From assembly GCA_963761305.1 (NCBI GenBank), contig CAVXGK010000002.1:2720001-2784000 (forward strand): 64,000 nucleotides of DNA, given 5' to 3'. This document shows, in pieces, positions 1 to 64,000 of this stretch. The translations under genes were made by a program, and so were the position numbers. Position 1 is the stretch's first letter. The number at the start of each line of letters is the position of its first letter. Origin of the DNA: an uncultured Gemmatimonadaceae bacterium (GTDB lineage: Bacteria; Gemmatimonadota; Gemmatimonadetes; Gemmatimonadales; Gemmatimonadaceae). The notes under the pieces are model-generated. The model saw only the letters and a list, made by a program, of their open reading frames with translations. It was not told the DNA's origin and made no database searches.

Positions 1-811
1 GGAGCAGCATCGCCGACAGCCAGCGCGGGAGCACCAACGACCGCGTGAACACCTCCTGCTCGATCGTCGGGAACGGCCGGACGGGTTCGCCGTGGCTGAG
101 GCGTTGCGGGATGTGCGTGTGCTGGCTGAGGAGCAGCAAATCCTCGGCGACGAGCGTGAGGAGGAGCGCGACGCCGACGAGACGGAGCGTCGTCATCGGC
201 CCGATCACGACGATGATCGCGACATAGGCGAGCAGCAGCGCGAGCGAGCTGACGGCGAGCCTTCGCCGATCGTCGCGCTTTGGAAACAGCTCGAGCAAGC
301 GCGGCCAATTCCAGAAATTGTTCACGCGATACAGCACCGAGAACAACGGAATCCAGAGACGCCAGCAGACGTTGACCAGCACGCGTTCGAGCGTGCCCAA
401 CTCGCGCGGCACCAGCGCCGCCGTGGTCGGATCCACGTCCTGCCAGCCGGTCCACTTGTGGTGACGGCCGTGGATGCGTTTCCAGTTGTAGAACGGGATG
501 ATCGAGAAGAACCCCGCGACCTGGCCGAACAGCGCGTGCAGTCGCTTGGTGCGGAACATCGTCTCGTGCCCGCACTCGTGCAGCACGGCGAACCACTGCA
601 CGAACGCCAGCGCGAGCACGACCTGACCCGCGAACCAGATCCACACGGACGCGTTTCGCGACAACCAGAAGCCGGCCCCGGTGACCCCGGCGCATTCGGC
701 GACGCACAGCGCGCCGGCGACGTTGGACGGCCGCAAGTGCGCCAGCTCGCTCGGCTTGGGCGGGAGCGGTGGTGGTGATGCGTCAGCAGTTGTGGCTGGG
801 GTTTGCTGCAC
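1..811 (-). CDS. Fatty acid desaturase family protein (partial, runs off left edge)
   Basis: Not in the ORF track; translated by hand: ...PPKPSELAHLRPS...WFAVLHECGHET...WKRIHGRHHKWTG...LSQHTH. Has His boxes HECGH and HGRHH plus TM segments. GTG start at 811 with GGAGG upstream. Confidence 0.85.
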   Translation of the reverse strand, partial: MQQTPATTADASPPPLPPKPSELAHLRPSNVAGALCVAECAGVTGAGFWLSRNASVWIWFAGQVVLALAFVQWFAVLHECGHETMFRTKRLHALFGQVAGFFSIIPFYNWKRIHGRHHKWTGWQDVDPTTAALVPRELGTLERVLVNVCWRLWIPLFSVLYRVNNFWNWPRLLELFPKRDDRRRLAVSSLALLLAYVAIIVVIGPMTTLRLVGVALLLTLVAEDLLLLSQHTHIPQRLSHGEPVRPFPTIEQEVFTRSLVLPRWLSAMLL

Positions 812-1033
812 AGCGGCCTCCGGCGTGCGGGATTCCCGCGTCGGATCCAACGGGTGGATGAGGCGCTTCTGCTGCAGGTTCCGGCGGCGCGCGTCACGGC
901 TCAGGATAGGCCGGGACGGCGGGCGGGCGAATACGTCAACTAACGTATCCGTGCGGGGGTCGCGCGCAATCTTTGCCAGCCAAACGGTGATGGGGGGCAC
1001 GGACCAAACCGCCGGAATCTGCGAGCGTTCTGC

Positions 1034-2023
1034 ATGGCGCGCCTCCTCCGCAAGTCACGCTTCGTGGCCGCGCTTCTCGTCGTCGCGTGCAGCGCCTCTG
1101 ATACCGCGGCGACCACGAGTTCCACCGATCCGGGAGGCTCGCAGTCGCAGCCCGGCGGTACGCAGTCGCCACCGGCGAGCGGGGGCGAGTCACTCGGCGG
1201 GCGACGTCCGTTCCCCGATGACAATCCGTGGAACACGGTGATCACGGGCGCACAGGTGGATCCGAACTCGTCGACGTTGATCGCGTCGTGCGGCGTGCGG
1301 AATCTCCATCCGGATTTTGGAACCGTCTGGGACGGCGCCCCGAACGGAATTCCGTACATCGTCGTCCACTCGGGACAGGCGAAGGTCCCCGTCTCGTTCG
1401 ACTACGACGACGAGAGCGACCCGGGTCCGTACCCGATTCCGCCCGACGCGCCGATCGAAGGCGGCGCGTCGTCTGACGGCGACCGTCACGTGCTGGTCGT
1501 CGATGTCGACGCGTGGAAGCTGTACGAGCTCTTCGACGCGCATCCAGTGAACGGCGGCAAGAGCTGGACAGCCGGATCGGGCGCGATCTTCGATCTCGGC
1601 TCCGACGCGCTGCGTCCCGCCGGCCGGACATCGGCCGACGCCGCCGGGCTTCCGATTTTTCCCGGTCTCGTGCGCTACGACGAGGCGGTCACGCAGGGAC
1701 ACATCGACCACGCGCTGCGCTTCACCTGCCCGAGCACGCGGAAAGCCTACGTCTCACCGGCGCGGCACTACGCGAGCAGCGACACGAGCAGCGCGCTTCC
1801 GGCGATGGGCATGCGGGTGCGCCTCAAGGCGAACTTCGACACGACGTCGTTCTCGCCGACGGTCCGCGCGATCCTGCGCGCGATGATGCGTTACGGGATG
1901 CTGGTCGCCGACAACGGCTCGGGATGGTACGTGAGCGGCGCGCCCGACTCGCGCTGGAGCGACGACGATCTCGCAACGCTGTCGCGCGTTCCGTCGAGCG
2001 CGTTCGAGGTAATCAAGCAGTAA
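1034..2023 (+). CDS. Uncharacterised secreted lipoprotein
   Basis: Lipobox-like LVVAC, Ser/Thr/Gly linker, then a globular domain (SDPGPYPIP, GDRHVLVVD, HALRF, YGMLVADNGS). Confidence 0.8.
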   Translation: MARLLRKSRFVAALLVVACSASDTAATTSSTDPGGSQSQPGGTQSPPASGGESLGGRRPFPDDNPWNTVITGAQVDPNSSTLIASCGVRNLHPDFGTVWDGAPNGIPYIVVHSGQAKVPVSFDYDDESDPGPYPIPPDAPIEGGASSDGDRHVLVVDVDAWKLYELFDAHPVNGGKSWTAGSGAIFDLGSDALRPAGRTSADAAGLPIFPGLVRYDEAVTQGHIDHALRFTCPSTRKAYVSPARHYASSDTSSALPAMGMRVRLKANFDTTSFSPTVRAILRAMMRYGMLVADNGSGWYVSGAPDSRWSDDDLATLSRVPSSAFEVIKQ

Positions 2024-2030
2024 GCTTGGA

Positions 2031-4205
2031 CTACCAGCGAATGATGCGTTTCAACAGATTCGCGAGGCTTCGCCCAGCCTGAGCAATCGGGTTGTTGTCG
2101 GGCGGATTGATGATGTTGCCGTTCGCGTCGATCGCGATTTGTCCCGGCGGCGGACCTGTGTGCACCGTGCACGATTCCGCCGGCTCCGCGCCGATCTTGA
2201 ACCACTGCGTCGTGCGCACCGGGCACCACGGCGTGGCCAGCTGACCCGTCGACGGATCGACGACCTTCGAGATCATCCCCGGCGGGATCGCGAAATCTCC
2301 GCCGTGCGGCTCCTTCCAACCCGCCTGATAGAATTCCGCCCACGCCGGCGCGGCGAGGCGTCCACCGCTCGCGTTCACCGCGATCTGCTGCGGCATGTCG
2401 TAGCCGAACCACACGCCGGCGACGAGCGTCGGTGTGTAGCCGACGAACCACACGTCATTGCCGTCGTTTGTCGTGCCGGTCTTGCCGGCGATCGGGCCGG
2501 TGATGCCGTAGTCGCGGATCCCCTTCCCCGTGCCGTAGTTCACGACGCCTTCGAGCATCTCCGTCAACTCATACGCGTCGCGCGCGTCCATCGCCGGAAT
2601 CGTCTGCGCCGTTTCCTGGGTCCAGAGCAGCGTGCCGTCCGGCGCTTCGATGCGCGTCACCAACCTCGGCGTCACGCGATTTCCGCCGTTGGCGAACGGC
2701 GCGTACGACGTCACCAGCTCGAGTGGCGTCACGCCTTCGGCGCCGAGCGCGATCGCCGGCACCGGCGTGAGCGGACTCACGATGCCGTTTCGCCGCGCCG
2801 CCGCGATCACCGCGCTCTCGCCGACCGCGCGGCTCACCCGCACCGTCGCCGCGTTCGCCGAGAGCATCAGCGCCCGCGCGAACGTGATGCGTCCGTTGTA
2901 TTCCAGATTGTAGTTCGCCGGCTGCCAGATGGTGCGTCCGATCTGTACCTGTACCGGGTCGTCGTCGACGTCTTCAGAAGTCTTGTATCCCGCGCCCAGC
3001 GCCGCCGCGTAGACGAACGGCTTGAACGCAGACCCCGGTTGCCGCTTCGCGTAGAATGCGCGATTGAATCCGCCCCGCTGCGTGCGGCGCCCCGGCACGA
3101 GCGCGCGAATGTCGCCGTTCGTCGGATCGATCGCCACGAGCGCGCCTTGCACGTCGTCCGGTACGTGGCCGAACGTCTCGCGCGTCTCCGCGGTGATCGC
3201 CGTGAAGTGTTTGAGCATGGTGCGATCGGCCGAGCGCTGGAGTGTGAAGTCGACCGTCGTGTAGACGTTGACGTCGCCTTCCTTCAGCACGTCGGGCAGC
3301 ACCGAGTCCACCAGGGCGCGAACGGCGTCGAGCGCGCTCGGCTCCTGGGTGATCGACGGGTGCCATTCGTTCTCCGCGATTTGCAGCGGGGCTCTCTCGG
3401 CAATCGCCGCTTGCGGTTTCGTGATGTAGCCCTGCTCCGCCATCAGCGTGAGCACGACGTTGCGCCGCTGCACGGAGCGACTCGGATTGCGGCGCGGCGT
3501 GTACGTCGACGGCGCCTTGGGCAATCCGGCGAGCAACGCGCCTTCCGGCAGCGTGAGCTTGCTCGCGTCCTTGCTGAACAGGTCGAGGCTCGCCGCCTCG
3601 ATGCCGTTCACGCCGTTGCCGAGGTAGATGACGTTGAGATAATGCTCGAGGATCTGGTCCTTCGTGAGCTCCGACTCGAGCAGTCGCGAGATGCGCAGCT
3701 CGATCAGCTTGCGGCGTAGAGAGCGTCCGTGATAGCGGTCTTGCAGGAAGCTGTTGTGCGCCACCTGCATCGTGATCGTGCTGAAGCCCTGGCGGATTCC
3801 GCCGGCGCTGAAGTTCCGGGCGACGGCGCGGACCACGCCGTGCCAATCGAGACCGTTGTGTTGATAGAAGCGTCGATCTTCGGTGGCGACGAACGCGTTG
3901 CGAACGTTCGCCGGCACTGCCGACAACGGCACATTCACGCGGCGCACGTTCTCGAGATGACCGAGGAGCTTGCCGTCCCGGTCGTAGACATTGCCGCCTT
4001 CGCTCGGGTGAAATGCGCGGATGTCGGCGCGGCTGGGGCAGCCGTAAAAACCACAGGTCGCCAGCCAGGCGTCGAACGCGATCACACCGGCGCAGGCGAG
4101 GACGAGCAGGCTCAGCCACGGCCAGTGGACGCGCGAGCCTTTCGCTCGATTTGTCGGATCGCGGCGCAGGCGTTGCGCCAATCGCGTCAGTCGAGTCGTT
4201 GCCAT
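2031..4205 (-). CDS. Class A penicillin-binding protein (PBP1A family)
   Basis: N-terminal TM; transglycosylase motifs EDRRFYQH, GFSTITMQ, RKLIE; transpeptidase motifs SAFK, SAN, KTGT. Confidence 0.95.
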   Translation of the reverse strand: MATTRLTRLAQRLRRDPTNRAKGSRVHWPWLSLLVLACAGVIAFDAWLATCGFYGCPSRADIRAFHPSEGGNVYDRDGKLLGHLENVRRVNVPLSAVPANVRNAFVATEDRRFYQHNGLDWHGVVRAVARNFSAGGIRQGFSTITMQVAHNSFLQDRYHGRSLRRKLIELRISRLLESELTKDQILEHYLNVIYLGNGVNGIEAASLDLFSKDASKLTLPEGALLAGLPKAPSTYTPRRNPSRSVQRRNVVLTLMAEQGYITKPQAAIAERAPLQIAENEWHPSITQEPSALDAVRALVDSVLPDVLKEGDVNVYTTVDFTLQRSADRTMLKHFTAITAETRETFGHVPDDVQGALVAIDPTNGDIRALVPGRRTQRGGFNRAFYAKRQPGSAFKPFVYAAALGAGYKTSEDVDDDPVQVQIGRTIWQPANYNLEYNGRITFARALMLSANAATVRVSRAVGESAVIAAARRNGIVSPLTPVPAIALGAEGVTPLELVTSYAPFANGGNRVTPRLVTRIEAPDGTLLWTQETAQTIPAMDARDAYELTEMLEGVVNYGTGKGIRDYGITGPIAGKTGTTNDGNDVWFVGYTPTLVAGVWFGYDMPQQIAVNASGGRLAAPAWAEFYQAGWKEPHGGDFAIPPGMISKVVDPSTGQLATPWCPVRTTQWFKIGAEPAESCTVHTGPPPGQIAIDANGNIINPPDNNPIAQAGRSLANLLKRIIRW

Positions 4206-4330
4206 TGCGGGGACAGGAGAATGAACCTGGACATGCTACTATAGATATGGTACGCCTATCCCTAACGCATGTTTCCGGCCTGAGCGTCGGCGCCCGAAAA
4301 ACGCACTTCCAACCGAGCAAACACCAAGTT

Positions 4331-5332
4331 ATGTCGCCGTTGGCACGTGTATCCGTGATGTTGGTTGCACTCGCCGTCCTGGCCTGCATCGACCGAGGCG
4401 CCCGCGATGGTCACGCGGCCCAGACGAATCGCCCCGATTCGGTCGGCGGGGCAGTCGCGGCGAGCGGCGCGGCGGCTGACAGCGTCAAACTGCCCGCCAA
4501 TCACGCGGGGCGCATCCCGGTCCTCGAGTATCATGTGATCGAGGGCACAAAAAATTCGTTGTATACGCGCACCGCCGATAGCTTCAAGGCCGATTTAGAA
4601 GATGTATACAAGCGCGGCTACCGTCCGATCACGATCGCCCAACTTCTCGACAAGGACTTCTCGGATGTTCCGGCGGGAATGTCGCCGGTCGTCTTCGTAT
4701 TCGACGACGCATCGCCGTCGCAGTTTCGCTATACCCAGGGAGCCGACGGCAAGTTGACGATCGACCCGACGAGCGGCGTGGGGATCTGGCTCGATTTCGC
4801 CAAGACGCACCCCGGGTGGAAGAATCGCGGGACGTTCTGCATTCTGAACGGCGCGTCGGCCGGCCATAACTTCTTCGGCGACAGCCCGAAGTTCGAAGGG
4901 CAGAAAAAGGAGTGGCGCTTTCAAAAAGTGAAATGGCTGGCCGACCAGGGGTTCGAACTCTGCGATCACACGATCTGGCACGCCCGGCTCGACAAGTTCT
5001 CCGACGCGATCGTGCAGCAGCAGATCGCCGGAAACGCGCTGGCGATCGACTCGGCGGCGCCCGGTTACAAAGTGCGCACGATGGCGCTGCCGTACGGAAT
5101 CTGGCCGAAGAACAAACAGCTCGCGTGGGAAGGCACGTGGACCGATCCCAAGACGAAGCAGGCGCACCCGTACAAGTTCGACGCGGTGCTCGAGGTGGCG
5201 GGCGGTCCGACGCGCAGTCCGTTCGACCCCGCCTTCAATCCGCATTCGATCACACGCGTGCAGGCGGTCGGCAACGACATTCACAAGACGCTCGATCAGC
5301 TCGACGCCTCGAAATCGCGTTTCGTGAAGTAG
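4331..5332 (+). CDS. Polysaccharide deacetylase family lipoprotein
   Basis: Lipobox VLAC; IPVLEYH, FVFDD, ELCDHTIWH, ALPYG (NodB/CE4-like). Start moved to ATG 4331. Confidence 0.85.
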   Translation: MSPLARVSVMLVALAVLACIDRGARDGHAAQTNRPDSVGGAVAASGAAADSVKLPANHAGRIPVLEYHVIEGTKNSLYTRTADSFKADLEDVYKRGYRPITIAQLLDKDFSDVPAGMSPVVFVFDDASPSQFRYTQGADGKLTIDPTSGVGIWLDFAKTHPGWKNRGTFCILNGASAGHNFFGDSPKFEGQKKEWRFQKVKWLADQGFELCDHTIWHARLDKFSDAIVQQQIAGNALAIDSAAPGYKVRTMALPYGIWPKNKQLAWEGTWTDPKTKQAHPYKFDAVLEVAGGPTRSPFDPAFNPHSITRVQAVGNDIHKTLDQLDASKSRFVK

Positions 5333-5344
5333 CGCGGTAGGATT

Positions 5345-5370
5345 ACGGGCGTCGGCTCTTCGACGCCCGT
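5345..5370 (+). terminator. GC-rich hairpin after the deacetylase gene, possible terminator
   Basis: ACGGGCGTCG-GCTCTT-CGACGCCCGT is a perfect 10-bp stem, but only a weak pyrimidine tail follows. Confidence 0.45.
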
Positions 5371-5388
5371 CTCTCCCACCCGCCCCTC

Positions 5389-6891
5389 TTGCTCTCGTCC
5401 AAGCAGTGGACGCTCGTCGCGTCGATCCTCGCGTCGAGCCTGACGTTCATCGACGGCACCGCGGTCAACGTCGCACTGCCGGCGCTCCAGTCGAGCCTCG
5501 GCGCCACGGTCACCGACGTGCAGTGGGTGCTCGAGGCGTACACGCTGCTTTACGGATCGCTCATTCTCGTGGGCGGATCGCTCGGCGATCAGCTCGGGCG
5601 AAAGCGAGTCTTCCTCGTCGGCGTGTATGTCTTCGCGATCGCGTCGGTGCTGTGCGGCATCGCGCCAACTCCCACGCTGCTCATCGCCGCACGCGCGTTT
5701 CAGGGAGTCGGCGCGGCATTGCTCGCGCCGGGCAGTCTCGCACTCGTGAGCGCCGCGTACGACGACAAAGAGCGTGGCCTCGCGATCGGCACGTGGTCGG
5801 CGTTCAGCGCGATGACGACGGCGATCGGACCCGTGGGCGGCGGTTGGCTGATCGAGCACGTGGGCTGGCGTGCCATCTTCTTCGTCAACATTCCGCTGGC
5901 GGCGATCGTCGTGTTTCTCTCGCTGCGCCACGTGGATGAATCGAGCGACCCGTCGCGCCACGGCGCCATCGATTGGCTCGGCGCCGCGCTCACCGTCGTC
6001 GGCCTGAGCGCGCTCACCTACGGCTTTCTGTCCTGGCCGGCGCTCGGCGGCGGACGCTTTCTCACGTCGGGGATGATCGCGATCGGGGTATTCGCGCTCG
6101 TCGCCTTTGTTCTCGTCGAGCGAGCCGTGGTGAACCCGATGCTCCCGCTCGGCCTCTTCTCGTCGCCAACCTTTTCCCTCACGAACGTCCTCACGTTCCT
6201 GCTCTACGGCGCGCTGTCGACGATGCTCTTCGTCGTGCCGCTCGTAATGATTCAAGTCGACGGCTACTCGGCGACGGTCGCCGGCGCGTCGCTGCTGCCG
6301 TTTACCGTCATTCTCTTCGTCATGTCACGGTGGGCCGGCGGCCTGGTCGCACGCGTCGGACATCGGCCGCCGTTGACGATCGGTCCAGCGGTCGCGGCGC
6401 TTGGCCTCGCGGCGTTCGCGTTGCGATCGACCGCCACCGGTGCGTCCTACTGGACGTCGTTCTTCATTCCGATCGTCGTCCTCGCCATCGGCATGGGAAT
6501 CACCGTCGCGCCGCTCACGACGACGGTCATGACCGCCGCCGGCCGAGAGCACGCGGGCGTCGCGTCGGGGGTGAACAACGCGGTCGCGCGAATTGGCGGA
6601 CTGATGGCGATCGCGGTGTTCGGCGTCGTACTCGCTCGTTCGTTCGCGTCACGCGTCGAGCCGCGTCTCGAACACATGGCCATCTCGTCATCCGCGCGAG
6701 CGTCGGTGCAGCGCGAGCTGCCGAAGATGGCCGGGATCAAACTTGATTCGATCCCGTCGCTTCGGCCCGACGAGCGCGCGCTGGTGCGCTGGGCGGTCGA
6801 CGGTTCGTTCGTGTCCGCCTATCGGGTCGTGATGCTGTGCGTCGCGGCCATCGCGCTGGCGGCGGCGATCATTGGTTTGATGATTGCGTGA
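5389..6891 (+). CDS. MFS drug:H+ antiporter (DHA2, EmrB/QacA-like)
   Basis: About 14 TM segments; IDGTAVNVALP, motif A GSLGDQLGRK, WRAIFFVNIP, ASGVNN. Confidence 0.9.
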   Translation: MLSSKQWTLVASILASSLTFIDGTAVNVALPALQSSLGATVTDVQWVLEAYTLLYGSLILVGGSLGDQLGRKRVFLVGVYVFAIASVLCGIAPTPTLLIAARAFQGVGAALLAPGSLALVSAAYDDKERGLAIGTWSAFSAMTTAIGPVGGGWLIEHVGWRAIFFVNIPLAAIVVFLSLRHVDESSDPSRHGAIDWLGAALTVVGLSALTYGFLSWPALGGGRFLTSGMIAIGVFALVAFVLVERAVVNPMLPLGLFSSPTFSLTNVLTFLLYGALSTMLFVVPLVMIQVDGYSATVAGASLLPFTVILFVMSRWAGGLVARVGHRPPLTIGPAVAALGLAAFALRSTATGASYWTSFFIPIVVLAIGMGITVAPLTTTVMTAAGREHAGVASGVNNAVARIGGLMAIAVFGVVLARSFASRVEPRLEHMAISSSARASVQRELPKMAGIKLDSIPSLRPDERALVRWAVDGSFVSAYRVVMLCVAAIALAAAIIGLMIA

Positions 6892-6906
6892 GCGAAACGG
6901 TGCGGA

Positions 6907-7617
6907 CTACGACTCGGTGATCGGGCCTTCGGTTCCCAGAGACGACGACGCGAGCGAGTCGCGGTCGCTCCGTAGGAGTTCGTAGGCGCGCATGCCGGCC
7001 ATCGCTCCCAATACCGGCGCAACCCAGTACAGCCAGTGCGCCGTCCAGATGCCACCGACAACCGCTGGGCCCAATGTGCGGGCGGGATTGAAGCTGCCGC
7101 CGGTGAGCGGACCAGTGATGAGCGCGCCCGCGAAGATTGTCGCGCCGATGGCGAACGGTGCCACGCTCGGCGGCGTCCGCGGGTCGCTTGCTACTCCCAT
7201 GATCACGAAGCCGAGGATGGCCGTGTAGCCCGCTTCGACGGCGAATGCTCGGATCGTCGAAATCGCGGGGATGGTCGCGCCATAGTTGCCGACCGGACCG
7301 ACGATCCAGGCCAGTACCAGCGACGCCACGATCGCGCCGGCGCACTGCGCCACGACATACGGAAACACGTCGCGCCCCTCGAATCGGCGAACTGACCAAA
7401 GTCCGATAGTCACGGCCGGGTTGATGTGTGCACCGCCTATGTGGCCTGTCGACGCGACGACGAGCGTCACGGCGAGACCGAAGGCGAGTGCGACCGCGGG
7501 CGCTCCGAACGCGTGCGTGGACGCGGACACCATCACCGCGCCTGGCCCAATGGCAACCAGAACGAACGTGCCGATGAATTCCGCGGCGTATCGGCGTGCG
7601 GCCGGGCGGAGCCTCAT
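6907..7617 (-). CDS. Aquaporin/MIP channel, last gene of the ars operon
   Basis: AEFIGTF, GAHINPAVT, GGSFNPAR (two NPA motifs); overlaps the upstream gene by 4 bp. Confidence 0.93.
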   Translation of the reverse strand: MRLRPAARRYAAEFIGTFVLVAIGPGAVMVSASTHAFGAPAVALAFGLAVTLVVASTGHIGGAHINPAVTIGLWSVRRFEGRDVFPYVVAQCAGAIVASLVLAWIVGPVGNYGATIPAISTIRAFAVEAGYTAILGFVIMGVASDPRTPPSVAPFAIGATIFAGALITGPLTGGSFNPARTLGPAVVGGIWTAHWLYWVAPVLGAMAGMRAYELLRSDRDSLASSSLGTEGPITES

Positions 7618-8378
7618 GCCGAAGCAGGGACCTTGCCGCCGAGTCGCAGGTACTCCGCGAAGTCGTCCGGCAGATCACTTCGACGAATCGCGTCGACGGC
7701 CGCCTCTATGTCATACGCGACGCGGACGAACTCCACGTCGATCGAACCCTCTCGGGTGGTCGAGACGACGACGTAGCCGGCGCGCCAATCGCCGTCCTTC
7801 GGGCGCCCCACGCTGCCGGTGTTCACGAAGTGCACGCCGCCAACCGAGCGATGCCACGGAAGATGGGTGTGGCCGAACGCGATCAGATCGCCCGCCCCGG
7901 CGCCGACCACCTCCGCCATCTTCGTGCAGAACGTGTCGGGGCGATCCTCGGTCCAATACGTCACGTTGTTGAGCGGCGTGCCGTGGACGAGTGTGAGCGT
8001 CGGACCCGCGACGTGACCACCCAGCGGCCGAACGTCCAACCGAAACGGCAGCGTTCCGAGAGCCGCTTTTGTTTCCGCAGACACGTGCGCTCGCGTCCAA
8101 GCGTAGCTCACGTGCGACAGCTCTTCCTGTTTCGGATCCTCGTACCGACACCCGCAATGCTTGTAGTCTGTCGCAACCGTGGAGTCGTAGTTGCCCGAGA
8201 CACCCTCGATGTGATCGTCGCGCAGTCGCTGCACGACCTCGTTCGGCCACGGCGCGTATCCGACGAGATCGCCGAGGTGACAGATCGCGTCGACATCGGT
8301 TCGCCTTTGGATATCCGCGAGGACCGCATCGAGCGCCGGTAGGTTCGCGTGAATGTCTGAAAGAAGGGCGTATCGCAC
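7614..8378 (-). CDS. Metallophosphoesterase (calcineurin-like) in the ars operon
   Basis: SDIHAN, LGDLVGY, GNYD, HGTP, FGHTH, NTGSVG; extra HCGC motif. Confidence 0.9.
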   Translation of the reverse strand: MRYALLSDIHANLPALDAVLADIQRRTDVDAICHLGDLVGYAPWPNEVVQRLRDDHIEGVSGNYDSTVATDYKHCGCRYEDPKQEELSHVSYAWTRAHVSAETKAALGTLPFRLDVRPLGGHVAGPTLTLVHGTPLNNVTYWTEDRPDTFCTKMAEVVGAGAGDLIAFGHTHLPWHRSVGGVHFVNTGSVGRPKDGDWRAGYVVVSTTREGSIDVEFVRVAYDIEAAVDAIRRSDLPDDFAEYLRLGGKVPASA

Positions 8379-8927
8379 TTATGTCTGTGTTGACTGGATT
8401 TCGGTCCGCCCAGGGATGGGTGCCTCCACATTTGCGATGCGCTGGACGCGCGCCGCCAATGCGGCGCGTTCGAGCGCCTCGAAACGCAGGGATAGCAACA
8501 GATCGATTCGCCGCGACAGATGCGTTATCGTCTCGCGGAATGCGCGTCGTCGTGCATCGTCATCGCCGAACACATCTGCAGGATCGTCCATTCCCCAATG
8601 CGCGAACGCGGGCTGACCAGGAAACACCGGGCAGGTTTCCTTCGCGCGATCACAGACGGTGATGATCAGGTCCCAGTTATGGTCTTGGACGGCATCGATT
8701 CCTTTCGGGTGCCGTTTGGTCCAATCGATGCCGAACAGCCCGAGTGCCTCGACCGCCAAGGGATGGACGCTGTCCCCCGGAGACGATCCCGCGCTGGCGA
8801 CCTCGAATCTCGGCGCTCGATCCTTGGCTAGTCGGCTCGTCATCACGGCCTCCGCAATCTGACTCCGGGCCGAATTTCGCGTGCAGAGAAACAGCACGCG
8901 AAGCCGTGCATCTTCAGGTCGAACCAT
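8379..8927 (-). CDS. arsC: Arsenate reductase, LMW-PTP fold (thioredoxin type)
   Basis: P-loop CTRNSARSQIAE, VCDRAKETCP (two resolving Cys), HWGMDDP. Confidence 0.92.
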   Translation of the reverse strand: MVRPEDARLRVLFLCTRNSARSQIAEAVMTSRLAKDRAPRFEVASAGSSPGDSVHPLAVEALGLFGIDWTKRHPKGIDAVQDHNWDLIITVCDRAKETCPVFPGQPAFAHWGMDDPADVFGDDDARRRAFRETITHLSRRIDLLLSLRFEALERAALAARVQRIANVEAPIPGRTEIQSTQT

Positions 8928-8971
8928 GGGTTCCTCGCCTCCAAAGTGTAGAGGCTTCTAGGGAAACGGGG

Positions 8972-9445
8972 CTAGTCGAGCAGGCGCATCATCACCGTTG
9001 CTGTCGACGGACACGCCGATTTGAACTCGACCGTCTCGCCAATCTCCGGCGGGACCGTATCTCTCTCGACTCGGACAAAGCCGAAGCGGGGGAAGTAGCG
9101 CTCGGCGGTGAGCGTCAGCAGGTACAGGGCGTGGATGCCACGCGACTCGGTCTCTGACACGATCCGTGAAACCAGCTCTTGGCCCACGCCGTGGCTTCGC
9201 CACTCGGGTCGAACCGCGACCGAGCGCAGCAGGGCGTTGTCGCCCCGAACCTCGAGGCCTGCCACTCCGACGAGTTCCCGCGCGCCACTACTTGTTTCCG
9301 CCACGAGAAAGCTTGACGCATTCGCCGTGAGCAACTCGCCGATTCCCGCGGTTGGAAGACCGGCGTCGACGAGCAGTGCCTCGATCGCGTGCCGGTCGGC
9401 AATTGTCGAGCGGCGAATCGAAGCAACGGCGGATTTGCTGGACAT
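8972..9445 (-). CDS. arsN2: Arsenic-resistance GNAT N-acetyltransferase (ArsN2-like)
   Basis: ALLRSVAV, YLLTLTAERYF, EFKSACPSTA; position inside the ars operon. Start moved to ATG 9445. Confidence 0.85.
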   Translation of the reverse strand: MSSKSAVASIRRSTIADRHAIEALLVDAGLPTAGIGELLTANASSFLVAETSSGARELVGVAGLEVRGDNALLRSVAVRPEWRSHGVGQELVSRIVSETESRGIHALYLLTLTAERYFPRFGFVRVERDTVPPEIGETVEFKSACPSTATVMMRLLD

Positions 9446-9465
9446 CGTCACTGATCCTTCCTCGC

Positions 9466-10434
9466 TCAAGTGCAGCAGTCGGGATCGCATCCACATTCCC
9501 TCTTATTCGACGTGGTGCTTGTGCCCAACTCGGCCAGTTGGAGCCGGGGCTTCGCCGCGCGCGGAATACCGGGTTTGGTGGCGCGAATGAATCCGCTCAT
9601 GATCTTTCCCTCCACCTGCTCCGCCAGCCCGACGTCCACTCCCGTGCCCGTGAGCAGCGCAACTGCGTCGTCGCGAGAATAGACGCGTGTCGGCTCAACG
9701 CTCGCGCGTTCGAATCCGACCGCGCCGAGCAGTTCGACGAATTCGTTTTCTTCGAGCGCGCCGGCGACGCAACCTGTCCAGAGTGGCATGCTCGCCTTGA
9801 CGGCGTCGGGCAGGTTTCCGCGAACGACGACGTCGCTCACGGCGAAGCGGCCGCCCGGCTTGAGAACGCGAAACGCCTCAGCGAGCACGCGCCGTTTGTC
9901 GCCGGACAGGTTGACGACGCAATTCGAGATGATGACGTCCACCGTGTTCGATGGCAGCGGGATCGCTTCGATGTGTCCTTTGAGAAACTCGACGTTCGTC
10001 GCGCCGGCTTTCGCTTTGTTGTCGAGCGCCAATGCGAGCATTTCGTCGGTCATGTCGAGTCCATACGCCTTGCCCGTCGGGCCAACGCGCTTCGCCGAGA
10101 GGAGAACGTCGATGCCACCGCCTGAGCCGAGGTCGAGGACTGTTTCCCCTTCGTGCAGTTCCGCGAGCGCCGTCGGGTTGCCGCATCCGAGCGACGCCAG
10201 CAGGGCCGCGGTGGGAAGTCCGGCGATTTCACCTGTCTCGTAGAGGTCGGCGGTGATCGGATCCCACGTCTCGGTCGTCGAGCCACAGCAGCCGCTTGAT
10301 TCGCCGCCGCAGCACGAGACAGTCGCGTTTCCGTCGGCGATCCGTTGCGCGATTGCGCCGTAGCGCTCGCGCACGGTTCCACGGATTTCCTCGAGCGGAG
10401 AGACGACTCCGCCAGACCTGTCTGCATCGCTCAT
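9466..10434 (-). CDS. arsM: Arsenite S-adenosylmethionine methyltransferase
   Basis: SLGCGNP, VLDLGSGGG, ISNCVVNL, WTGCVAGA; Cys-rich N- and C-termini. Start probably ATG 10434. Confidence 0.95.
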   Translation of the reverse strand: MSDADRSGGVVSPLEEIRGTVRERYGAIAQRIADGNATVSCCGGESSGCCGSTTETWDPITADLYETGEIAGLPTAALLASLGCGNPTALAELHEGETVLDLGSGGGIDVLLSAKRVGPTGKAYGLDMTDEMLALALDNKAKAGATNVEFLKGHIEAIPLPSNTVDVIISNCVVNLSGDKRRVLAEAFRVLKPGGRFAVSDVVVRGNLPDAVKASMPLWTGCVAGALEENEFVELLGAVGFERASVEPTRVYSRDDAVALLTGTGVDVGLAEQVEGKIMSGFIRATKPGIPRAAKPRLQLAELGTSTTSNKRECGCDPDCCT

Positions 10435-10452
10435 CGGGTTTCTCTCACGTTG

Positions 10453-10468
10453 ATCAAGAATCGTTGAT
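10453..10468. promoter_or_regulatory. Putative ArsR operator 2 (ATCAA-N6-TTGAT)
   Basis: ATCAAGAATCGTTGAT between arsR and arsM; same palindrome as upstream of arsR. Confidence 0.75.
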
Positions 10469-10489
10469 ATGTCGGCCAACAAAAACCGC

Positions 10490-10816
10490 TCAGTCACAGC
10501 ACGCCGAGGCGCTCCGAACCGCGAGCGCCCGGCGTGACGGCTTGAATCCGGCGACGGCGTCAGCGATCTCGGCGAGGGCGTCCGGATCTAGGGAGTAATA
10601 GACCCATCGGCCCTCTTTCCGATCGTTGACGAGTCCGGCGTCCTTGAGAACTCTCAGATGGAACGACAGTCGCGACTGGGCCGCGCGCAGCTCGTCCTGC
10701 AATTCGCAGACACACCGTTCGCCGTCGCGGAGCATGTCCACGATCTCGAGCCGGGTGTTGTCGGACAGCGCGTGAAAGAGCTGCGCCGTGCGCTGGAGAG
10801 CGGCGGTGGCGGTCAT
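10490..10816 (-). CDS. arsR: ArsR/SmtB metalloregulator
   Basis: ALSDNTRLEI, ERCVCEL, QSRLSFHLRVLK, C-terminal CC. Confidence 0.93.
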   Translation of the reverse strand: MTATAALQRTAQLFHALSDNTRLEIVDMLRDGERCVCELQDELRAAQSRLSFHLRVLKDAGLVNDRKEGRWVYYSLDPDALAEIADAVAGFKPSRRALAVRSASACCD

Positions 10817-10827
10817 GTCGAGAATAT

Positions 10828-10843
10828 ATCAACCGTTTTTGAT
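10828..10843. promoter_or_regulatory. Putative ArsR operator 1 (ATCAA-N6-TTGAT)
   Basis: ATCAACCGTTTTTGAT, 11 bp upstream of the arsR start codon. Confidence 0.75.
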
Positions 10844-10928
10844 CTGACAAGACGGGCAACCGACACGCCGTGACGGCCAAACCCCGCGCCGCTGGCGACG
10901 TGCCTCGCCGGAACTCGAGCGCGCCCTC

Positions 10929-10991
10929 CTACTAAGCCCATAGTTGACAACGCACCTGTGTTGTCGTATTATCTACTACGCACATAGTAGA
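10929..10991 (+). promoter_or_regulatory. Sigma70 promoter flanked by two putative BlaI operators
   Basis: TTGACA (10944-10949), 17-bp spacer, TATTAT (10967-10972); CTACTA-N6-TAGTTG at 10929-10946 and CTACTA-N6-TAGTAG at 10973-10990. Confidence 0.8.
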
Positions 10992-10998
10992 GGAACCC

Positions 10999-11385
10999 AT
11001 GGATGACTTCGTGCTCGGCGACCGCGAGTTGGATGTGATGGGCGTTCTCTGGGACCTGGGATCGGGGACGGTCTCGGAGGTGCGCGGCAAACTGCCCGTC
11101 GACCTCGCGTACACGACGGTGCTGACGATCCTTCGCAATCTCGAGGCGAAGGAACTCGTGACGCACACCGCCGAGGGCAAGGCGCATCGGTACGTGCCGC
11201 GGGTGGCGCGAACGGTCGCTCGGAAAAACGCGCTCAGTCGAGTCCTCGACAAGCTGTTCCATGGCTCTCCTGAGCAGCTCGTTGCACAGCTCGTCGAAGA
11301 CGAGACGCTGTCGGCCGCGGATCTCAAGAGGCTTCGTGCCCTGCTCAAGCCGCGCGGGAAGAAGCGCGGAGGGAGCAAATCATGA
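10999..11385 (+). CDS. BlaI/MecI/CopY family repressor
   Basis: ELDVMGVLW, LAYTTVLTILRNLEAK; RBS GAGG; translationally coupled to the M56 gene. Confidence 0.93.
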   Translation: MDDFVLGDRELDVMGVLWDLGSGTVSEVRGKLPVDLAYTTVLTILRNLEAKELVTHTAEGKAHRYVPRVARTVARKNALSRVLDKLFHGSPEQLVAQLVEDETLSAADLKRLRALLKPRGKKRGGSKS

Positions 11386-13025
11386 TCGCCTCGTGGATGC
11401 TGTACGCAGCGCTTGTCGGCACCCTGCTCACGGTGGCGGCGGTCGCCGGCGATCGCGTCGCCGTCGCCCGCCGCCGACCGACGCGCATCATCTGGTTCGC
11501 GGCCGTGCTGCTGTCGGTCCTTTGGCCCGTGGGCCGCGCGGCCGCGCGACTCGCGCCGAATCCGACCGCTGCGGCGCGTCTCGTCCCGTTCACCGTCACG
11601 GTTCAATCTCCGGCCATCATCACGCGCGACAACGGGTTGAATCGCGAGACAGTCGACCGGGCGCTCGTGTTCGTCTGGTGCGGATTGAGCGCGATGCTCC
11701 TGTTTCGTTTGGCGCGCGCCGTGTTGACGCTGCGGCGGACGCGCGACACGTGGCAATCGGCGCAGCTCGACGGCACGCCCGTTCGACTTTCCAAGAACGT
11801 CGGTCCGGCGGTGATCGGATTGCGCACGATGGACGTGGTGCTTCCGGAGTGGATTCTGTCGCTCGACACGCCGCTGCGCGCGATCGTGCTCCGGCACGAG
11901 GAGGAACACCGAAGCGCGCGCGACCCGTATCTGCTATTCGGCGCGGCGCTCGCTGTCGCCCTGATGCCGTGGAATCCGGCCCTCTGGTTTCAGGCCAGGC
12001 GACTGCGCTTGGCCATCGAGCTCGATTGCGACGCGCGCGTGCTGCGGACGCATCCGTCCACCGAGCGGTACGGCATGCTGATGTTGACGATCGCGCAACG
12101 CCGCTCGGTCGGTCCGACGCTGTTCTCGCCGATGCTCACCGAACCAACGTCCCTACTCGAACGGAGAATTCTCGCCATGCGCCCCACGACACGACGGTTG
12201 GCGCGAGTGACTGTGTACGGCGGCAGCGCGCTGGCCGTCGCGGCATTCGCGTTTGCATGCTCGCTGCAATCCGACACGACGGGCCCCAAGCCGGCGCCCC
12301 AGCGGGTCACCGACAATCAGATATTCCATGAGTTCCAGATCGAGAAGCAGGCGCAGCTCCTGCCGAATAATCCGGCTCCCGCATATCCCGGTCAGCTACG
12401 GAGCACGAACACGGAAGGAACCGTGTTGACGCAATTCGTCGTCGACACGAGCGGCCAACCGATGATCGAGACGTTCCGAGTACTCGAAAGCACCGACATC
12501 GGCTTTACGGCAGCCGTACGCGCGGCGATCCCGGCGTTGCGCTTCTCGCCGGCAGATGTCGGTGGAAAGAAGGTCAAGCAGCTCGTGCAAATGCCGTTCA
12601 ACTTCAGCGTGTCGAAGGACGCCGCCGGTGGTTCCAGCGGCTCGGTGAAGTTCGGTCAGACGCCGCTGCAGCCGCGTGGATCGTCGAATGGCCGCGGCGT
12701 GAAACCCGCGACGGTCCCGAACGGCGTCTACCTCGAGTATCAGGTCGAGAAGGCGGTCACGCCGCGGCCGGACAACGTCGGACCGCGGTATCCCACCGAG
12801 TTGCGGGCCGCGAACGTCGAGGGTGAGGTGCTGGCCCAGTTCATCGTTGACGAAGCGGGCCGCGCCGATTCAGCGTCGTTTCTCGTGGTGCGTTCCACCA
12901 ACGAGCAGTTCACGAACACCGTTCGCGCCTCGCTCTCGTCGTTCCGGTTCTACCCCGCGCAAGTCGGCGGCCGACCGGTGAAGCAGCTCGTCCAGATGCC
13001 TTTCACGTTCAGTCTCGCCAAGTAG
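11382..13025 (+). CDS. BlaR1/M56 peptidase fused to two TonB C-terminal domains
   Basis: TM helices, HEEEH, PWNPALW, IELDCD; two repeats of YP-x-LR...EGxVLxQFxVD...PAxVGG..VKQLVQMPFxF. Confidence 0.9.
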   Translation: MIASWMLYAALVGTLLTVAAVAGDRVAVARRRPTRIIWFAAVLLSVLWPVGRAAARLAPNPTAAARLVPFTVTVQSPAIITRDNGLNRETVDRALVFVWCGLSAMLLFRLARAVLTLRRTRDTWQSAQLDGTPVRLSKNVGPAVIGLRTMDVVLPEWILSLDTPLRAIVLRHEEEHRSARDPYLLFGAALAVALMPWNPALWFQARRLRLAIELDCDARVLRTHPSTERYGMLMLTIAQRRSVGPTLFSPMLTEPTSLLERRILAMRPTTRRLARVTVYGGSALAVAAFAFACSLQSDTTGPKPAPQRVTDNQIFHEFQIEKQAQLLPNNPAPAYPGQLRSTNTEGTVLTQFVVDTSGQPMIETFRVLESTDIGFTAAVRAAIPALRFSPADVGGKKVKQLVQMPFNFSVSKDAAGGSSGSVKFGQTPLQPRGSSNGRGVKPATVPNGVYLEYQVEKAVTPRPDNVGPRYPTELRAANVEGEVLAQFIVDEAGRADSASFLVVRSTNEQFTNTVRASLSSFRFYPAQVGGRPVKQLVQMPFTFSLAK

Positions 13026-13072
13026 AAAGCCCCAAAGTCCTCTTGGTGCCCGGGCCTCCAATTGCAATCCGA

Positions 13073-13197
13073 CATCAACGGGGGGAACACGGACACGAAC
13101 GGATGGGACGGACACAAACAGAGACAACAAGAACCAGGTTGTTGTCTCCGTTTGTGTCCGTTGAATCCGTTCGTGTCCGTGTCACCACTCGTTGATG
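13073..13197. repeat. Long imperfect inverted repeat (REP/MITE-like hairpin)
   Basis: CATCAACG..ACACGGACACGAACGGAT..ACGGACACAAAC.GAGACAACAA, 8-nt loop, TTGTTGTCTC.GTTTGTGTCCGT..ATCCGTTCGTGTCCGTGT..CGTTGATG. Confidence 0.85.
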
Positions 13198-13241
13198 CTC
13201 GGCTGCCCGGAACGGCAAAGGGTAGCGCGCCACGCCGAGTC

Positions 13242-15913
13242 CTATTTCTTTCGCGGAGCCGGCTTCTCCCGCCGATCCTCATCCGCCACGTCCACACTGA
13301 GACGGGAACACCATCGCGTGCTTCACCGCGGGATACGCCGTGCTCCACCCGCGCGCGTCGTGCCAGAGAATCCGATTGAGCAGCTCCGTCGGCGCCTCGT
13401 CCGGACTGTCGAGGTTCATGCGCGCCGACGCCAGCGCCGCGGTGCGACGTTCGCGCGCATTCTTGCCCTGAATGGACGCCGGCTTCGGATTCTCGTCGAG
13501 CAGTGAGATCGTCGGAGCGATCGCCGTATATGCTCCGAGATTCGGCGACTCCCCCGGCGCGATGAAGCTCGCCCGCATGTCGGTCGCCACGAGATCGAAG
13601 ATCGACATCGACGGCAGTCCGAGCATCAGCTCGATCGTCTTCACCATGCTCGGTTGCGTGTACATCGTCGAGTCGACGGTGCCGCGCTTGATGTAGGGCG
13701 AGATCGCGAGCGCCACCGTGCGGTGTCCGTCGACGTGGTCGACGCCGTCCTGCGCGTCGTCTTCGACGACGAAGATCGCCATGTCCTTCCAGAACGACGA
13801 CCGGCTCAACCCTTCGACGATTTTGCCGAGCGCGTAGTCGTTGTCGGCGACGCACGCGCGCGGCGTGCACCAGCCGGCTGCCGTTCCCTCCGTGTGATCG
13901 TTCGGCAGGATGATCATCACGAGATTCGGCATCGTGTGCGCCGATTCCCAATCGCCGAGATGCGCCAGGATGTCGCCCGCTTTCACGACGTCGGGGACTT
14001 CCTGCGTCCAACCCGGATACTCGCGCACCAGCGCGCGGTCGAGCGACGGAATCTCGGAGTGCGTGTCGTAGTGGGCCTTGAGCATGTCGCGATGCGCCGC
14101 GACGTCGTCCGGATGCGCGTTGTACTGCGCGAACATCGCGCGCCGCACCGAGTCCTTCGAGTCGGGGATCGACGGCGCGTATTCGCCGAACACGGAGACC
14201 GATTGGTTCTTGTTCTGCGCCGCCTCCCACAGGAATCCGCCCGACGAATACGCCATCGCGTCGATCCCCTCCGACGGATAGCTCCTTCCAAAGTAGAGCG
14301 GCCACATCGGATACTCGGTCTCGTTCGCCTGCGTCAGCCACTGATGCCCGTCCGCCGAGTTGCCGCCGTTGGCGAAGAAGTGGTCGAGCGTGACGAACTC
14401 GCGCGACAGTGCGTGCGCGTTGGGCGTGACGTCCTTGCCGTACATCACGAGCGAGCTGTCGTGCGAGCCCATCTCGTGGTCGCCAAGGACCTGGTCGTAT
14501 GTGCGGTTCTCGCGCACGATGAACACCACGTGGCTCACGAGCGACGAGTCGCCGGGCCGCTCAGGCACCGCGCGCGCCGCGGCGACTCCGATGTTCGCCG
14601 GCGGCGCTTGCGTCGCCGAGAGTGCCAGCTTGTCGTTCTCGGCCACCGCCGTGGTGTAGGCGAGCAGCTCGGCGTCGGTCGGCGTGGGAATCACGTTCAC
14701 CGCGCCGCGCGTCGCGAATACGTAGCGAGCCGTCTTCCCGTGCAGCGTCCCGGTGCCGGCGCCCGGTCCGAACAGCGATCCGACGGCGATGTAGCGACCG
14801 TCGCCGCTCACGTCCAGGCTGGACGGATACCACGACGTCGGGATCAGCCCGCGGAGTGTCGGCGTGTTGCGCACGTCGTACACCGCGACCGCGTTGATGC
14901 CGCCGAGTGCGACGTACAGCGTGGTGCGATCGGGCGAGAGCGCGAGCGCGGTGGGAGCAAGTCCGATCTTGCGGTCGCGGAACGGGGCGATCTCGATGTT
15001 CGTGACGACGCGATTCTCGCGCGTGTCGATCACGGCGATCGAGTCGGAGTTGCCCGCGGCCACGTAGAGTCGCGCGCCGGTTTCGTCCCACGCGAGCGCC
15101 GTCGGGTGGCGCCCGACGGGAATGTCGATGACCGAATCCGTCGTGAGGTCCACGCGCGCCACGCTCCCCGGCGCCGCGATGCCGCGCTCGTCGACGCGAA
15201 TCGCCTCGGCGCGCGGATCGCAGCATTGGGTCGAGGCGCGCTGGCCCGGTTTCGGCTTGGCGCCGCCGAGAATCGAGGCATAGGCGACGCGCGAATCCGC
15301 CGAGATGACGGCGGCGATGGGTTCGACGCCGAGCGAGATCTTGCGAATGAGCGATCCGGAATCGGCATCGATGACGGCCAGCGAATCGTTGGCCGGGAGC
15401 GGAAGCACGGCGAGACGTTTGCCGTTCGGTCCGGCGCGGAGCGCGACGGCAGGCGCACCGGCCATGAAGTCGCCGAGCGCACCCGAGTTCGTGGCGGCGA
15501 CGACCGAGTCGCCGCTGGCATCGCCATCGAAGATCTGGAGCTGTGCGACCGACGGACTGCCGTCGCGCGTTTGCTCCGGTTATGACGAGCCGCCCGACGG
15601 AGGACGAGAGGACGCGATGCGTGACGGGATCGACCGCGAGCGCGTAAACGCCGGGGCGGCCGTCGACGCGTGCGCGTGAGATAACTCGATTGTCGCGCCA
15701 CGCGACGTGCTGGATGGATCCTGGCACGGCGACGACGATGTCTTGCGACGATGCGCCGAATCGCACGCCACCGACTTTTCCGTTGAAAACGCTTTGCACG
15801 CCGGCGGGCGTGATGCGTTGTCCGGTGGCGATGACGCCTGGGTCGCGGATCTCGCGCGCCGGGGTCTGCGCAGGGACTTGGAGAAGGGCGGCGATGAGAA
15901 GAACAGCAGACAT
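13242..15913 (-). pseudogene. Secreted YncE/YVTN beta-propeller + alkaline-phosphatase-superfamily phosphoesterase; two +1 frameshifts (likely sequencing errors)
   Basis: Signal peptide MSAVLLIAALLQ; frame change near 15581; then propeller repeats, IVRENRTYDQVLGD, SADGHQW, PNDHT, EDDAQDGVDHVDGHR. A second shift near 13301 restores ...FPLSVDVADEDRREKPAPRKK*. Confidence 0.8.
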
Positions 15914-15924
15914 ATAGGATGGAC

Positions 15925-19078
<3,154 letters not shown>

Positions 19079-19202
19079 TCATCGAGGCTCTGAGGGGGAA
19101 CGACGATTTGATCTCGCCGCAGAGATTACCACACGCCAAACGCTTTCGCGATATCGGCCGCGCAATGAAACAGCAAGAATTGCTCGCGCTTGTAGAGTGA
19201 TC

Positions 19203-19653
19203 GTGAGCATCGCGTTGCATGACGACTCCCCGCCGACCGCAACCATCGAACGGACCTTCCGCGGGCCGGTGGAACGTGTCTGGGCGATGTGGACGACCAA
19301 GGAGGGACTCGAAGCGTGGTACTGGCCCGCGCCGCTCGTCGCCAAAGTGATTCACCTGGACGTCCGTCCCGGCGGCAGCTACGAAAATCGCCGGCGTCGG
19401 CCTGCCGCACACATCGCGCGGCGTCTACACCGAGGTGGTGGAGAACCGGCTCCTCGGTAGCCGCGCGATGATCGACTTCATCCCTGACACCGCGCCGTAC
19501 GAGCGTATCGACCGCGTTGAATTCCACACGGTCCCCGGCGGCACGCGCATGGTCTACACGTTCACCAGAACGCACAACGCGATGTGGGAGGAGCTCGCGA
19601 TCAAGGGATGGAACGGTTCGCTCGACAAACTCGCCCGGGCGCTCGAAGAATGA
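19203..19653 (+). pseudogene. SRPBCC/AHSA1-like protein; +1 frameshift near 19386
   Basis: IERTFRGPVERVWAMWT...DVRPGGSYE in one frame, then IAGVG...RGVYTEVVENR...GWNGSLDKL in the next; extra A in GAAAATC. Confidence 0.8.
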
Positions 19654-19733
19654 AGACGCGAACGCTCCTCACCGGTGGCGCGGTTGCCGGTCCACACTCG
19701 CCATGCACTTGCGCGACACACTCTGACGTCGCT

Positions 19734-19955
19734 TCATGCGCGGCTCTTGGCTCGCCTGGCACGGTGACGAAGCACCGCCCCGATCACGGCGAGGATCAGG
19801 CCCGGGACGATGAAGACTACTACGTCGAGCAGCAGCCCGAACGCCGCCATGCCGTCGGACGGAGCGTTTGCACCGGTCAGTAGTGAAATCCTGACCAGGT
19901 GTGCGGCGCCAATCAGCGCCCAGCCCAGACCACATATCGCGAGCACAGTACCCAT
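19734..19955 (-). CDS. Small two-TM membrane protein
   Basis: Two hydrophobic helices and a basic tail; a diverged partial copy at 24066-24116 differs mainly at synonymous sites in this frame. Confidence 0.55.
   Translation of the reverse strand: MGTVLAICGLGWALIGAAHLVRISLLTGANAPSDGMAAFGLLLDVVVFIVPGLILAVIGAVLRHRARRAKSRA
19786..19836 (+). repeat. 51-bp direct repeat, copy A
   Basis: 46/51 identical to 24066-24116. Confidence 0.9.
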
Positions 19956-20206
19956 TGGTGGATTCCGCGGTGGCGAACGAGCAATTGTGGTGGCTCACGG
20001 AACCCGGCGGTAGGCCCCTTCGCCGACAGCGGCTGCGTTCCAACGGTTCGCGCCAGGACCGCCTCTTGGGCTAACGTTTCCGCGCCGAGGGGCGTCCCAC
20101 TCCGATCCCGGCCTCTTTCATCGGCGATTTGCACGAGCACGCCGCTCGTCCTCGTCGTCGCCACGCCGTTTCCGATCTTCGAACGTCGAATCGAGTGGGG
20201 AATACC

Positions 20207-21706
20207 GTGACGCGGTCTACGCCTCTCGTCATTGCCGTTCTCGCCGCCTGCTCGTCGTCGGACAACAGCAGCGGCACGACACAGCCGCCGCCGCCCGACA
20301 ACAATCCGCTGCCGTCGGTGACGAGCGCCATACCAGCCACGGTCCTCGCGGGAGGACCAGCGTTCACGCTGACGGTGAACGGAACAAACTTCATCGCGAG
20401 CTCGGTGATTCGGTGGAATGGCCAGGCGCGCCCCACGACGTTCGTGAGCAGCACCATGGAGACCGCGCAGATCGCCGCCACCGACATCGCCACCGCGGGC
20501 GCGGCGCAATTGACCGTCTTCACGCCGACGCCCGGAGGCGGTACGTCCGCCGCGATCGGGGATGTCATCGTCACCGCGAACGGAAACGTCGTCTACGACA
20601 AGATCAACAACATCAGTTGGCTCGCTGATTTCGATTTGCCGGCGAGCAACAGATTCGGATTGCCGCTGTGCGACGGTACCGTCAATACCAAGACGTGCGT
20701 CAACTCGAGCGGCTCGATGAGCTACCAGGCAGCGGCGGCATGGGTGGCGGCGATGAATGCCGCCGACTATCTGGGACGCAGCGCGTGGCAGATTCCCACG
20801 AGCCCCATCCGCGATTCCACCTGTGGATTCATCGGCCCGCAAGACAATTCGTTCGGGTGGGGCTGCTCGGCCAGTGCGTTCGGTTCGCTGTACAACGCGC
20901 TGGGATTGAGCGCACCAGCGACGGCCGTTCCCGTCCCGAACATGCCGGTCGGCCCGTTCAGCAACTTCCAGCCGGCGCTCTACTGGTCGGGCACGTCGTT
21001 GTTGCAGCCGACCGGTGACACAGCCTGCTGCGGCACGTTCTCCTTCAACAGCGGCTGGCAGGGATCCAACATCACGTCGAATTTCCTGTTCCTGATCCCG
21101 ATGATCCCGGGCAAGATTCCGGGAACGCCAGCTTCGTCGGGCACCGGCCTGCAGGTGAACCCCGGGGGCCAGACAGTGTACGATCCGATTGCCAACGTGA
21201 CCTGGTTGGCGGACGCGAATCTGCCGGCCAGCAACACCTTTGGCATGGCGCGGTGTGCGACGCCGAGCCCGCAGAAATGCGTCAGCCAGGACGGCGCGCT
21301 GAACTTCAATTCGGCCGCCCAGTTCGTCACGGACATGAATGCTGCCGCCTATCTGGGGCAGTCGAACTGGCAAATGCCGCCGACGGACGGCAACTGCGCC
21401 GCGGGGTATCTCTGCTCTGTGACAACGGCGCCATTTCAAAGCCTGTTCTACAACCAGTTGGGCCTGACCCCGGGAAAACCGGTAGTGACCGCGCCCAACA
21501 TCACTGTCGGTTCGTTCACCAACATCCGCCCCTATCTCTATTGGACGTGTCAGGGGAACACGATTCACGACCCGTGCGACGGTTCTCCGGCGCCGGGATT
21601 CCAATGGAGCTTCTGGTTCGACAACGGATTTCAGGGGACTGACGTGCTGGCGCACGACATGTACGTCACGGCGTACTTTGTCGGCTCGCCTTCCGGCCAG
21701 CCCTGA
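20207..21706 (+). CDS. Lipoprotein with an IPT/TIG domain and two DUF1566 (Lcl C-terminal)-like domains
   Basis: Lipobox [14 protein letters not shown]...VIRWNG (IPT); internal duplication [20 protein letters not shown] / [20 protein letters not shown]. Confidence 0.8.
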
Positions 21707-21777
21707 GGCCCGGACACATTCTAACGGCTACGACTTCGGCTTCCGCCGATCAGTTCACTCTGACAACGAGATTCTCT

Positions 21778-23559
21778 GTGATCCACCGTTCTTTCCTGCG
21801 CGCCGCGCTGCCGGCGACGCTTGCCTTGGTCGCGACTTCGCCGCGACTGTTTGCCCAGCAGACCTGCCCCGCCACGACACCGGGCGCGACGTTGCCGCTC
21901 ACGTACCACGGTGGTCCGACCGTCGCCGCCATCACGGCGTGCGATCTCATGACGCGCCTCTACATATATGCGGCCGATTCCATGCGCGGCCGAGAAGCCG
22001 GGACGCCCGATGCCATTCGCGCCACGGCCTGGATCGAGAGCGAGGTTCGCCGCCTCGGACTGCGGCCCGCCGGCGACAACGGCACCTACTTCCAGAACAT
22101 GCCCGTTTCGGCGCGCGTCGTGTCCAACGCGTCGACGATCGTAAGCGGTGGGCAGACCTTCCACGTGAACGTGGACTTCTCTGCTGGTGGTGCTGTCGCC
22201 GACCGGAAGATCACGGGCGACGTCGTCTTCGGCGGCTCACTGACCGATACCGCCAGCATGCTCAGGCCTGACGATGCGCGCGGCAAGATCGTCATCCTCA
22301 TGGCGCCGACGGGGGGCGGACGCGGCTTTCGCGGTTTTCCCGCGGGCCTCGGCGAAGCGCAAGCGATCGCGCTCGTCAGTCCGATAACTCGGCCGCGGCT
22401 GCAATACGTTCTAAATGACACGGTGCAGAACGAAGGGCGTGCGGCTTATGCGGCGGCCAACCCGGCCGCCGGAGGCGGACGTGGTGGCCGCGGCGGTGGA
22501 CGCGGTGGTCAAGGCGGCGGCCCGCTCACGTTGACGGTGTCTTCGTCGACCGCCGCGGCGATGCTCGGCAAGCCGGCCGAAAACGCGCAGCCGGGCGACA
22601 AGGGCGGATCCGCCACGATCGACGTGAAGGTGGAGAACACGCCGGAGCCCACGCGCAGCGTCGTCGCCATCCTCGACGGGAGCGATCCAAAGCTCAAGAA
22701 TGAGTATATCGTGATCGGCGCGCACTCCGATCACATCGGCGTGGCGAACGCCGTCGTCGAGCACGATTCGATCAAGGCGTACAACATGGTCGCACGCGTG
22801 GAAGGCGCGGATTCGCGCCCCGTCACGCCGACTGCCGACCAGTGGACGCGCATCAACGCCATCAAGGATTCACTGCGCCGCGTCTATCCCGCGCGGCTCG
22901 ATTCGATCAGCAACGGCGCCGACGACGATGGTTCGGGCTCCGTCTCCATACTGGAAATCGCCGAGGCGTTCGCCAAGGGACCGGTCAAGCCGAAGCGCTC
23001 GTTGATCTTCATCTGGCAGACCGGCGAGGAGAAAGGGCTGTGGGGCTCACAGTGGTTCACGAACCATCCCACCGTGCCGCGCGACTCGATCGTCGCGGAC
23101 CTCAACCTGGACATGGTCGGTCGCGGCGCGGCGACCGACGTCACTGGCAGGAGCAAGGACGAACAGGAGTTGTTCGGTGCCGACAACTATCTGCAGCTCG
23201 TCGGTTCACGGCGTCTCTCGACGGAGCTCGGTGACATCGTGGAGCAGGTGAACACGACGGAGAAGACGCCGTTCAAGTTCGACTACTCGATGGACGCGAA
23301 CGGGCATCCGCAGAACATCTACTGCCGCAGCGATCACGCCAACTATGCGCGATACGGCATTCCTGTCGTCTTCTTCACTACGGGCGGACACGCGGACTAC
23401 CACCAGGTCACGGACGAGCCGGAATACATCCAGTACGATCACATGGCTCGCGTCGACCAGCTGGTGTACGACATCGCGCTGAAGGTCGGGAACCTCGAGC
23501 ACCGCGTCGTGGTCGACAAGACCAAGCCGGACAGCCCGTTCGCGCGCTGTCAGCAGTAG
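21778..23559 (+). CDS. M28 family aminopeptidase (secreted)
   Basis: Signal peptide; GAHSDH, NGADDDGSG, GEEKGL, NLDMVG, RSDH, DYHQVTD. Confidence 0.93.
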   Translation: MIHRSFLRAALPATLALVATSPRLFAQQTCPATTPGATLPLTYHGGPTVAAITACDLMTRLYIYAADSMRGREAGTPDAIRATAWIESEVRRLGLRPAGDNGTYFQNMPVSARVVSNASTIVSGGQTFHVNVDFSAGGAVADRKITGDVVFGGSLTDTASMLRPDDARGKIVILMAPTGGGRGFRGFPAGLGEAQAIALVSPITRPRLQYVLNDTVQNEGRAAYAAANPAAGGGRGGRGGGRGGQGGGPLTLTVSSSTAAAMLGKPAENAQPGDKGGSATIDVKVENTPEPTRSVVAILDGSDPKLKNEYIVIGAHSDHIGVANAVVEHDSIKAYNMVARVEGADSRPVTPTADQWTRINAIKDSLRRVYPARLDSISNGADDDGSGSVSILEIAEAFAKGPVKPKRSLIFIWQTGEEKGLWGSQWFTNHPTVPRDSIVADLNLDMVGRGAATDVTGRSKDEQELFGADNYLQLVGSRRLSTELGDIVEQVNTTEKTPFKFDYSMDANGHPQNIYCRSDHANYARYGIPVVFFTTGGHADYHQVTDEPEYIQYDHMARVDQLVYDIALKVGNLEHRVVVDKTKPDSPFARCQQ

Positions 23560-23602
23560 TTCGCCGACCAGCTGCGCGCTGCTCACGCGCTAAGGAATAG
23601 GA

Positions 23603-24115
23603 ATGGCAGCCTGGCAGGTCGACTTTTATATCATTCCACGGCGCGCACTGTCGTCACATGGAGTGTTGGACTCCTCAGCGCTGAATGCCGGGGCCTGGTG
23701 GGCAACACACGCTTTGCCGACTGACTATCAGAAGCGGCTCAACGCGGTCGCGCCGCTCGCGCCGTCGTCGAACGCGGAATTCGAGACCTGGGGATCCCGG
23801 GACGCCAATCGCATCGCCGTCCGGTCCAAGGACGGTCGCCCGAGCACGATCATGGCGCGCGTCGACGTTCGGCGACTCGATTCCAAGTTTGGCGCCGCGC
23901 TGCTCCAGTTCGTTCGAGCGGCCGACGCGGTGCTGGTGCGGAGCGACGGCCTCGTCGTTCAACCGCAAATCAGCGCCTACGCCGCCGCGCTGCGGAGTTC
24001 ACCGGCGTGGAAATTTGCCAGCGATGCAGCCGCGTTCCTCAGAGACTACTCCGACGCGGACGACGACGGCGACGATCAGGCCCGGGACGATGAGGACCAC
24101 GACGTCGAGCAGTAG
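23603..24115 (+). CDS. Hypothetical protein with an acidic tail
   Basis: AGGA upstream; protein-like composition (MAAWQVDFYIIP...RVDVR); the tail is encoded by repeat copy B. Confidence 0.7.
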   Translation: MAAWQVDFYIIPRRALSSHGVLDSSALNAGAWWATHALPTDYQKRLNAVAPLAPSSNAEFETWGSRDANRIAVRSKDGRPSTIMARVDVRRLDSKFGAALLQFVRAADAVLVRSDGLVVQPQISAYAAALRSSPAWKFASDAAAFLRDYSDADDDGDDQARDDEDHDVEQ

Positions 24116-24116
24116 C
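24066..24116 (+). repeat. 51-bp direct repeat, copy B
   Basis: 46/51 identical to 19786-19836. Confidence 0.9.
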
Positions 24117-24119
24117 GCG

Positions 24120-25334
24120 TCACTTGAAGAATCGCCCCACCACGCACGCTGCGACGATCAGCAGGCCCGTGACTCCGGCCAGCACGATGTCGTTCCCGAA
24201 CGTTTCGCTGTTCGGGTAGTCGACCGGCCGGAGCGCGCGTTCAACGCTCGGCGCCCAACCGGCGCCGAGCGCGAAGCACAGGACGATGAGCCAGGAGAAG
24301 ATGTACTCCGACCGTTGGTCGGATCTCCAGATCGCGAGCGAACGGCTTATCGGTGAGATCTTGGGGGGCGTCGCGAGCAGGCTGTCCATTTCCGGACCCA
24401 TTCCCGTCGTGCCCCGCGCCGCGTGCCCGGACGCACGAGCGGCCGCGATCGAATCCGAGCGAATTCTCGCCGCCTGCGCGCGTTTGGCGGTGAGCTCCAT
24501 CTCCTGTTGGATCGAGAACGGGCCCGGAAGCCCCGGCGCCGCCGGAACCTCCGCCGCCATCGTCCTGACGATCGCGGGAATCACTCCGAACGCACCGAGT
24601 TTGGTGTAGGTCGCCTGATCGATCGGCAGCAAGTTGACGAGAAACGTCCCCACGAACACGATCACGACCGCGGCGATGGGACGTCCAATGCTCACCGCAT
24701 TGCGCTCGTGAGGTGTCGCGAAGTGGATGCCGAGTCCGATCAATCCCCACCACGCCAGGAGACCGGGCCATGGCGTGTTGTCGGGCCCAATCATCCAGAT
24801 GATCCCCGTCACGACGGCGATCGCGAGACCGATCGACAGCCCTTTGGCGAAGAACTGAAAGAGATTCTCGTCCTGGCTGCGGCCCCGGCTCATCGTCCAA
24901 CCGAAGATCGCGCCTGCGGGCACGAGCGACGCCAGCGACGCGAGGAGCAGGCTGAAGTAGCGGCCGACCGTTTCTATGACGAGGTGCTCGGCTGCGAGCG
25001 CAATGAGCCCGACGCTTCCCGCCCAGCTGAGCGCGATGAGGCCACGACGCGCGCCGCGATGCCCCATGGTTTCGCCGTTCCGCTCGCGAATTGCCACGCG
25101 GACATAGTGCTGGAGCCAATGCACGGCGAAGCCGATCGTCACGCCTACCGCGACGGTGACGAGTAGCCACGGGTCATGCGCCTTGATCGCCACATAGATG
25201 AGCCACGCGAGCGATGCCCCGCCGCTGCCGAGTATCGCGGTCGCCAGCGCGACTCGAGCGTTCGTGTATTCAACGACGGATGCCTTGAGCCTGTCGCTCG
25301 TCGACGGGGGGTCGATCAACGTTGGTGCGGTCAT
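24120..25334 (-). CDS. Hypothetical polytopic membrane protein
   Basis: About 9 hydrophobic segments; start ATG 25334 overlaps the stop of the upstream gene. Confidence 0.75.
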   Translation of the reverse strand: MTAPTLIDPPSTSDRLKASVVEYTNARVALATAILGSGGASLAWLIYVAIKAHDPWLLVTVAVGVTIGFAVHWLQHYVRVAIRERNGETMGHRGARRGLIALSWAGSVGLIALAAEHLVIETVGRYFSLLLASLASLVPAGAIFGWTMSRGRSQDENLFQFFAKGLSIGLAIAVVTGIIWMIGPDNTPWPGLLAWWGLIGLGIHFATPHERNAVSIGRPIAAVVIVFVGTFLVNLLPIDQATYTKLGAFGVIPAIVRTMAAEVPAAPGLPGPFSIQQEMELTAKRAQAARIRSDSIAAARASGHAARGTTGMGPEMDSLLATPPKISPISRSLAIWRSDQRSEYIFSWLIVLCFALGAGWAPSVERALRPVDYPNSETFGNDIVLAGVTGLLIVAACVVGRFFK

Positions 25335-25741
25335 GGGAGGTTGCCCGTGCAGAGGAAGCCCTTTTGGTCCGGCCCGCATACGGGGTACCGCGTGGGATGA
25401 CGGATCGCCGCGATCTGCGAGCGCACCAATTCTATCTCTCCATCGACCGATTGCATGAAGGCTTCCAGCCAATGGGCGCGGCCCATGCGGTCCCAGTCGT
25501 GGTAGATCGTTCCGCCGAGCTCCGGTCCGCCCGGCCCGCTCCGGTGAATGACCGGCACGCGGAATTTGATGCGCTTTCCGAGGTACAGCGCATGGTCGCG
25601 ATCGCGAAAGATTCGCACGACGCGCGTAGTGGCGAGGACCGACCCCTCGTCGCGAGCTTGGTCCGTGCCGCGAAACTGCCACAGCTGAACGTGGATCGGC
25701 GCGTTCGCGCGGGCCTGCTCGTAGACCTGCGGCGCCATCAT
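25331..25741 (-). CDS. Hypothetical protein
   Basis: MMAPQVYEQARANAPIHVQL...; 4-bp overlap with the downstream gene. Confidence 0.65.
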   Translation of the reverse strand: MMAPQVYEQARANAPIHVQLWQFRGTDQARDEGSVLATTRVVRIFRDRDHALYLGKRIKFRVPVIHRSGPGGPELGGTIYHDWDRMGRAHWLEAFMQSVDGEIELVRSQIAAIRHPTRYPVCGPDQKGFLCTGNLP

Positions 25742-25845
25742 AGCGATCGTTCGTTCGAGGAACGCCAAGGTACTCCCACGGTTCGCCCCCGGCAACGAGA
25801 CGGAAAACAGCGTCTTCGCTGTAGCTGTTCCTCACGTCGCGACGT

Positions 25846-28503
25846 ATGTTCGTCGCACTGATGAACCCGCTTCTGGCGAACGCCCTCGAGGGCCGTTACG
25901 TCGTCGACCGTGAAATCGGCCGCGGCGGAATGGCCACCGTCTACCTGGCGCGCGACGTCCGCCACAACCGCAAAGTCGCGCTCAAGGTGCTGAGCCCCGA
26001 GCTCGGCGCGGTGCTGGGCGCCGAGCGTTTCCTCGCCGAGATCGAGGTCACGGCCAACCTCCAGCACCCGAACCTGCTGCCCCTGTTCGACTCGGGCGAG
26101 GTGAATGGGCTGCTGTTTTACGTCATGCCGTACGTCGAAGGCGAGACGCTCCGAGCGCGCCTCGATCGCGAGAAACAACTCCCGGTCGATGAAGCAGTGC
26201 GCATCGCGTCGGCCATCGCCGGCGCGCTCGACTACGCGCACCGACACAAGGTGATTCATCGGGATCTCAAGCCCGAGAACATTCTCATGCATGAAGGCCA
26301 GCCGCTGATCGCCGACTTCGGCATCGCGCTGGCCGTGTCGAACGCCGGCGGCAGCCGCATCACGCAGACCGGGCTCTCGCTCGGCACACCACAGTACATG
26401 TCGCCCGAGCAAGCGACCGGTGACCGCATCGTCGACGGCCGCACTGATATCTATTCGCTCGGCGCGATGACCTACGAGATGCTCGTCGGCGATCCGCCGC
26501 ACGCGGCGAGCACGGCGCAAGCGATCATCGCGAAGGTGCTCACGGAAACGCCGCAGCACGTGCGCGTGAGCCGGCCGAGCGCGCCGCCGAACGTGGATCG
26601 CGCTGTGGCGCGCGCGCTGGAGAAGCTCGCCGCCGATCGGTTCGCGACCGCCAAAGAGTTCGCCGACGCGATCGAGGGACGCGGTGCCGTTGTCGCCGCC
26701 GAAGAGACGCCGGTGCCGGCGTCGGCGCGGGTGGGTCGACGCGTTCGCGTGAGTGAGTTAGCCGCATGGTCGTTCGCCGCCGTCCTCGCCGGTGCATTCG
26801 CATGGCGACAACTCGCGCCGCATGCGCCGATCGAAACGCCGGTGATTCGCGTCAACTTCGATCTGCCGGCAGGCATGCACATCAACGACGCGATCACGGG
26901 CACGACGATCGCCGTGTCGCCCAAAGGCGACATGATCGCGTTCACGAGCTTTGGCGTGTCCAGCTTTCACATTTATGTGCGGCGGGTGAGCGAGCTCGGG
27001 GCGCGCGAGGTGTCGGACGCGGCGGGGCGAAACCTCACCTTCTCGCCCGATGGCAAGTGGCTCGCGTTCACCGAGGGCAACGTGCTCAAGAAGGTTTCGG
27101 TCGACGGCGGGCCGACCGAGACGGTCGCGTCGACCGGCAGCGCGCTTCCATACGGAATCAGCTGGGGGCCCGCTGACACGGTGTACGTCGGATCGTTCAG
27201 CGGCATGTGGAAAGTTCCCGTGACCGGCGGCGCCGCGATACAAGTCGCCACCGCGGACTCCACTGTGAAACAGATGGGCCGACGCTGGCCGCTCGTGTTG
27301 CCCGGCGCCAAGGCAGTTGTCTACGTCAGCGGGAACACCTCAACGTCATCACCGCGGCTGTCCGTTCTCACGATCGCGTCGGGAAAAACCGTCGACTACG
27401 AGCAGTCCGTCGCCATGCCCCTCGGAATCTTGGGCGACCAGCTCGCGTACGTGTCGCCCTCCGGTGGCCTGATGGCGCTGCGCATCGACGCAAGCACGGG
27501 CAAGCCCCGTGGTGACCCGGTCCAGCTCGACGACGGCGTGCTTGTCGACTTCACCGCGGGAGCGAAAGCGTCGCTGTCCGCGTCCGGCACACTCGTCTAT
27601 CTACGCGGGCGCGCTCAGTTCCAACCGGTCCTCGTGAGCGCGGGCAGCACCGCGCCGACGCCGATGATTCGCGAGACGGGCGTGTATTCGTCGCCACGCT
27701 TCTCGCCTGACGGCAAAAAGATCGCCATCACGGTATTCAATACAACCGCGACCGATATCTACGTCTACGACATCGCCCGGAACACGTTCAACCGACTGAC
27801 GACCGAAGGGGTCAATCTCCGACCCGAGTGGACCTCGGACGGCAAGGATCTGATCTTCGTCTCGACGCGGGCGAACAAGACCGCAATCTGGCACGCACCG
27901 GCCGACGGAAGCGGACATGCCGAGGTCCTGTACGACCCGCCGTACGAAACGTTCGAGGCGATCATGTCGCCGGACATGAAGTGGCTCGTGTTCCGTACGG
28001 CGCCGGGCGCGGAGCACTCGCGCGACATTCTCGCGGTGCGGCTCGGCGATCCCAAGACCATCGTGCCGATCGCGACCGGCGCGACGACGACCGAGAGCAT
28101 GCCGCATCTGTCGCCGGACGGAAAATGGATCGTGTACATGTCGAACGAGACCGGCCGCTTCGAGATCTACGTCAAACCGTTCCCGGGCAACGGCGCGCGT
28201 GTGCCGGTGAGCGACAACGGCGGCACTGAACCGCTGTGGGGACGCTCCGGGCGATCGTTGTACTATCGCGGTCCCAATGGCGAGGTCGTCGAGGTCGCGG
28301 TGACGACGGGAGCGTCGTTCTCGATCGGCGAGCGTAAAGTGGTGCTGACCGGCGACTATCTCACCGACTCATCGCACCCGGACTACGACGTATCGCCCGA
28401 TGGACGTTTTCTCATGCTCGAGCGCATTGGCGCCGAATCGCAACCGATCGTCGTGCACAACTGGGGGCGCGAGCTCCGCGAGAAAACCGCGCCGAGGAAG
28501 TAG
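25846..28503 (+). CDS. Ser/Thr protein kinase with TM and TolB-like (PD40) beta-propeller
   Basis: IGRGGMATV, VALK, HRDLKPEN, DFG, GTPQYMSPEQ; SPDGK repeats. Confidence 0.95.
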   Translation: MFVALMNPLLANALEGRYVVDREIGRGGMATVYLARDVRHNRKVALKVLSPELGAVLGAERFLAEIEVTANLQHPNLLPLFDSGEVNGLLFYVMPYVEGETLRARLDREKQLPVDEAVRIASAIAGALDYAHRHKVIHRDLKPENILMHEGQPLIADFGIALAVSNAGGSRITQTGLSLGTPQYMSPEQATGDRIVDGRTDIYSLGAMTYEMLVGDPPHAASTAQAIIAKVLTETPQHVRVSRPSAPPNVDRAVARALEKLAADRFATAKEFADAIEGRGAVVAAEETPVPASARVGRRVRVSELAAWSFAAVLAGAFAWRQLAPHAPIETPVIRVNFDLPAGMHINDAITGTTIAVSPKGDMIAFTSFGVSSFHIYVRRVSELGAREVSDAAGRNLTFSPDGKWLAFTEGNVLKKVSVDGGPTETVASTGSALPYGISWGPADTVYVGSFSGMWKVPVTGGAAIQVATADSTVKQMGRRWPLVLPGAKAVVYVSGNTSTSSPRLSVLTIASGKTVDYEQSVAMPLGILGDQLAYVSPSGGLMALRIDASTGKPRGDPVQLDDGVLVDFTAGAKASLSASGTLVYLRGRAQFQPVLVSAGSTAPTPMIRETGVYSSPRFSPDGKKIAITVFNTTATDIYVYDIARNTFNRLTTEGVNLRPEWTSDGKDLIFVSTRANKTAIWHAPADGSGHAEVLYDPPYETFEAIMSPDMKWLVFRTAPGAEHSRDILAVRLGDPKTIVPIATGATTTESMPHLSPDGKWIVYMSNETGRFEIYVKPFPGNGARVPVSDNGGTEPLWGRSGRSLYYRGPNGEVVEVAVTTGASFSIGERKVVLTGDYLTDSSHPDYDVSPDGRFLMLERIGAESQPIVVHNWGRELREKTAPRK

Positions 28504-28524
28504 GTTTCCGGTCGGGAGGCCAGC

Positions 28525-28950
28525 ATGACAACGACACAGGTCAGCCCGTACCTGAATTTCCAGGGTGACTGCGAGGCGGCATTTACGTTCTATGAACAGT
28601 CGCTCGGCGCGCGCATCGGCGCGATCTTCCGGTATACGGGAACGCCGCTCGCCGACACGGTGCCCCCGGACTGGTCGGACAAAGTGATGCACGGCAGCGT
28701 GTCGATCGGCGATCAGGTGCTGATGGGAGGCGACGTCGGCCCGGACCGGTACGAAGCCCCGAAGGGGTTCTCGCTGTGCCTCACGCTGGCGAGCGGGGAC
28801 GAGGCCGACCGCGTCTTTCAGGAGTTTTCGAGCGGCGGCCGAGTGCTGCTGCCGCTCGAGAAGACGTTCTGGGCGGAACGGTTCGGGATGATCGTCGATC
28901 GCTTCGGCATTCCGTGGATGGTCACCTGCGAGAGCGACGATCAACCCTGA
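28525..28950 (+). CDS. VOC family protein, PhnB/YjdN-like
   Basis: PYLNFQGDCEAAF, VMHG, TFWAERFGMIVDRFGIPWMV. Confidence 0.9.
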   Translation: MTTTQVSPYLNFQGDCEAAFTFYEQSLGARIGAIFRYTGTPLADTVPPDWSDKVMHGSVSIGDQVLMGGDVGPDRYEAPKGFSLCLTLASGDEADRVFQEFSSGGRVLLPLEKTFWAERFGMIVDRFGIPWMVTCESDDQP

Positions 28951-28953
28951 AGG

Positions 28954-30114
28954 TCAGCCCCGTTCGGACCAGTCGGCGAATTCCGGCGAGACGCCCATGC
29001 TGCGGCACGCGGCGCCGATCGCCAGTACGAGTTGCTCGATGTCCTCGGGAAACAGCCGGCCGATGTTGCCGATCCGGAACGTGTTCACCTCGGTGAGCTT
29101 TCCCGGATAGATGATGAATCCGCGGTCGCTCAGCTCGTTGTAGAAGCGGGTGAAGTCGAACCCATCGACCGCTGGATACCCGAATGCGGTGATGATGCAA
29201 CTCTGAACGGCGGGGCTGAGGAACGGCTCGAAGCCGAGTCGCGCCATGCCGGCGACGAGCGCGGCGTGGTTGGCGGCATACCGGTCGTGACGTCCGCGCA
29301 CGCCGCCCTCCGCGCGCAGTTCGTCCAAGGCCTGGTCGAACGCCAACAGGACGTGCGTCGGCGGCGTGAATCGGAACTGTCCGTTCTTCTCGAATCCTTT
29401 GAGCTGCGCCAGCAGGTCGAGGCTCAAGCTTCGCGCGATTCCTTCGCAGGCCAACAACACGTCACGGCGGCAGATCACGAACGAGAAGCCCGGCACTCCC
29501 TCGATGCACTTGTTGGACGACGAGACCAGGAAGTCGATGCCGCACGCTTCGAAGTCGATCGGCATGCCGCCGAAGCTGCTCATCGCGTCGACGATGTACA
29601 CCGCGTTGCGTCGTTTGACGACATGTCCGATCTCGTCAATCGGATTGAGAATGCCCGTCGTGGTCTCGCAGTGTATCACGACGACGTGAGTGACGTCGCC
29701 GTTTTCGGCCAGGCACGCGTCGACCGTCGCGGCGTCGACGGGCACGTCCTCGGCCCAGCGCAGCACGAGATGCGGAATTCTGGCGTGAACCAGCATCTGC
29801 ACCGTGCGCTCGCCGTAGGCGCCGTTCGCCAGCACGAGCACCTTGCCCGACGGCGGAACGCACGTCTGGAACACGGCGTCGACGCCGAACGTGCCGCTTC
29901 CCTGAAGTAGAACCGCCTCCCACCCCGTCGCGCGCGACACACCCGCGACGTCGAGCAGCCGGTCGCGGATGCGCCGAACGACTTCGTTGAACTCGAAGTG
30001 CCACGAGCCGGCGTCGTGCAGCATTGCCGTCTTGACCGTGGCGCTCGTGGTGAGCGGGCCTGGCGTGAACAGCAGCTTGTCCCGGGCCGAGCCCGCCCCT
30101 CGCCGCTCGGTCAT
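28954..30114 (-). CDS. phnW: 2-aminoethylphosphonate-pyruvate transaminase
   Basis: LFTPGPLTTS, QGSGTF, NGAYGER, HCETTTGILNP, DAMSSFG, SSNKCIEGVPG, QFRFTPPTH, IYPGKL. Confidence 0.95.
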   Translation of the reverse strand: MTERRGAGSARDKLLFTPGPLTTSATVKTAMLHDAGSWHFEFNEVVRRIRDRLLDVAGVSRATGWEAVLLQGSGTFGVDAVFQTCVPPSGKVLVLANGAYGERTVQMLVHARIPHLVLRWAEDVPVDAATVDACLAENGDVTHVVVIHCETTTGILNPIDEIGHVVKRRNAVYIVDAMSSFGGMPIDFEACGIDFLVSSSNKCIEGVPGFSFVICRRDVLLACEGIARSLSLDLLAQLKGFEKNGQFRFTPPTHVLLAFDQALDELRAEGGVRGRHDRYAANHAALVAGMARLGFEPFLSPAVQSCIITAFGYPAVDGFDFTRFYNELSDRGFIIYPGKLTEVNTFRIGNIGRLFPEDIEQLVLAIGAACRSMGVSPEFADWSERG

Positions 30115-30830
30115 CGCGCCGGAGTCAGTCCCTGCGTCAACACCACCTTCGGGAGGAGCCCGAGGTGCGAGATGAGGTGTGTGTGGGGATGGCGTCGCAA
30201 CTCTTCACCGGTGTGCGAGCCGTTCATCACGCCGACGACGAGTCCGCAACGAGCCGCTGCACCTTCCTCGAGATCGGCCGGCGTATCGCCAACCTTGGCG
30301 ACGGCGGCGGGATTCGTGACCCCCGTGAGCTCCATCGCCTTGAGAACGAGATCGGGGTGCGGGCGACCGCGCGCGACCTCGTCGCTCGCCACGGTCGCGT
30401 CGAGAAGCGAAGCGTTTTTCCAACGCAGGCGATCGAGAATCGTATCGAGGATCACCCGGCTGAACCCGGTATCGAGCGCCACGCGAACACCCGCGCGACG
30501 CAGCTCGGTGAGCGTCTCCTCGGCGTGCGGCATCGGCTCGACTCCCGCGCCTTGCCGGTAATGCGTGATCATGCGCTGAAGAAAATCGGCGTGGATTTCG
30601 TGGACCTGGCTCGTGGTCGCTCGCGTCGGTCCACCGTAGCGGTCGAGTAGCTTACCGATCGCCACCGGCTTGGCGATTCCCATCACCTGGTTCACTTCGT
30701 CGCGCGTCACCGCCACGCCGGCGCCGGCGAGCGCTTGGCGCAAGCAGTCGTTCACCGCGTCGTCGTCGCGGACGGTCGTGCCCGCAACGTCGAACACAAC
30801 CAATTCGATTCTCACGTCGCTGGAGTCCAT
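30111..30830 (-). CDS. Phosphonatase-like HAD hydrolase (PhnX-like)
   Basis: FDVAGTT, MGIAK (candidate Schiff-base Lys), TGF, GRPHPD, KVGDTPADLEEG; adjacent to phnW. Confidence 0.85.
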   Translation of the reverse strand: MDSSDVRIELVVFDVAGTTVRDDDAVNDCLRQALAGAGVAVTRDEVNQVMGIAKPVAIGKLLDRYGGPTRATTSQVHEIHADFLQRMITHYRQGAGVEPMPHAEETLTELRRAGVRVALDTGFSRVILDTILDRLRWKNASLLDATVASDEVARGRPHPDLVLKAMELTGVTNPAAVAKVGDTPADLEEGAAARCGLVVGVMNGSHTGEELRRHPHTHLISHLGLLPKVVLTQGLTPAR

Positions 30831-32149
30831 AGGCCCTCGTTCTTGAGTAAGCTGGCTGAGGATGTCGTGCGGTCGTACAGGAAAAGACAGAGGACCGCCG
30901 ACAGCCCCGCAAGCAACGCCAGTGAATCGAAGCCGAGCTGATACCCGCCGATGTCGAGCATGCGACCAAACGCCTGGCCGGACAAGATGGCGGCGAAGTA
31001 CCCAACTCCGTCCAGGATCCCGGCCACGGTCGCGACGTGCTCTTTGCCCTTGATCTCCACGGCGAACACCCCGGCGAGCAGACTGTACGGACCGTAGGCG
31101 AGAAATCCGATCGCGCCGACGACCGACGTGGCGAGCACGACGTTGCGCGCGGCGAGCGACGGAAGGACCACGATCGCGACGGCGAGCAACGACAGGAGCG
31201 TGAACAGCACCGACATCCGCCGGCGCTCACCGATCCGTCCGAATAGCCAGCCCAGCGTGACGATGCCGATCGCACCGCACGCGTCGAACGGCGTCGAGAG
31301 GAACGCGGCCATGCCGCTCGACATGGTCGGGCCCGCCGTCTTGAAGAAGTCGACGGTCCACGTGTTGAACGTCTCGCGCAACAGAGTGAGCGTGAAGCTG
31401 AGCGCGCAGACGATCCAGAATCGTCGCGCCGTCGACACGGCAACGACGCCTCGCCAGTCGATGCGAAGCGCGTCGCGCAGCGATCGGCGCTCTCGCTTCT
31501 CCGGGGCGCGCCCGCGCGGGAGAGCGATCCAGCAGATCGCCAGGATGAGCACCACGACGATCGACGGTCCGCTCATCACCCATCGCCAGTCGTTGCCGCT
31601 CCAGCGCGCGATGAAGCCGGCGAGGATCGTGGCGAGCACGCCGCCGAACACGAAGCTCAGCGACAGAATCCCCATCGCCAGCGCGATCGACCGCGACGAA
31701 AACCAGTCGGGGACTTGCTTGACCATCGCTCCCCAACCGGCCGAGCCGGCGAGGCGATTCAGGCTGTAGAACAACGTGAGCGTGCCCAACGAGCCCGCCA
31801 TTCCACCGAGCGCGCCAAACAGGCCCACGGCGCCGAGCGAGAGAAGGAATGCGACCCGCCCGCCGGCGCGGTCGATGAGCGGCCCGAAGATGAACTTTCC
31901 GACCATGTAAGCGGCCGTGCTGTAGCTGGCGATCGCGCCGATCTGGGCCTTGTTCAGCCGAAAAGCCTCGCCGATGAGCGGGTTCGCCACCGCGAAATTT
32001 TTTCGGCACAAATAAATGCCAACGTAGCCAAGCACGAGCACGCTTAGCCGCCCCCACTCCCGCGACGCCGGGGTCGCCCGTGGGTCGGGGTGGGGGTCGG
32101 GGTCGAGGTCGGGGGTTGGCGAGGTCGGTATTCGGGTCTTGGCAGCCAT
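30812..32149 (-). CDS. MFS transporter, OPA (GlpT/UhpT-like) family
   Basis: GYVGIYLCRKNF, YMVGKF, about 12 TM segments, GILDGVGY; first gene of the phn operon. Confidence 0.85.
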   Translation of the reverse strand: MAAKTRIPTSPTPDLDPDPHPDPRATPASREWGRLSVLVLGYVGIYLCRKNFAVANPLIGEAFRLNKAQIGAIASYSTAAYMVGKFIFGPLIDRAGGRVAFLLSLGAVGLFGALGGMAGSLGTLTLFYSLNRLAGSAGWGAMVKQVPDWFSSRSIALAMGILSLSFVFGGVLATILAGFIARWSGNDWRWVMSGPSIVVVLILAICWIALPRGRAPEKRERRSLRDALRIDWRGVVAVSTARRFWIVCALSFTLTLLRETFNTWTVDFFKTAGPTMSSGMAAFLSTPFDACGAIGIVTLGWLFGRIGERRRMSVLFTLLSLLAVAIVVLPSLAARNVVLATSVVGAIGFLAYGPYSLLAGVFAVEIKGKEHVATVAGILDGVGYFAAILSGQAFGRMLDIGGYQLGFDSLALLAGLSAVLCLFLYDRTTSSASLLKNEGLWTPAT

Positions 32150-32203
32150 GTCCCAGCGGGTGTAAACGCCTCCCGGGAGAACTTGGCGACGATCCGGCGC
32201 CGG

Positions 32204-32282
32204 GTATTACAGATCTGTCACGACTTTGCCACCCGCAGATCACGGCCGGGCACCCGGCCGGCGCCTGTCACCGGGGCGTCAT
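32204..32282 (+). promoter_or_regulatory. Pho-box-like 11-bp periodic direct repeats
   Basis: GTATTAC(32204), CTGTCAC(32215), TTGCCAC(32226), AGATCAC(32237); CTGTCAC(32265), GCGTCAT(32276). Resembles the PhoB half-site CTGTCAT. Confidence 0.6.
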
Positions 32283-32361
32283 ATGCTTGGGGCCGGGAAT
32301 CGTTACATTGAGACCGCTTCATCGGCTACGCGCGTCTGAACCCTTCGCGCCGAGCAACCTG

Positions 32362-33519
32362 ATGCGCGTGTGTCTCGTAACACCGTACGATTTGTCCCGC
32401 GATGGCGGAGTGAACCGTCACGTGCGCGCGCTGGCCGACGCGCTACGCGTGCTGGGGCACGAAGCGTCCGTGCTCGGACCGACGAGCGGGCCCGCGCCGT
32501 CCGACTGCGACGCGCTTCCCGGCATCGTGTCGCTCTCGGCGAACGGATCGAAAGCGCGCATCGGACTCCTCGTGACGCGACGCGCCGTGCAACGCTATCT
32601 CTACCGGGGAGCGTTCGACGTCGTACACGTCCACGAGCCGTGCATCCCCGGCATCGCGCGACACGCGGCCGCGAGCGACTTCGTGCCGCGCGTCGTCACG
32701 TTCCATACGTACGCGGAGCGGGAGTGCAGCGCCGTGCGGTTGCTGCGACGCGCGCTCGCTCGCCCGCTGCGCGACGTCGACCACGGAATCGCCGTGTCGC
32801 GCGTGGCCGAGGCGTTCGCGCGACGCGTCTTCGCCGGGTCGATTCAGCTCATTCCGAACGGCATCGACCTGGCCACGTTCGGCACGACGTCGCGCGCCCG
32901 GCCGGCTGGGCACAAGGAAGTCGAGCGGACGAATCAATCGTTACGCGTTCTTTTCGTCGGGCGCTACGACGAGCCCCGAAAGGGCCTGCGGCACCTGTTG
33001 GCGGCGGCGTGTCTGATCCGAGAATCTGGGCGCGCGATCGAGGTACGAATCGCCGGGCAGGGCAATCGCGACTCGTTCGCCGGGCTGTCCCAGCGCGCCG
33101 GCGCCGTGTTCCTCGGCAGGCTGAATGACCACGCGCTCGCCAACGAGTATCGAACCGCCGACGTCTTTTGCGCGCCGGCCACGCACGGCGAGAGCTTTGG
33201 GCTCGTACTCGTCGAAGCCATGGCCTGCGGATGCCCGGTCGTCGCCAGCGACATCGGCGGTTATCGAGAGGCGGCGAACGGTGCGGCGATGCTGGCGCCG
33301 CCGGCCGACCCGAGGGCGTTGGCGCACGCGCTGCGACGGATGGCGGACGACCATTTCGTTCGCCTGCAGGCGATCGGACACGGAGCCCGGCGTGCACAGG
33401 AGCTGTCGTGGACCTCGCTCGCCTCGGAAGTGGTTGGCGTGTACGAATCCGCGATGGCCGGCGAGGGGGGCGCTCAAACCGACGGCGAGGCGGTCGCCGC
33501 GGTGCGGGAGACGGCGTGA
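32362..33519 (+). CDS. Glycosyltransferase family 4 (PimA/Agt-like)
   Basis: MRVCLVTPY..GGV, VHVHEP, FVGR..EPRKG, ESFGLVLVEAMA. Confidence 0.92.
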   Translation: MRVCLVTPYDLSRDGGVNRHVRALADALRVLGHEASVLGPTSGPAPSDCDALPGIVSLSANGSKARIGLLVTRRAVQRYLYRGAFDVVHVHEPCIPGIARHAAASDFVPRVVTFHTYAERECSAVRLLRRALARPLRDVDHGIAVSRVAEAFARRVFAGSIQLIPNGIDLATFGTTSRARPAGHKEVERTNQSLRVLFVGRYDEPRKGLRHLLAAACLIRESGRAIEVRIAGQGNRDSFAGLSQRAGAVFLGRLNDHALANEYRTADVFCAPATHGESFGLVLVEAMACGCPVVASDIGGYREAANGAAMLAPPADPRALAHALRRMADDHFVRLQAIGHGARRAQELSWTSLASEVVGVYESAMAGEGGAQTDGEAVAAVRETA

Positions 33520-34265
33520 CGGCGCCCGCCGAGGAAACGTACGCACCGTTCGTCGCCAATTGGTCGCTGACGAAGGTGCTCATCCCGTTCGCGCACGCGA
33601 TGGCGGCGTACTTTCGGGCGCGCACGTTCGGGACGGAGCGGATCCCGCGAGACACGCCGGTGATCTTCGTCGGAAAGCACCCGCGAAGTTTTCTCTACAT
33701 CGAGACGTTGATTCTGGGGACGTACGCGTGGTGGGACAGAGACGGACCGCCGATCCGGGTGCTCGAGAGTCGCGCGACGTCGCTGCACCGCGCGCCCATC
33801 ATCGGCTGGATGCGGCGGCACGTCAACGCGCTGGCCGCGACGGCGGCGCACGCGCTTCAGGCGCTGAGCAGCGGCGAGTCGATCCTCATCTTCCCCGGCG
33901 GAGCGCGCGAGCTCTACGGTGAGCCGAATCGCCTGCGCTGGAACGGCCGCGACGGATTCGCTCGGCTGTCGATCGAGGCCCAGGTTCCCATCGTGCCGTT
34001 CGCGATCATCGGCGCCGACCGGCAGCATCCGGTTCGGCTGCCCGTCGGCAAGTCGAGTGTCTGGCTTCCGCCCTTTCCGCTGCCGGTGCGGTTGGACTAC
34101 CACTTTGGTGAGCCGATCGAAGCGCCGAGCGGGTGGACAGGTGGACCGGTGGACCGGTGGACCGGAGAAGAGGAACGACGAGTGGCGCGCGACCATGCCG
34201 CGCACGTCGAGCGGGTGACGCAGGCGCTCATCGACGACGGGCTGGCCGCGCGCAACCGACGATGA
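33516..34265 (+). CDS. Acyltransferase (PlsC superfamily, DGAT2/MGAT-like motifs)
   Basis: VIFVGKHPRS, FPGGARE, RDGFARLS....PIVP; 4-bp overlap with the GT4 gene. Confidence 0.85.
   Translation: MTAPAEETYAPFVANWSLTKVLIPFAHAMAAYFRARTFGTERIPRDTPVIFVGKHPRSFLYIETLILGTYAWWDRDGPPIRVLESRATSLHRAPIIGWMRRHVNALAATAAHALQALSSGESILIFPGGARELYGEPNRLRWNGRDGFARLSIEAQVPIVPFAIIGADRQHPVRLPVGKSSVWLPPFPLPVRLDYHFGEPIEAPSGWTGGPVDRWTGEEERRVARDHAAHVERVTQALIDDGLAARNRR
34132..34165 (+). repeat. 8-bp tandem repeat (GGTGGACM)x4 inside the acyltransferase gene
   Basis: GGTGGACA GGTGGACC GGTGGACC GGTGGACC GG. Confidence 0.85.
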
Positions 34266-34274
34266 GGCGCGACG

Positions 34275-35033
34275 TTGCGATCAGCTCCGGTGCTGGACAC
34301 GAGCCGCTGGTACTACCGATTCGGCTACGTAGGAGCGACGCGCCTTCTGTCGGCCTATCATCGCACGCGCGTGCGGAGCCGCGAGGGCGAGTTCGTTCCT
34401 CCAACCGGGCCGTGCATCTACGTCGCGCACCACGGCGCCGGCTACTTCACGCTCGACCTCGTCGTCGCCTGCTACCAGCTCGGCTGGCGAGCGTGGCTGG
34501 AACGGCGCGGCGCGGCCTCCCCGACGCGAATCGTCGCGTCGCGCGACCATACGATGGAACGTGTCGTGCCCGGGCTCCGTACGGCCAAACGACACGTCGG
34601 CATCATCGACCCGTCGGAGGACGCCTGCGTTGAAGTGCTCGAGCGCGGTGAACAATTGTTGATCACGCCGGGCGGCCGGCGCGAGGCGCGCCCGGAAGCG
34701 CGCGACTATCGGCTGAAGTGGGCCGATCGGTTCGGTTTCGCGCGTGTGGCGCTCCGCACCGGCGTGCCGATTTTTCCGCTCGCGGTGGTCGGCGGATTCG
34801 AGGCCTATCCCGGATGGTCGCGAGGGAAAGCGTCGTTCTGGTCGCCCTTCCCTCTCCCCGTGCGTCTCGACGTCGCACTCGGCGCACCGATCGCCGTTTC
34901 GCCCTCGCAACATCCCGACGCCGGCGCGGTGCGACGGCTGCACGAGCGCGCATGGCAGGCCACGCAGTCCCTCTACGACGAGATCATCGCCGAGCGCCGA
35001 GGAAAGGTCGCGCTCGCGCCTCCGCGCGCATGA
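34275..35033 (+). CDS. Second acyltransferase (PlsC superfamily, DGAT2/MGAT-like motifs)
   Basis: IYVAHHGAGYFTLD, TPGGRRE, RFGFARVALRTGVPIFP; shares PFPLPVRLD with the first paralogue. Confidence 0.85.
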   Translation: MRSAPVLDTSRWYYRFGYVGATRLLSAYHRTRVRSREGEFVPPTGPCIYVAHHGAGYFTLDLVVACYQLGWRAWLERRGAASPTRIVASRDHTMERVVPGLRTAKRHVGIIDPSEDACVEVLERGEQLLITPGGRREARPEARDYRLKWADRFGFARVALRTGVPIFPLAVVGGFEAYPGWSRGKASFWSPFPLPVRLDVALGAPIAVSPSQHPDAGAVRRLHERAWQATQSLYDEIIAERRGKVALAPPRA

Positions 35034-35695
35034 GCGCCGAGCGCACGCTCATCGCCAGCGACTGGCATCTCAGCCGATACAGCTCGACCGCCGCGTCGAC
35101 GCTGGCGTTCGCGTTTCTCGAGCGGGCGCGCGACGCCGGCGACCGGGTGATTCTCAACGGCGACATCTTCGAGGGACTTTTCGAGCCCGTCGCGCTGTCG
35201 GAAGAGGCGCATCCGCACATCGTGGCGTTGATGACCGCGATGAGTCGCACCGGTCAGCTGCGCCGAACGGAAGGAAACCACGATCCCGGCGCCGGTGCGG
35301 CGACGATCGTGCTCGACCACGAGACGCTCGGCCCCGTTCTCGTGATGCACGGCCACGTCGCGGACCAGCTTCGCACGTCGCCGATCGGCAGGCTCGGCGA
35401 CTTCATCTCGCGGCGGTTCGGATGGATCCCGGCCGTGCGCCTCGCCGCGCGCCTCGCCGAACAGAGCGCGTCGCTCACCGCCCATCGCATCGAGCGCATC
35501 TTCAGCCAGCGCTGCCGCGACATCGTGCGGCGGAGTGCCGGCGCATTCGGCGTGTTCGGGCACATTCACCGGCAGTATCTGGTGGCCGGCGACCAGTACG
35601 CGAACGCCGGTCATCTCACCGACCAGCGGCTCGAGTTCATCGCGATCGGTCGGCGCGGCGCGGAGGCTTCACGGCTCGACGTGTCCGAGTTGTGA
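35030..35695 (+). CDS. LpxH/PlcP-like metallophosphoesterase
   Basis: SDWHL, NGDIFE, GNHD, HGH, GHIH, YANAG; ATGA overlap. Confidence 0.8.
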   Translation: MSAERTLIASDWHLSRYSSTAASTLAFAFLERARDAGDRVILNGDIFEGLFEPVALSEEAHPHIVALMTAMSRTGQLRRTEGNHDPGAGAATIVLDHETLGPVLVMHGHVADQLRTSPIGRLGDFISRRFGWIPAVRLAARLAEQSASLTAHRIERIFSQRCRDIVRRSAGAFGVFGHIHRQYLVAGDQYANAGHLTDQRLEFIAIGRRGAEASRLDVSEL

Positions 35696-36213
35696 GTCGA
35701 GAAACGGCGGCGGCGTTCGTCGCCCACTGGGGTTACGTGGGTGTGTTCGCGGCGATTTTCATCGAGGAGGCCGGGGTACCGTTGCCCGTGCCCGGCGATT
35801 TGTTCATCGCGGCGCTCGGGGCCGTGGGGCATGCGAGGGCCTCGAGCTTCGCGATGACGACGCTCGTCGTCGTCGTCGCGACGGTGGGAGGATCGGCGAT
35901 CTTGTTCGAGATGTCGCGGCGCCTCGGCCAGCCGATGATGATAAAAATCGGCCGGCGGTTCGGGTTCAACGAGGATCGCGCCGTTCGCGTCGAGAAGTGG
36001 CTGGATCGCCGCGGAGCGTACGCGATCATCCTGGGACGCCTCACGCCGGGGCTGCGGATCGTGTTGACCGTGGCCGCGGGCGCGCTTCGAATGCGGCGGG
36101 ACGTCTTCATGCTCGGAACAGCGGTCGCGTCGGTGATCTGGGCGACGATCTACTACTGGCTCGGCTATTTGCTCAGCGCGGGTGCGAGCGCGGCGTTCGG
36201 CTCGCACGCCTGA
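35692..36213 (+). CDS. DedA family membrane protein
   Basis: IEEAGVPLPVPGD, GRLTPGLR; GTGA overlap. Confidence 0.9.
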   Translation: MSRETAAAFVAHWGYVGVFAAIFIEEAGVPLPVPGDLFIAALGAVGHARASSFAMTTLVVVVATVGGSAILFEMSRRLGQPMMIKIGRRFGFNEDRAVRVEKWLDRRGAYAIILGRLTPGLRIVLTVAAGALRMRRDVFMLGTAVASVIWATIYYWLGYLLSAGASAAFGSHA

Positions 36214-36234
36214 GGCCCGACGGAGCCGGTCGCT

Positions 36235-37695
36235 CTAAGGCAAACGAAAGACGTCCAGCACGCCGCTCTTGCTGTGGTTGTTGGCGTTTCCCTCTGGGAC
36301 CGCGACCATCCCGTCGACGACGATCGGGCTGTTCCAGTGTCCGCCGCCGCAGTCGAGACGCGCGACCTGGTGGCCGGTCTCGGGGACGTAGACGCGCAGC
36401 CCGCCGCCCGGATCGTAGACGTAGAGCAGTCCGCCGGCGACCACGGGGCTCGTGCCGGGATTTCCGTTGCTCCACGCCGAGTGAAGCTGTCCGCCGCTCA
36501 CCGTCCACGCGGCGGTTCCGCTGCCGTTGGCGGCGAACATCCACGTCGTCCCGGTGGACGCGTGCCACACAGCGGGCGCCGAAAAGAGGCCGGCGCTGGC
36601 CGGCGCGGGAACCATCTGCTGTTCGCCGCCGCGATGCGACCCAGCCTGCCGCGTCGCCGCGAGGCCCAGCACGCGAATCGATCCGTCCTTGCCGCTCTGG
36701 GCCACGAGGCCGCCGCCGAGCAGCACGGGTGACGTCGATCCGACGTCCACGTCGCCGGCGTTGAGCGCTTCTGTATTAGAGGGTGTATAGTTGCCGACGA
36801 GATGGGTCGCGTTGGCGTCCAGCTCGAGCGTCGCGTCGCCCCAGTTGGTGATCCCGTCCCACTTGCCGTTTCCGGTGGCGACGAAGATGTCGCCGGTCGC
36901 CGTGTCGACGACGGCGCCCGCCCGTCCCCAGATGGCCGCATCGCTCTCGCCGCACGACGCCGGCGCGATCAACCCCGCGCGGTCGCTGCACAGCGCGTTC
37001 CAGACATTGAGGAGCTTGCCGCTCGAGCCGTCGATCACGGCCACGTGCCCCTGGTACGGCGGCGCGTCGCCGATGTAGCCGCCGGTGGTCGCGATCACGT
37101 GCCCACGATCGTAGTTCAGCGCCGAGGCGATCTTTTCGCGCGCCGGCAAGAGTGTGATCGAAGTGGTCCAGACGGCGTGTCCGTCGGAGAGCGCCAGCTT
37201 GCGGATGTCTCCCTCGGGCGACGCGGCATAAACGGATTGGCGGTCCGGATCGGCGACGGGCGTCGCGGTCGTGATCTGGTACGAGCCGCTGAAGGTCGAG
37301 TACGCGCTCGGCGTGAACTCCCAGAGTATCGAACCGTCGTTGGCGTCGATGGTGATCGTCTTGCCGTAGGTCGTGGTGACGACGAAGACATCGTGGGCGG
37401 CGCCGTTGACCTGGACGGCATGGAGATAGATCGGCGACGCGTCGACGGTTCCGTCGAGCGCGATCTGTTGCACCTTGAGGGTGCCGACGTTGGTGGAGTC
37501 GAGGCGAGTGGGGTCCGGCGACGCGCTCGAGCGCGCGGCGTCGTAGCCGAAGCGGGTCCAGTCGTGGGAGCTCGACGGGTTGGGAGGCTGGCCGTCGGGA
37601 GGCTTCGGCGCGTTGCCGTCACCGGCGGGGGCGTTTTCGGAGCAGGCGAGCGCCAAGAGCGCCGAGGCGAAGAGAGCGCGAAGGCCGAGCGTCAT
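36235..37695 (-). CDS. PQQ-like beta-propeller lipoprotein
   Basis: Lipobox ALAC; DWTRFGYD, DANDGSILW, ATGNG, SPVV/SPIV repeats. Confidence 0.85.
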   Translation of the reverse strand: MTLGLRALFASALLALACSENAPAGDGNAPKPPDGQPPNPSSSHDWTRFGYDAARSSASPDPTRLDSTNVGTLKVQQIALDGTVDASPIYLHAVQVNGAAHDVFVVTTTYGKTITIDANDGSILWEFTPSAYSTFSGSYQITTATPVADPDRQSVYAASPEGDIRKLALSDGHAVWTTSITLLPAREKIASALNYDRGHVIATTGGYIGDAPPYQGHVAVIDGSSGKLLNVWNALCSDRAGLIAPASCGESDAAIWGRAGAVVDTATGDIFVATGNGKWDGITNWGDATLELDANATHLVGNYTPSNTEALNAGDVDVGSTSPVLLGGGLVAQSGKDGSIRVLGLAATRQAGSHRGGEQQMVPAPASAGLFSAPAVWHASTGTTWMFAANGSGTAAWTVSGGQLHSAWSNGNPGTSPVVAGGLLYVYDPGGGLRVYVPETGHQVARLDCGGGHWNSPIVVDGMVAVPEGNANNHSKSGVLDVFRLP

Positions 37696-37807
37696 GTGGA
37701 CCTCGTCGAACAAGCCGTTGATGCTGCGGAAGAGCGAGTCGTTGGCGTCGACGAAGGCCTGGACGCGACGACCCGTGTCTTAGACCTGGTCCTGCGTATT
37801 TCTCAAA

Positions 37808-38353
37808 TGTACTCCGCGGAATGAAATGAGCGGCTGAAGAGCGTTGATCTGTGGAAAAGTGTTTTTGACGGAGCATCCAAACCTGTTGGAGTGAGCGTTC
37901 GAAGGTGAGAAGTCCCGTTCGCGTCCGTAGCGATGCGCGTCGAATCGCGTGCAGTGATCGTCGGACCTGTTGAAGCGACGTTCGGCTTGATTGAAGGCAG
38001 CGTCACGAGCTGTGATGCGAGCGAGTCGTGTGGAAATGGTGCGGTACCTCCTTGTGATGGCGTGGAAATGTCGTGAGAAGCGAGGGGAACGGGGTGAAGT
38101 GTCATGTCCGCGGCGTGAGATTCGACGGGAACAGCGGGTAGTCCCACGGGAGCGACGATTAATTCCGCGGGAACGGCGAGAGATCTCGCGGGCGACGTGC
38201 GAGGTGCGAGCGGAGCGCTGGTTGGTTTCACGGGAACGATCGTACATGCCAGGGGAAGAGTGAGAGATTCCACAGCGCGACGCGTGAATGCGATGTTGAG
38301 GATGATTGATTCGATGTTTCGGCGGTGGAATGGAGCGGAAACGGCCCGCAGTG
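37808..38353. repeat. Degenerate 21-nt tandem array (~23-26 units)
   Basis: Units on a 21-nt register, e.g. 38123 CGACGGGAACAGCGGGTAGTC, 38144 CCACGGGAGCGACGATTAATT, 38165 CCGCGGGAACGGCGAGAGATC, 38228 TCACGGGAACGATCGTACATG, 38249 CCAGGGGAAGAGTGAGAGATT. The ends are fuzzy. Confidence 0.75.
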
Positions 38354-38652
38354 GACGATTTGACCGGCCGAATTAGGACGGAACGCGAATTGGTTAGACG
38401 GGCCCGTCTACCTATTGAATCGCCACGACTAGCGATTTGCTCGTCGATGAACGAGGCAGACCGGTCTTGCGGCTGATCCTTGCGCCACGCGCGGTTGGCT
38501 CCGATTCTCAACGACGAAAACCCATCCCCGCCATCCGCCTCCATGCCGATCCGATGGAACGCCGCAGTACCCCCGCTGCTCGTGTTCATGACGTCGTCGG
38601 CTCGCACGAGCTCGCCGGCGCGCGCCGATTACCAGCTGTCGCCGAGGCGTCC

Positions 38653-39216
38653 ATGATCGCCTTCGTTTCCGGAGAGCCGCTGCCGCTCGAGCAATGGGAG
38701 ACGTTCTACGTCATCGTCGGCTCGGCAGGCGGCGCGCTGACGGGCCTCTTGTTCGTCGTCGTCGCCCTCGTCGCCGACCGAACGCAGGCGGCGACGTCGC
38801 GCGGGCTCAGCGCGTTCACCACACCGTCGATGTTCCATTTCATCAACGTGATGGCGATCGCGGCGCTGGTCGCGATGCCGAGAAAAGGCCTCGCCAGCCT
38901 CGCCATTTTGCTGGCGATCGTCGCCGTCATCGGCGCCGTGATCACGGTGCTCGCCGTCGTCCACATACACCAGTTCGACGCCTACTCGGCCGTCGCCGAA
39001 GATTGGATTTGGCATGGCCTCATCCCCGGCGTCGCCTACGCGCTGCTGCTCGTCGACGCGATCATGCTGAGGAGCGCCACGGACTTCGCGCTCTATGGCG
39101 TCGGGTCGGTGAGCCTGGCGCTCCTGTTCGCCGGCATTCACAACGCGTGGGACGTCGCGCTCTACAGCGCCACCGCGATGCCGAAGAAAGACAGCACGCC
39201 GAGCGAAAAGAGTTGA
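38653..39216 (+). CDS. Hypothetical membrane protein
   Basis: WETFYVIVGSAGGALTGLLFV...EDWIWH...GIHNAWD; about 5 TM segments. Confidence 0.8.
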   Translation: MIAFVSGEPLPLEQWETFYVIVGSAGGALTGLLFVVVALVADRTQAATSRGLSAFTTPSMFHFINVMAIAALVAMPRKGLASLAILLAIVAVIGAVITVLAVVHIHQFDAYSAVAEDWIWHGLIPGVAYALLLVDAIMLRSATDFALYGVGSVSLALLFAGIHNAWDVALYSATAMPKKDSTPSEKS

Positions 39217-39232
39217 GACCGCGGCCGCGCTG

Positions 39233-39715
39233 ATGCCGATCACCGTCCGACGCGCCACACCCGCCGACCTGCCGGCGCTCGGCCGGCTCGGCGCTTTGCT
39301 CGTACGCGAGCACCACGACTTCGACCCCAAGCGCTTCATCCCGGCGACGTCGGAGACTGAGGCGGGGTACGCGTGGTACCTTGGCACGCAGCTCGAGGTG
39401 ACCAACGTCGCGGTGATGGTCGCCGAGGAGAATGGCGACGTCGTCGGCTACACGTACGCCGGTCTCGAGGGACGCGACTACATGGCGCTGCGCGGTCCGG
39501 CCGGCGCGCTGTACGACATCGTGGTCGATCCGGCCAAGCGCCGCCGCGGCGTCGGACGCCTGCTGATCGACGCCGCGTTGGCGTTCTTGAAAGACCTCGG
39601 CGCTCCACGCGTCGTCCTGTCGACCGCTACGCGCAACGACGCGGCGCAGCATCTGTTCGAGAGCGTCGGTTTCCGGCGGACGATGATCGAGATGACGGCC
39701 GAGCTGTCCGAGTGA
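39233..39715 (+). CDS. GNAT family N-acetyltransferase
   Basis: IVVDPAKRRRGVGRLL, NDAAQHLFESVGF. Confidence 0.9.
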   Translation: MPITVRRATPADLPALGRLGALLVREHHDFDPKRFIPATSETEAGYAWYLGTQLEVTNVAVMVAEENGDVVGYTYAGLEGRDYMALRGPAGALYDIVVDPAKRRRGVGRLLIDAALAFLKDLGAPRVVLSTATRNDAAQHLFESVGFRRTMIEMTAELSE

Positions 39716-40143
39716 CCACCGCGTGGCAGCCGTATCGCGAACCGGTCCGCACGACGCTGGTGCGCACGATCACGATCGCGCTCGTCGTGGCAACGATCGC
39801 CTCGCGATGGCTGGGTTGGTCCCGCTGGCCGGTCGTCGTGCTCATCATGCTCTGGCCGTCGTTCGGTGGTCACTGGGTGGAGCTCTGGTTCTTGAACTGG
39901 CTCCGCCCTCGCCTGCCGGCCGCGCGCAGCGTGCAGGTAACGGCGCGCCTCGCCGTGTGGTTCGTGGGCGGAATCGTGCTCGCCACCGGCATGACGCTCA
40001 CCGCTCTCGCGATGGGTGGGGTCCGACCGGTGCCTTGGCCGGCGATGTGGATCGGCGGAGTCGGGTTCATCGTGGTGGAGCTCGTCGCGCAGGCGGCGCT
40101 GCAGCTCCGCGGACGGCCCAGTTTCTACAACGGCCGCGGTTGA
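39712..40143 (+). CDS. Hypothetical membrane protein
   Basis: GTGA overlap; 4 TM segments; WPSFGGHWVELWFLN, PSFYNGRG. Confidence 0.75.
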   Translation: MTTAWQPYREPVRTTLVRTITIALVVATIASRWLGWSRWPVVVLIMLWPSFGGHWVELWFLNWLRPRLPAARSVQVTARLAVWFVGGIVLATGMTLTALAMGGVRPVPWPAMWIGGVGFIVVELVAQAALQLRGRPSFYNGRG

Positions 40144-40234
40144 GACACAGGGCACTAGCCGCCGGCGGCGGCGTGCCCGATCTTCTCGGCGCCCCACCCA
40201 ACCTTGGCTGCGAGGAAGACACGTGGATGACCCG

Positions 40235-40528
40235 ATGACGCTGACCGCCGAGTTCCGCTCCTCGGAGTGGGAGCTCGTGCTGAAATTCGAAGACGGCTCG
40301 ATCCCCGCGGCCCAATGGAACGTGGAGACAGTGAAGACAGTGGCGTCATGGTACGCGAAGAATCTCGCGACCGACATCGCGACGGCGCGCTATCGCGAGT
40401 ACTACCAGAAGAACCATCATCGGCTTACCAACCGGCGCGAGGGCGCGGCGGTAGCGACGGACGCAATCGAGGCAGTCGATCGGGTGTGGGAGCCGCTGCT
40501 GGCGAGCGCGCTGGAGGCGAAGAAGTAG
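40235..40528 (+). CDS. Hypothetical protein
   Basis: ELVLKFEDGSIPAAQWN...; GC3-rich codons; GAGGA upstream (alternative start GTG 40223). Confidence 0.6.
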   Translation: MTLTAEFRSSEWELVLKFEDGSIPAAQWNVETVKTVASWYAKNLATDIATARYREYYQKNHHRLTNRREGAAVATDAIEAVDRVWEPLLASALEAKK

Positions 40529-41747
40529 CGCGCCCGCGGTGGCGTGCCGTCTTTGCCTGGTGCACCTCCGCCGACGCCGTCTCAGCGCGCCGTAACGTCA
40601 CGAGCGTGACTTCAGGCCGTGCGCCGATCCGGAATGGAATTCCCCAGTAGCCCGTCCCGGGGCTGATGTAGAGCACCGAGTCATCGCTCGTGTGCGCGCC
40701 CATCGCGTGCGCGAGGAATGGCGACGCGAGGCTCCAGCCGAGCCTCGGCAGCGCGAACTGTCCCCAGTGCGTGTGTCCGCTCAACGTGAGCGCCACGCCT
40801 CGTGACGCTAGCGACGGCCAAAGCGCCGGATTGTGCGCGAATGCGACGACCGTCGCATCGCGCGGCACGTCGGCCAGCGCGAGGTCGATGTCCGGCGCCG
40901 CGCGCGACGTGCCGCGCCGTCCGCCGGCCGGATCGCCCGTGCCGACGACGACGATCGCCTCGCCGCCGCGACGAATCACGCGCGCTTCGTTCACCAGCAC
41001 AGTTCCCAGATTGGCGCGCCGCAGCGCACCCTCGACGTCGTCCCACCCCGCGTAGACGTCGTGATTGCCGGGAATCATGAACACGCCGGACGGCGCCGAG
41101 AGCGAGCCAAGTAGGTTGGCGTAGACGGCCACGTCCTCGGCGCGATCGTCGATCAGGTCGCCGGTGATGGCGATGATGTCCGGCGACAGCCCTTGCGTCG
41201 CACGCACAACGCGGTTGACGAATCGCTTCGACGTGTGCGGGCCGATGTGCAGGTCCGACAGTTGGCCGATCTTGAGACCATCGAAACTCGGCGGCAGACC
41301 CGGAACGAACGCGTCCACGTGTCGCACGACGAGCCAGTTCGAGCCGACGTAGCCGGCGAGAAGAACGATCGCCATCACGACGACGACTACCAGCGCGAAC
41401 GCGCGTCCTACGACCAGCGCATGGCCGAACGGCGCACCGCCGATCAGGCCGATGAGTCCGGCCCCCGCGATGAGCGGAAGCAGCAGGTTCGCGTAGAGAA
41501 ACGGCCGCACCACCAGCAGTCGAAACGCGGCGTTCGGATAAAATGGCCAGCCCCGCCATCGAAGGAATACGACGAGTGGGAGCGTGAAGTACGCGGCCAC
41601 GGCCAGGGTCAGGGGCAGCGCTCCGGGGAACAGCCCGGCGGCGAGCGCGGCGATCGTCCCCCACGCGGCACCGAAGTAGACGACGACCCGCGCCGCGATC
41701 ACCGCAGGCGAACCGCCGCGACGGCGCCGGGGTCGTGAATTCGACAT
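40425..41747 (-). CDS. Membrane-anchored metallophosphoesterase (YkuE/YaeI-like)
   Basis: N-terminal TMs; SDLH, TGDLID, GNHD, AHNP, SGHTHWGQ, ISPGTG. Confidence 0.9.
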   Translation of the reverse strand: MSNSRPRRRRGGSPAVIAARVVVYFGAAWGTIAALAAGLFPGALPLTLAVAAYFTLPLVVFLRWRGWPFYPNAAFRLLVVRPFLYANLLLPLIAGAGLIGLIGGAPFGHALVVGRAFALVVVVVMAIVLLAGYVGSNWLVVRHVDAFVPGLPPSFDGLKIGQLSDLHIGPHTSKRFVNRVVRATQGLSPDIIAITGDLIDDRAEDVAVYANLLGSLSAPSGVFMIPGNHDVYAGWDDVEGALRRANLGTVLVNEARVIRRGGEAIVVVGTGDPAGGRRGTSRAAPDIDLALADVPRDATVVAFAHNPALWPSLASRGVALTLSGHTHWGQFALPRLGWSLASPFLAHAMGAHTSDDSVLYISPGTGYWGIPFRIGARPEVTLVTLRRAETASAEVHQAKTARHRGRATSSPPARSPAAAPTPDRLPRLRPSLPPRPRAGW

Positions 41748-41941
41748 GCTGAAATCTGCCGGCGCGTGGAAGCGCTCGCGTCGGGCGTGTTGCGGCAACT
41801 GCGGCTGAGCTTCCTATTTGGCCCGTCCGGACCCGAACGGAATCGGCGATCCGGGCGTAGCCCATGTGCCAGCCGCCGTTCCGTGGCGGAGGGCCGGTCC
41901 GAACGGTATCGTATCCCGTTGGTCCCTACCCCTTCAGTGCC

Positions 41942-42556
41942 ATGTTCACGCCTCACAAGTTCGCGGTCCTGCTCGCGTTCCCGTTGATGCTCGCCTGTTC
42001 GTCGGGGGAAAAACCCGCGGCGACCGTTCAACAGCAAGCGATGGCCGGCATGTCCGCGCCGGTGAAAATCCCCGCAGGGGCGATCTTCACCGAAGCCGAC
42101 GTCCACTTCATGCAGGGCATGATCGCGCACCACGCGCAGGCCATCTATATGTCGAACATGGCCGGGGCCCACGAGGGGAATCCGCATCTTCTCAAGTTCG
42201 CGGCAAAAATCGCCCAATCACAGACCGCCGAGATCCGGCTGATGCAAGATTGGCTGCGTCGAAACGGGCAATCCGCGCCGGACACATCGTCGTGGCACAC
42301 GATGCAGATGCCGGGGATGCTCACGGCGCAGCAACTCAAGGACCTCGCCGGCTCGAAGGGTGTCGATTTCGACCGCGAGTTTTTGAACCTGATGATCCAG
42401 CATCATGAAGGCGCGCTCCAAATGGTCTCGGATCTTTTCGCGTCGCCGCTGGCGGGGCAGGACGTCGACGTCTCGGTGTTTGCAAACGACGTCGAAACCG
42501 TGCAAACCGCCGAGATCAACACGATGCACGGCATGCTCGACCATCTGGGCAATTGA
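41942..42556 (+). CDS. DUF305 (ferritin-like) lipoprotein
   Basis: Lipobox MLAC; FMQGMIAHHAQA, SQTAEI, MPGM, MIQHHEGA. Confidence 0.9.
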   Translation: MFTPHKFAVLLAFPLMLACSSGEKPAATVQQQAMAGMSAPVKIPAGAIFTEADVHFMQGMIAHHAQAIYMSNMAGAHEGNPHLLKFAAKIAQSQTAEIRLMQDWLRRNGQSAPDTSSWHTMQMPGMLTAQQLKDLAGSKGVDFDREFLNLMIQHHEGALQMVSDLFASPLAGQDVDVSVFANDVETVQTAEINTMHGMLDHLGN

Positions 42557-42614
42557 GGTCTTTCAAATAGTCGGTCGCTGAACCCTTACTCCCTCACCCT
42601 CCGGAGCTCGTCTG

Positions 42615-44549
42615 ATGGGTACCGCTCGCAGGACGTTCGCCCTCGCCGCCGCCATGCTCTTCGCCTCCGCGCCTGCGCTTTTCGCGCAGACGTATCCGAC
42701 CGGCAACGACCCGCGCAACGGGCTCAAGCCGGGACGATATGACGCGGGCCAGGCGGCGAGCGGCATGAAGTTGTTGTCATTCTCGAAGAAGCCGGCCGAG
42801 TTCGACTCGACCGCGGGGTTGAGGTTCATCAACTCGGACCTCGCGTTCCGCGACCACTACGTCTACCAGGGCAACTTCGCCGGATTCATGGTGTGGGACG
42901 TCAAGAATCCCGCCAAGCCGTTGCTCGTCGCGACGGTCCCGTGCATCACCGCGCAGGGCGATCCGTCGATCGTCGGCCATCTGCTCTTCATCTCGGCCGA
43001 AGGCGGTGGAAACCGCAAGGACTGCGCGAACACCGGCATCAGGGATACGTCCGATCACACGTCTCACATGACGGGCGTCCGCATCTACGACGTTGCCGAT
43101 CCGGCGCACCCGAAGCTCATCAAGAACGTCGAGACGTGCAAAGGATCGCACACGCACACATTGATCCCCGACCCGAAGGACAAGGGCACGGTCTATCTCT
43201 ATGTGTCGGGGAGCCAGAGCGCGCGTCCGTCGGTGGAGCTCGCGGGATGCAACAACAGCACCGACCCGGCGGACACGACGAACTCGCTGTATCGCCTCGA
43301 CATCATCAAGGTGCCGCTCGCGCATCCGGAGAACGCCACGGTGGTCGGCGGCGCGCGCATCTTCACCGGACTCGGTCAGGCGGCGCAGAGCACCGCGCGA
43401 CGCGACGCTCAGGCGAACCGCGGCGCGCGGGGCGGCCGGGGCGGAAACGCGCCCGGTGACAACCGGCAAGCAAACGCCGCGCAAGCCCCGGCAAGGGGTT
43501 TCGGTTTTCGGCCGGATCCGTCGAACGGTCCCTGGAACTGCCACGACGTGACGGCGTATCCCGACATGCATTTGCTCGCCGGCGCGTGCGCGAGCTACGG
43601 GTTGCTCGTCGACATCTCGAATCCGCTCAAGCCCGTGCGCATTTCCGAGAAGGCCGACACGAACTTCTCGCTCTGGCACACCGCCGTGTTCAGCAACGAC
43701 GCCTCGAAGGTCGTGTTCACCGACGAGTGGGGCGGTGGCACGTCGCCCAACTGCCAGATCACGAGCATGATGGAGATGGGCGGCAACGCGATCCTCACGA
43801 TCAGCAAGGACCACAAGTACACGCAGCACGCGTACTTCAAGATTCCGACGGCGCAGAGCGCCCAGGAGAACTGCGTGTCGCACAACGGCGGCCTCATTCC
43901 GGTGCCGGGTCGCGACCTGATGGTGCAGGGTTGGTATCAGGGCGGCATCGACGTGAGCGATTTCACGGATCCTGATCATCCGTACGAGGTCGCGTTCTTC
44001 GACCGCGGTCCGGTCGATCTGCCGTCCGATACGATGCCGGTGACCGTGGCCGGCAGCGCCGCAGGTGCGCCAGCCGCGGGTGCGCCACCCGCCGGCGGCG
44101 GCCGCGCATTCCGCAGCACCATCGGCGGATCGTGGGGCGCGTACTACTGGAACGGCTACATCTATTCGTCCGAGCTCGCCCGCGGCTTCGACATTCTCGA
44201 GCTGCTGCCGAGCGACAAGCTCTCGGCCAACGAGCTCGCGGCCGCGAAGCTGGTGCGGTTCGTGGAGTACAACCCGCAGAGCCAGCCGCACCTCGTGTGG
44301 CCGGCGGCGTTCCCGGTGGTGCGCTCGTACCTCGACCAGCTCGTGCGCGACAACGGCCTGACGTCCGAGCAGACGACGTCGATCGCGAAGGCGCTGGACG
44401 CGGCCGAGAAGGAATCGGGTGCCGCGCGCGGTGCATCGTTGACGAAGCTCGCGAAGCAGGTGGATGGTGAAGTCGCCGGCGCGAAGGACCAGCCCCGCGC
44501 GAAGGCGTTGTCGGCCGAGATCAAGCGGTTGGCGGCGGTGTCGAAGTAG
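42615..44549 (+). CDS. Secreted LVIVD-repeat protein
   Basis: Signal peptide; NSDLAF, QGDPS, GSHTHT, CHDVT, DEWGGG, ENCVSHNG, WYQGG. Confidence 0.85.
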   Translation: MGTARRTFALAAAMLFASAPALFAQTYPTGNDPRNGLKPGRYDAGQAASGMKLLSFSKKPAEFDSTAGLRFINSDLAFRDHYVYQGNFAGFMVWDVKNPAKPLLVATVPCITAQGDPSIVGHLLFISAEGGGNRKDCANTGIRDTSDHTSHMTGVRIYDVADPAHPKLIKNVETCKGSHTHTLIPDPKDKGTVYLYVSGSQSARPSVELAGCNNSTDPADTTNSLYRLDIIKVPLAHPENATVVGGARIFTGLGQAAQSTARRDAQANRGARGGRGGNAPGDNRQANAAQAPARGFGFRPDPSNGPWNCHDVTAYPDMHLLAGACASYGLLVDISNPLKPVRISEKADTNFSLWHTAVFSNDASKVVFTDEWGGGTSPNCQITSMMEMGGNAILTISKDHKYTQHAYFKIPTAQSAQENCVSHNGGLIPVPGRDLMVQGWYQGGIDVSDFTDPDHPYEVAFFDRGPVDLPSDTMPVTVAGSAAGAPAAGAPPAGGGRAFRSTIGGSWGAYYWNGYIYSSELARGFDILELLPSDKLSANELAAAKLVRFVEYNPQSQPHLVWPAAFPVVRSYLDQLVRDNGLTSEQTTSIAKALDAAEKESGAARGASLTKLAKQVDGEVAGAKDQPRAKALSAEIKRLAAVSK

Positions 44550-44599
44550 ATCCAGCCAGCTCGTGGCCGGCGATGGTGGCCGCGGAAGGAATAGGAACG

Positions 44600-44634
44600 A
44601 AGAAACCCACACCTGCGCGGTGTGGGTTTCTTTG
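44600..44634. terminator. Bidirectional intrinsic terminator
   Basis: AAGAAACCCACACC-TGCGC-GGTGTGGGTTTCTT between convergent genes. Confidence 0.85.
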
Positions 44635-44671
44635 TGTCTCGAGTGTCGCCAATGCGACTACGGTTCGACCG

Positions 44672-45253
44672 TTACTTCGTGATGCTCACGACGCCGGCGA
44701 TCGGATTCGATCCGAAATGCGTGGCCGCGGCACCCCCAAACGTCAGCGCAATGTTCGAGAAGGCGACAAGGCTGCCCCCGGTGACATCGATCTGCAGCGT
44801 GGACGTCGGCGGAGTGGTTTTTTCAAAAGTCGGGGGGGCCCCGTTCCCCGTAATCGTCGTCTCATCCGCCTGGCTGCTGACGCGAAAACCGCCCGGAATC
44901 GGCGTCACTGTCCCGACTACCGAGATGTGATGCGTATGGGGGTTGCGCGTCGTGAGGCTGTTAGCATCGGGTGCTGCGGGCGCAAGCGGGTTGAAGCTGA
45001 AAAACAGATCGGATCGCTCCATCGACAATTCCGCGGTGAACACAGCCGCGTCCGGTCCTCCTGTCACATCCAGGGACCAGTCGCCGTGAATCGCCCAGCT
45101 GCCAGACGTCGGCGTCGTCAAGTCGTGGATCGATCCGGTCAAATGGAGACCGTTGAAATGATCATTCCCCCCTTTTTGACCCTGGGCGGGAACGCTGACT
45201 GCGGCGAACGCGAGAACCCCGACGAGCGGGATCCAGTGGAACTGTTTGACCAT
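44672..45253 (-). CDS. Secreted hypothetical protein
   Basis: GGAGG RBS; signal peptide ending PAQG; predicted beta-rich body. Confidence 0.75.
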   Translation of the reverse strand: MVKQFHWIPLVGVLAFAAVSVPAQGQKGGNDHFNGLHLTGSIHDLTTPTSGSWAIHGDWSLDVTGGPDAAVFTAELSMERSDLFFSFNPLAPAAPDANSLTTRNPHTHHISVVGTVTPIPGGFRVSSQADETTITGNGAPPTFEKTTPPTSTLQIDVTGGSLVAFSNIALTFGGAAATHFGSNPIAGVVSITK

Positions 45254-45359
45254 GACCTACCTCCCTGTGCCGACGGTTACGGGACGGCGAACATAGGCCG
45301 CCGGTCTCCACCGACAAAGCGGCAAGGTGCGGCGTTGCACGATGCCGGGACGGTCTGAC

Positions 45360-45389
45360 GTCGAATGCGGTCGAATGCCGTCGATTGCC
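45360..45389 (+). promoter_or_regulatory. Three 10-bp direct repeats in a divergent promoter region
   Basis: GTCGAATGCG GTCGAATGCC GTCGATTGCC. Confidence 0.55.
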
Positions 45390-45444
45390 GCGTCATGAGG
45401 CGCGAGCTAGAATCGGGTTCCGCCACGGGAGCCTGGACTGCGCA

Positions 45445-47400
45445 ATGAGCGAACTCCCATTAAAAACACCGGCGCCCCCCATCGCGGCGAGCCCGCGCGA
45501 GTCTCGGCTCGATTCCTGGAAGGAGATCGCGGCCTATCTCCGCCGCGACGTGAGCACCGTCCAGCGCTGGGAAAAGCGCGAGGGGATGCCCGTCCATCGC
45601 CATCTTCACGCAAAGCAGGGGTCCGTGTCCGCCGTCCGGACCGAGCTTGACGCGTGGTCACAGAGCCGGAGGGTTCGGGTCGTCCCCGACGGGGCGAAGG
45701 AAGAACCGGCCGGGCCGCCGGATGCGGACGCGTTCCCGCGGAATCCACTCGAGAATGCGGAATTCGCGCCCGTCGCGGATTTCGACGGCTCGCCACACGC
45801 GGCGACGATCTCGCGCGACGGGAAGTTCGTCGCGTTCCTCGCGAATCTCGACGGACGAACGGACGTCTGGATCACTCAAGTCGGCGCCGGACGATTCTAC
45901 AACCTGACCCGCGGCGCAGCGCTCGATCTCGTGAATCACGACATTCGCACGCTGTCGTTTTCACCCGACGGGGCGCTCGTCTTGTTTTGGGCGCGCACTT
46001 CGGGGGGAGGAGGATCGACCGGCCGCAGCGTCGGAATCTGGTCCGTGCCCACGCTTGGCGGCGAGCCGCGGCCATACCTCGACGATGTGCCGGAGCTCGA
46101 TTGGAGCGAGAGCGGGCGGCTCGTCTACCATACGGCGGCGCACGGAGATCCGATATTCGTCACCGGTCCCAACCAACCTCCACCCGGCGATCGGATCTTC
46201 GCCGAGTCGCCGGGACGCCATGCCCACTTCCCCGTGTGGTCGCCCGACGAGGCCTTCATCTACTTTGTCGGCGGAATCGTGCCGAAGGAATTGGATCTCT
46301 GGCGGATCAGACCCGTCGGTGGCTCCGCCGAACGCCTCACCTTTCACGACTCGCGCGTGGCATATCCGGTCTTCGTGAATCGCCGGACGCTGTTGTATCT
46401 CGCGACCGGCGCCGACGGCTTGGGACCGTGGCTGCATGCCCTGGACGTCGACCGGCGCATCGCGCGTCGGATCGGAACCGGCATCGACCGTTACACGTCG
46501 CTCGCGGTCAGCGGCGACCGGCGGCGACTCGTGGCGACGAGATCGAATCCCAAAGCTGAGCTGTGGCGCGCCGCTCTTTGCGAGACGCCGGCCTCGATCT
46601 CGAGCGCGACTCGCTTGCGTTTGCCGACTGGCTCCGGGCGCTCGCCGCGATACGGACCCGGGTATCTGATGTACGTGTCTTCGACAGGGACAAGCGACAG
46701 CCTGTGGAGACTCGTGGACGACGCGGCCGCTGAATTGTGGAGTGCGCCGGCCGGCGCGCAGATCGTCGGCGGCGCTGCGGTCACAGCCGATGGAGGGCGT
46801 GTCGCCATCTCGGTGAGCGAGCGGGGGCAGTCGCGACTGTATGTGATGAACGTCGACGGAACGCACTCGCGCATCGTCGCTGACTCGCTCGCGCTGCGCG
46901 GGGCACCCGTCTGGGCGCCGGACGGACGATCGCTGCTGGTGACGGCGGCCGACGAGACCGGCACACCGTGCGTGCATCGAGTGTCGCTGGACGGGAGTGC
47001 TCCGACTCGTGTCCTGTCGGAATATTCGGTCGATCCGGCCTGGGCGCCGGACGGTTCGTTCTTCGTCTATTCAGGCCCGGACATCGGGACGACATTCCAG
47101 GTGAGGGCCGCGACGCCTGAGGGCAGGCCGTACCACCTCCCGAATGTCGCCCTCGCGCGCGGAGCGCGGCACGTCGCATTCCTGCCGGACGGCCTCGCGC
47201 TAATCGTCCTCAAGGGCGAGATGGGACGGAGGGAGGTTTCGCTGATCGATCTGAAAACGGGGAGCGAGCGGCCGCTGACGAATTTCGGACGCGACATCGT
47301 CGTGCGCGACTTCGACGTTTCTCCCGACGGCCGCGATCTGGTCATCGAGCAGGTGCAGGAGCACTCGGATATCGTGCGGATCGATTTGCCAACTCGATGA
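45445..47400 (+). CDS. HTH DNA-binding domain fused to a TolB-like double beta-propeller
   Basis: RLDSWKEIAAYLRRDVSTVQRWE; SRDGK/SPDG/WAPDG repeats. Confidence 0.85.
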   Translation: MSELPLKTPAPPIAASPRESRLDSWKEIAAYLRRDVSTVQRWEKREGMPVHRHLHAKQGSVSAVRTELDAWSQSRRVRVVPDGAKEEPAGPPDADAFPRNPLENAEFAPVADFDGSPHAATISRDGKFVAFLANLDGRTDVWITQVGAGRFYNLTRGAALDLVNHDIRTLSFSPDGALVLFWARTSGGGGSTGRSVGIWSVPTLGGEPRPYLDDVPELDWSESGRLVYHTAAHGDPIFVTGPNQPPPGDRIFAESPGRHAHFPVWSPDEAFIYFVGGIVPKELDLWRIRPVGGSAERLTFHDSRVAYPVFVNRRTLLYLATGADGLGPWLHALDVDRRIARRIGTGIDRYTSLAVSGDRRRLVATRSNPKAELWRAALCETPASISSATRLRLPTGSGRSPRYGPGYLMYVSSTGTSDSLWRLVDDAAAELWSAPAGAQIVGGAAVTADGGRVAISVSERGQSRLYVMNVDGTHSRIVADSLALRGAPVWAPDGRSLLVTAADETGTPCVHRVSLDGSAPTRVLSEYSVDPAWAPDGSFFVYSGPDIGTTFQVRAATPEGRPYHLPNVALARGARHVAFLPDGLALIVLKGEMGRREVSLIDLKTGSERPLTNFGRDIVVRDFDVSPDGRDLVIEQVQEHSDIVRIDLPTR

Positions 47401-47423
47401 CGCCCGCCGTACAATCGATAGCA

Positions 47424-48101
47424 ATGACCAAGCGTCGATACGGGGATGAGGAGGTCCGCGAGATTTTCAGTCTCGCGACTGCGGGCGGCACGTCCGACCG
47501 GTCACTGCCTGCCGAATCCGGCGGGCTGACCCTGGATGAGCTCCAGCGCATCGGCGAGGAGGCGGGCATCGAACCGGCGCGAGTCGCGCAAGCCGCTGAG
47601 AAGCTCGACGCCCGCGGGAGGCCGACGCCCGTCCGGCGATCTTTCGGACTCCCGATGGGAGTGTCGCGGGTGGTCGATCTTCCGCGCGCCCCGACGGATC
47701 GGGAGTGGGAGCAATTGATATCTCAATTCAGGACCACGTTTGGGACGCCTGGCCGCATGACGACTTCGGGCGGGCTCCGCGAATGGTCACGGGGCGACAT
47801 GCACATCTCCGTCGAGCCCACCGAGCATGGCGAACAGCTCCGACTCACCGCACGTAACGAGGCCGCCGTGGGCCTCAACGCGCTTGGAGTCCTGACGGGC
47901 GGAGTGTCGGTGCTCACCGGCGCGTTGGCCGCTGCCGCTGGCAAGCCGGAAAAGGCGCTGGTGGTGTTCGGCGTGTTCGGCGCAATGGCGCTGGGCACGT
48001 TCGGAGCGAACCTGTTTCGCTCGCCGCGTTGGGCCCGTGAGCGCACGCGACAGATGGAGGCGATCGCCGAGCACGTGGTGAAGCTGCTCTCCAATCCATA
48101 G
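47424..48101 (+). CDS. Hypothetical membrane protein
   Basis: RRYGDEEVREIF, GLTLDELQRIGEEAGI, two C-terminal TM segments. Confidence 0.75.
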   Translation: MTKRRYGDEEVREIFSLATAGGTSDRSLPAESGGLTLDELQRIGEEAGIEPARVAQAAEKLDARGRPTPVRRSFGLPMGVSRVVDLPRAPTDREWEQLISQFRTTFGTPGRMTTSGGLREWSRGDMHISVEPTEHGEQLRLTARNEAAVGLNALGVLTGGVSVLTGALAAAAGKPEKALVVFGVFGAMALGTFGANLFRSPRWARERTRQMEAIAEHVVKLLSNP

Positions 48102-48104
48102 GTC

Positions 48105-48542
48105 ATGGCCGCATCGGTCGCACTGGTGCTGGCCGGCGTCTTCATCTCGATCGCGGCGCTCCACATCCGTTGGGCATTGGCACCAGGTCGCACGAGCTCC
48201 AGCCCTGTCGGCGTCGCGGTCCCGACGCGCTTGGATGGAACGCCGCTCTTCGAGCCAGGGCGCGCCGCCACGCTCGGCGTCGCGCTGTTGCTCATCATCG
48301 CCAGCCTGCTCGTGCTCCAACAGGGCGGGATTCTGACACTGCCTGGCCGAGCGGTCGCGTACCGGCTCGGCATCTGGCTGCTCGGAGCGGTTCTCGTGCT
48401 GCGCACGGTGGGTGACTTCCGGTACGTCGGAATGTTCAAACGGGAGCGGCGCACACGATTCGCCGCGCGCGACAGTCGCATCTACACGCCCCTGTGCGGT
48501 GTGCTCGCCGCGGGCGTCCTCTATCTCGCCGTCAACCGATAG
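48105..48542 (+). CDS. DUF3995-like membrane protein
   Basis: LHIRWA, RTVGDFRYVG, DSRIYTPLC. Confidence 0.75.
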   Translation: MAASVALVLAGVFISIAALHIRWALAPGRTSSSPVGVAVPTRLDGTPLFEPGRAATLGVALLLIIASLLVLQQGGILTLPGRAVAYRLGIWLLGAVLVLRTVGDFRYVGMFKRERRTRFAARDSRIYTPLCGVLAAGVLYLAVNR

Positions 48543-48546
48543 TGCC

Positions 48547-50046
48547 TTAGCGTTTCACCGGCGACCCGAACCAAGTCGTCATCGCTTCCGTCAGCCCTTG
48601 CAACGTTCCGTCGCCGACCCAGGCGACGTAGCCGTCGGGACGGATCAACACCGCCACGGGCGCAGCGACGTCGCCGATAACCGGCAGTTCCCATTTGCCG
48701 GCGTATTTCGCGTCGACGTACTGAACGCGGTCCGACCACGGCGCTATATCGATGGCGCGCGGCGCGCCGAAGTTCAGAAGCAGCGGCCGAGCCGTGTGAA
48801 GGAAACCGAAGACGCGCCGCGGGCCGCTTACGGTGACAACATCGAGATCGGGCATGCGACGGCCCAGCAGCGGATGCCCCTCTCCCAGATCGTACCGAAT
48901 GTCCAAGCCGGACATCATTCCCGCGATGCGTTTGCGCGGCTCCTCCATCGTGAGGAGGTCGCCGACGATGTCGCGCACGGCGAGTGTGCGCGCGTCCTCA
49001 CGGTGCAGCGCCACCTGCGCCATCGTGTTCTTGAGCACGCGCGCGCCGACGGGGTGTCGCTCGGCGTGATACGTGTCGAGCAGGCTCTCCGGCGACGTGC
49101 CCTTGGTCACCTGGGCCAGCTTCCATCCGAGATTCACCGCATCCTGCACGCCTACGCCGAGTCCCTGCCCGCCGATCGGCGAGTGAACGTGCGCGGCGTC
49201 GCCGGCGAGCAACACGCGCCCGCTGCGATAGGTCGCGGCCTGCCGCGTCATGTCGGTGAATCTGGAGATCCAGGTCGGGCTGTGTACGCCGTAGTCGGTG
49301 CCGCACACGGCGACGAGCAGCTCCTTGAGATCGCGCAGCGTCGGCTCGGCGGTTGAATCCGGGTGTGGTTCGGTGACCATGACGCCGATGGGACCCACAT
49401 CCTTATATATGATTTCGCTGCCTTTGATCTCGAACTCCGACCGGCCGAACGCATACATGCCGGCGGCCGAACGATGCACTCCGTACGGCGGCTTCTCCGT
49501 CATCTCCACTTCCGCAAGGATGTTGCTCGTCGTCGGATCCCAACCCGGGAACTCGATGCCCGCGGTCTTGCGTACGAGACTGCGTCCGCCATCGCACCCG
49601 ACGAGATATTGCGCGTGCAGTGACTCGCCGTCGGCGAGGGTGACGTCGACGCCGGCGTCGTGCTGTATGAATCCCGTGATGTCGCGGCCGTAGAGGATTG
49701 GCACCTCGAGCTCGTTGACCCAGCCGGCGAGGATGCGCTCGATGTACTTCTGCCGCAGCGCCAATACGTAGTTGTGGCGCGTCGGGAAGTCGCTTAGTCC
49801 CAAGCGGGTGACGGCGAAGCCGGTGGCCTGCGCCGTTTGTCCCGCCGAGAGAAATCGGTCCGCAATGCCGCGCTGGTCGAGCACTTCGATGGTGCGCGAG
49901 GAGATTCCGAGGGCCCGCGCGCCGGAGAGCTCCTGGTTGGGCCGGCGCTCGACGACGGCGACGTCCACTCCCGCCAGCGCCAATTCGCCTGCGAGCATGA
50001 GACCCGTGGGGCCGCCGCCCGCGATCACGACCGAGTGATTAGTCAT
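48547..50046 (-). CDS. FAD-dependent monooxygenase, rifampin monooxygenase (Rox)-related
   Basis: GGGPTGLMLAGEL, GCDGGRS, GTDYGVHSPTWISRF, GDAAHVH.P.GGQG, LLDTYHAERHPV, YDLGEGHPLLGRRM, LIRPDG. These segments resemble actinobacterial Rox as I recall it. Confidence 0.85.
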   Translation of the reverse strand: MTNHSVVIAGGGPTGLMLAGELALAGVDVAVVERRPNQELSGARALGISSRTIEVLDQRGIADRFLSAGQTAQATGFAVTRLGLSDFPTRHNYVLALRQKYIERILAGWVNELEVPILYGRDITGFIQHDAGVDVTLADGESLHAQYLVGCDGGRSLVRKTAGIEFPGWDPTTSNILAEVEMTEKPPYGVHRSAAGMYAFGRSEFEIKGSEIIYKDVGPIGVMVTEPHPDSTAEPTLRDLKELLVAVCGTDYGVHSPTWISRFTDMTRQAATYRSGRVLLAGDAAHVHSPIGGQGLGVGVQDAVNLGWKLAQVTKGTSPESLLDTYHAERHPVGARVLKNTMAQVALHREDARTLAVRDIVGDLLTMEEPRKRIAGMMSGLDIRYDLGEGHPLLGRRMPDLDVVTVSGPRRVFGFLHTARPLLLNFGAPRAIDIAPWSDRVQYVDAKYAGKWELPVIGDVAAPVAVLIRPDGYVAWVGDGTLQGLTEAMTTWFGSPVKR

Positions 50047-50091
50047 CGCAACTCCTGGTCAGAACGAGACGCGGAGTATCACCTCGCGCGA

Positions 50092-50110
50092 GGGTCTTGC
50101 CGCAAGCCTG
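50092..50110. promoter_or_regulatory. Rifamycin-associated element (RAE)-like 19-bp palindrome
   Basis: GGGTCTTGCCGCAAGCCTG (minus strand CAGGCTTGCGGCAAGACCC); core CTTGC-N-GCAAG; 45 bp upstream of the Rox-like start. Confidence 0.75.
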
Positions 50111-50137
50111 CGGGTCGTTGATATATATCTGTAGCCG

Positions 50138-50809
50138 ATGAAGCCTTTCGAGCGACTCGGGGAGGCGCGGACTCCGAACGGGACGCTGATCGCGCTGTAT
50201 CGGCACGACGGCGCCTATCTCATTCGCGCCGATGGCGTCGAGCTCATGTCGACTCGCCGACACCTCTCGGAAGATCGGCTCGCCGAAGTCGCCTGCGCTC
50301 CGCTCCGCGAAGTCCCCGGGGCCCGAGTGCTCATCGGTGGCCTAGGGCTGGGGTTCACGCTCCGCGCCGCACTGCGGCACCTTCGCGAGGACGCCGAGAT
50401 CGTGGTGGCGGAGCTCCTCGCCGAAGTCATCGCGTGGAACGAAGACCCGCGGTACGGGCTGTCCGTCGACGCGATGCGCGATCCACGCGTCCGCGTGCTG
50501 CACGGTGACGTGGTTGACGTGCTCCGGGCGAACCCCGCCGCCTTCGATGCGATCATGCTCGACACCGACAACGGCCCCGATGGAATGCTCATGTCCGAGA
50601 ACGCGCCACTCTACGCTTCGAATGGCATCGCGGTCACGGTGGCCGCCCTGCACGCCGGCGGCTCGATCGTGTACTGGTCCGTGGGTGACGACCCGGGGTT
50701 CGCCGGCGCGTTGCGCCGTTCTGGGCTCGCGGTCCGGACGCTGCACGTTCGGGCACACGACACCGCGGGCCCGATGCATACGCTCTACGTAGCGAAGCGG
50801 CGCGTGTAG
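50138..50809 (+). CDS. Spermidine-synthase-like SAM-dependent transferase
   Basis: ELMSTR, VLIGGLGLGFT (motif I), VVAEL, FDAIMLDTDNGP; no SD sequence, possibly leaderless. Confidence 0.85.
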   Translation: MKPFERLGEARTPNGTLIALYRHDGAYLIRADGVELMSTRRHLSEDRLAEVACAPLREVPGARVLIGGLGLGFTLRAALRHLREDAEIVVAELLAEVIAWNEDPRYGLSVDAMRDPRVRVLHGDVVDVLRANPAAFDAIMLDTDNGPDGMLMSENAPLYASNGIAVTVAALHAGGSIVYWSVGDDPGFAGALRRSGLAVRTLHVRAHDTAGPMHTLYVAKRRV

Positions 50810-50867
50810 GTTAGCTAACGCGCTCTACGGCGCCCCGCGATTCCCACCGTTCAAGCATGGATACGTC

Positions 50868-51278
50868 ATGAACGTTGCACGGATTGTGATGGCAACTTTG
50901 GGTGCCTTCGTCGTCTATTTCGCGCTCGGCGCCCTGTTCTTCACGCGTCCCATGATGCGGGGGGAGTTCGCGAAGTACTCCGCAGTTTATCGCTCTCAGC
51001 AAGCCATCAAGAGCGTCATGCCGTTCGGGATGCTCGGCATGCTGCTCTCGATGCTCGCGCTCGCGATCCTCTTCGCGATGATTCATCCCCAGGGTGCCGG
51101 CTTGGCGGCGGGTGCCAAGTTCGGGCTCCTGATCGGCCTCTATGCGCTTGGGTCGTTCGTTCTGCACAATCACGTCAATCTGAACATCGGTAGTCGCCTG
51201 ACCGTGCTCCAGGCGATCGCATATTCGATAGAATGGTTGGCCGTCGGGATGACGATCAGCCTGATCTATCGCGGATGA
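50868..51278 (+). CDS. Small four-TM membrane protein (DUF1761-like)
   Basis: Four hydrophobic helices; AGAKFGLLIG. Confidence 0.7.
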   Translation: MNVARIVMATLGAFVVYFALGALFFTRPMMRGEFAKYSAVYRSQQAIKSVMPFGMLGMLLSMLALAILFAMIHPQGAGLAAGAKFGLLIGLYALGSFVLHNHVNLNIGSRLTVLQAIAYSIEWLAVGMTISLIYRG

Positions 51279-51350
51279 GCAGGGACAGAGACAAGGCCCG
51301 ACTATCTCGACCGTAGCCGAGCCGGGCGTTAGGACGAAGTCAGGCCTCCG

Positions 51351-54300
51351 CTATCGCTTGCCTCCGACGCACACGGGCACTTCGAGCTCCGAGACCTTCG
51401 CCGCCGCGACCGGCTGAAGGTTGTTCTTCGAGAGAAGCGCATTGAGCGACCCAAGCTCGTTGCCGTTGAGCGACGCCCATCCGGCGATGCGGCCTCGCAG
51501 GTCGGTGCAGGCCACCAGAAACGCCGCCTTCTGTGGGTCGTTTGGCGCCATGTCGCCCGAGTCCAACGTCTCGAGCTGGCGGACGAGCGTTCCGTTGAGC
51601 GTCGCGAACGCGGGTGGCTCGCGCTGGGGACCGGGATTGCCGGCGCCGGCACCGCGGCCTCGCCCACCCTGTGTCGTACCGCCTGCGATTAGCAGCTTCG
51701 CGTCGAAGTTGGCGATGGCCTGCGCGACGTCGGGCGGCGGGGGCGGCGTCGACTTCTGAATCGTCGCCAGCGCGGAGCGGGTGGCCGCGACCTGCTCGTA
51801 GCCGGCGTACGCCGACTTGATCCCCGCGTACAGCTTCATCTGCAGCTCGTGCTGCGCGGCCAGATCGGCCGCCGTCGCAGGAGAGCGCGGGTCGTTCTTT
51901 ACCGTCACGGTTTGTGAATAAGCCTTTCCATCCACGGTGAGCTTGAGGGTGTACGTGCCGGGAAGCGCGAGCGGCCCCTCGGGTGACGCCGGTGTCTCGC
52001 CCTCGTTGGCGTTGATCTCGTAGCTGTGATTGAACGCCGGCGGCGCGTCGTAGCGAATGTCCCAGTTGATCCGATTGGTGCCCGTCGCCGTCGGCATCGG
52101 TTTGGGAATCTCGATCCAATGGTCGGGAACGGGCAGCGGTGCCTCGTGGAGCGACGGAATCGGTGCGCTCGAGTAGTGACGCACGACGGTGCCGGCCGCG
52201 TCGCGCACCTCGAGAGTGATGTCGCTCGACGGCTTGGCATTCAGATAGTAGTAGACGAGCGCACCGGGCGGCGGGTTGAGGGCGTGCGGCACCTCGGGCG
52301 GGAACGGCGTGTCGCCGTTCACGTTGCGGCGCACGCGGATCGCGTCGCCCGGCTTGAACAAATGCGCCGGCTCGGACGCGATCGCCGCCGTCATCTGCCG
52401 GAGCGGCGAGTAGTCGTCGAGGATCCAGATGCTGCGGCCGTACGTGCCCACCACCAGATCGTTGTCCTTGATCACGATGTCGCGGTACGACGTGTTCGGC
52501 AGATTGAGCTGAAGCGACTGCCAATCGTCGCCGTCGTCGAACGACACGTACATCGAGCTCTCGGTGCCGGCAAAGAGCAGCCCCGCCCTCTTCGTGTCCG
52601 CGCGAATCACGCGCGCGAAGCTCCCACTCGGCTGATCGGTGCGCACGCCGCTGATGATCTTGGTCCACGACTTTCCAAAGTCGTGGGTCCGATAGAAATA
52701 CGGGGCGTAGTCGCCGGTCGTGTGATAGTCGACGGCGACATAGGCAGTCGCCGAGTCAGTATGCGACGCATCGACGGCCGAGATGTCGGCGCGCGTCGGG
52801 TTGGGGAGGTCGGCGATGGTGACCTCGTGCCACGTCACGCCGTGATCGCGCGTGAGCTTGATGATGCCGTTGTTCGTGCCGGCCCAGATGATTCCCGGCG
52901 ACATCGACGACGTCGCGAATGATTCGATCGAACCGGCGGGCGGACCGCCAAACCCGCCGCCCGCGCCACCCGGCGGTGGCGTGGGTGGCGGCGGCGCTCC
53001 GTCGTGCGCCGTCAAGTCCGGGCTCAGTTTCTTCCAGTGCATGCCGCCGTCGGTCGTCGACATCAAATACTGGAATCCCACGAGCAGCTCGTGCGGGTTC
53101 GTTTGCGACCAGAGAATGGGTTGATTGCCGACTTTGCGCAGCGACGCGGCGGCGGTCGACGTTCGGGCTCACGTTGATCCACTGGCCGCTCGGATACGTG
53201 ATCTTGACGATGCCACCGGCGGGACCGCCGGCGTAGACGATCTTGGGATTGAGCGGGTCGGCGACGATCGAACCGAACTCGTAGCCGGCGGTCGGATACC
53301 AGTCGAGCGGCGTGATCGCGCCGAGATCTCCGCGGCTGCGCGTGGCGATCGAGCCGGCGTCCTGCTGCGTGGCGTAGACCCAGTATGGATACGAGTTGTC
53401 GGCCGAGATGTGATAGACCTGGTCGGTGGCCTGGTTGTACCACGAGCTCCAGGTGAGGCCGCCGTCGAGCGAGATGGTCGCGCCCTGATCGACGCCGAGG
53501 AGCATGCGCTTGCCGTCGGTGGGATCGATCCACATCTGCTGTGGATCGTCGCCGCCTGGCGCGCCCTTGAACCCGGTGAACGTGTTGCCGCCGTCGTGCG
53601 AGATGAAGCTCGACGTGTTGATCGTGTAGACGAGATCCGGATTCTGGGGATCGACGTAGACGCCGCAGTTGTAGCCGTTCTGACCGTTGCGAATTCTGCG
53701 TATCGTTGGCCGCCATTTGGCGCCACGTGTCGCCGCCGTCGTCGGAGCGGAAGAATCCGAAGTTGCCGATGAGGAACATCCGCTGGGCGTTCGTATTCAT
53801 CGCGACAGCGATGGAGGTGCGTCCGGTCATCGCCGCGGGGAGCCCGTGACCGCTGATCTCCTTCCAGGTCTGGCCTTCATCAGTAGACTTGAACAAGTAC
53901 GTGCCGGTGGGGCCCTGCGGCGCGCCTCCCCCGCCTCCCCCGCCGCCGCCACCACCGCCGCGACCGGCGCCGGGCGCGTTGTAGTGGCGCACGGTCGTGG
54001 CGAGCATCACGCTCGGATGATCAAACGCCCAGGCGATTTCCTGCGCGCCCGTCGTCGAGTCCACGTAGAGCGTCTGCTTCCAGTTGCGTCCGCCGTCGGT
54101 GCTGCGAAACACGCCACGCGTGTGCGTGAACGTGTGGATGTTCCCCTGCGCCGCGAGCAGCACGAGGTTCGGGTCCTTGGGATCGACGAGGATCGAGGGG
54201 ATCTGCTTCGTGTCGTCGAGTCCCAGATGCTCCCACGTCTTGCCGGCGTCGGAGGATTTGTAGACGCCGTTCCCTTCGTTGATCCCGCCGCCGGTGATCA

Positions 54301-54625
54301 AGTCGCCCATGCCGACATAGATGACGTTCGGATCGGAGGGCGCGACTTGAACGCTGCCGACGGACGACGCCTCTTTGACGTCGTCCATGATCGGAAACCA
54401 CGTGGTGCCGGCGCTGGTGGTCTTCCAGACGCCGCCGAGGGGGAGGCCGATATAGAAGACGCCGGGCTGTCCGACGACGCCCGTGACTGCGGAGACGCGC
54501 CCGCCGCGGAACGGGCCGATGTTGCGCCATACGAGGCCGGCGTAGAGATCGGGGTTGATCGGCGGTCGCGCGCCGATAGGCCAGAGCGTGGCGAGTACGA
54601 CGAGGGGGAGTAGACGAGGGCGCAT
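51351..54625 (-). pseudogene. Second VPS10/BNR-repeat glycosyl-hydrolase-like protein; two +1 frameshifts (~53701, ~53155)
   Basis: WRNIGPFRGGR, Asp-boxes, GAPGGDDPQQMWIDP, GLLFAGTE, TYGRSIWILDD, spread over three frames. Confidence 0.85.
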
Positions 54626-54833
54626 GGTAGGGAGAGCCGGCTGTCGTTGCGTGAAATCTGTGGATTCGGATCGGTCTTTTCGAGGATCGGTCGCGCGCCT
54701 TGGCGGCGGCCGAAGTCTGTGCGCGTTATACTGGCGGGTCGGGCATCGACCATCGAATGTACCTCGCGCGGTACGACAAAACACTCCTCGAGCGTCAGGC
54801 GGAGCACGACCTTCTGGTGACGTCCCGACCCAC

Positions 54834-55061
54834 ATGGCAGACTTTCATCCGCGTTGCCCAAAGTGCGACAAGCCGATGGACCGCGGCCATGTTCCGGACG
54901 CGGCGCACGGGCGGGTTCTGGAATCAAGCTGGGCGCCGGGAGAACCGGAGGGTCGCCGCTTCCTGGGCGGGATCAAGTATCACGCGGATGAGCTGATTCC
55001 ATTGAGCGCCTATCGCTGCCCGGCCTGCGGCTACGTCGAGTTCTACGCACGGCCTGCCTAA
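54834..55061 (+). CDS. Small zinc-ribbon protein (DUF6487/PF20097-like)
   Basis: CPKC...MDRG...YRCPACGYVEFYA. Confidence 0.8.
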   Translation: MADFHPRCPKCDKPMDRGHVPDAAHGRVLESSWAPGEPEGRRFLGGIKYHADELIPLSAYRCPACGYVEFYARPA

Positions 55062-55084
55062 GGTACGCGTCGTATGAGACTGCA

Positions 55085-55696
55085 ATGAGAAAGATCAGAA
55101 TCATTGAACATATCTCGCTGGACGGTGTGATCCAGGCGCCCGGCGGGCGGAACGAGGGCGGCGACGAGTATCCGCACGGCGGTTGGTCGGCGCCGTATCG
55201 AAGCGCGGCCGGGGCAGAGGCGGTCGCCGAGGCACAGGGCACCAGCTTCGATCTGCTGCTTGGCCGCCGCACCTACGATATTTTCGCCGGCCACTGGCCG
55301 AACGCGGGGAACGGTCCGTTAGCGAACGCTCTCAACGCCGCGACGAAATACGTCGCGACCCACCGGCCGGACAGCCTCGGATGGGGTCCGGTCGAGGACT
55401 TGGGCGCGGATGTCGTGGAGGGCGTTCGCCGCGTCAAGTCGAAGGACGGCCCCGACCTGATCGTCTGGGGAAGCTCGACGCTGACGTCCATGTTGCTCGA
55501 GCGCGGATTGGTCGACGAGGTCGTGCTGCTCGTCTACCCGGTCTTGCTCGGCCGGGGCAAGCGCTTTTTCTCGGACGGTGCCGACCCGCGCGAACTCGCT
55601 CTCGTCAGCACGAAGGTCGTCTCCTCGCACGTGCTCGTGAACACGTATCGACACGCTGGAGCGCTGCGAACCGAAGCTGCCGCCGACGCGAGATAG
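55085..55696 (+). CDS. Dihydrofolate reductase/RibD C-terminal family protein
   Basis: ISLDGVIQAPGG, LLLGRRTY, WGSSTL, PVLLGRGKRFF. Confidence 0.92.
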   Translation: MRKIRIIEHISLDGVIQAPGGRNEGGDEYPHGGWSAPYRSAAGAEAVAEAQGTSFDLLLGRRTYDIFAGHWPNAGNGPLANALNAATKYVATHRPDSLGWGPVEDLGADVVEGVRRVKSKDGPDLIVWGSSTLTSMLLERGLVDEVVLLVYPVLLGRGKRFFSDGADPRELALVSTKVVSSHVLVNTYRHAGALRTEAAADAR

Positions 55697-55732
55697 CGAC
55701 GAGACGTTGTCTCTGAATGGAGAGGTGCTGCC

Positions 55733-56164
55733 ATGCGCCGCCGCGGACTCCTCATCGCGTTTGCCGTGTACGCCGTCGCCAGCCTTCTGCATTACGCTCA
55801 CAACGCCGAGTTGCTGGAGCACTACCCGAACATGCCGCGATGGCTGACTCGGGCGCAGATCTATTCCGCGTGGATCGCCCTGACCATCTTCGGCGCGGTG
55901 GGGTACCGTCTCGTGCGATCGCGATTTCTCTTTGCGGGGCTGTGCGTGCTGGGCCTCTACGGGATATTGGGATTCGACGGAATCAGCCACTATGCGCTGG
56001 CGCCGTTTGCGTCCCACACGCCTGGAATGAACGCGACGATCTGGATGGAGTTTGCGAGTGCGGCACTGTTTCTAACGGTCCTCGGGTGCGATGTCCGAGC
56101 GGTCCGCGTCGTCGCACGGCGTGGACGGTCAAGCTCCGGAAACTCGCTGTCTGACGAACGCTGA
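55733..56164 (+). CDS. Hypothetical membrane protein
   Basis: GAGG RBS; 4 TM segments; HYAHNAE..YPNMP. Confidence 0.75.
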   Translation: MRRRGLLIAFAVYAVASLLHYAHNAELLEHYPNMPRWLTRAQIYSAWIALTIFGAVGYRLVRSRFLFAGLCVLGLYGILGFDGISHYALAPFASHTPGMNATIWMEFASAALFLTVLGCDVRAVRVVARRGRSSSGNSLSDER

Positions 56165-56248
56165 CGTGACAAGGAGCTATTGAATTGTTTGCGGCTGTGC
56201 CGCAAGCTCTTATTGCAATCCGCTTGCGACTTGGCTCTGGCGTTAAGC
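56149..56248 (+). other. Degenerate integron attC-like site
   Basis: GTCTGAC...central hairpin TTGCGGC-TGT-GCCGCAA...GCTCTGGC-GTTAAGC (GTTRRRY); 100 bp; outer arms pair poorly. Confidence 0.4.
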
Positions 56249-56294
56249 CGCGGAAACACACGCTCTTTCACCACCACTGGTCTTCGGAGATCGT

Positions 56295-56681
56295 ATGAAG
56301 CGAGTCACTGGCATTGGCGGCATCTTCTTCAAAGCCAAAGACGCGAAGGCGCTGCAGGCTTGGTACAAGCGGCACCTGGGAATCGATGTCCAAGACTGGG
56401 GCGGCGCGGCTTTCACCTGGGCCGACGGTGATGGCAAGCCGGTCGCCGGAACCACGGCCTGGTCCATCGCTCCCGAGCAGAGTGGCCAGTTTGCGCCCAG
56501 CACTTCGACGTTCATGGTCAACTACCGCGTGGAGGATCTCCACGCTCTGGTCGAAGCCTTACGCGAAGAAGGCTGCAACGTTCTCGAGAAGATCGACGAT
56601 TCCGAGTACGGGAAGTTTGGCTGGGTCATCGATCCGGAGGGAAACAAGGTAGAACTTTGGCAACCGCCTGCCGGCGAGTGA
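56295..56681 (+). CDS. VOC/glyoxalase family protein
   Basis: MKRVTGIGGIFFK, MVNYRV, YGKFGWVIDPEGNKVELW. Confidence 0.92.
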   Translation: MKRVTGIGGIFFKAKDAKALQAWYKRHLGIDVQDWGGAAFTWADGDGKPVAGTTAWSIAPEQSGQFAPSTSTFMVNYRVEDLHALVEALREEGCNVLEKIDDSEYGKFGWVIDPEGNKVELWQPPAGE

Positions 56682-57007
56682 CCGGGGCACTCGGCCTCAG
56701 CGCAATTCTGCGGCTTATGCGCCCTCTTCTATTTTTTTCCTCAGTTCGCGGCGGGGGCGTGCCGTCGTAGCACGGATGCGACCGGGAAAAGGTTCGCAGC
56801 ATAGCGTGACCCTTGACGCGACGGACTCGCTGTATAGTCGGCGTTAGTCCGAACCCAAGCATCCTCGTCGGCAAGTGACGCCTCGCGGACTGTCTGAGTT
56901 CATCCGCACGCAGCGCTAGTTCCGCCTCCCACTGCCGTCGGCCTTACGAACGCAGAAGCTGAACGCGTCGGGCGGAACAGACGCCTCTCTAACTCGTCTG
57001 GCTGTTG

Positions 57008-57457
57008 ATGCATCGACGACGTCTTGCAGTTCCAATTGCTGCCCTCATCGGCCTGGCCTGCGCTGCTTCGAGCAGGACTCCGCGAGATTTGCCCCAGGCC
57101 GGTCGAATGTGCAGGCCCGAGGACGGACTCGTTCTCAGCGCGCGGTATTGGCTCTCGTTGCCGGATAGTCCTGCGGATACTATCGGCAAGGACCCTAGCT
57201 TCTTCGCCGATCTGCCGAAGCTGCCCGAAAAAGCGATTCGAACGATCACCGATGAGCCAACCTGCCGTTCAGTCGCAATCCGGCTGGCTAAGGCTCGAGG
57301 AGACACGGCGGTCTGGCCCGTCTCTGTCTTGCGCTTCGGACCTACGCGATACCTCGCGTGGGACCTCGTCGAACCGCCAGGAGCTCGGCCCGCGATCTTT
57401 CTTACGTATTATGTCCTCGACGAGCAGCTGCACGTTCTCGCGAAGGTGTCCACCTAG
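57008..57457 (+). CDS. Hypothetical lipoprotein
   Basis: Lipobox GLAC; atypical codon usage. Confidence 0.6.
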   Translation: MHRRRLAVPIAALIGLACAASSRTPRDLPQAGRMCRPEDGLVLSARYWLSLPDSPADTIGKDPSFFADLPKLPEKAIRTITDEPTCRSVAIRLAKARGDTAVWPVSVLRFGPTRYLAWDLVEPPGARPAIFLTYYVLDEQLHVLAKVST

Positions 57458-57507
57458 CTTTCGTCCACCGTCCACTGCTGCTTCGCCGAGAAACTATAGA
57501 TCGAGCG

Positions 57508-59661
57508 TCACGACCACTTCAAATCTTCGCCGATGATGGGCAGCGTGCGCACGCGCTTGCCCGTCGCGGCGAAGATGGCGTTGCAGACGGCAGGCGCGGC
57601 GGCCGGCAGACCGGGCTCGCCCAAGCCCGTCGGTTCAGCGACCGACTTGATGAAATGAACCTCGACGAGCGGTGGTGCGTTGTTCATGCGCATCATCGGA
57701 TACTCATCGAAATTCGTCTGCGCGGCCGCCCCGTGCTCGATCGTGATCTTCTGGAACCACGCGGCGCTGATGCCGTCGAGCATCGCGCCCTGAATCTGAG
57801 CCTCCGCCGCGCTCAGGTTGATGATCGTCCCGGCGTCGACGGCGGCCGTGAGCTTCTTGAGCGTGAGCACGCCTTCGCGGCTCACCGCGACGTCGGCGAC
57901 GATCGCGATGTAGGCGTTGTTCGTGTGCGTGATCGCGAGGCCCATTCCCTCGCCGCGCGAACGCGACGCGCCCCATCCCGCCTTCTCCGTCGCGAGCTTG
58001 ACGACCGTGATCATTTTCGCCGGATCGAACCCGCGGCCGGCGGCGCTCGGAGTGGGAACTGACCCCACAAGGTCGAGCGTGAACGCGAGCGGGTCGCGGC
58101 CCGCGGCGTGCGCAAGCTCGTCGACGAAGCACTGCGTCGCCCAGATGTTCCCGTTGTCGCCTGGCGCGCGCCAATATCCCGTCGGGATGCCCGGCGGAAG
58201 CTTGCTCGACTTCACGTCCGAACCGGGGACGGCGATGAACGGAAAACCGCCGGCGCTCATATCACCGGGACCGCCTTGCATCTTCACGAACGCGTCGTGA
58301 AGCGCGACGACCTTGCCCGACCCGTCGAGGGCCGCCGTGAAATAGTGCCAGCCGTTCGAGCGATAGTTGTCGTGCGCGAAGTCGTGCTCACGGGTCCACA
58401 TCAGTTTCACCGGCGTGCCTTCGAGCCGCTTGGCGATCGCCGCTGCTTCGAGCGAAAACTCGTTGCTGCCGCGTCGGCCGAAGCCGCCGCCAAGTCGCGT
58501 GATGTGAACGATGACGTCCTTCGGTGCGAGACCGAGCCCGTGCGTGACGAGACCCTGGCCGCTTGCCGGGATCTGCGTAGGCGTCCACATCTCCATGACG
58601 CCGCTCTTGAAGACCGCGGTGCAGTTCTGCGGTTCGAGCGTGGCGTGAGCGAGGAATGGATAGTGGTAGACGGCTTCGATAGCCCTCGCTCCCTCCGGCA
58701 GCGGTCCCGGCGGCGTCGATTTCGCGAGCTGATCCGCCTGCCTCGCCATCTCCGCGCTGCTCTGGCTCGCGACCGGACCCTCGTCCCACTCGACGTGCAG
58801 CGCGTCGGTCGCACTGAACGCGTTCCACGTCGTGTCGGCTAGGATGGCGACGCCGGGCGTCAGTCCGTCGATGCCGTCGAGCACGAAGGCATCGCGTACA
58901 CCGAGCCGCTTCTTCACGTCGTCGAGGTTGGCGCTCTTGACCTTGCCGCCGAACGTCCGGCACTTGGTGTACGTCGCGAACACCATCCCGGGCAGCTTGA
59001 CGTCGATCCCGAACAGCGGCGTGCCCGTGACGATTTTCTGATTGTCGACGCCGGCCACGCGCGTGCCGAGCAGCTTGAAATCGCCCGGATTCTTCAACCG
59101 GGGGTTTGTCGGCGGCGTGAGCGTCGCAGCCTTCGAGACAAGCTGGCCATAGGTCGCACGCCGTTTCGACGCGGCGTGAATCACCGAGCTTCGCTCGGTC
59201 GTGCATTCGTTTTCAGGCACGCCCCATGTCTGCGCAGCGGCGGTGACGAGCATCGCGCGGGCCGTGGCGCCGGCGATACGAAGCGGAGTGAAGTTGCCGA
59301 CCGTCGAACCGCTGCCGACCGAAAACTGGCGGCCGTACGCCGGGTTCAAATCCCCCTGCACGATCGTCACGTTCTCCCACGCGACATCGAGCTCCTCGGC
59401 GACGATCATCGGGAGGCCGGTCTTGATGCCCTGCCCCATCTCGGAGTTCGGCGCGATGATCGACACCGCTCCGCTGGGCGCGATCGAGATGAACGCGTTC
59501 GGCGCGAAATTCTCAGCGGTGGCGGACGCGGTGTCCGCGTAGGCGAGCGATTCTCCGAAACGAAGGTACGTGCCGATCAACAGGCCGCCGCCGGCGAGCG
59601 CGCTGACCCTGATGAACTGGCGCCGGTCGACGGCCGGCGGCGGAACCTCGCGCGTCGTCAT
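57508..59661 (-). CDS. Xanthine dehydrogenase family molybdopterin subunit (IorB-like), Tat-exported
   Basis: DRRQFI Tat motif, [39 protein letters not shown]. Confidence 0.93.
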
Positions 59662-60149
59662 GAACGGCCTCCTTTATCGGACACGCCGGCGGAAGCGAGT
59701 TCGGCGGCGCGCTTGATGCCCGCGCGCATGCGGGTGTAGGTCGCGCACCGACAGAGGTTGCCGGCCATCATCTTGTCGATGTCGGCGTCGGTCGGGTGTG
59801 GATTCTGTTTGAGCAACGCGGCCGCGGTCATGAGCTGGCCGGCCTGGCAATAGCCGCATTGCGGGACGTCGAGCTCGCACCACGCTTGTTGCAGCGGATG
59901 CTTGCCGGCAGCATCGAGGCCCTCGATCGTCGTGATCACCGAGCGGCCCACGCTCGAGACGGGCGTCTGGCACGCGCGCATCGGCGACCCGTTCAGGTGG
60001 ATCGTGCAGGCGCCGCATTCGCCGATGCCGCAGCCGAACTTCGTGCCCACGAGGCCCAGCGAATCCCGCAGCACCCACAGCATCGGGGTGTCCGGCGCTA
60101 CGTCGACCGATCGGGATTGCCCGTTGACGCTGAGAGTGTACTTGCTCAT
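59658..60149 (-). CDS. (2Fe-2S)-binding subunit (IorA-like)
   Basis: GTKFGCGIGECGACT, QCGYCQ, NLCRC. Confidence 0.95.
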   Translation of the reverse strand: MSKYTLSVNGQSRSVDVAPDTPMLWVLRDSLGLVGTKFGCGIGECGACTIHLNGSPMRACQTPVSSVGRSVITTIEGLDAAGKHPLQQAWCELDVPQCGYCQAGQLMTAAALLKQNPHPTDADIDKMMAGNLCRCATYTRMRAGIKRAAELASAGVSDKGGRS

Positions 60150-60200
60150 GCGCGTCCCTTGGAAGTCGCCATTCGTAACACATTGATGGCAGTGGTGATC

Positions 60201-60245
60201 GCGCGCAAGACGGGTCCCTGGAACCTTGCGCGCCTTGCTTCCGTA
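60201..60245 (+). promoter_or_regulatory. Inverted repeat overlapping an ECF-type promoter
   Basis: GCGCGCAAG-N15-CTTGCGCGC (60201-60233); GGAACC-N16-CGTA (60220-60245) upstream of the gene at 60269. Confidence 0.45.
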
Positions 60246-60268
60246 GTGTGGCCTATCGGAGGCGTTCG

Positions 60269-60580
60269 ATGCGCGTACTGTGGACACTGCTCAAGGTCAT
60301 CATCGGTCTCGCGATCGCGATCCCGGTCGCGTTCCTGGCGATGGCGCTGACCGCCGGCCTCGTCGGCACTCTCGTCGCCCTCGCCGTCATCGCCCTCAAG
60401 CTTGCGATCGTCGGCGCCATCGGGTACGGACTGTTCCGGCTGGCGCGCGCGATGCTCGCGCCGTCACGCAACGTCCCGCCGGCACCCATTCGTGAGGTGT
60501 CCGCGCCGCTCACGGATCCGTACTACGATGCGGCCGTGCGCGAGCTCGACGCGGAGCTCGGCGTTCGACCGCGCGGCTGA
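60269..60580 (+). CDS. Hypothetical membrane protein
   Basis: GGAGG RBS; long hydrophobic N-terminus; DPYYDAAVRELDAEL. Confidence 0.75.
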   Translation: MRVLWTLLKVIIGLAIAIPVAFLAMALTAGLVGTLVALAVIALKLAIVGAIGYGLFRLARAMLAPSRNVPPAPIREVSAPLTDPYYDAAVRELDAELGVRPRG

Positions 60581-60691
60581 AGCCGCTCAGTCGCTTCCGA
60601 CGGCCTGAGGCGCACCGAGGTCCGCGTCGGAGGCGATCGTTGCGGGGGCGACGCGACGGAGCTACAGATTCCGTTAAGCACTGTCGCTCCC

Positions 60692-60937
60692 ATGATAATC
60701 GAAGAGCCGTCTGGTTCCGCGCGCCGCAATGCCGGCACTGAAGCGCTTGCGAGCGGTTTCGTCCCCGGCGTCGGCCAACTGTTGCAAGGCCGCCGTTTCG
60801 CCGCGGCTATTCAGTTCACGACGGTCGTCGCTTACGTGGTGATCGGCTCGGAGCTTGGGCTCCGTCATGCCATGTTCTTTGCGTTCGCCTGGAACTGCTA
60901 TTCGGTGATTGACGCCTATCGCTTCCGGGCGGACTAG
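60692..60937 (+). CDS. Small membrane protein
   Basis: LASGFVPGVGQLLQGR...YSVIDAYR. Confidence 0.7.
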   Translation: MIIEEPSGSARRNAGTEALASGFVPGVGQLLQGRRFAAAIQFTTVVAYVVIGSELGLRHAMFFAFAWNCYSVIDAYRFRAD

Positions 60938-60989
60938 ACGTTACGATAGGGCTACCAATCGCGCCGCTGCAGACGCATCATCACAGCAC

Positions 60990-61436
60990 ATGGATCAGAC
61001 ATCTGGCGTAACAAACCCGCCGCCGCCGGCCTCCGCCTTCAACCGTTTCCTCTTGGTCGCCGGCCTCGCCCAAGTCGCCGCCACGTTCACGCCGGCGGGG
61101 CACGTGCGGATCCTCGGCAATGTCTCATTCGTCGGCCTACCATCCGCCGGCGCTGCCTTCGTTGTGCTTGGCCTGCTCGCCAGCGTCACGGCGCTTCGGC
61201 CGCGCGGTTGGTGGCGATGGGGCCCAGGCGTGGTTTCGCTCGCCTTGCTCGCCGTCATATACATGCGACTGCGCTCGGCGCCGACGGGGGGCTTCTTCGA
61301 TCCAGTCCTCCGACGAGTCGTGCAACCGGCGTGGGGCTTTTTTCCGATGACGTTCGCCGCATTGCTGATGCTGAGCGCAGCCGCCGCCGTTCGGTTCGAC
61401 CTCCGCAACCGTGAAATCAGTCCCAGACCGCGCTGA
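60990..61436 (+). CDS. Hypothetical membrane protein
   Basis: Four hydrophobic segments. Confidence 0.6.
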   Translation: MDQTSGVTNPPPPASAFNRFLLVAGLAQVAATFTPAGHVRILGNVSFVGLPSAGAAFVVLGLLASVTALRPRGWWRWGPGVVSLALLAVIYMRLRSAPTGGFFDPVLRRVVQPAWGFFPMTFAALLMLSAAAAVRFDLRNREISPRPR

Positions 61437-61818
61437 GGCAGCCGGCCGCCTCCGTCAAAGCCACGAACCACCCGACGTCGTCGCTCGGCGCGGCTGGCGG
61501 TATCACCATCTCGGCATCCCGACGAACGTCCCTCGGGAAAACGAGACCTATCTCGAGCGGTACGGCCTGTATGTCTCCGGCTTCCCGACAAGCCCGTACG
61601 GAATAGAGTGGATGCGTTTCGAGGCCAGCTCGCCGCTTCATCCTCTCATCAAGTCAGTGCCACATGTCGCATTCGAGGTAGACGATCTCGACTCCGCGCT
61701 GACGGGTCAGGACGTGATCTCTCCACCCGGCTCGCCATCAGATGGTGTGCGTGCCGCCATGATCGTCGTCGACGGGGCACCCGTGGAGCTCATCTCGTTT
61801 CGAAAGCGGGGGAGTTGA
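61411..61818 (+). CDS. VOC-like protein
   Basis: YHHLGIPT, YGIEWMRF, PHVAFEVDDL, GAPVEL. Confidence 0.75.
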   Translation: MKSVPDRAEAAGRLRQSHEPPDVVARRGWRYHHLGIPTNVPRENETYLERYGLYVSGFPTSPYGIEWMRFEASSPLHPLIKSVPHVAFEVDDLDSALTGQDVISPPGSPSDGVRAAMIVVDGAPVELISFRKRGS

Positions 61819-61870
61819 GGCCAGTGAAAATCCGGACGGCAACACGCTCCGGTTCACGCAGCCACTCCCA

Positions 61871-62533
61871 TCAGCGCAATGACACGCTGCCGCGCGGTCC
61901 GTCGATGATGGCGATCAAGGCGGCTCGCGGTGCACGCGTCACTGGCATCTGAATTCCGAGGACCTGCAGTCGATTCTGAACCACATCGGGATCCGGATGC
62001 TCGGCGCGCAACGCGGCCAATCTTCCACCCTGCGGGGCACCGGCCGCCGGATGCGGCGACCGACCCCAGTCGATGAAGAAGGGAATGAGTCCGTCCGCCG
62101 ACACTGTCGCCGGATCAGTGAATCGCCATGAGAGAACGATTCCATCCGGACGCTGTCGCCGGCCGTCTTGCGCCTCGCCGAGCACGATGCCATTCGACGA
62201 GGCGCGCGCGCGAATGCTATCGACGTCACCGGTCTTTGCTGCCCACGCGATGAGCTTCGCTTCCCTCAGGCCATCGAGACCGAACGCGCGAGTCCCCGGT
62301 GGGTCGGGTTGCTCGGGGTCGGGTGCAACGATCTCGAGGTAGACATCGCTGCCCAGGGCGAGCAGCGCGTTGCGCGTTCCTCGACCCGGATGCCGTCCGC
62401 CAAAGGTGGGGCGGACGCCGAGTAGGTCCTCGATCTCATCAATGCCGCGATCCAGGTCGGGAGTCGCGAACACCAAGTGATCGATGGGAATATCGACCGC
62501 GGCCGAGTGAATCGAGGAGTCCGTAGACGGCAT
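61871..62533 (-). CDS. VOC family protein (Glyoxalase_3)
   Basis: IDHLV, GGRHPGRGTRN, YLEIVAPD, PFFIDW. Confidence 0.9.
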   Translation of the reverse strand: MPSTDSSIHSAAVDIPIDHLVFATPDLDRGIDEIEDLLGVRPTFGGRHPGRGTRNALLALGSDVYLEIVAPDPEQPDPPGTRAFGLDGLREAKLIAWAAKTGDVDSIRARASSNGIVLGEAQDGRRQRPDGIVLSWRFTDPATVSADGLIPFFIDWGRSPHPAAGAPQGGRLAALRAEHPDPDVVQNRLQVLGIQMPVTRAPRAALIAIIDGPRGSVSLR

Positions 62534-63271
62534 TCACTTGTTCAGCGTGAAAGCAAACCGCCAGCCGAACTCAGCGTCGTAGAGCGCGGTGGTCGGCATC
62601 GCCGTCACTCCGAGTTCCGAGAAGAGCGTCGTTCCCGTCGCGCGAACGGTCGCGGACGCCGAAGATCGGCGCATCCATTCCGGCCCGCTGAACTCCGATG
62701 GTCGAGTGGGGTCGGTGCCGAAGAGCCGGCTGTCGACCGATCGTCCCGACGAGCTGTCGCTCGGAATGGCCGTCCCCTCGATGCGTCCCGCCTGCGTGGC
62801 GATGGCGAAAGTCACGCGGCGCGGTGCCGAACCGGAATCGACGTTGAGCGTGACTGAGCCCGCGCGGACGGTGAAAGCATGCGCGCGGAACAGGTCGATG
62901 ACCGGCGTGCCCGATTGGCCGAACGTCAGCGGGACGATCGGCGAGCGCGCGCCGCCCGCGGTGTCGGCTCGCGCCTCAACGGCGAGGATGAGGGCGGCGA
63001 TCGTCGTCGGGCCGATGCGCCGAGTTCCCACGGTGCTGTTCGGACACTTTGTGATGAACAGCGACGCGGACGCCGTCCCATCCTTCGACGCGGCGACCCG
63101 CCATCGCGGGCCGATGAGCGCCTGCATCTTCGTGGCGTCGGCGCGGATGGGAACCGTTATCCCGACGCAGGGTGCCGTCGAGTCGGTCGCCCAGACCACG
63201 GGTGACGTCTGGGCGTCGCCCATGAAAGGCAAAGCGAGGGAGATCGCGACCGCTATGAGTAGTTGGCGCAT
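62534..63271 (-). CDS. Secreted hypothetical protein
   Basis: Signal peptide MRQLLIAVAISLALPFMGDA; stop abuts the downstream VOC gene. Confidence 0.7.
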   Translation of the reverse strand: MRQLLIAVAISLALPFMGDAQTSPVVWATDSTAPCVGITVPIRADATKMQALIGPRWRVAASKDGTASASLFITKCPNSTVGTRRIGPTTIAALILAVEARADTAGGARSPIVPLTFGQSGTPVIDLFRAHAFTVRAGSVTLNVDSGSAPRRVTFAIATQAGRIEGTAIPSDSSSGRSVDSRLFGTDPTRPSEFSGPEWMRRSSASATVRATGTTLFSELGVTAMPTTALYDAEFGWRFAFTLNK

Positions 63272-63391
63272 AGGACTCGAAGATGCTCGCTGTGCGTCGG
63301 GAAGCAAGCATGCGGCGGCGACGACGGCGTTGAACAACCCGGCGCAAGCGGTCGGACAAAGCGCCGCCATTGAACGTGCGGCCTTCCGGTC

Positions 63392-63409
63392 GCATTCTTA
63401 TGAGAATGC
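63392..63409. promoter_or_regulatory. Palindrome in a divergent intergenic region
   Basis: GCATTCT-TATG-AGAATGC. Confidence 0.45.
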
Positions 63410-63455
63410 TTGGCGGCCTTGTGAACGGGCTGGACGGAGACCACGAGAGGGATCA

Positions 63456-64000
63456 ATGAAGGCTGCCGATTTCCGCAAGCTCGCCCTGGCGCTCCCCGAA
63501 GCCCTCGAGGGGGCGCACATGGGGCATGCCGACTTCCGAGTCAGAGGAAAGATCTTCGCCACGCTTGGTTATCCCGATTCCAAGTTTGGCATGGTGAATG
63601 TCCCGCCGCACGAGCAGGATCTGCTGGTCCGTCAGCACCCGGCGGCATTTGCACCGGCGTCGGGTGCCTGGGGTCGCGCCGGCAGTACATCCGTCCGGTT
63701 AGCCGTCGCCCCACGAGTTGTCGTCAAGCACGCGCTCGAATCCGCGTGGACCCGACGCGCGCCGAAGCGCCTGCGCAATAGCGATCGCCCCGTCATGCCT
63801 GGACTTCTCCGGTTTACCGGAGCAGCCAAACGGCATCCGGCCATCGGTCCGTGGCTCGACGCGCAGCCGAGCGAGCTCGGCTCGATTGCGCGGACATGGT
63901 TCGCGCGCATGCGCCGCTGCGGCGCCGACGTACGAGAACTCTTGCATGACGGTTACGCCACGGCGTGCGTCGAAGACGCACCGTTTGCCTACATCGGGGT
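63456..64000 (+). CDS. MmcQ/YjbR-family domain in frame with a DUF1801-like domain (partial, runs off right edge)
   Basis: Hand translation: MKAADFRKLALALPEA..HMGHADFRVRGKIFATL...GAWGRAG..., no stop, then from ATG 63795 MPGLLRF...DVRELLHDG.ATACVEDAPFAYI. Confidence 0.8.
   Translation, partial: MKAADFRKLALALPEALEGAHMGHADFRVRGKIFATLGYPDSKFGMVNVPPHEQDLLVRQHPAAFAPASGAWGRAGSTSVRLAVAPRVVVKHALESAWTRRAPKRLRNSDRPVMPGLLRFTGAAKRHPAIGPWLDAQPSELGSIARTWFARMRRCGADVRELLHDGYATACVEDAPFAYIG

Follow-up and report, generated by a model that had tools for sequence, protein, structure and literature searches.

A candidate operon for a mannosylated, acylated inositol lipid in an uncultured Gemmatimonadaceae bacterium

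The five-gene unit at nucleotides 32362–36213 of the window (the whole 64,000-nucleotide stretch that was analysed) quite probably makes a mannosylated, acylated inositol lipid, as judged from comparison of its genes with their homologs. In the predicted full version, which is the best explanation and is given somewhat less than even odds, the phosphoesterase would remove the phosphatidyl part and leave a possibly phosphorus-free glycolipid. A more far-reaching reading, with a rough probability of 0.35, takes the unit as a mobile set of genes whose product, a diacyl mannosyl-inositol glycolipid free of phosphorus, is built on a PI carrier; the set would comprise a new phosphodiesterase family and two new sugar/inositol acyltransferases, occur in cultured Anaeromyxobacter, be common to some Gemmatimonadaceae and Acidobacteriota, and have been put under PhoB in the clade of the window. 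A literature search, in which matches were judged mostly by title and the start of the abstract and most subscription papers were outside reach, returned no description of such a five-gene unit.

Gene organization and distribution

The five open reading frames lie on the + strand (Table 1) and, as the first-pass annotation had stated, are tightly coupled, with a 4-bp overlap at three junctions and a 9-bp gap at the fourth; this gap, between AT1 and AT2, nevertheless probably does not reflect the natural sequence. The likely natural start of AT2, an ATG at 34262, overlaps the AT1 stop, and the protein would read MRRDV... from there; near-identical AT2 proteins have 256 amino acids and the N-terminus MTRDV, and contigs from two of four soil sequencing runs have one base fewer at 34277/34278. 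Together these point to one extra base in the window near 34277, which would be an assembly error or a strain change.

Table 1. Features of the unit and of the region upstream (window coordinates)
Feature	Position	Strand	Description
GT4	32362..33519	+	PimA-like glycosyltransferase, 385 aa
AT1	33516..34265	+	acyltransferase, PlsC/MGAT-like, 249 aa; motif KHPxxxLYxE (H-x7-E)
AT2	34262..35033; open frame 34275 (TTG)–35033, 252 aa	+	acyltransferase; motif HGAGYxxxD (H-x7-D)
Phosphoesterase	35030..35695	+	LpxH-fold metallophosphoesterase, helical insert, 221 aa; GNHD motif
DedA	35692..36213	+	DedA/VTT membrane protein, 173 aa; flippase candidate
Distal Pho-type set	32204..32243	.	four half sites, 11-bp spacing: GTATTAC, CTGTCAC, TTGCCAC, AGATCAC on +
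Proximal Pho-type box	32265..32282	.	CTGTCAC-N4-GCGTCAT on +

Comparison of 61 distinct related loci revealed that the core moves together. Among these the phosphoesterase lies 3' of AT2 in 50/50 and GT4 lies upstream in 39/39, so that the synteny which the first-pass annotation had proposed to check is conserved; AT1 is present in 34 of the 39 distinct GT4-holding loci. The carriers are Myxococcota, Gemmatimonadota and Acidobacteriota-labelled genomes, including some soil Gemmatimonadota and the cultured, non-pathogenic Anaeromyxobacter dehalogenans and A. oryzae. Within the phylum the phosphoesterase was found in five of 401 genomes, the same five that hold AT2, and the inositol-phosphate synthase gene (ino1) in 378. 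A plasmid collection yielded no match for the phosphoesterase and seven weak actinobacterial matches for AT2.

The last gene product, DedA, possesses a VTT_dom domain (PF09335; 71.2 bits against a cut-off of 33.9) and is UptA-like, at a score far under the cut-off of that family. Its gene belongs to the operon in 15 of 38 loci, and in nine of 14 long MMPL loci it follows the MMPL gene in convergent orientation; no MMPL homolog was found in the host genome with the queries used. DedA would flip the product across the membrane, and in Anaeromyxobacter an HpnN/MMPL-type transporter would move it outward.

The glycosyltransferase, its acceptor and the acyltransferases

GT4 is approximately 35% identical to PimA, and its best PDB match is the Mycobacterium smegmatis enzyme (E-value=1.4e-56; next family 2e-22). 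Against Tsukamurella PimA the E-value is 2.6e-57 (182 bits), compared with 9e-14 (60.8 bits) for an Agt-type reference, a plcP-adjoining Sphingomonas GT4 called Agt-type from its context. The protein, which had been taken for an Agt-like enzyme, is therefore PimA-like by sequence. Many of its homologs are named PI alpha-mannosyltransferase by source annotation. Residues Y9, G16, N61, S63, R201, K207, E277 and E285 are kept in 32/32 sequences, R66 in 31 and D256 in 30. In PimA numbering, the site equivalents Y9, G16, N63, S65, R68, R196, R201, K202, D253, E274 and E282 are retained, residues whose roles in PimA we take to be inositol and GDP-mannose binding, while Q18, Y62 and K256 differ. Since Q18 is changed to N and Y62 to A, the sugar and the acceptor could differ from those of PimA. 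GT4 is likely, on these residues and its family, a GDP-mannose:inositol-lipid mannosyltransferase, which would place mannose on the inositol ring. Another PimA-like gene is present in the host at C2:739463-740563, and the family therefore has more than one role; like the two residue changes, this counts against the best explanation.

The genes adjoining related loci bear on the acceptor. In the Anaeromyxobacter-type (MMPL-type) loci ino1 and/or a PIP-synthase-like gene heads the unit and an MMPL exporter ends it (13/13); the GT4 tree, having long reference branches, was used solely to place the ino1-type loci with Anaeromyxobacter. Sequence of 500 nt or more is available upstream in 29 distinct loci, and in 18 of these one or both inositol genes lie directly 5' of GT4. 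The PIP-synthase-like protein is a CDP-alcohol transferase whose best PDB matches are PIP synthases, and its catalytic DxxDGxxAR...GxxxDxxxD is intact in all 16 of the ORFs returned by the motif search; the Anaeromyxobacter-type protein scores under the NCBIfam PIP-synthase cut-off (102 vs 170). This operon-head position in related loci makes an inositol lipid the likely acceptor. Against the best explanation, none of nine distinct DedA-type loci, the window's type included, adjoins ino1 or a PIP synthase gene.

The host's own inositol genes occupy a separate genomic site, where a PIP synthase over the NCBIfam cut-off (177.7 vs 170) adjoins ino1; the genes are present, and the PI(P) that they would supply is predicted.

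Inositol chemistry on another acceptor is improbable. GT4 would then act on soluble inositol-1-phosphate, as MshA does, or on an inositol sphingolipid, with the acyltransferases lipidating the product and the esterase removing the phosphate; alternatively, the sugar would not be mannose. Loci L038, L060 and L068, in which ino1 lies 5' of GT4 and no PIP synthase gene intervenes, fit such a scheme, and the LpxH-type helical insert could accommodate a diacylated sugar phosphate. Ceramide phosphoinositol in Myxococcus xanthus, noted in the accessible part of PMC9246714, also speaks for it. GT4 is, however, much closer to PimA (1e-56) than to MshA (1e-17), and the PIP-synthase-like gene is directly 5' in 15 of the 29 loci, with L057 and L065 possessing it without ino1.

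AT1 and AT2 are paralogs (hhalign probability 99.96) and both match Acyltransferase (PF01553). The DGAT2/MGAT-type signatures quoted in the first-pass annotation are present: GGxRE and RxGF..A...P are conserved, and HPHG is replaced by H-x7-D/E, an element added by the present analysis and found as H-x7-D in AT2 (36/36) and H-x7-E in AT1 (39/39). Of the proposed relationships to DAGAT, PlsC and PatA, the fold comparison came out nearer PlsC, the best match of the AT2 model (pLDDT 87.8) being that of Thermotoga maritima (E-value=1e-6) with PatA weaker (2e-3). The DAGAT cut-off (PF03982) was passed by AT2 alone, in a partial match over residues 99–182 (34.8 vs 22 bits), and AT1 fell below it. 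By sequence AT2 had only weak matches in the PDB, and neither protein gave a meaningful BLAST or profile match to Tsukamurella PatA. AT2 and AT1 would each attach one fatty acid to a mannose or inositol hydroxyl, and lineages without AT1 would make the singly acylated form.

The phosphoesterase and possible phosphate control

The nearest solved fold to the phosphoesterase model (pLDDT 90.9) is LpxH, the UDP-2,3-diacylglucosamine hydrolase (Z 18.1 with an rmsd of 3.8 across 209 residues, against Z 14.5 for the next fold). Its motifs had been described as variant; the metal ligands (D11, H13, D45, N83, H84, H107, H178 and H180) are in fact canonical in 46/46 sequences, as are the binuclear motifs DxH, GD, GNHD, HG and HxH, which are common to many metallophosphoesterases and not diagnostic. 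GNHD occurs in monoesterases and diesterases alike. The Metallophos_2 match was below cut-off, a PDB sequence search gave no match, a profile search matched SbcD/Mre11 only, and the ESM Atlas returned generic metallophosphoesterase clusters. The protein forms an isolated family, a separate clade of the LpxH fold.

A lipid A LpxH was considered and rejected: identity to LpxH is 17–23%, the NCBIfam equivalog score is 16.8 against a cut-off of 134 bits, H84 is present in 46/46 where the LpxH motif is presumably GNRD, and the host holds a separate lpxH-like gene elsewhere.

In the first-pass annotation bulk phospholipids were cleaved by a PlcP-like phospholipase, the DAG so released was glycosylated by an Agt-like GT4, and the acyltransferases acylated the product, under PhoB control. 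What stands of this is a conserved operon for lipid modification that combines one glycosylation and two acylations with a candidate flippase; the PlcP and Agt route on DAG is very unlikely. GNHD is present, the family profile ranks PlcP-type references first (E-value 2e-11 to 5e-7, LpxH 1e-6), plcP-GT-DedA clusters occur in Alphaproteobacteria, the closest clade has Pho-type boxes, and PlcP as sister group was not rejected (p-AU 0.13). Yet the esterase is only 26–28% identical to PlcP, below the roughly 35–50% expected among PlcP members, and lies outside the PlcP clade (SH-aLRT 98), which contains a different host gene: a true plcP (45.6% identity to Sinorhizobium meliloti), followed by a glycosyltransferase and with its own sense-strand Pho box. 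Moreover GT4 is not Agt-like, and the inositol genes in 13/13 MMPL-type loci are left unexplained.

LpxH and PlcP both cleave beside a diacyl lipid. As these are respectively the nearest fold and the nearest reference sequences, they support phosphodiester cleavage, in which the esterase would cut the decorated lipid, return DAG or phosphatidic acid, and yield a phosphorus-free or phosphate-poor diacyl mannosyl-inositol. This is the least certain step; PlcP-type cleavage would leave phosphate on the inositol, and a further phosphatase would be needed.

Rather unlikely, though the main alternative and identical in its first steps, is a product that stays a phospholipid (Ac1/Ac2PIM1-like), the esterase being a monoesterase of a new PIP phosphatase family, which would strip PIP or mannosylated PIP of its inositol 3-phosphate. 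In operons of the Anaeromyxobacter type the gene for a PIP-synthase-like enzyme is accompanied by this esterase as the sole phosphoesterase, and no gene of the PgpA family, to which the Bacteroides PIP phosphatase belongs, was found in the host (0 matches; genome 93% complete). Dephosphorylation of PIP to PI is needed according to the accessible part of PMC9246714, and the gene set parallels the actinobacterial pgsA-patA-pimA described in that of PMC3229680. The distribution argues otherwise: with ino1 in 378 and the esterase in five of the 401 genomes, PI synthesis in most of the phylum presumably does not depend on it, and every transferred copy of the unit has kept the esterase and dropped ino1 and PIP synthase. 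Because it travels with GT4 and AT2 and not with ino1, it is unlikely to be a general PIP phosphatase. A phospholipid product also fits Pho induction poorly, and repression would fit.

The Pho-box-like repeats reported upstream of GT4 do exist. Both 11-bp repeat regions (Table 1) exceeded chance in a shuffle test whose 9.8-bit threshold was picked after the scores were seen and whose shuffles preserve base composition only. The motif was built from 28 pstS upstream regions; an E. coli-type consensus on its own matched 49 sites in the genome with 12/14 or more positions and did not recover pstS. The distal set scored 11.0 bits on the - strand and 9.9 on the +, at the same distance to GT4 in L002 and L081, and the proximal box scored 11.1 on the - strand, its position kept in L001, L002 and L081. 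A conserved TACRTT about 21 bp downstream of the proximal box may be a -10 element, and a sigma-70 scan gave no promoter. Of 13 sequencing runs listed as containing the sequence, none was of RNA. PhoB is predicted as likely to bind upstream in the window's clade, and boxes of this type fit a phosphate-saving product. Two findings go against the best explanation here: the two best sites read toward a divergent MFS-phnX-phnW phosphonate operon and away from GT4, and no boxes were found in seven more distant DedA-type loci or in nine of ten ino1-type loci. Pho-type boxes are thus confined to the closest clade, and phosphate control is no general trait of the unit.

Relation to known lipid pathways

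A phosphorus-free diacyl inositol mannoside is said to have been obtained from Propionibacterium by Prottey and Ballou in 1968 and by Shaw and Dinglinger in 1969; this diacyl myo-inositol monomannoside, whose inositol core bears mannose and two acyl chains, corresponds to the product predicted from the parts of the unit, and we know of no genes for it. PlcP-Agt remodelling under phosphate starvation, as presented in the accessible part of PMC4796936, likewise has a GNHD esterase of the LpxH fold adjoining a GT4, and Pho boxes. DedA, too, can accompany plcP. The present unit differs in its esterase, outside the PlcP clade, in a GT4 that is not Agt-type, in the separate plcP-GT pair of the host, and in the added inositol genes and two acyltransferases. 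Outside the Actinobacteria, the Bacteroides cluster BT_1522–BT_1526 also groups MIPS, PIP synthase and phosphatase genes, but its phosphatase is of the PgpA family, and the accessible part of PMC9246714 names no PimA, acyltransferase or exporter with it; the same part describes the PIP phosphatase as unidentified before that work. Similar in layout is the actinobacterial PIM cluster pgsA1-patA-pimA (Rv2612c–Rv2610c), with PIP synthase, a PimA-type GT4 and an acyltransferase in one operon (PMC3229680, accessible part). The unit differs from it in having two PlsC/MGAT-like acyltransferases without sequence likeness to PatA, and in the addition of ino1, the LpxH-fold esterase, DedA and MMPL.

PIM-type glycolipids are regarded as an actinobacterial hallmark, their chemistry being known mainly from mycobacteria. 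That view would change if diderm soil bacteria had a complete and conserved pathway of this kind, equipped with separate acyltransferases and an exporter, and the use of such lipids as soil biomarkers would be affected. Were the esterase a PIP phosphatase, a second family would join the PgpA type known from Bacteroides; were it a diesterase, the unit would be the first to supply genes for an inositol mannoside free of phosphorus. To our knowledge no mycobacterial enzyme for acylation of the inositol ring has been named, and AT1 or AT2 could serve as a model for that reaction. With A. dehalogenans and A. oryzae as cultured carriers, these readings are directly testable.

Conservation and layout of the unit

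Five plus-strand genes, specifying a PimA-like glycosyltransferase (GT4), two acyltransferases (AT1 and AT2), an LpxH-fold metallophosphoesterase (the esterase) and a DedA protein, form an operon that is real and conserved. AT2 homologues were collected from 74 loci (two genome contigs, four phylum genomes and 68 metagenomes), which collapse at 97% DNA identity to 61 distinct ones; gene presence was counted in loci long enough to judge. The first-pass annotation had called for a synteny check, and the order proved conserved: the esterase follows AT2 in 50/50 distinct loci, GT4 lies upstream in 39/39, AT1 was found in 34 of 39, and downstream of the esterase there is a DedA or MMPL (exporter) gene in 37 of 38. 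Loci L047 and L048 carry about 1.7 kb between AT2 and the esterase. Two architectures were found, type A, that of the window (GT4-AT1-AT2-esterase-DedA), and type B (ino1-CDP-alcohol phosphatidyltransferase-GT4-(AT1)-AT2-esterase-MMPL), in which DedA is often convergent downstream of MMPL (9/14 loci). The unit is rare in the host phylum, with AT2 in five of 401 genomes and the esterase in the same five; a search for both in two other genomes of the genus found them in neither. As first claimed, no description of the unit was found in the literature searched, and it is apparently undescribed.

All the reading frames, overlaps and motifs quoted at first pass were found in the window. The reported three 4-bp overlaps stand, but the 9-bp gap between AT1 and AT2 probably conceals a fourth 4-bp overlap, with one surplus base in the window assembly, since the AT1 stop is overlapped by an ATG at 34262, close homologues have 256 aa and begin with MTRDV, and one base is missing at 34277/34278 in contigs from two of four soil runs. 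Starting AT2 at the TTG would lose four residues only. The nearest named relatives are Gemmatimonadaceae MAGs (79–81% identity). Database protein P0242 (723 aa) is an in-frame AT1-AT2 fusion whose junction with the esterase is garbled, probably because a frameshift was read through. AT1 in the window holds an in-frame insertion of a tandem 8-bp repeat, GGTGGAC[AC], absent from the five relatives shown; with 94 arrays genome-wide, both strands counted, this is a dispersed repeat entering coding regions. The convergent lipoprotein gene, whose end lies 21 bp from the stop codon of DedA, was looked for in related loci and found in none.

Features of the window and of the host genome (G000, contig C2)
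Feature	Location	Strand
MFS (organophosphate antiporter-like)-phnX-like HAD-phnW, divergent operon	window 28954-32149	-
GT4	window 32362-33519	+
AT1	window 33516-34265	+
GGTGGAC[AC] repeat in AT1	window 34132-34166	
AT2 (TTG start)	window 34275-35033	+
Esterase	window 35030-35695	+
DedA	window 35692-36213	+
Beta-propeller (PQQ_2-like) lipoprotein, convergent	window 36235-37713	-
PIP synthase, directly upstream of ino1	C2:432194-434220	
Second PimA-like GT4, upstream of LPG_synthase_TM flippase-like gene (L091)	C2:737752-740563	
True plcP, then PF13528 glycosyltransferase, with Pho box (L134)	C2:1984546-1986394	

The enzymes of the unit

GT4 matches M. smegmatis PimA (E-value=1.4e-56) ahead of the next family (2e-22) and MshA (1e-17). 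The enzyme had been taken as Agt-like; it scores 182 bits against Tsukamurella PimA versus 61 bits against a plcP-linked Agt-type enzyme, the PlcP and Agt references being identified by annotation and context rather than from tested proteins. The nucleotide-sugar residues are conserved, as is the NGS-x-x-R loop, whereas the equivalents of PimA Q18, Y62 and K256 are not; mannose is therefore the likely donor. The host genome has a weak match for the GDP-mannose pathway (28.2 vs 23.6 bits). Some Anaeromyxobacter GT4s already carry an automatic annotation as PI mannosyltransferases. The second host PimA-like GT4 has homologues in 30/121 phylum genomes and possibly marks a native inositol-glycolipid pathway.

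AT1 and AT2 are paralogues with invariant H-x7-E (AT1) and H-x7-D (AT2) motifs as well as PGG-x-RE and R-x-GF-x-R. The predicted structure of AT2 is nearest to PlsC, PatA being weaker, and no sequence likeness of either protein to PatA was found. Going by gene context, their acceptor would be a mannosyl-inositol lipid.

The metal ligands of the esterase are all invariant, and its model is nearest to the LpxH fold (Z 18.1, rmsd 3.8, 209 aligned). Among 1.84 billion representatives only four proteins matched better than 1e-80 and, after fragments, the next full-length match was at 4e-14. The PlcP-like assignment is not supported, in that identity to PlcP-type proteins is 26–28% and the PlcP clade holds a different host gene, which precedes a glycosyltransferase and is 45.6% identical to the S. 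meliloti PlcP-type protein; the AU test does not reject grouping the esterase with PlcP in one clade (p-AU 0.13). A third host gene is lpxH-like. We regard as improbable the PlcP/Agt-type, PhoB-controlled diacylglycerol remodelling originally proposed for the unit.

Pho boxes upstream of GT4

A motif trained on the regions preceding pstS in 28 family loci (L105-L133), CGTGACA-N4-CGTTACA on the sense strand, appears to be the Gemmatimonadaceae Pho box, near in sequence to the reverse complement of the E. coli consensus. In the host it scores 16.1 bits at pstS, 19.1 at pit and 11.2 at plcP. The plcP-glycosyltransferase pair at L134 represents phosphate-starvation remodelling of the conventional type within Gemmatimonadota. 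The Pho-box-like repeats noted at first pass are present in the 212-bp intergenic region, where three such sites together were matched by 0/3000 composition shuffles at a threshold set after the fact; the best two, however, lie on the minus strand (11.1 and 11.0 bits; plus strand, 9.9), none of seven more distant type A loci exceeds 8.1 bits, and among type B loci one of ten has a site.

Since the minus strand leads to the divergent operon, which serves 2-aminoethylphosphonate use with an MFS protein in place of an ABC transporter (phnW over its cut-off; PhnX-like, 217.9 vs 218.9), the boxes may belong to that operon, which is not linked to GT4 in L001, L002 or L081. Yet in L002 and L081 both repeats keep the same distance from GT4 despite unrelated divergent neighbours, which ties them to the GT4 promoter. 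Judged from these sites, PhoB binding is likely in the window's clade.

Inositol genes and the proposed pathway

Inositol genes lie upstream in 13/13 type B versus 0/9 type A loci. The type B GT4s cluster with those of cultured Anaeromyxobacter; in A. oryzae the accessions of GT4 (BDG03259) and esterase (BDG03256) are three apart, as expected with two acyltransferases between them. The type B phosphatidyltransferase has an intact catalytic motif and phosphatidylinositol-phosphate (PIP) synthases as best PDB matches, but its own score is under the NCBIfam PIP-synthase cut-off (102 vs 170), and the MMPL protein is nearest to HpnN/BstA lipid transporters, also under cut-off. The host PIP synthase exceeds the NCBIfam cut-off, and ino1 occurs in 378/401 genomes of the phylum, a tally that takes in the unpublished genome G157. 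Type A hosts would have lost both genes from the operon because they already carried them.

For the chemistry we infer that PI(P) would be converted to mannosyl-PI, acylated twice, acted on by the esterase and exported. The esterase stays with GT4 and AT2, not with ino1, which argues for action on the decorated lipid. Our favoured reading, at a probability of about 40%, is that cleavage would free a phosphorus-free diacyl mannosyl-inositol, a lipid type known from Propionibacterium. A close rival, possible if rather doubtful, would make the esterase a PIP or Man-PIP monoesterase yielding acylated phosphatidylinositol mannoside (PIM1), and in its favour a search of the host genome for PgpA gave no match. 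Another inositol acceptor is unlikely.

The operon would work like PIM synthesis, but it is a member of neither pgsA-patA-pimA nor plcP-agt. Inositol acylmannoside diol lipids occur in Thermomicrobia, so that PIM-like lipids outside Actinobacteria have precedent. Inositol phospholipids may be a trait of the host phylum, perhaps with a PIP phosphatase of another kind than PgpA.
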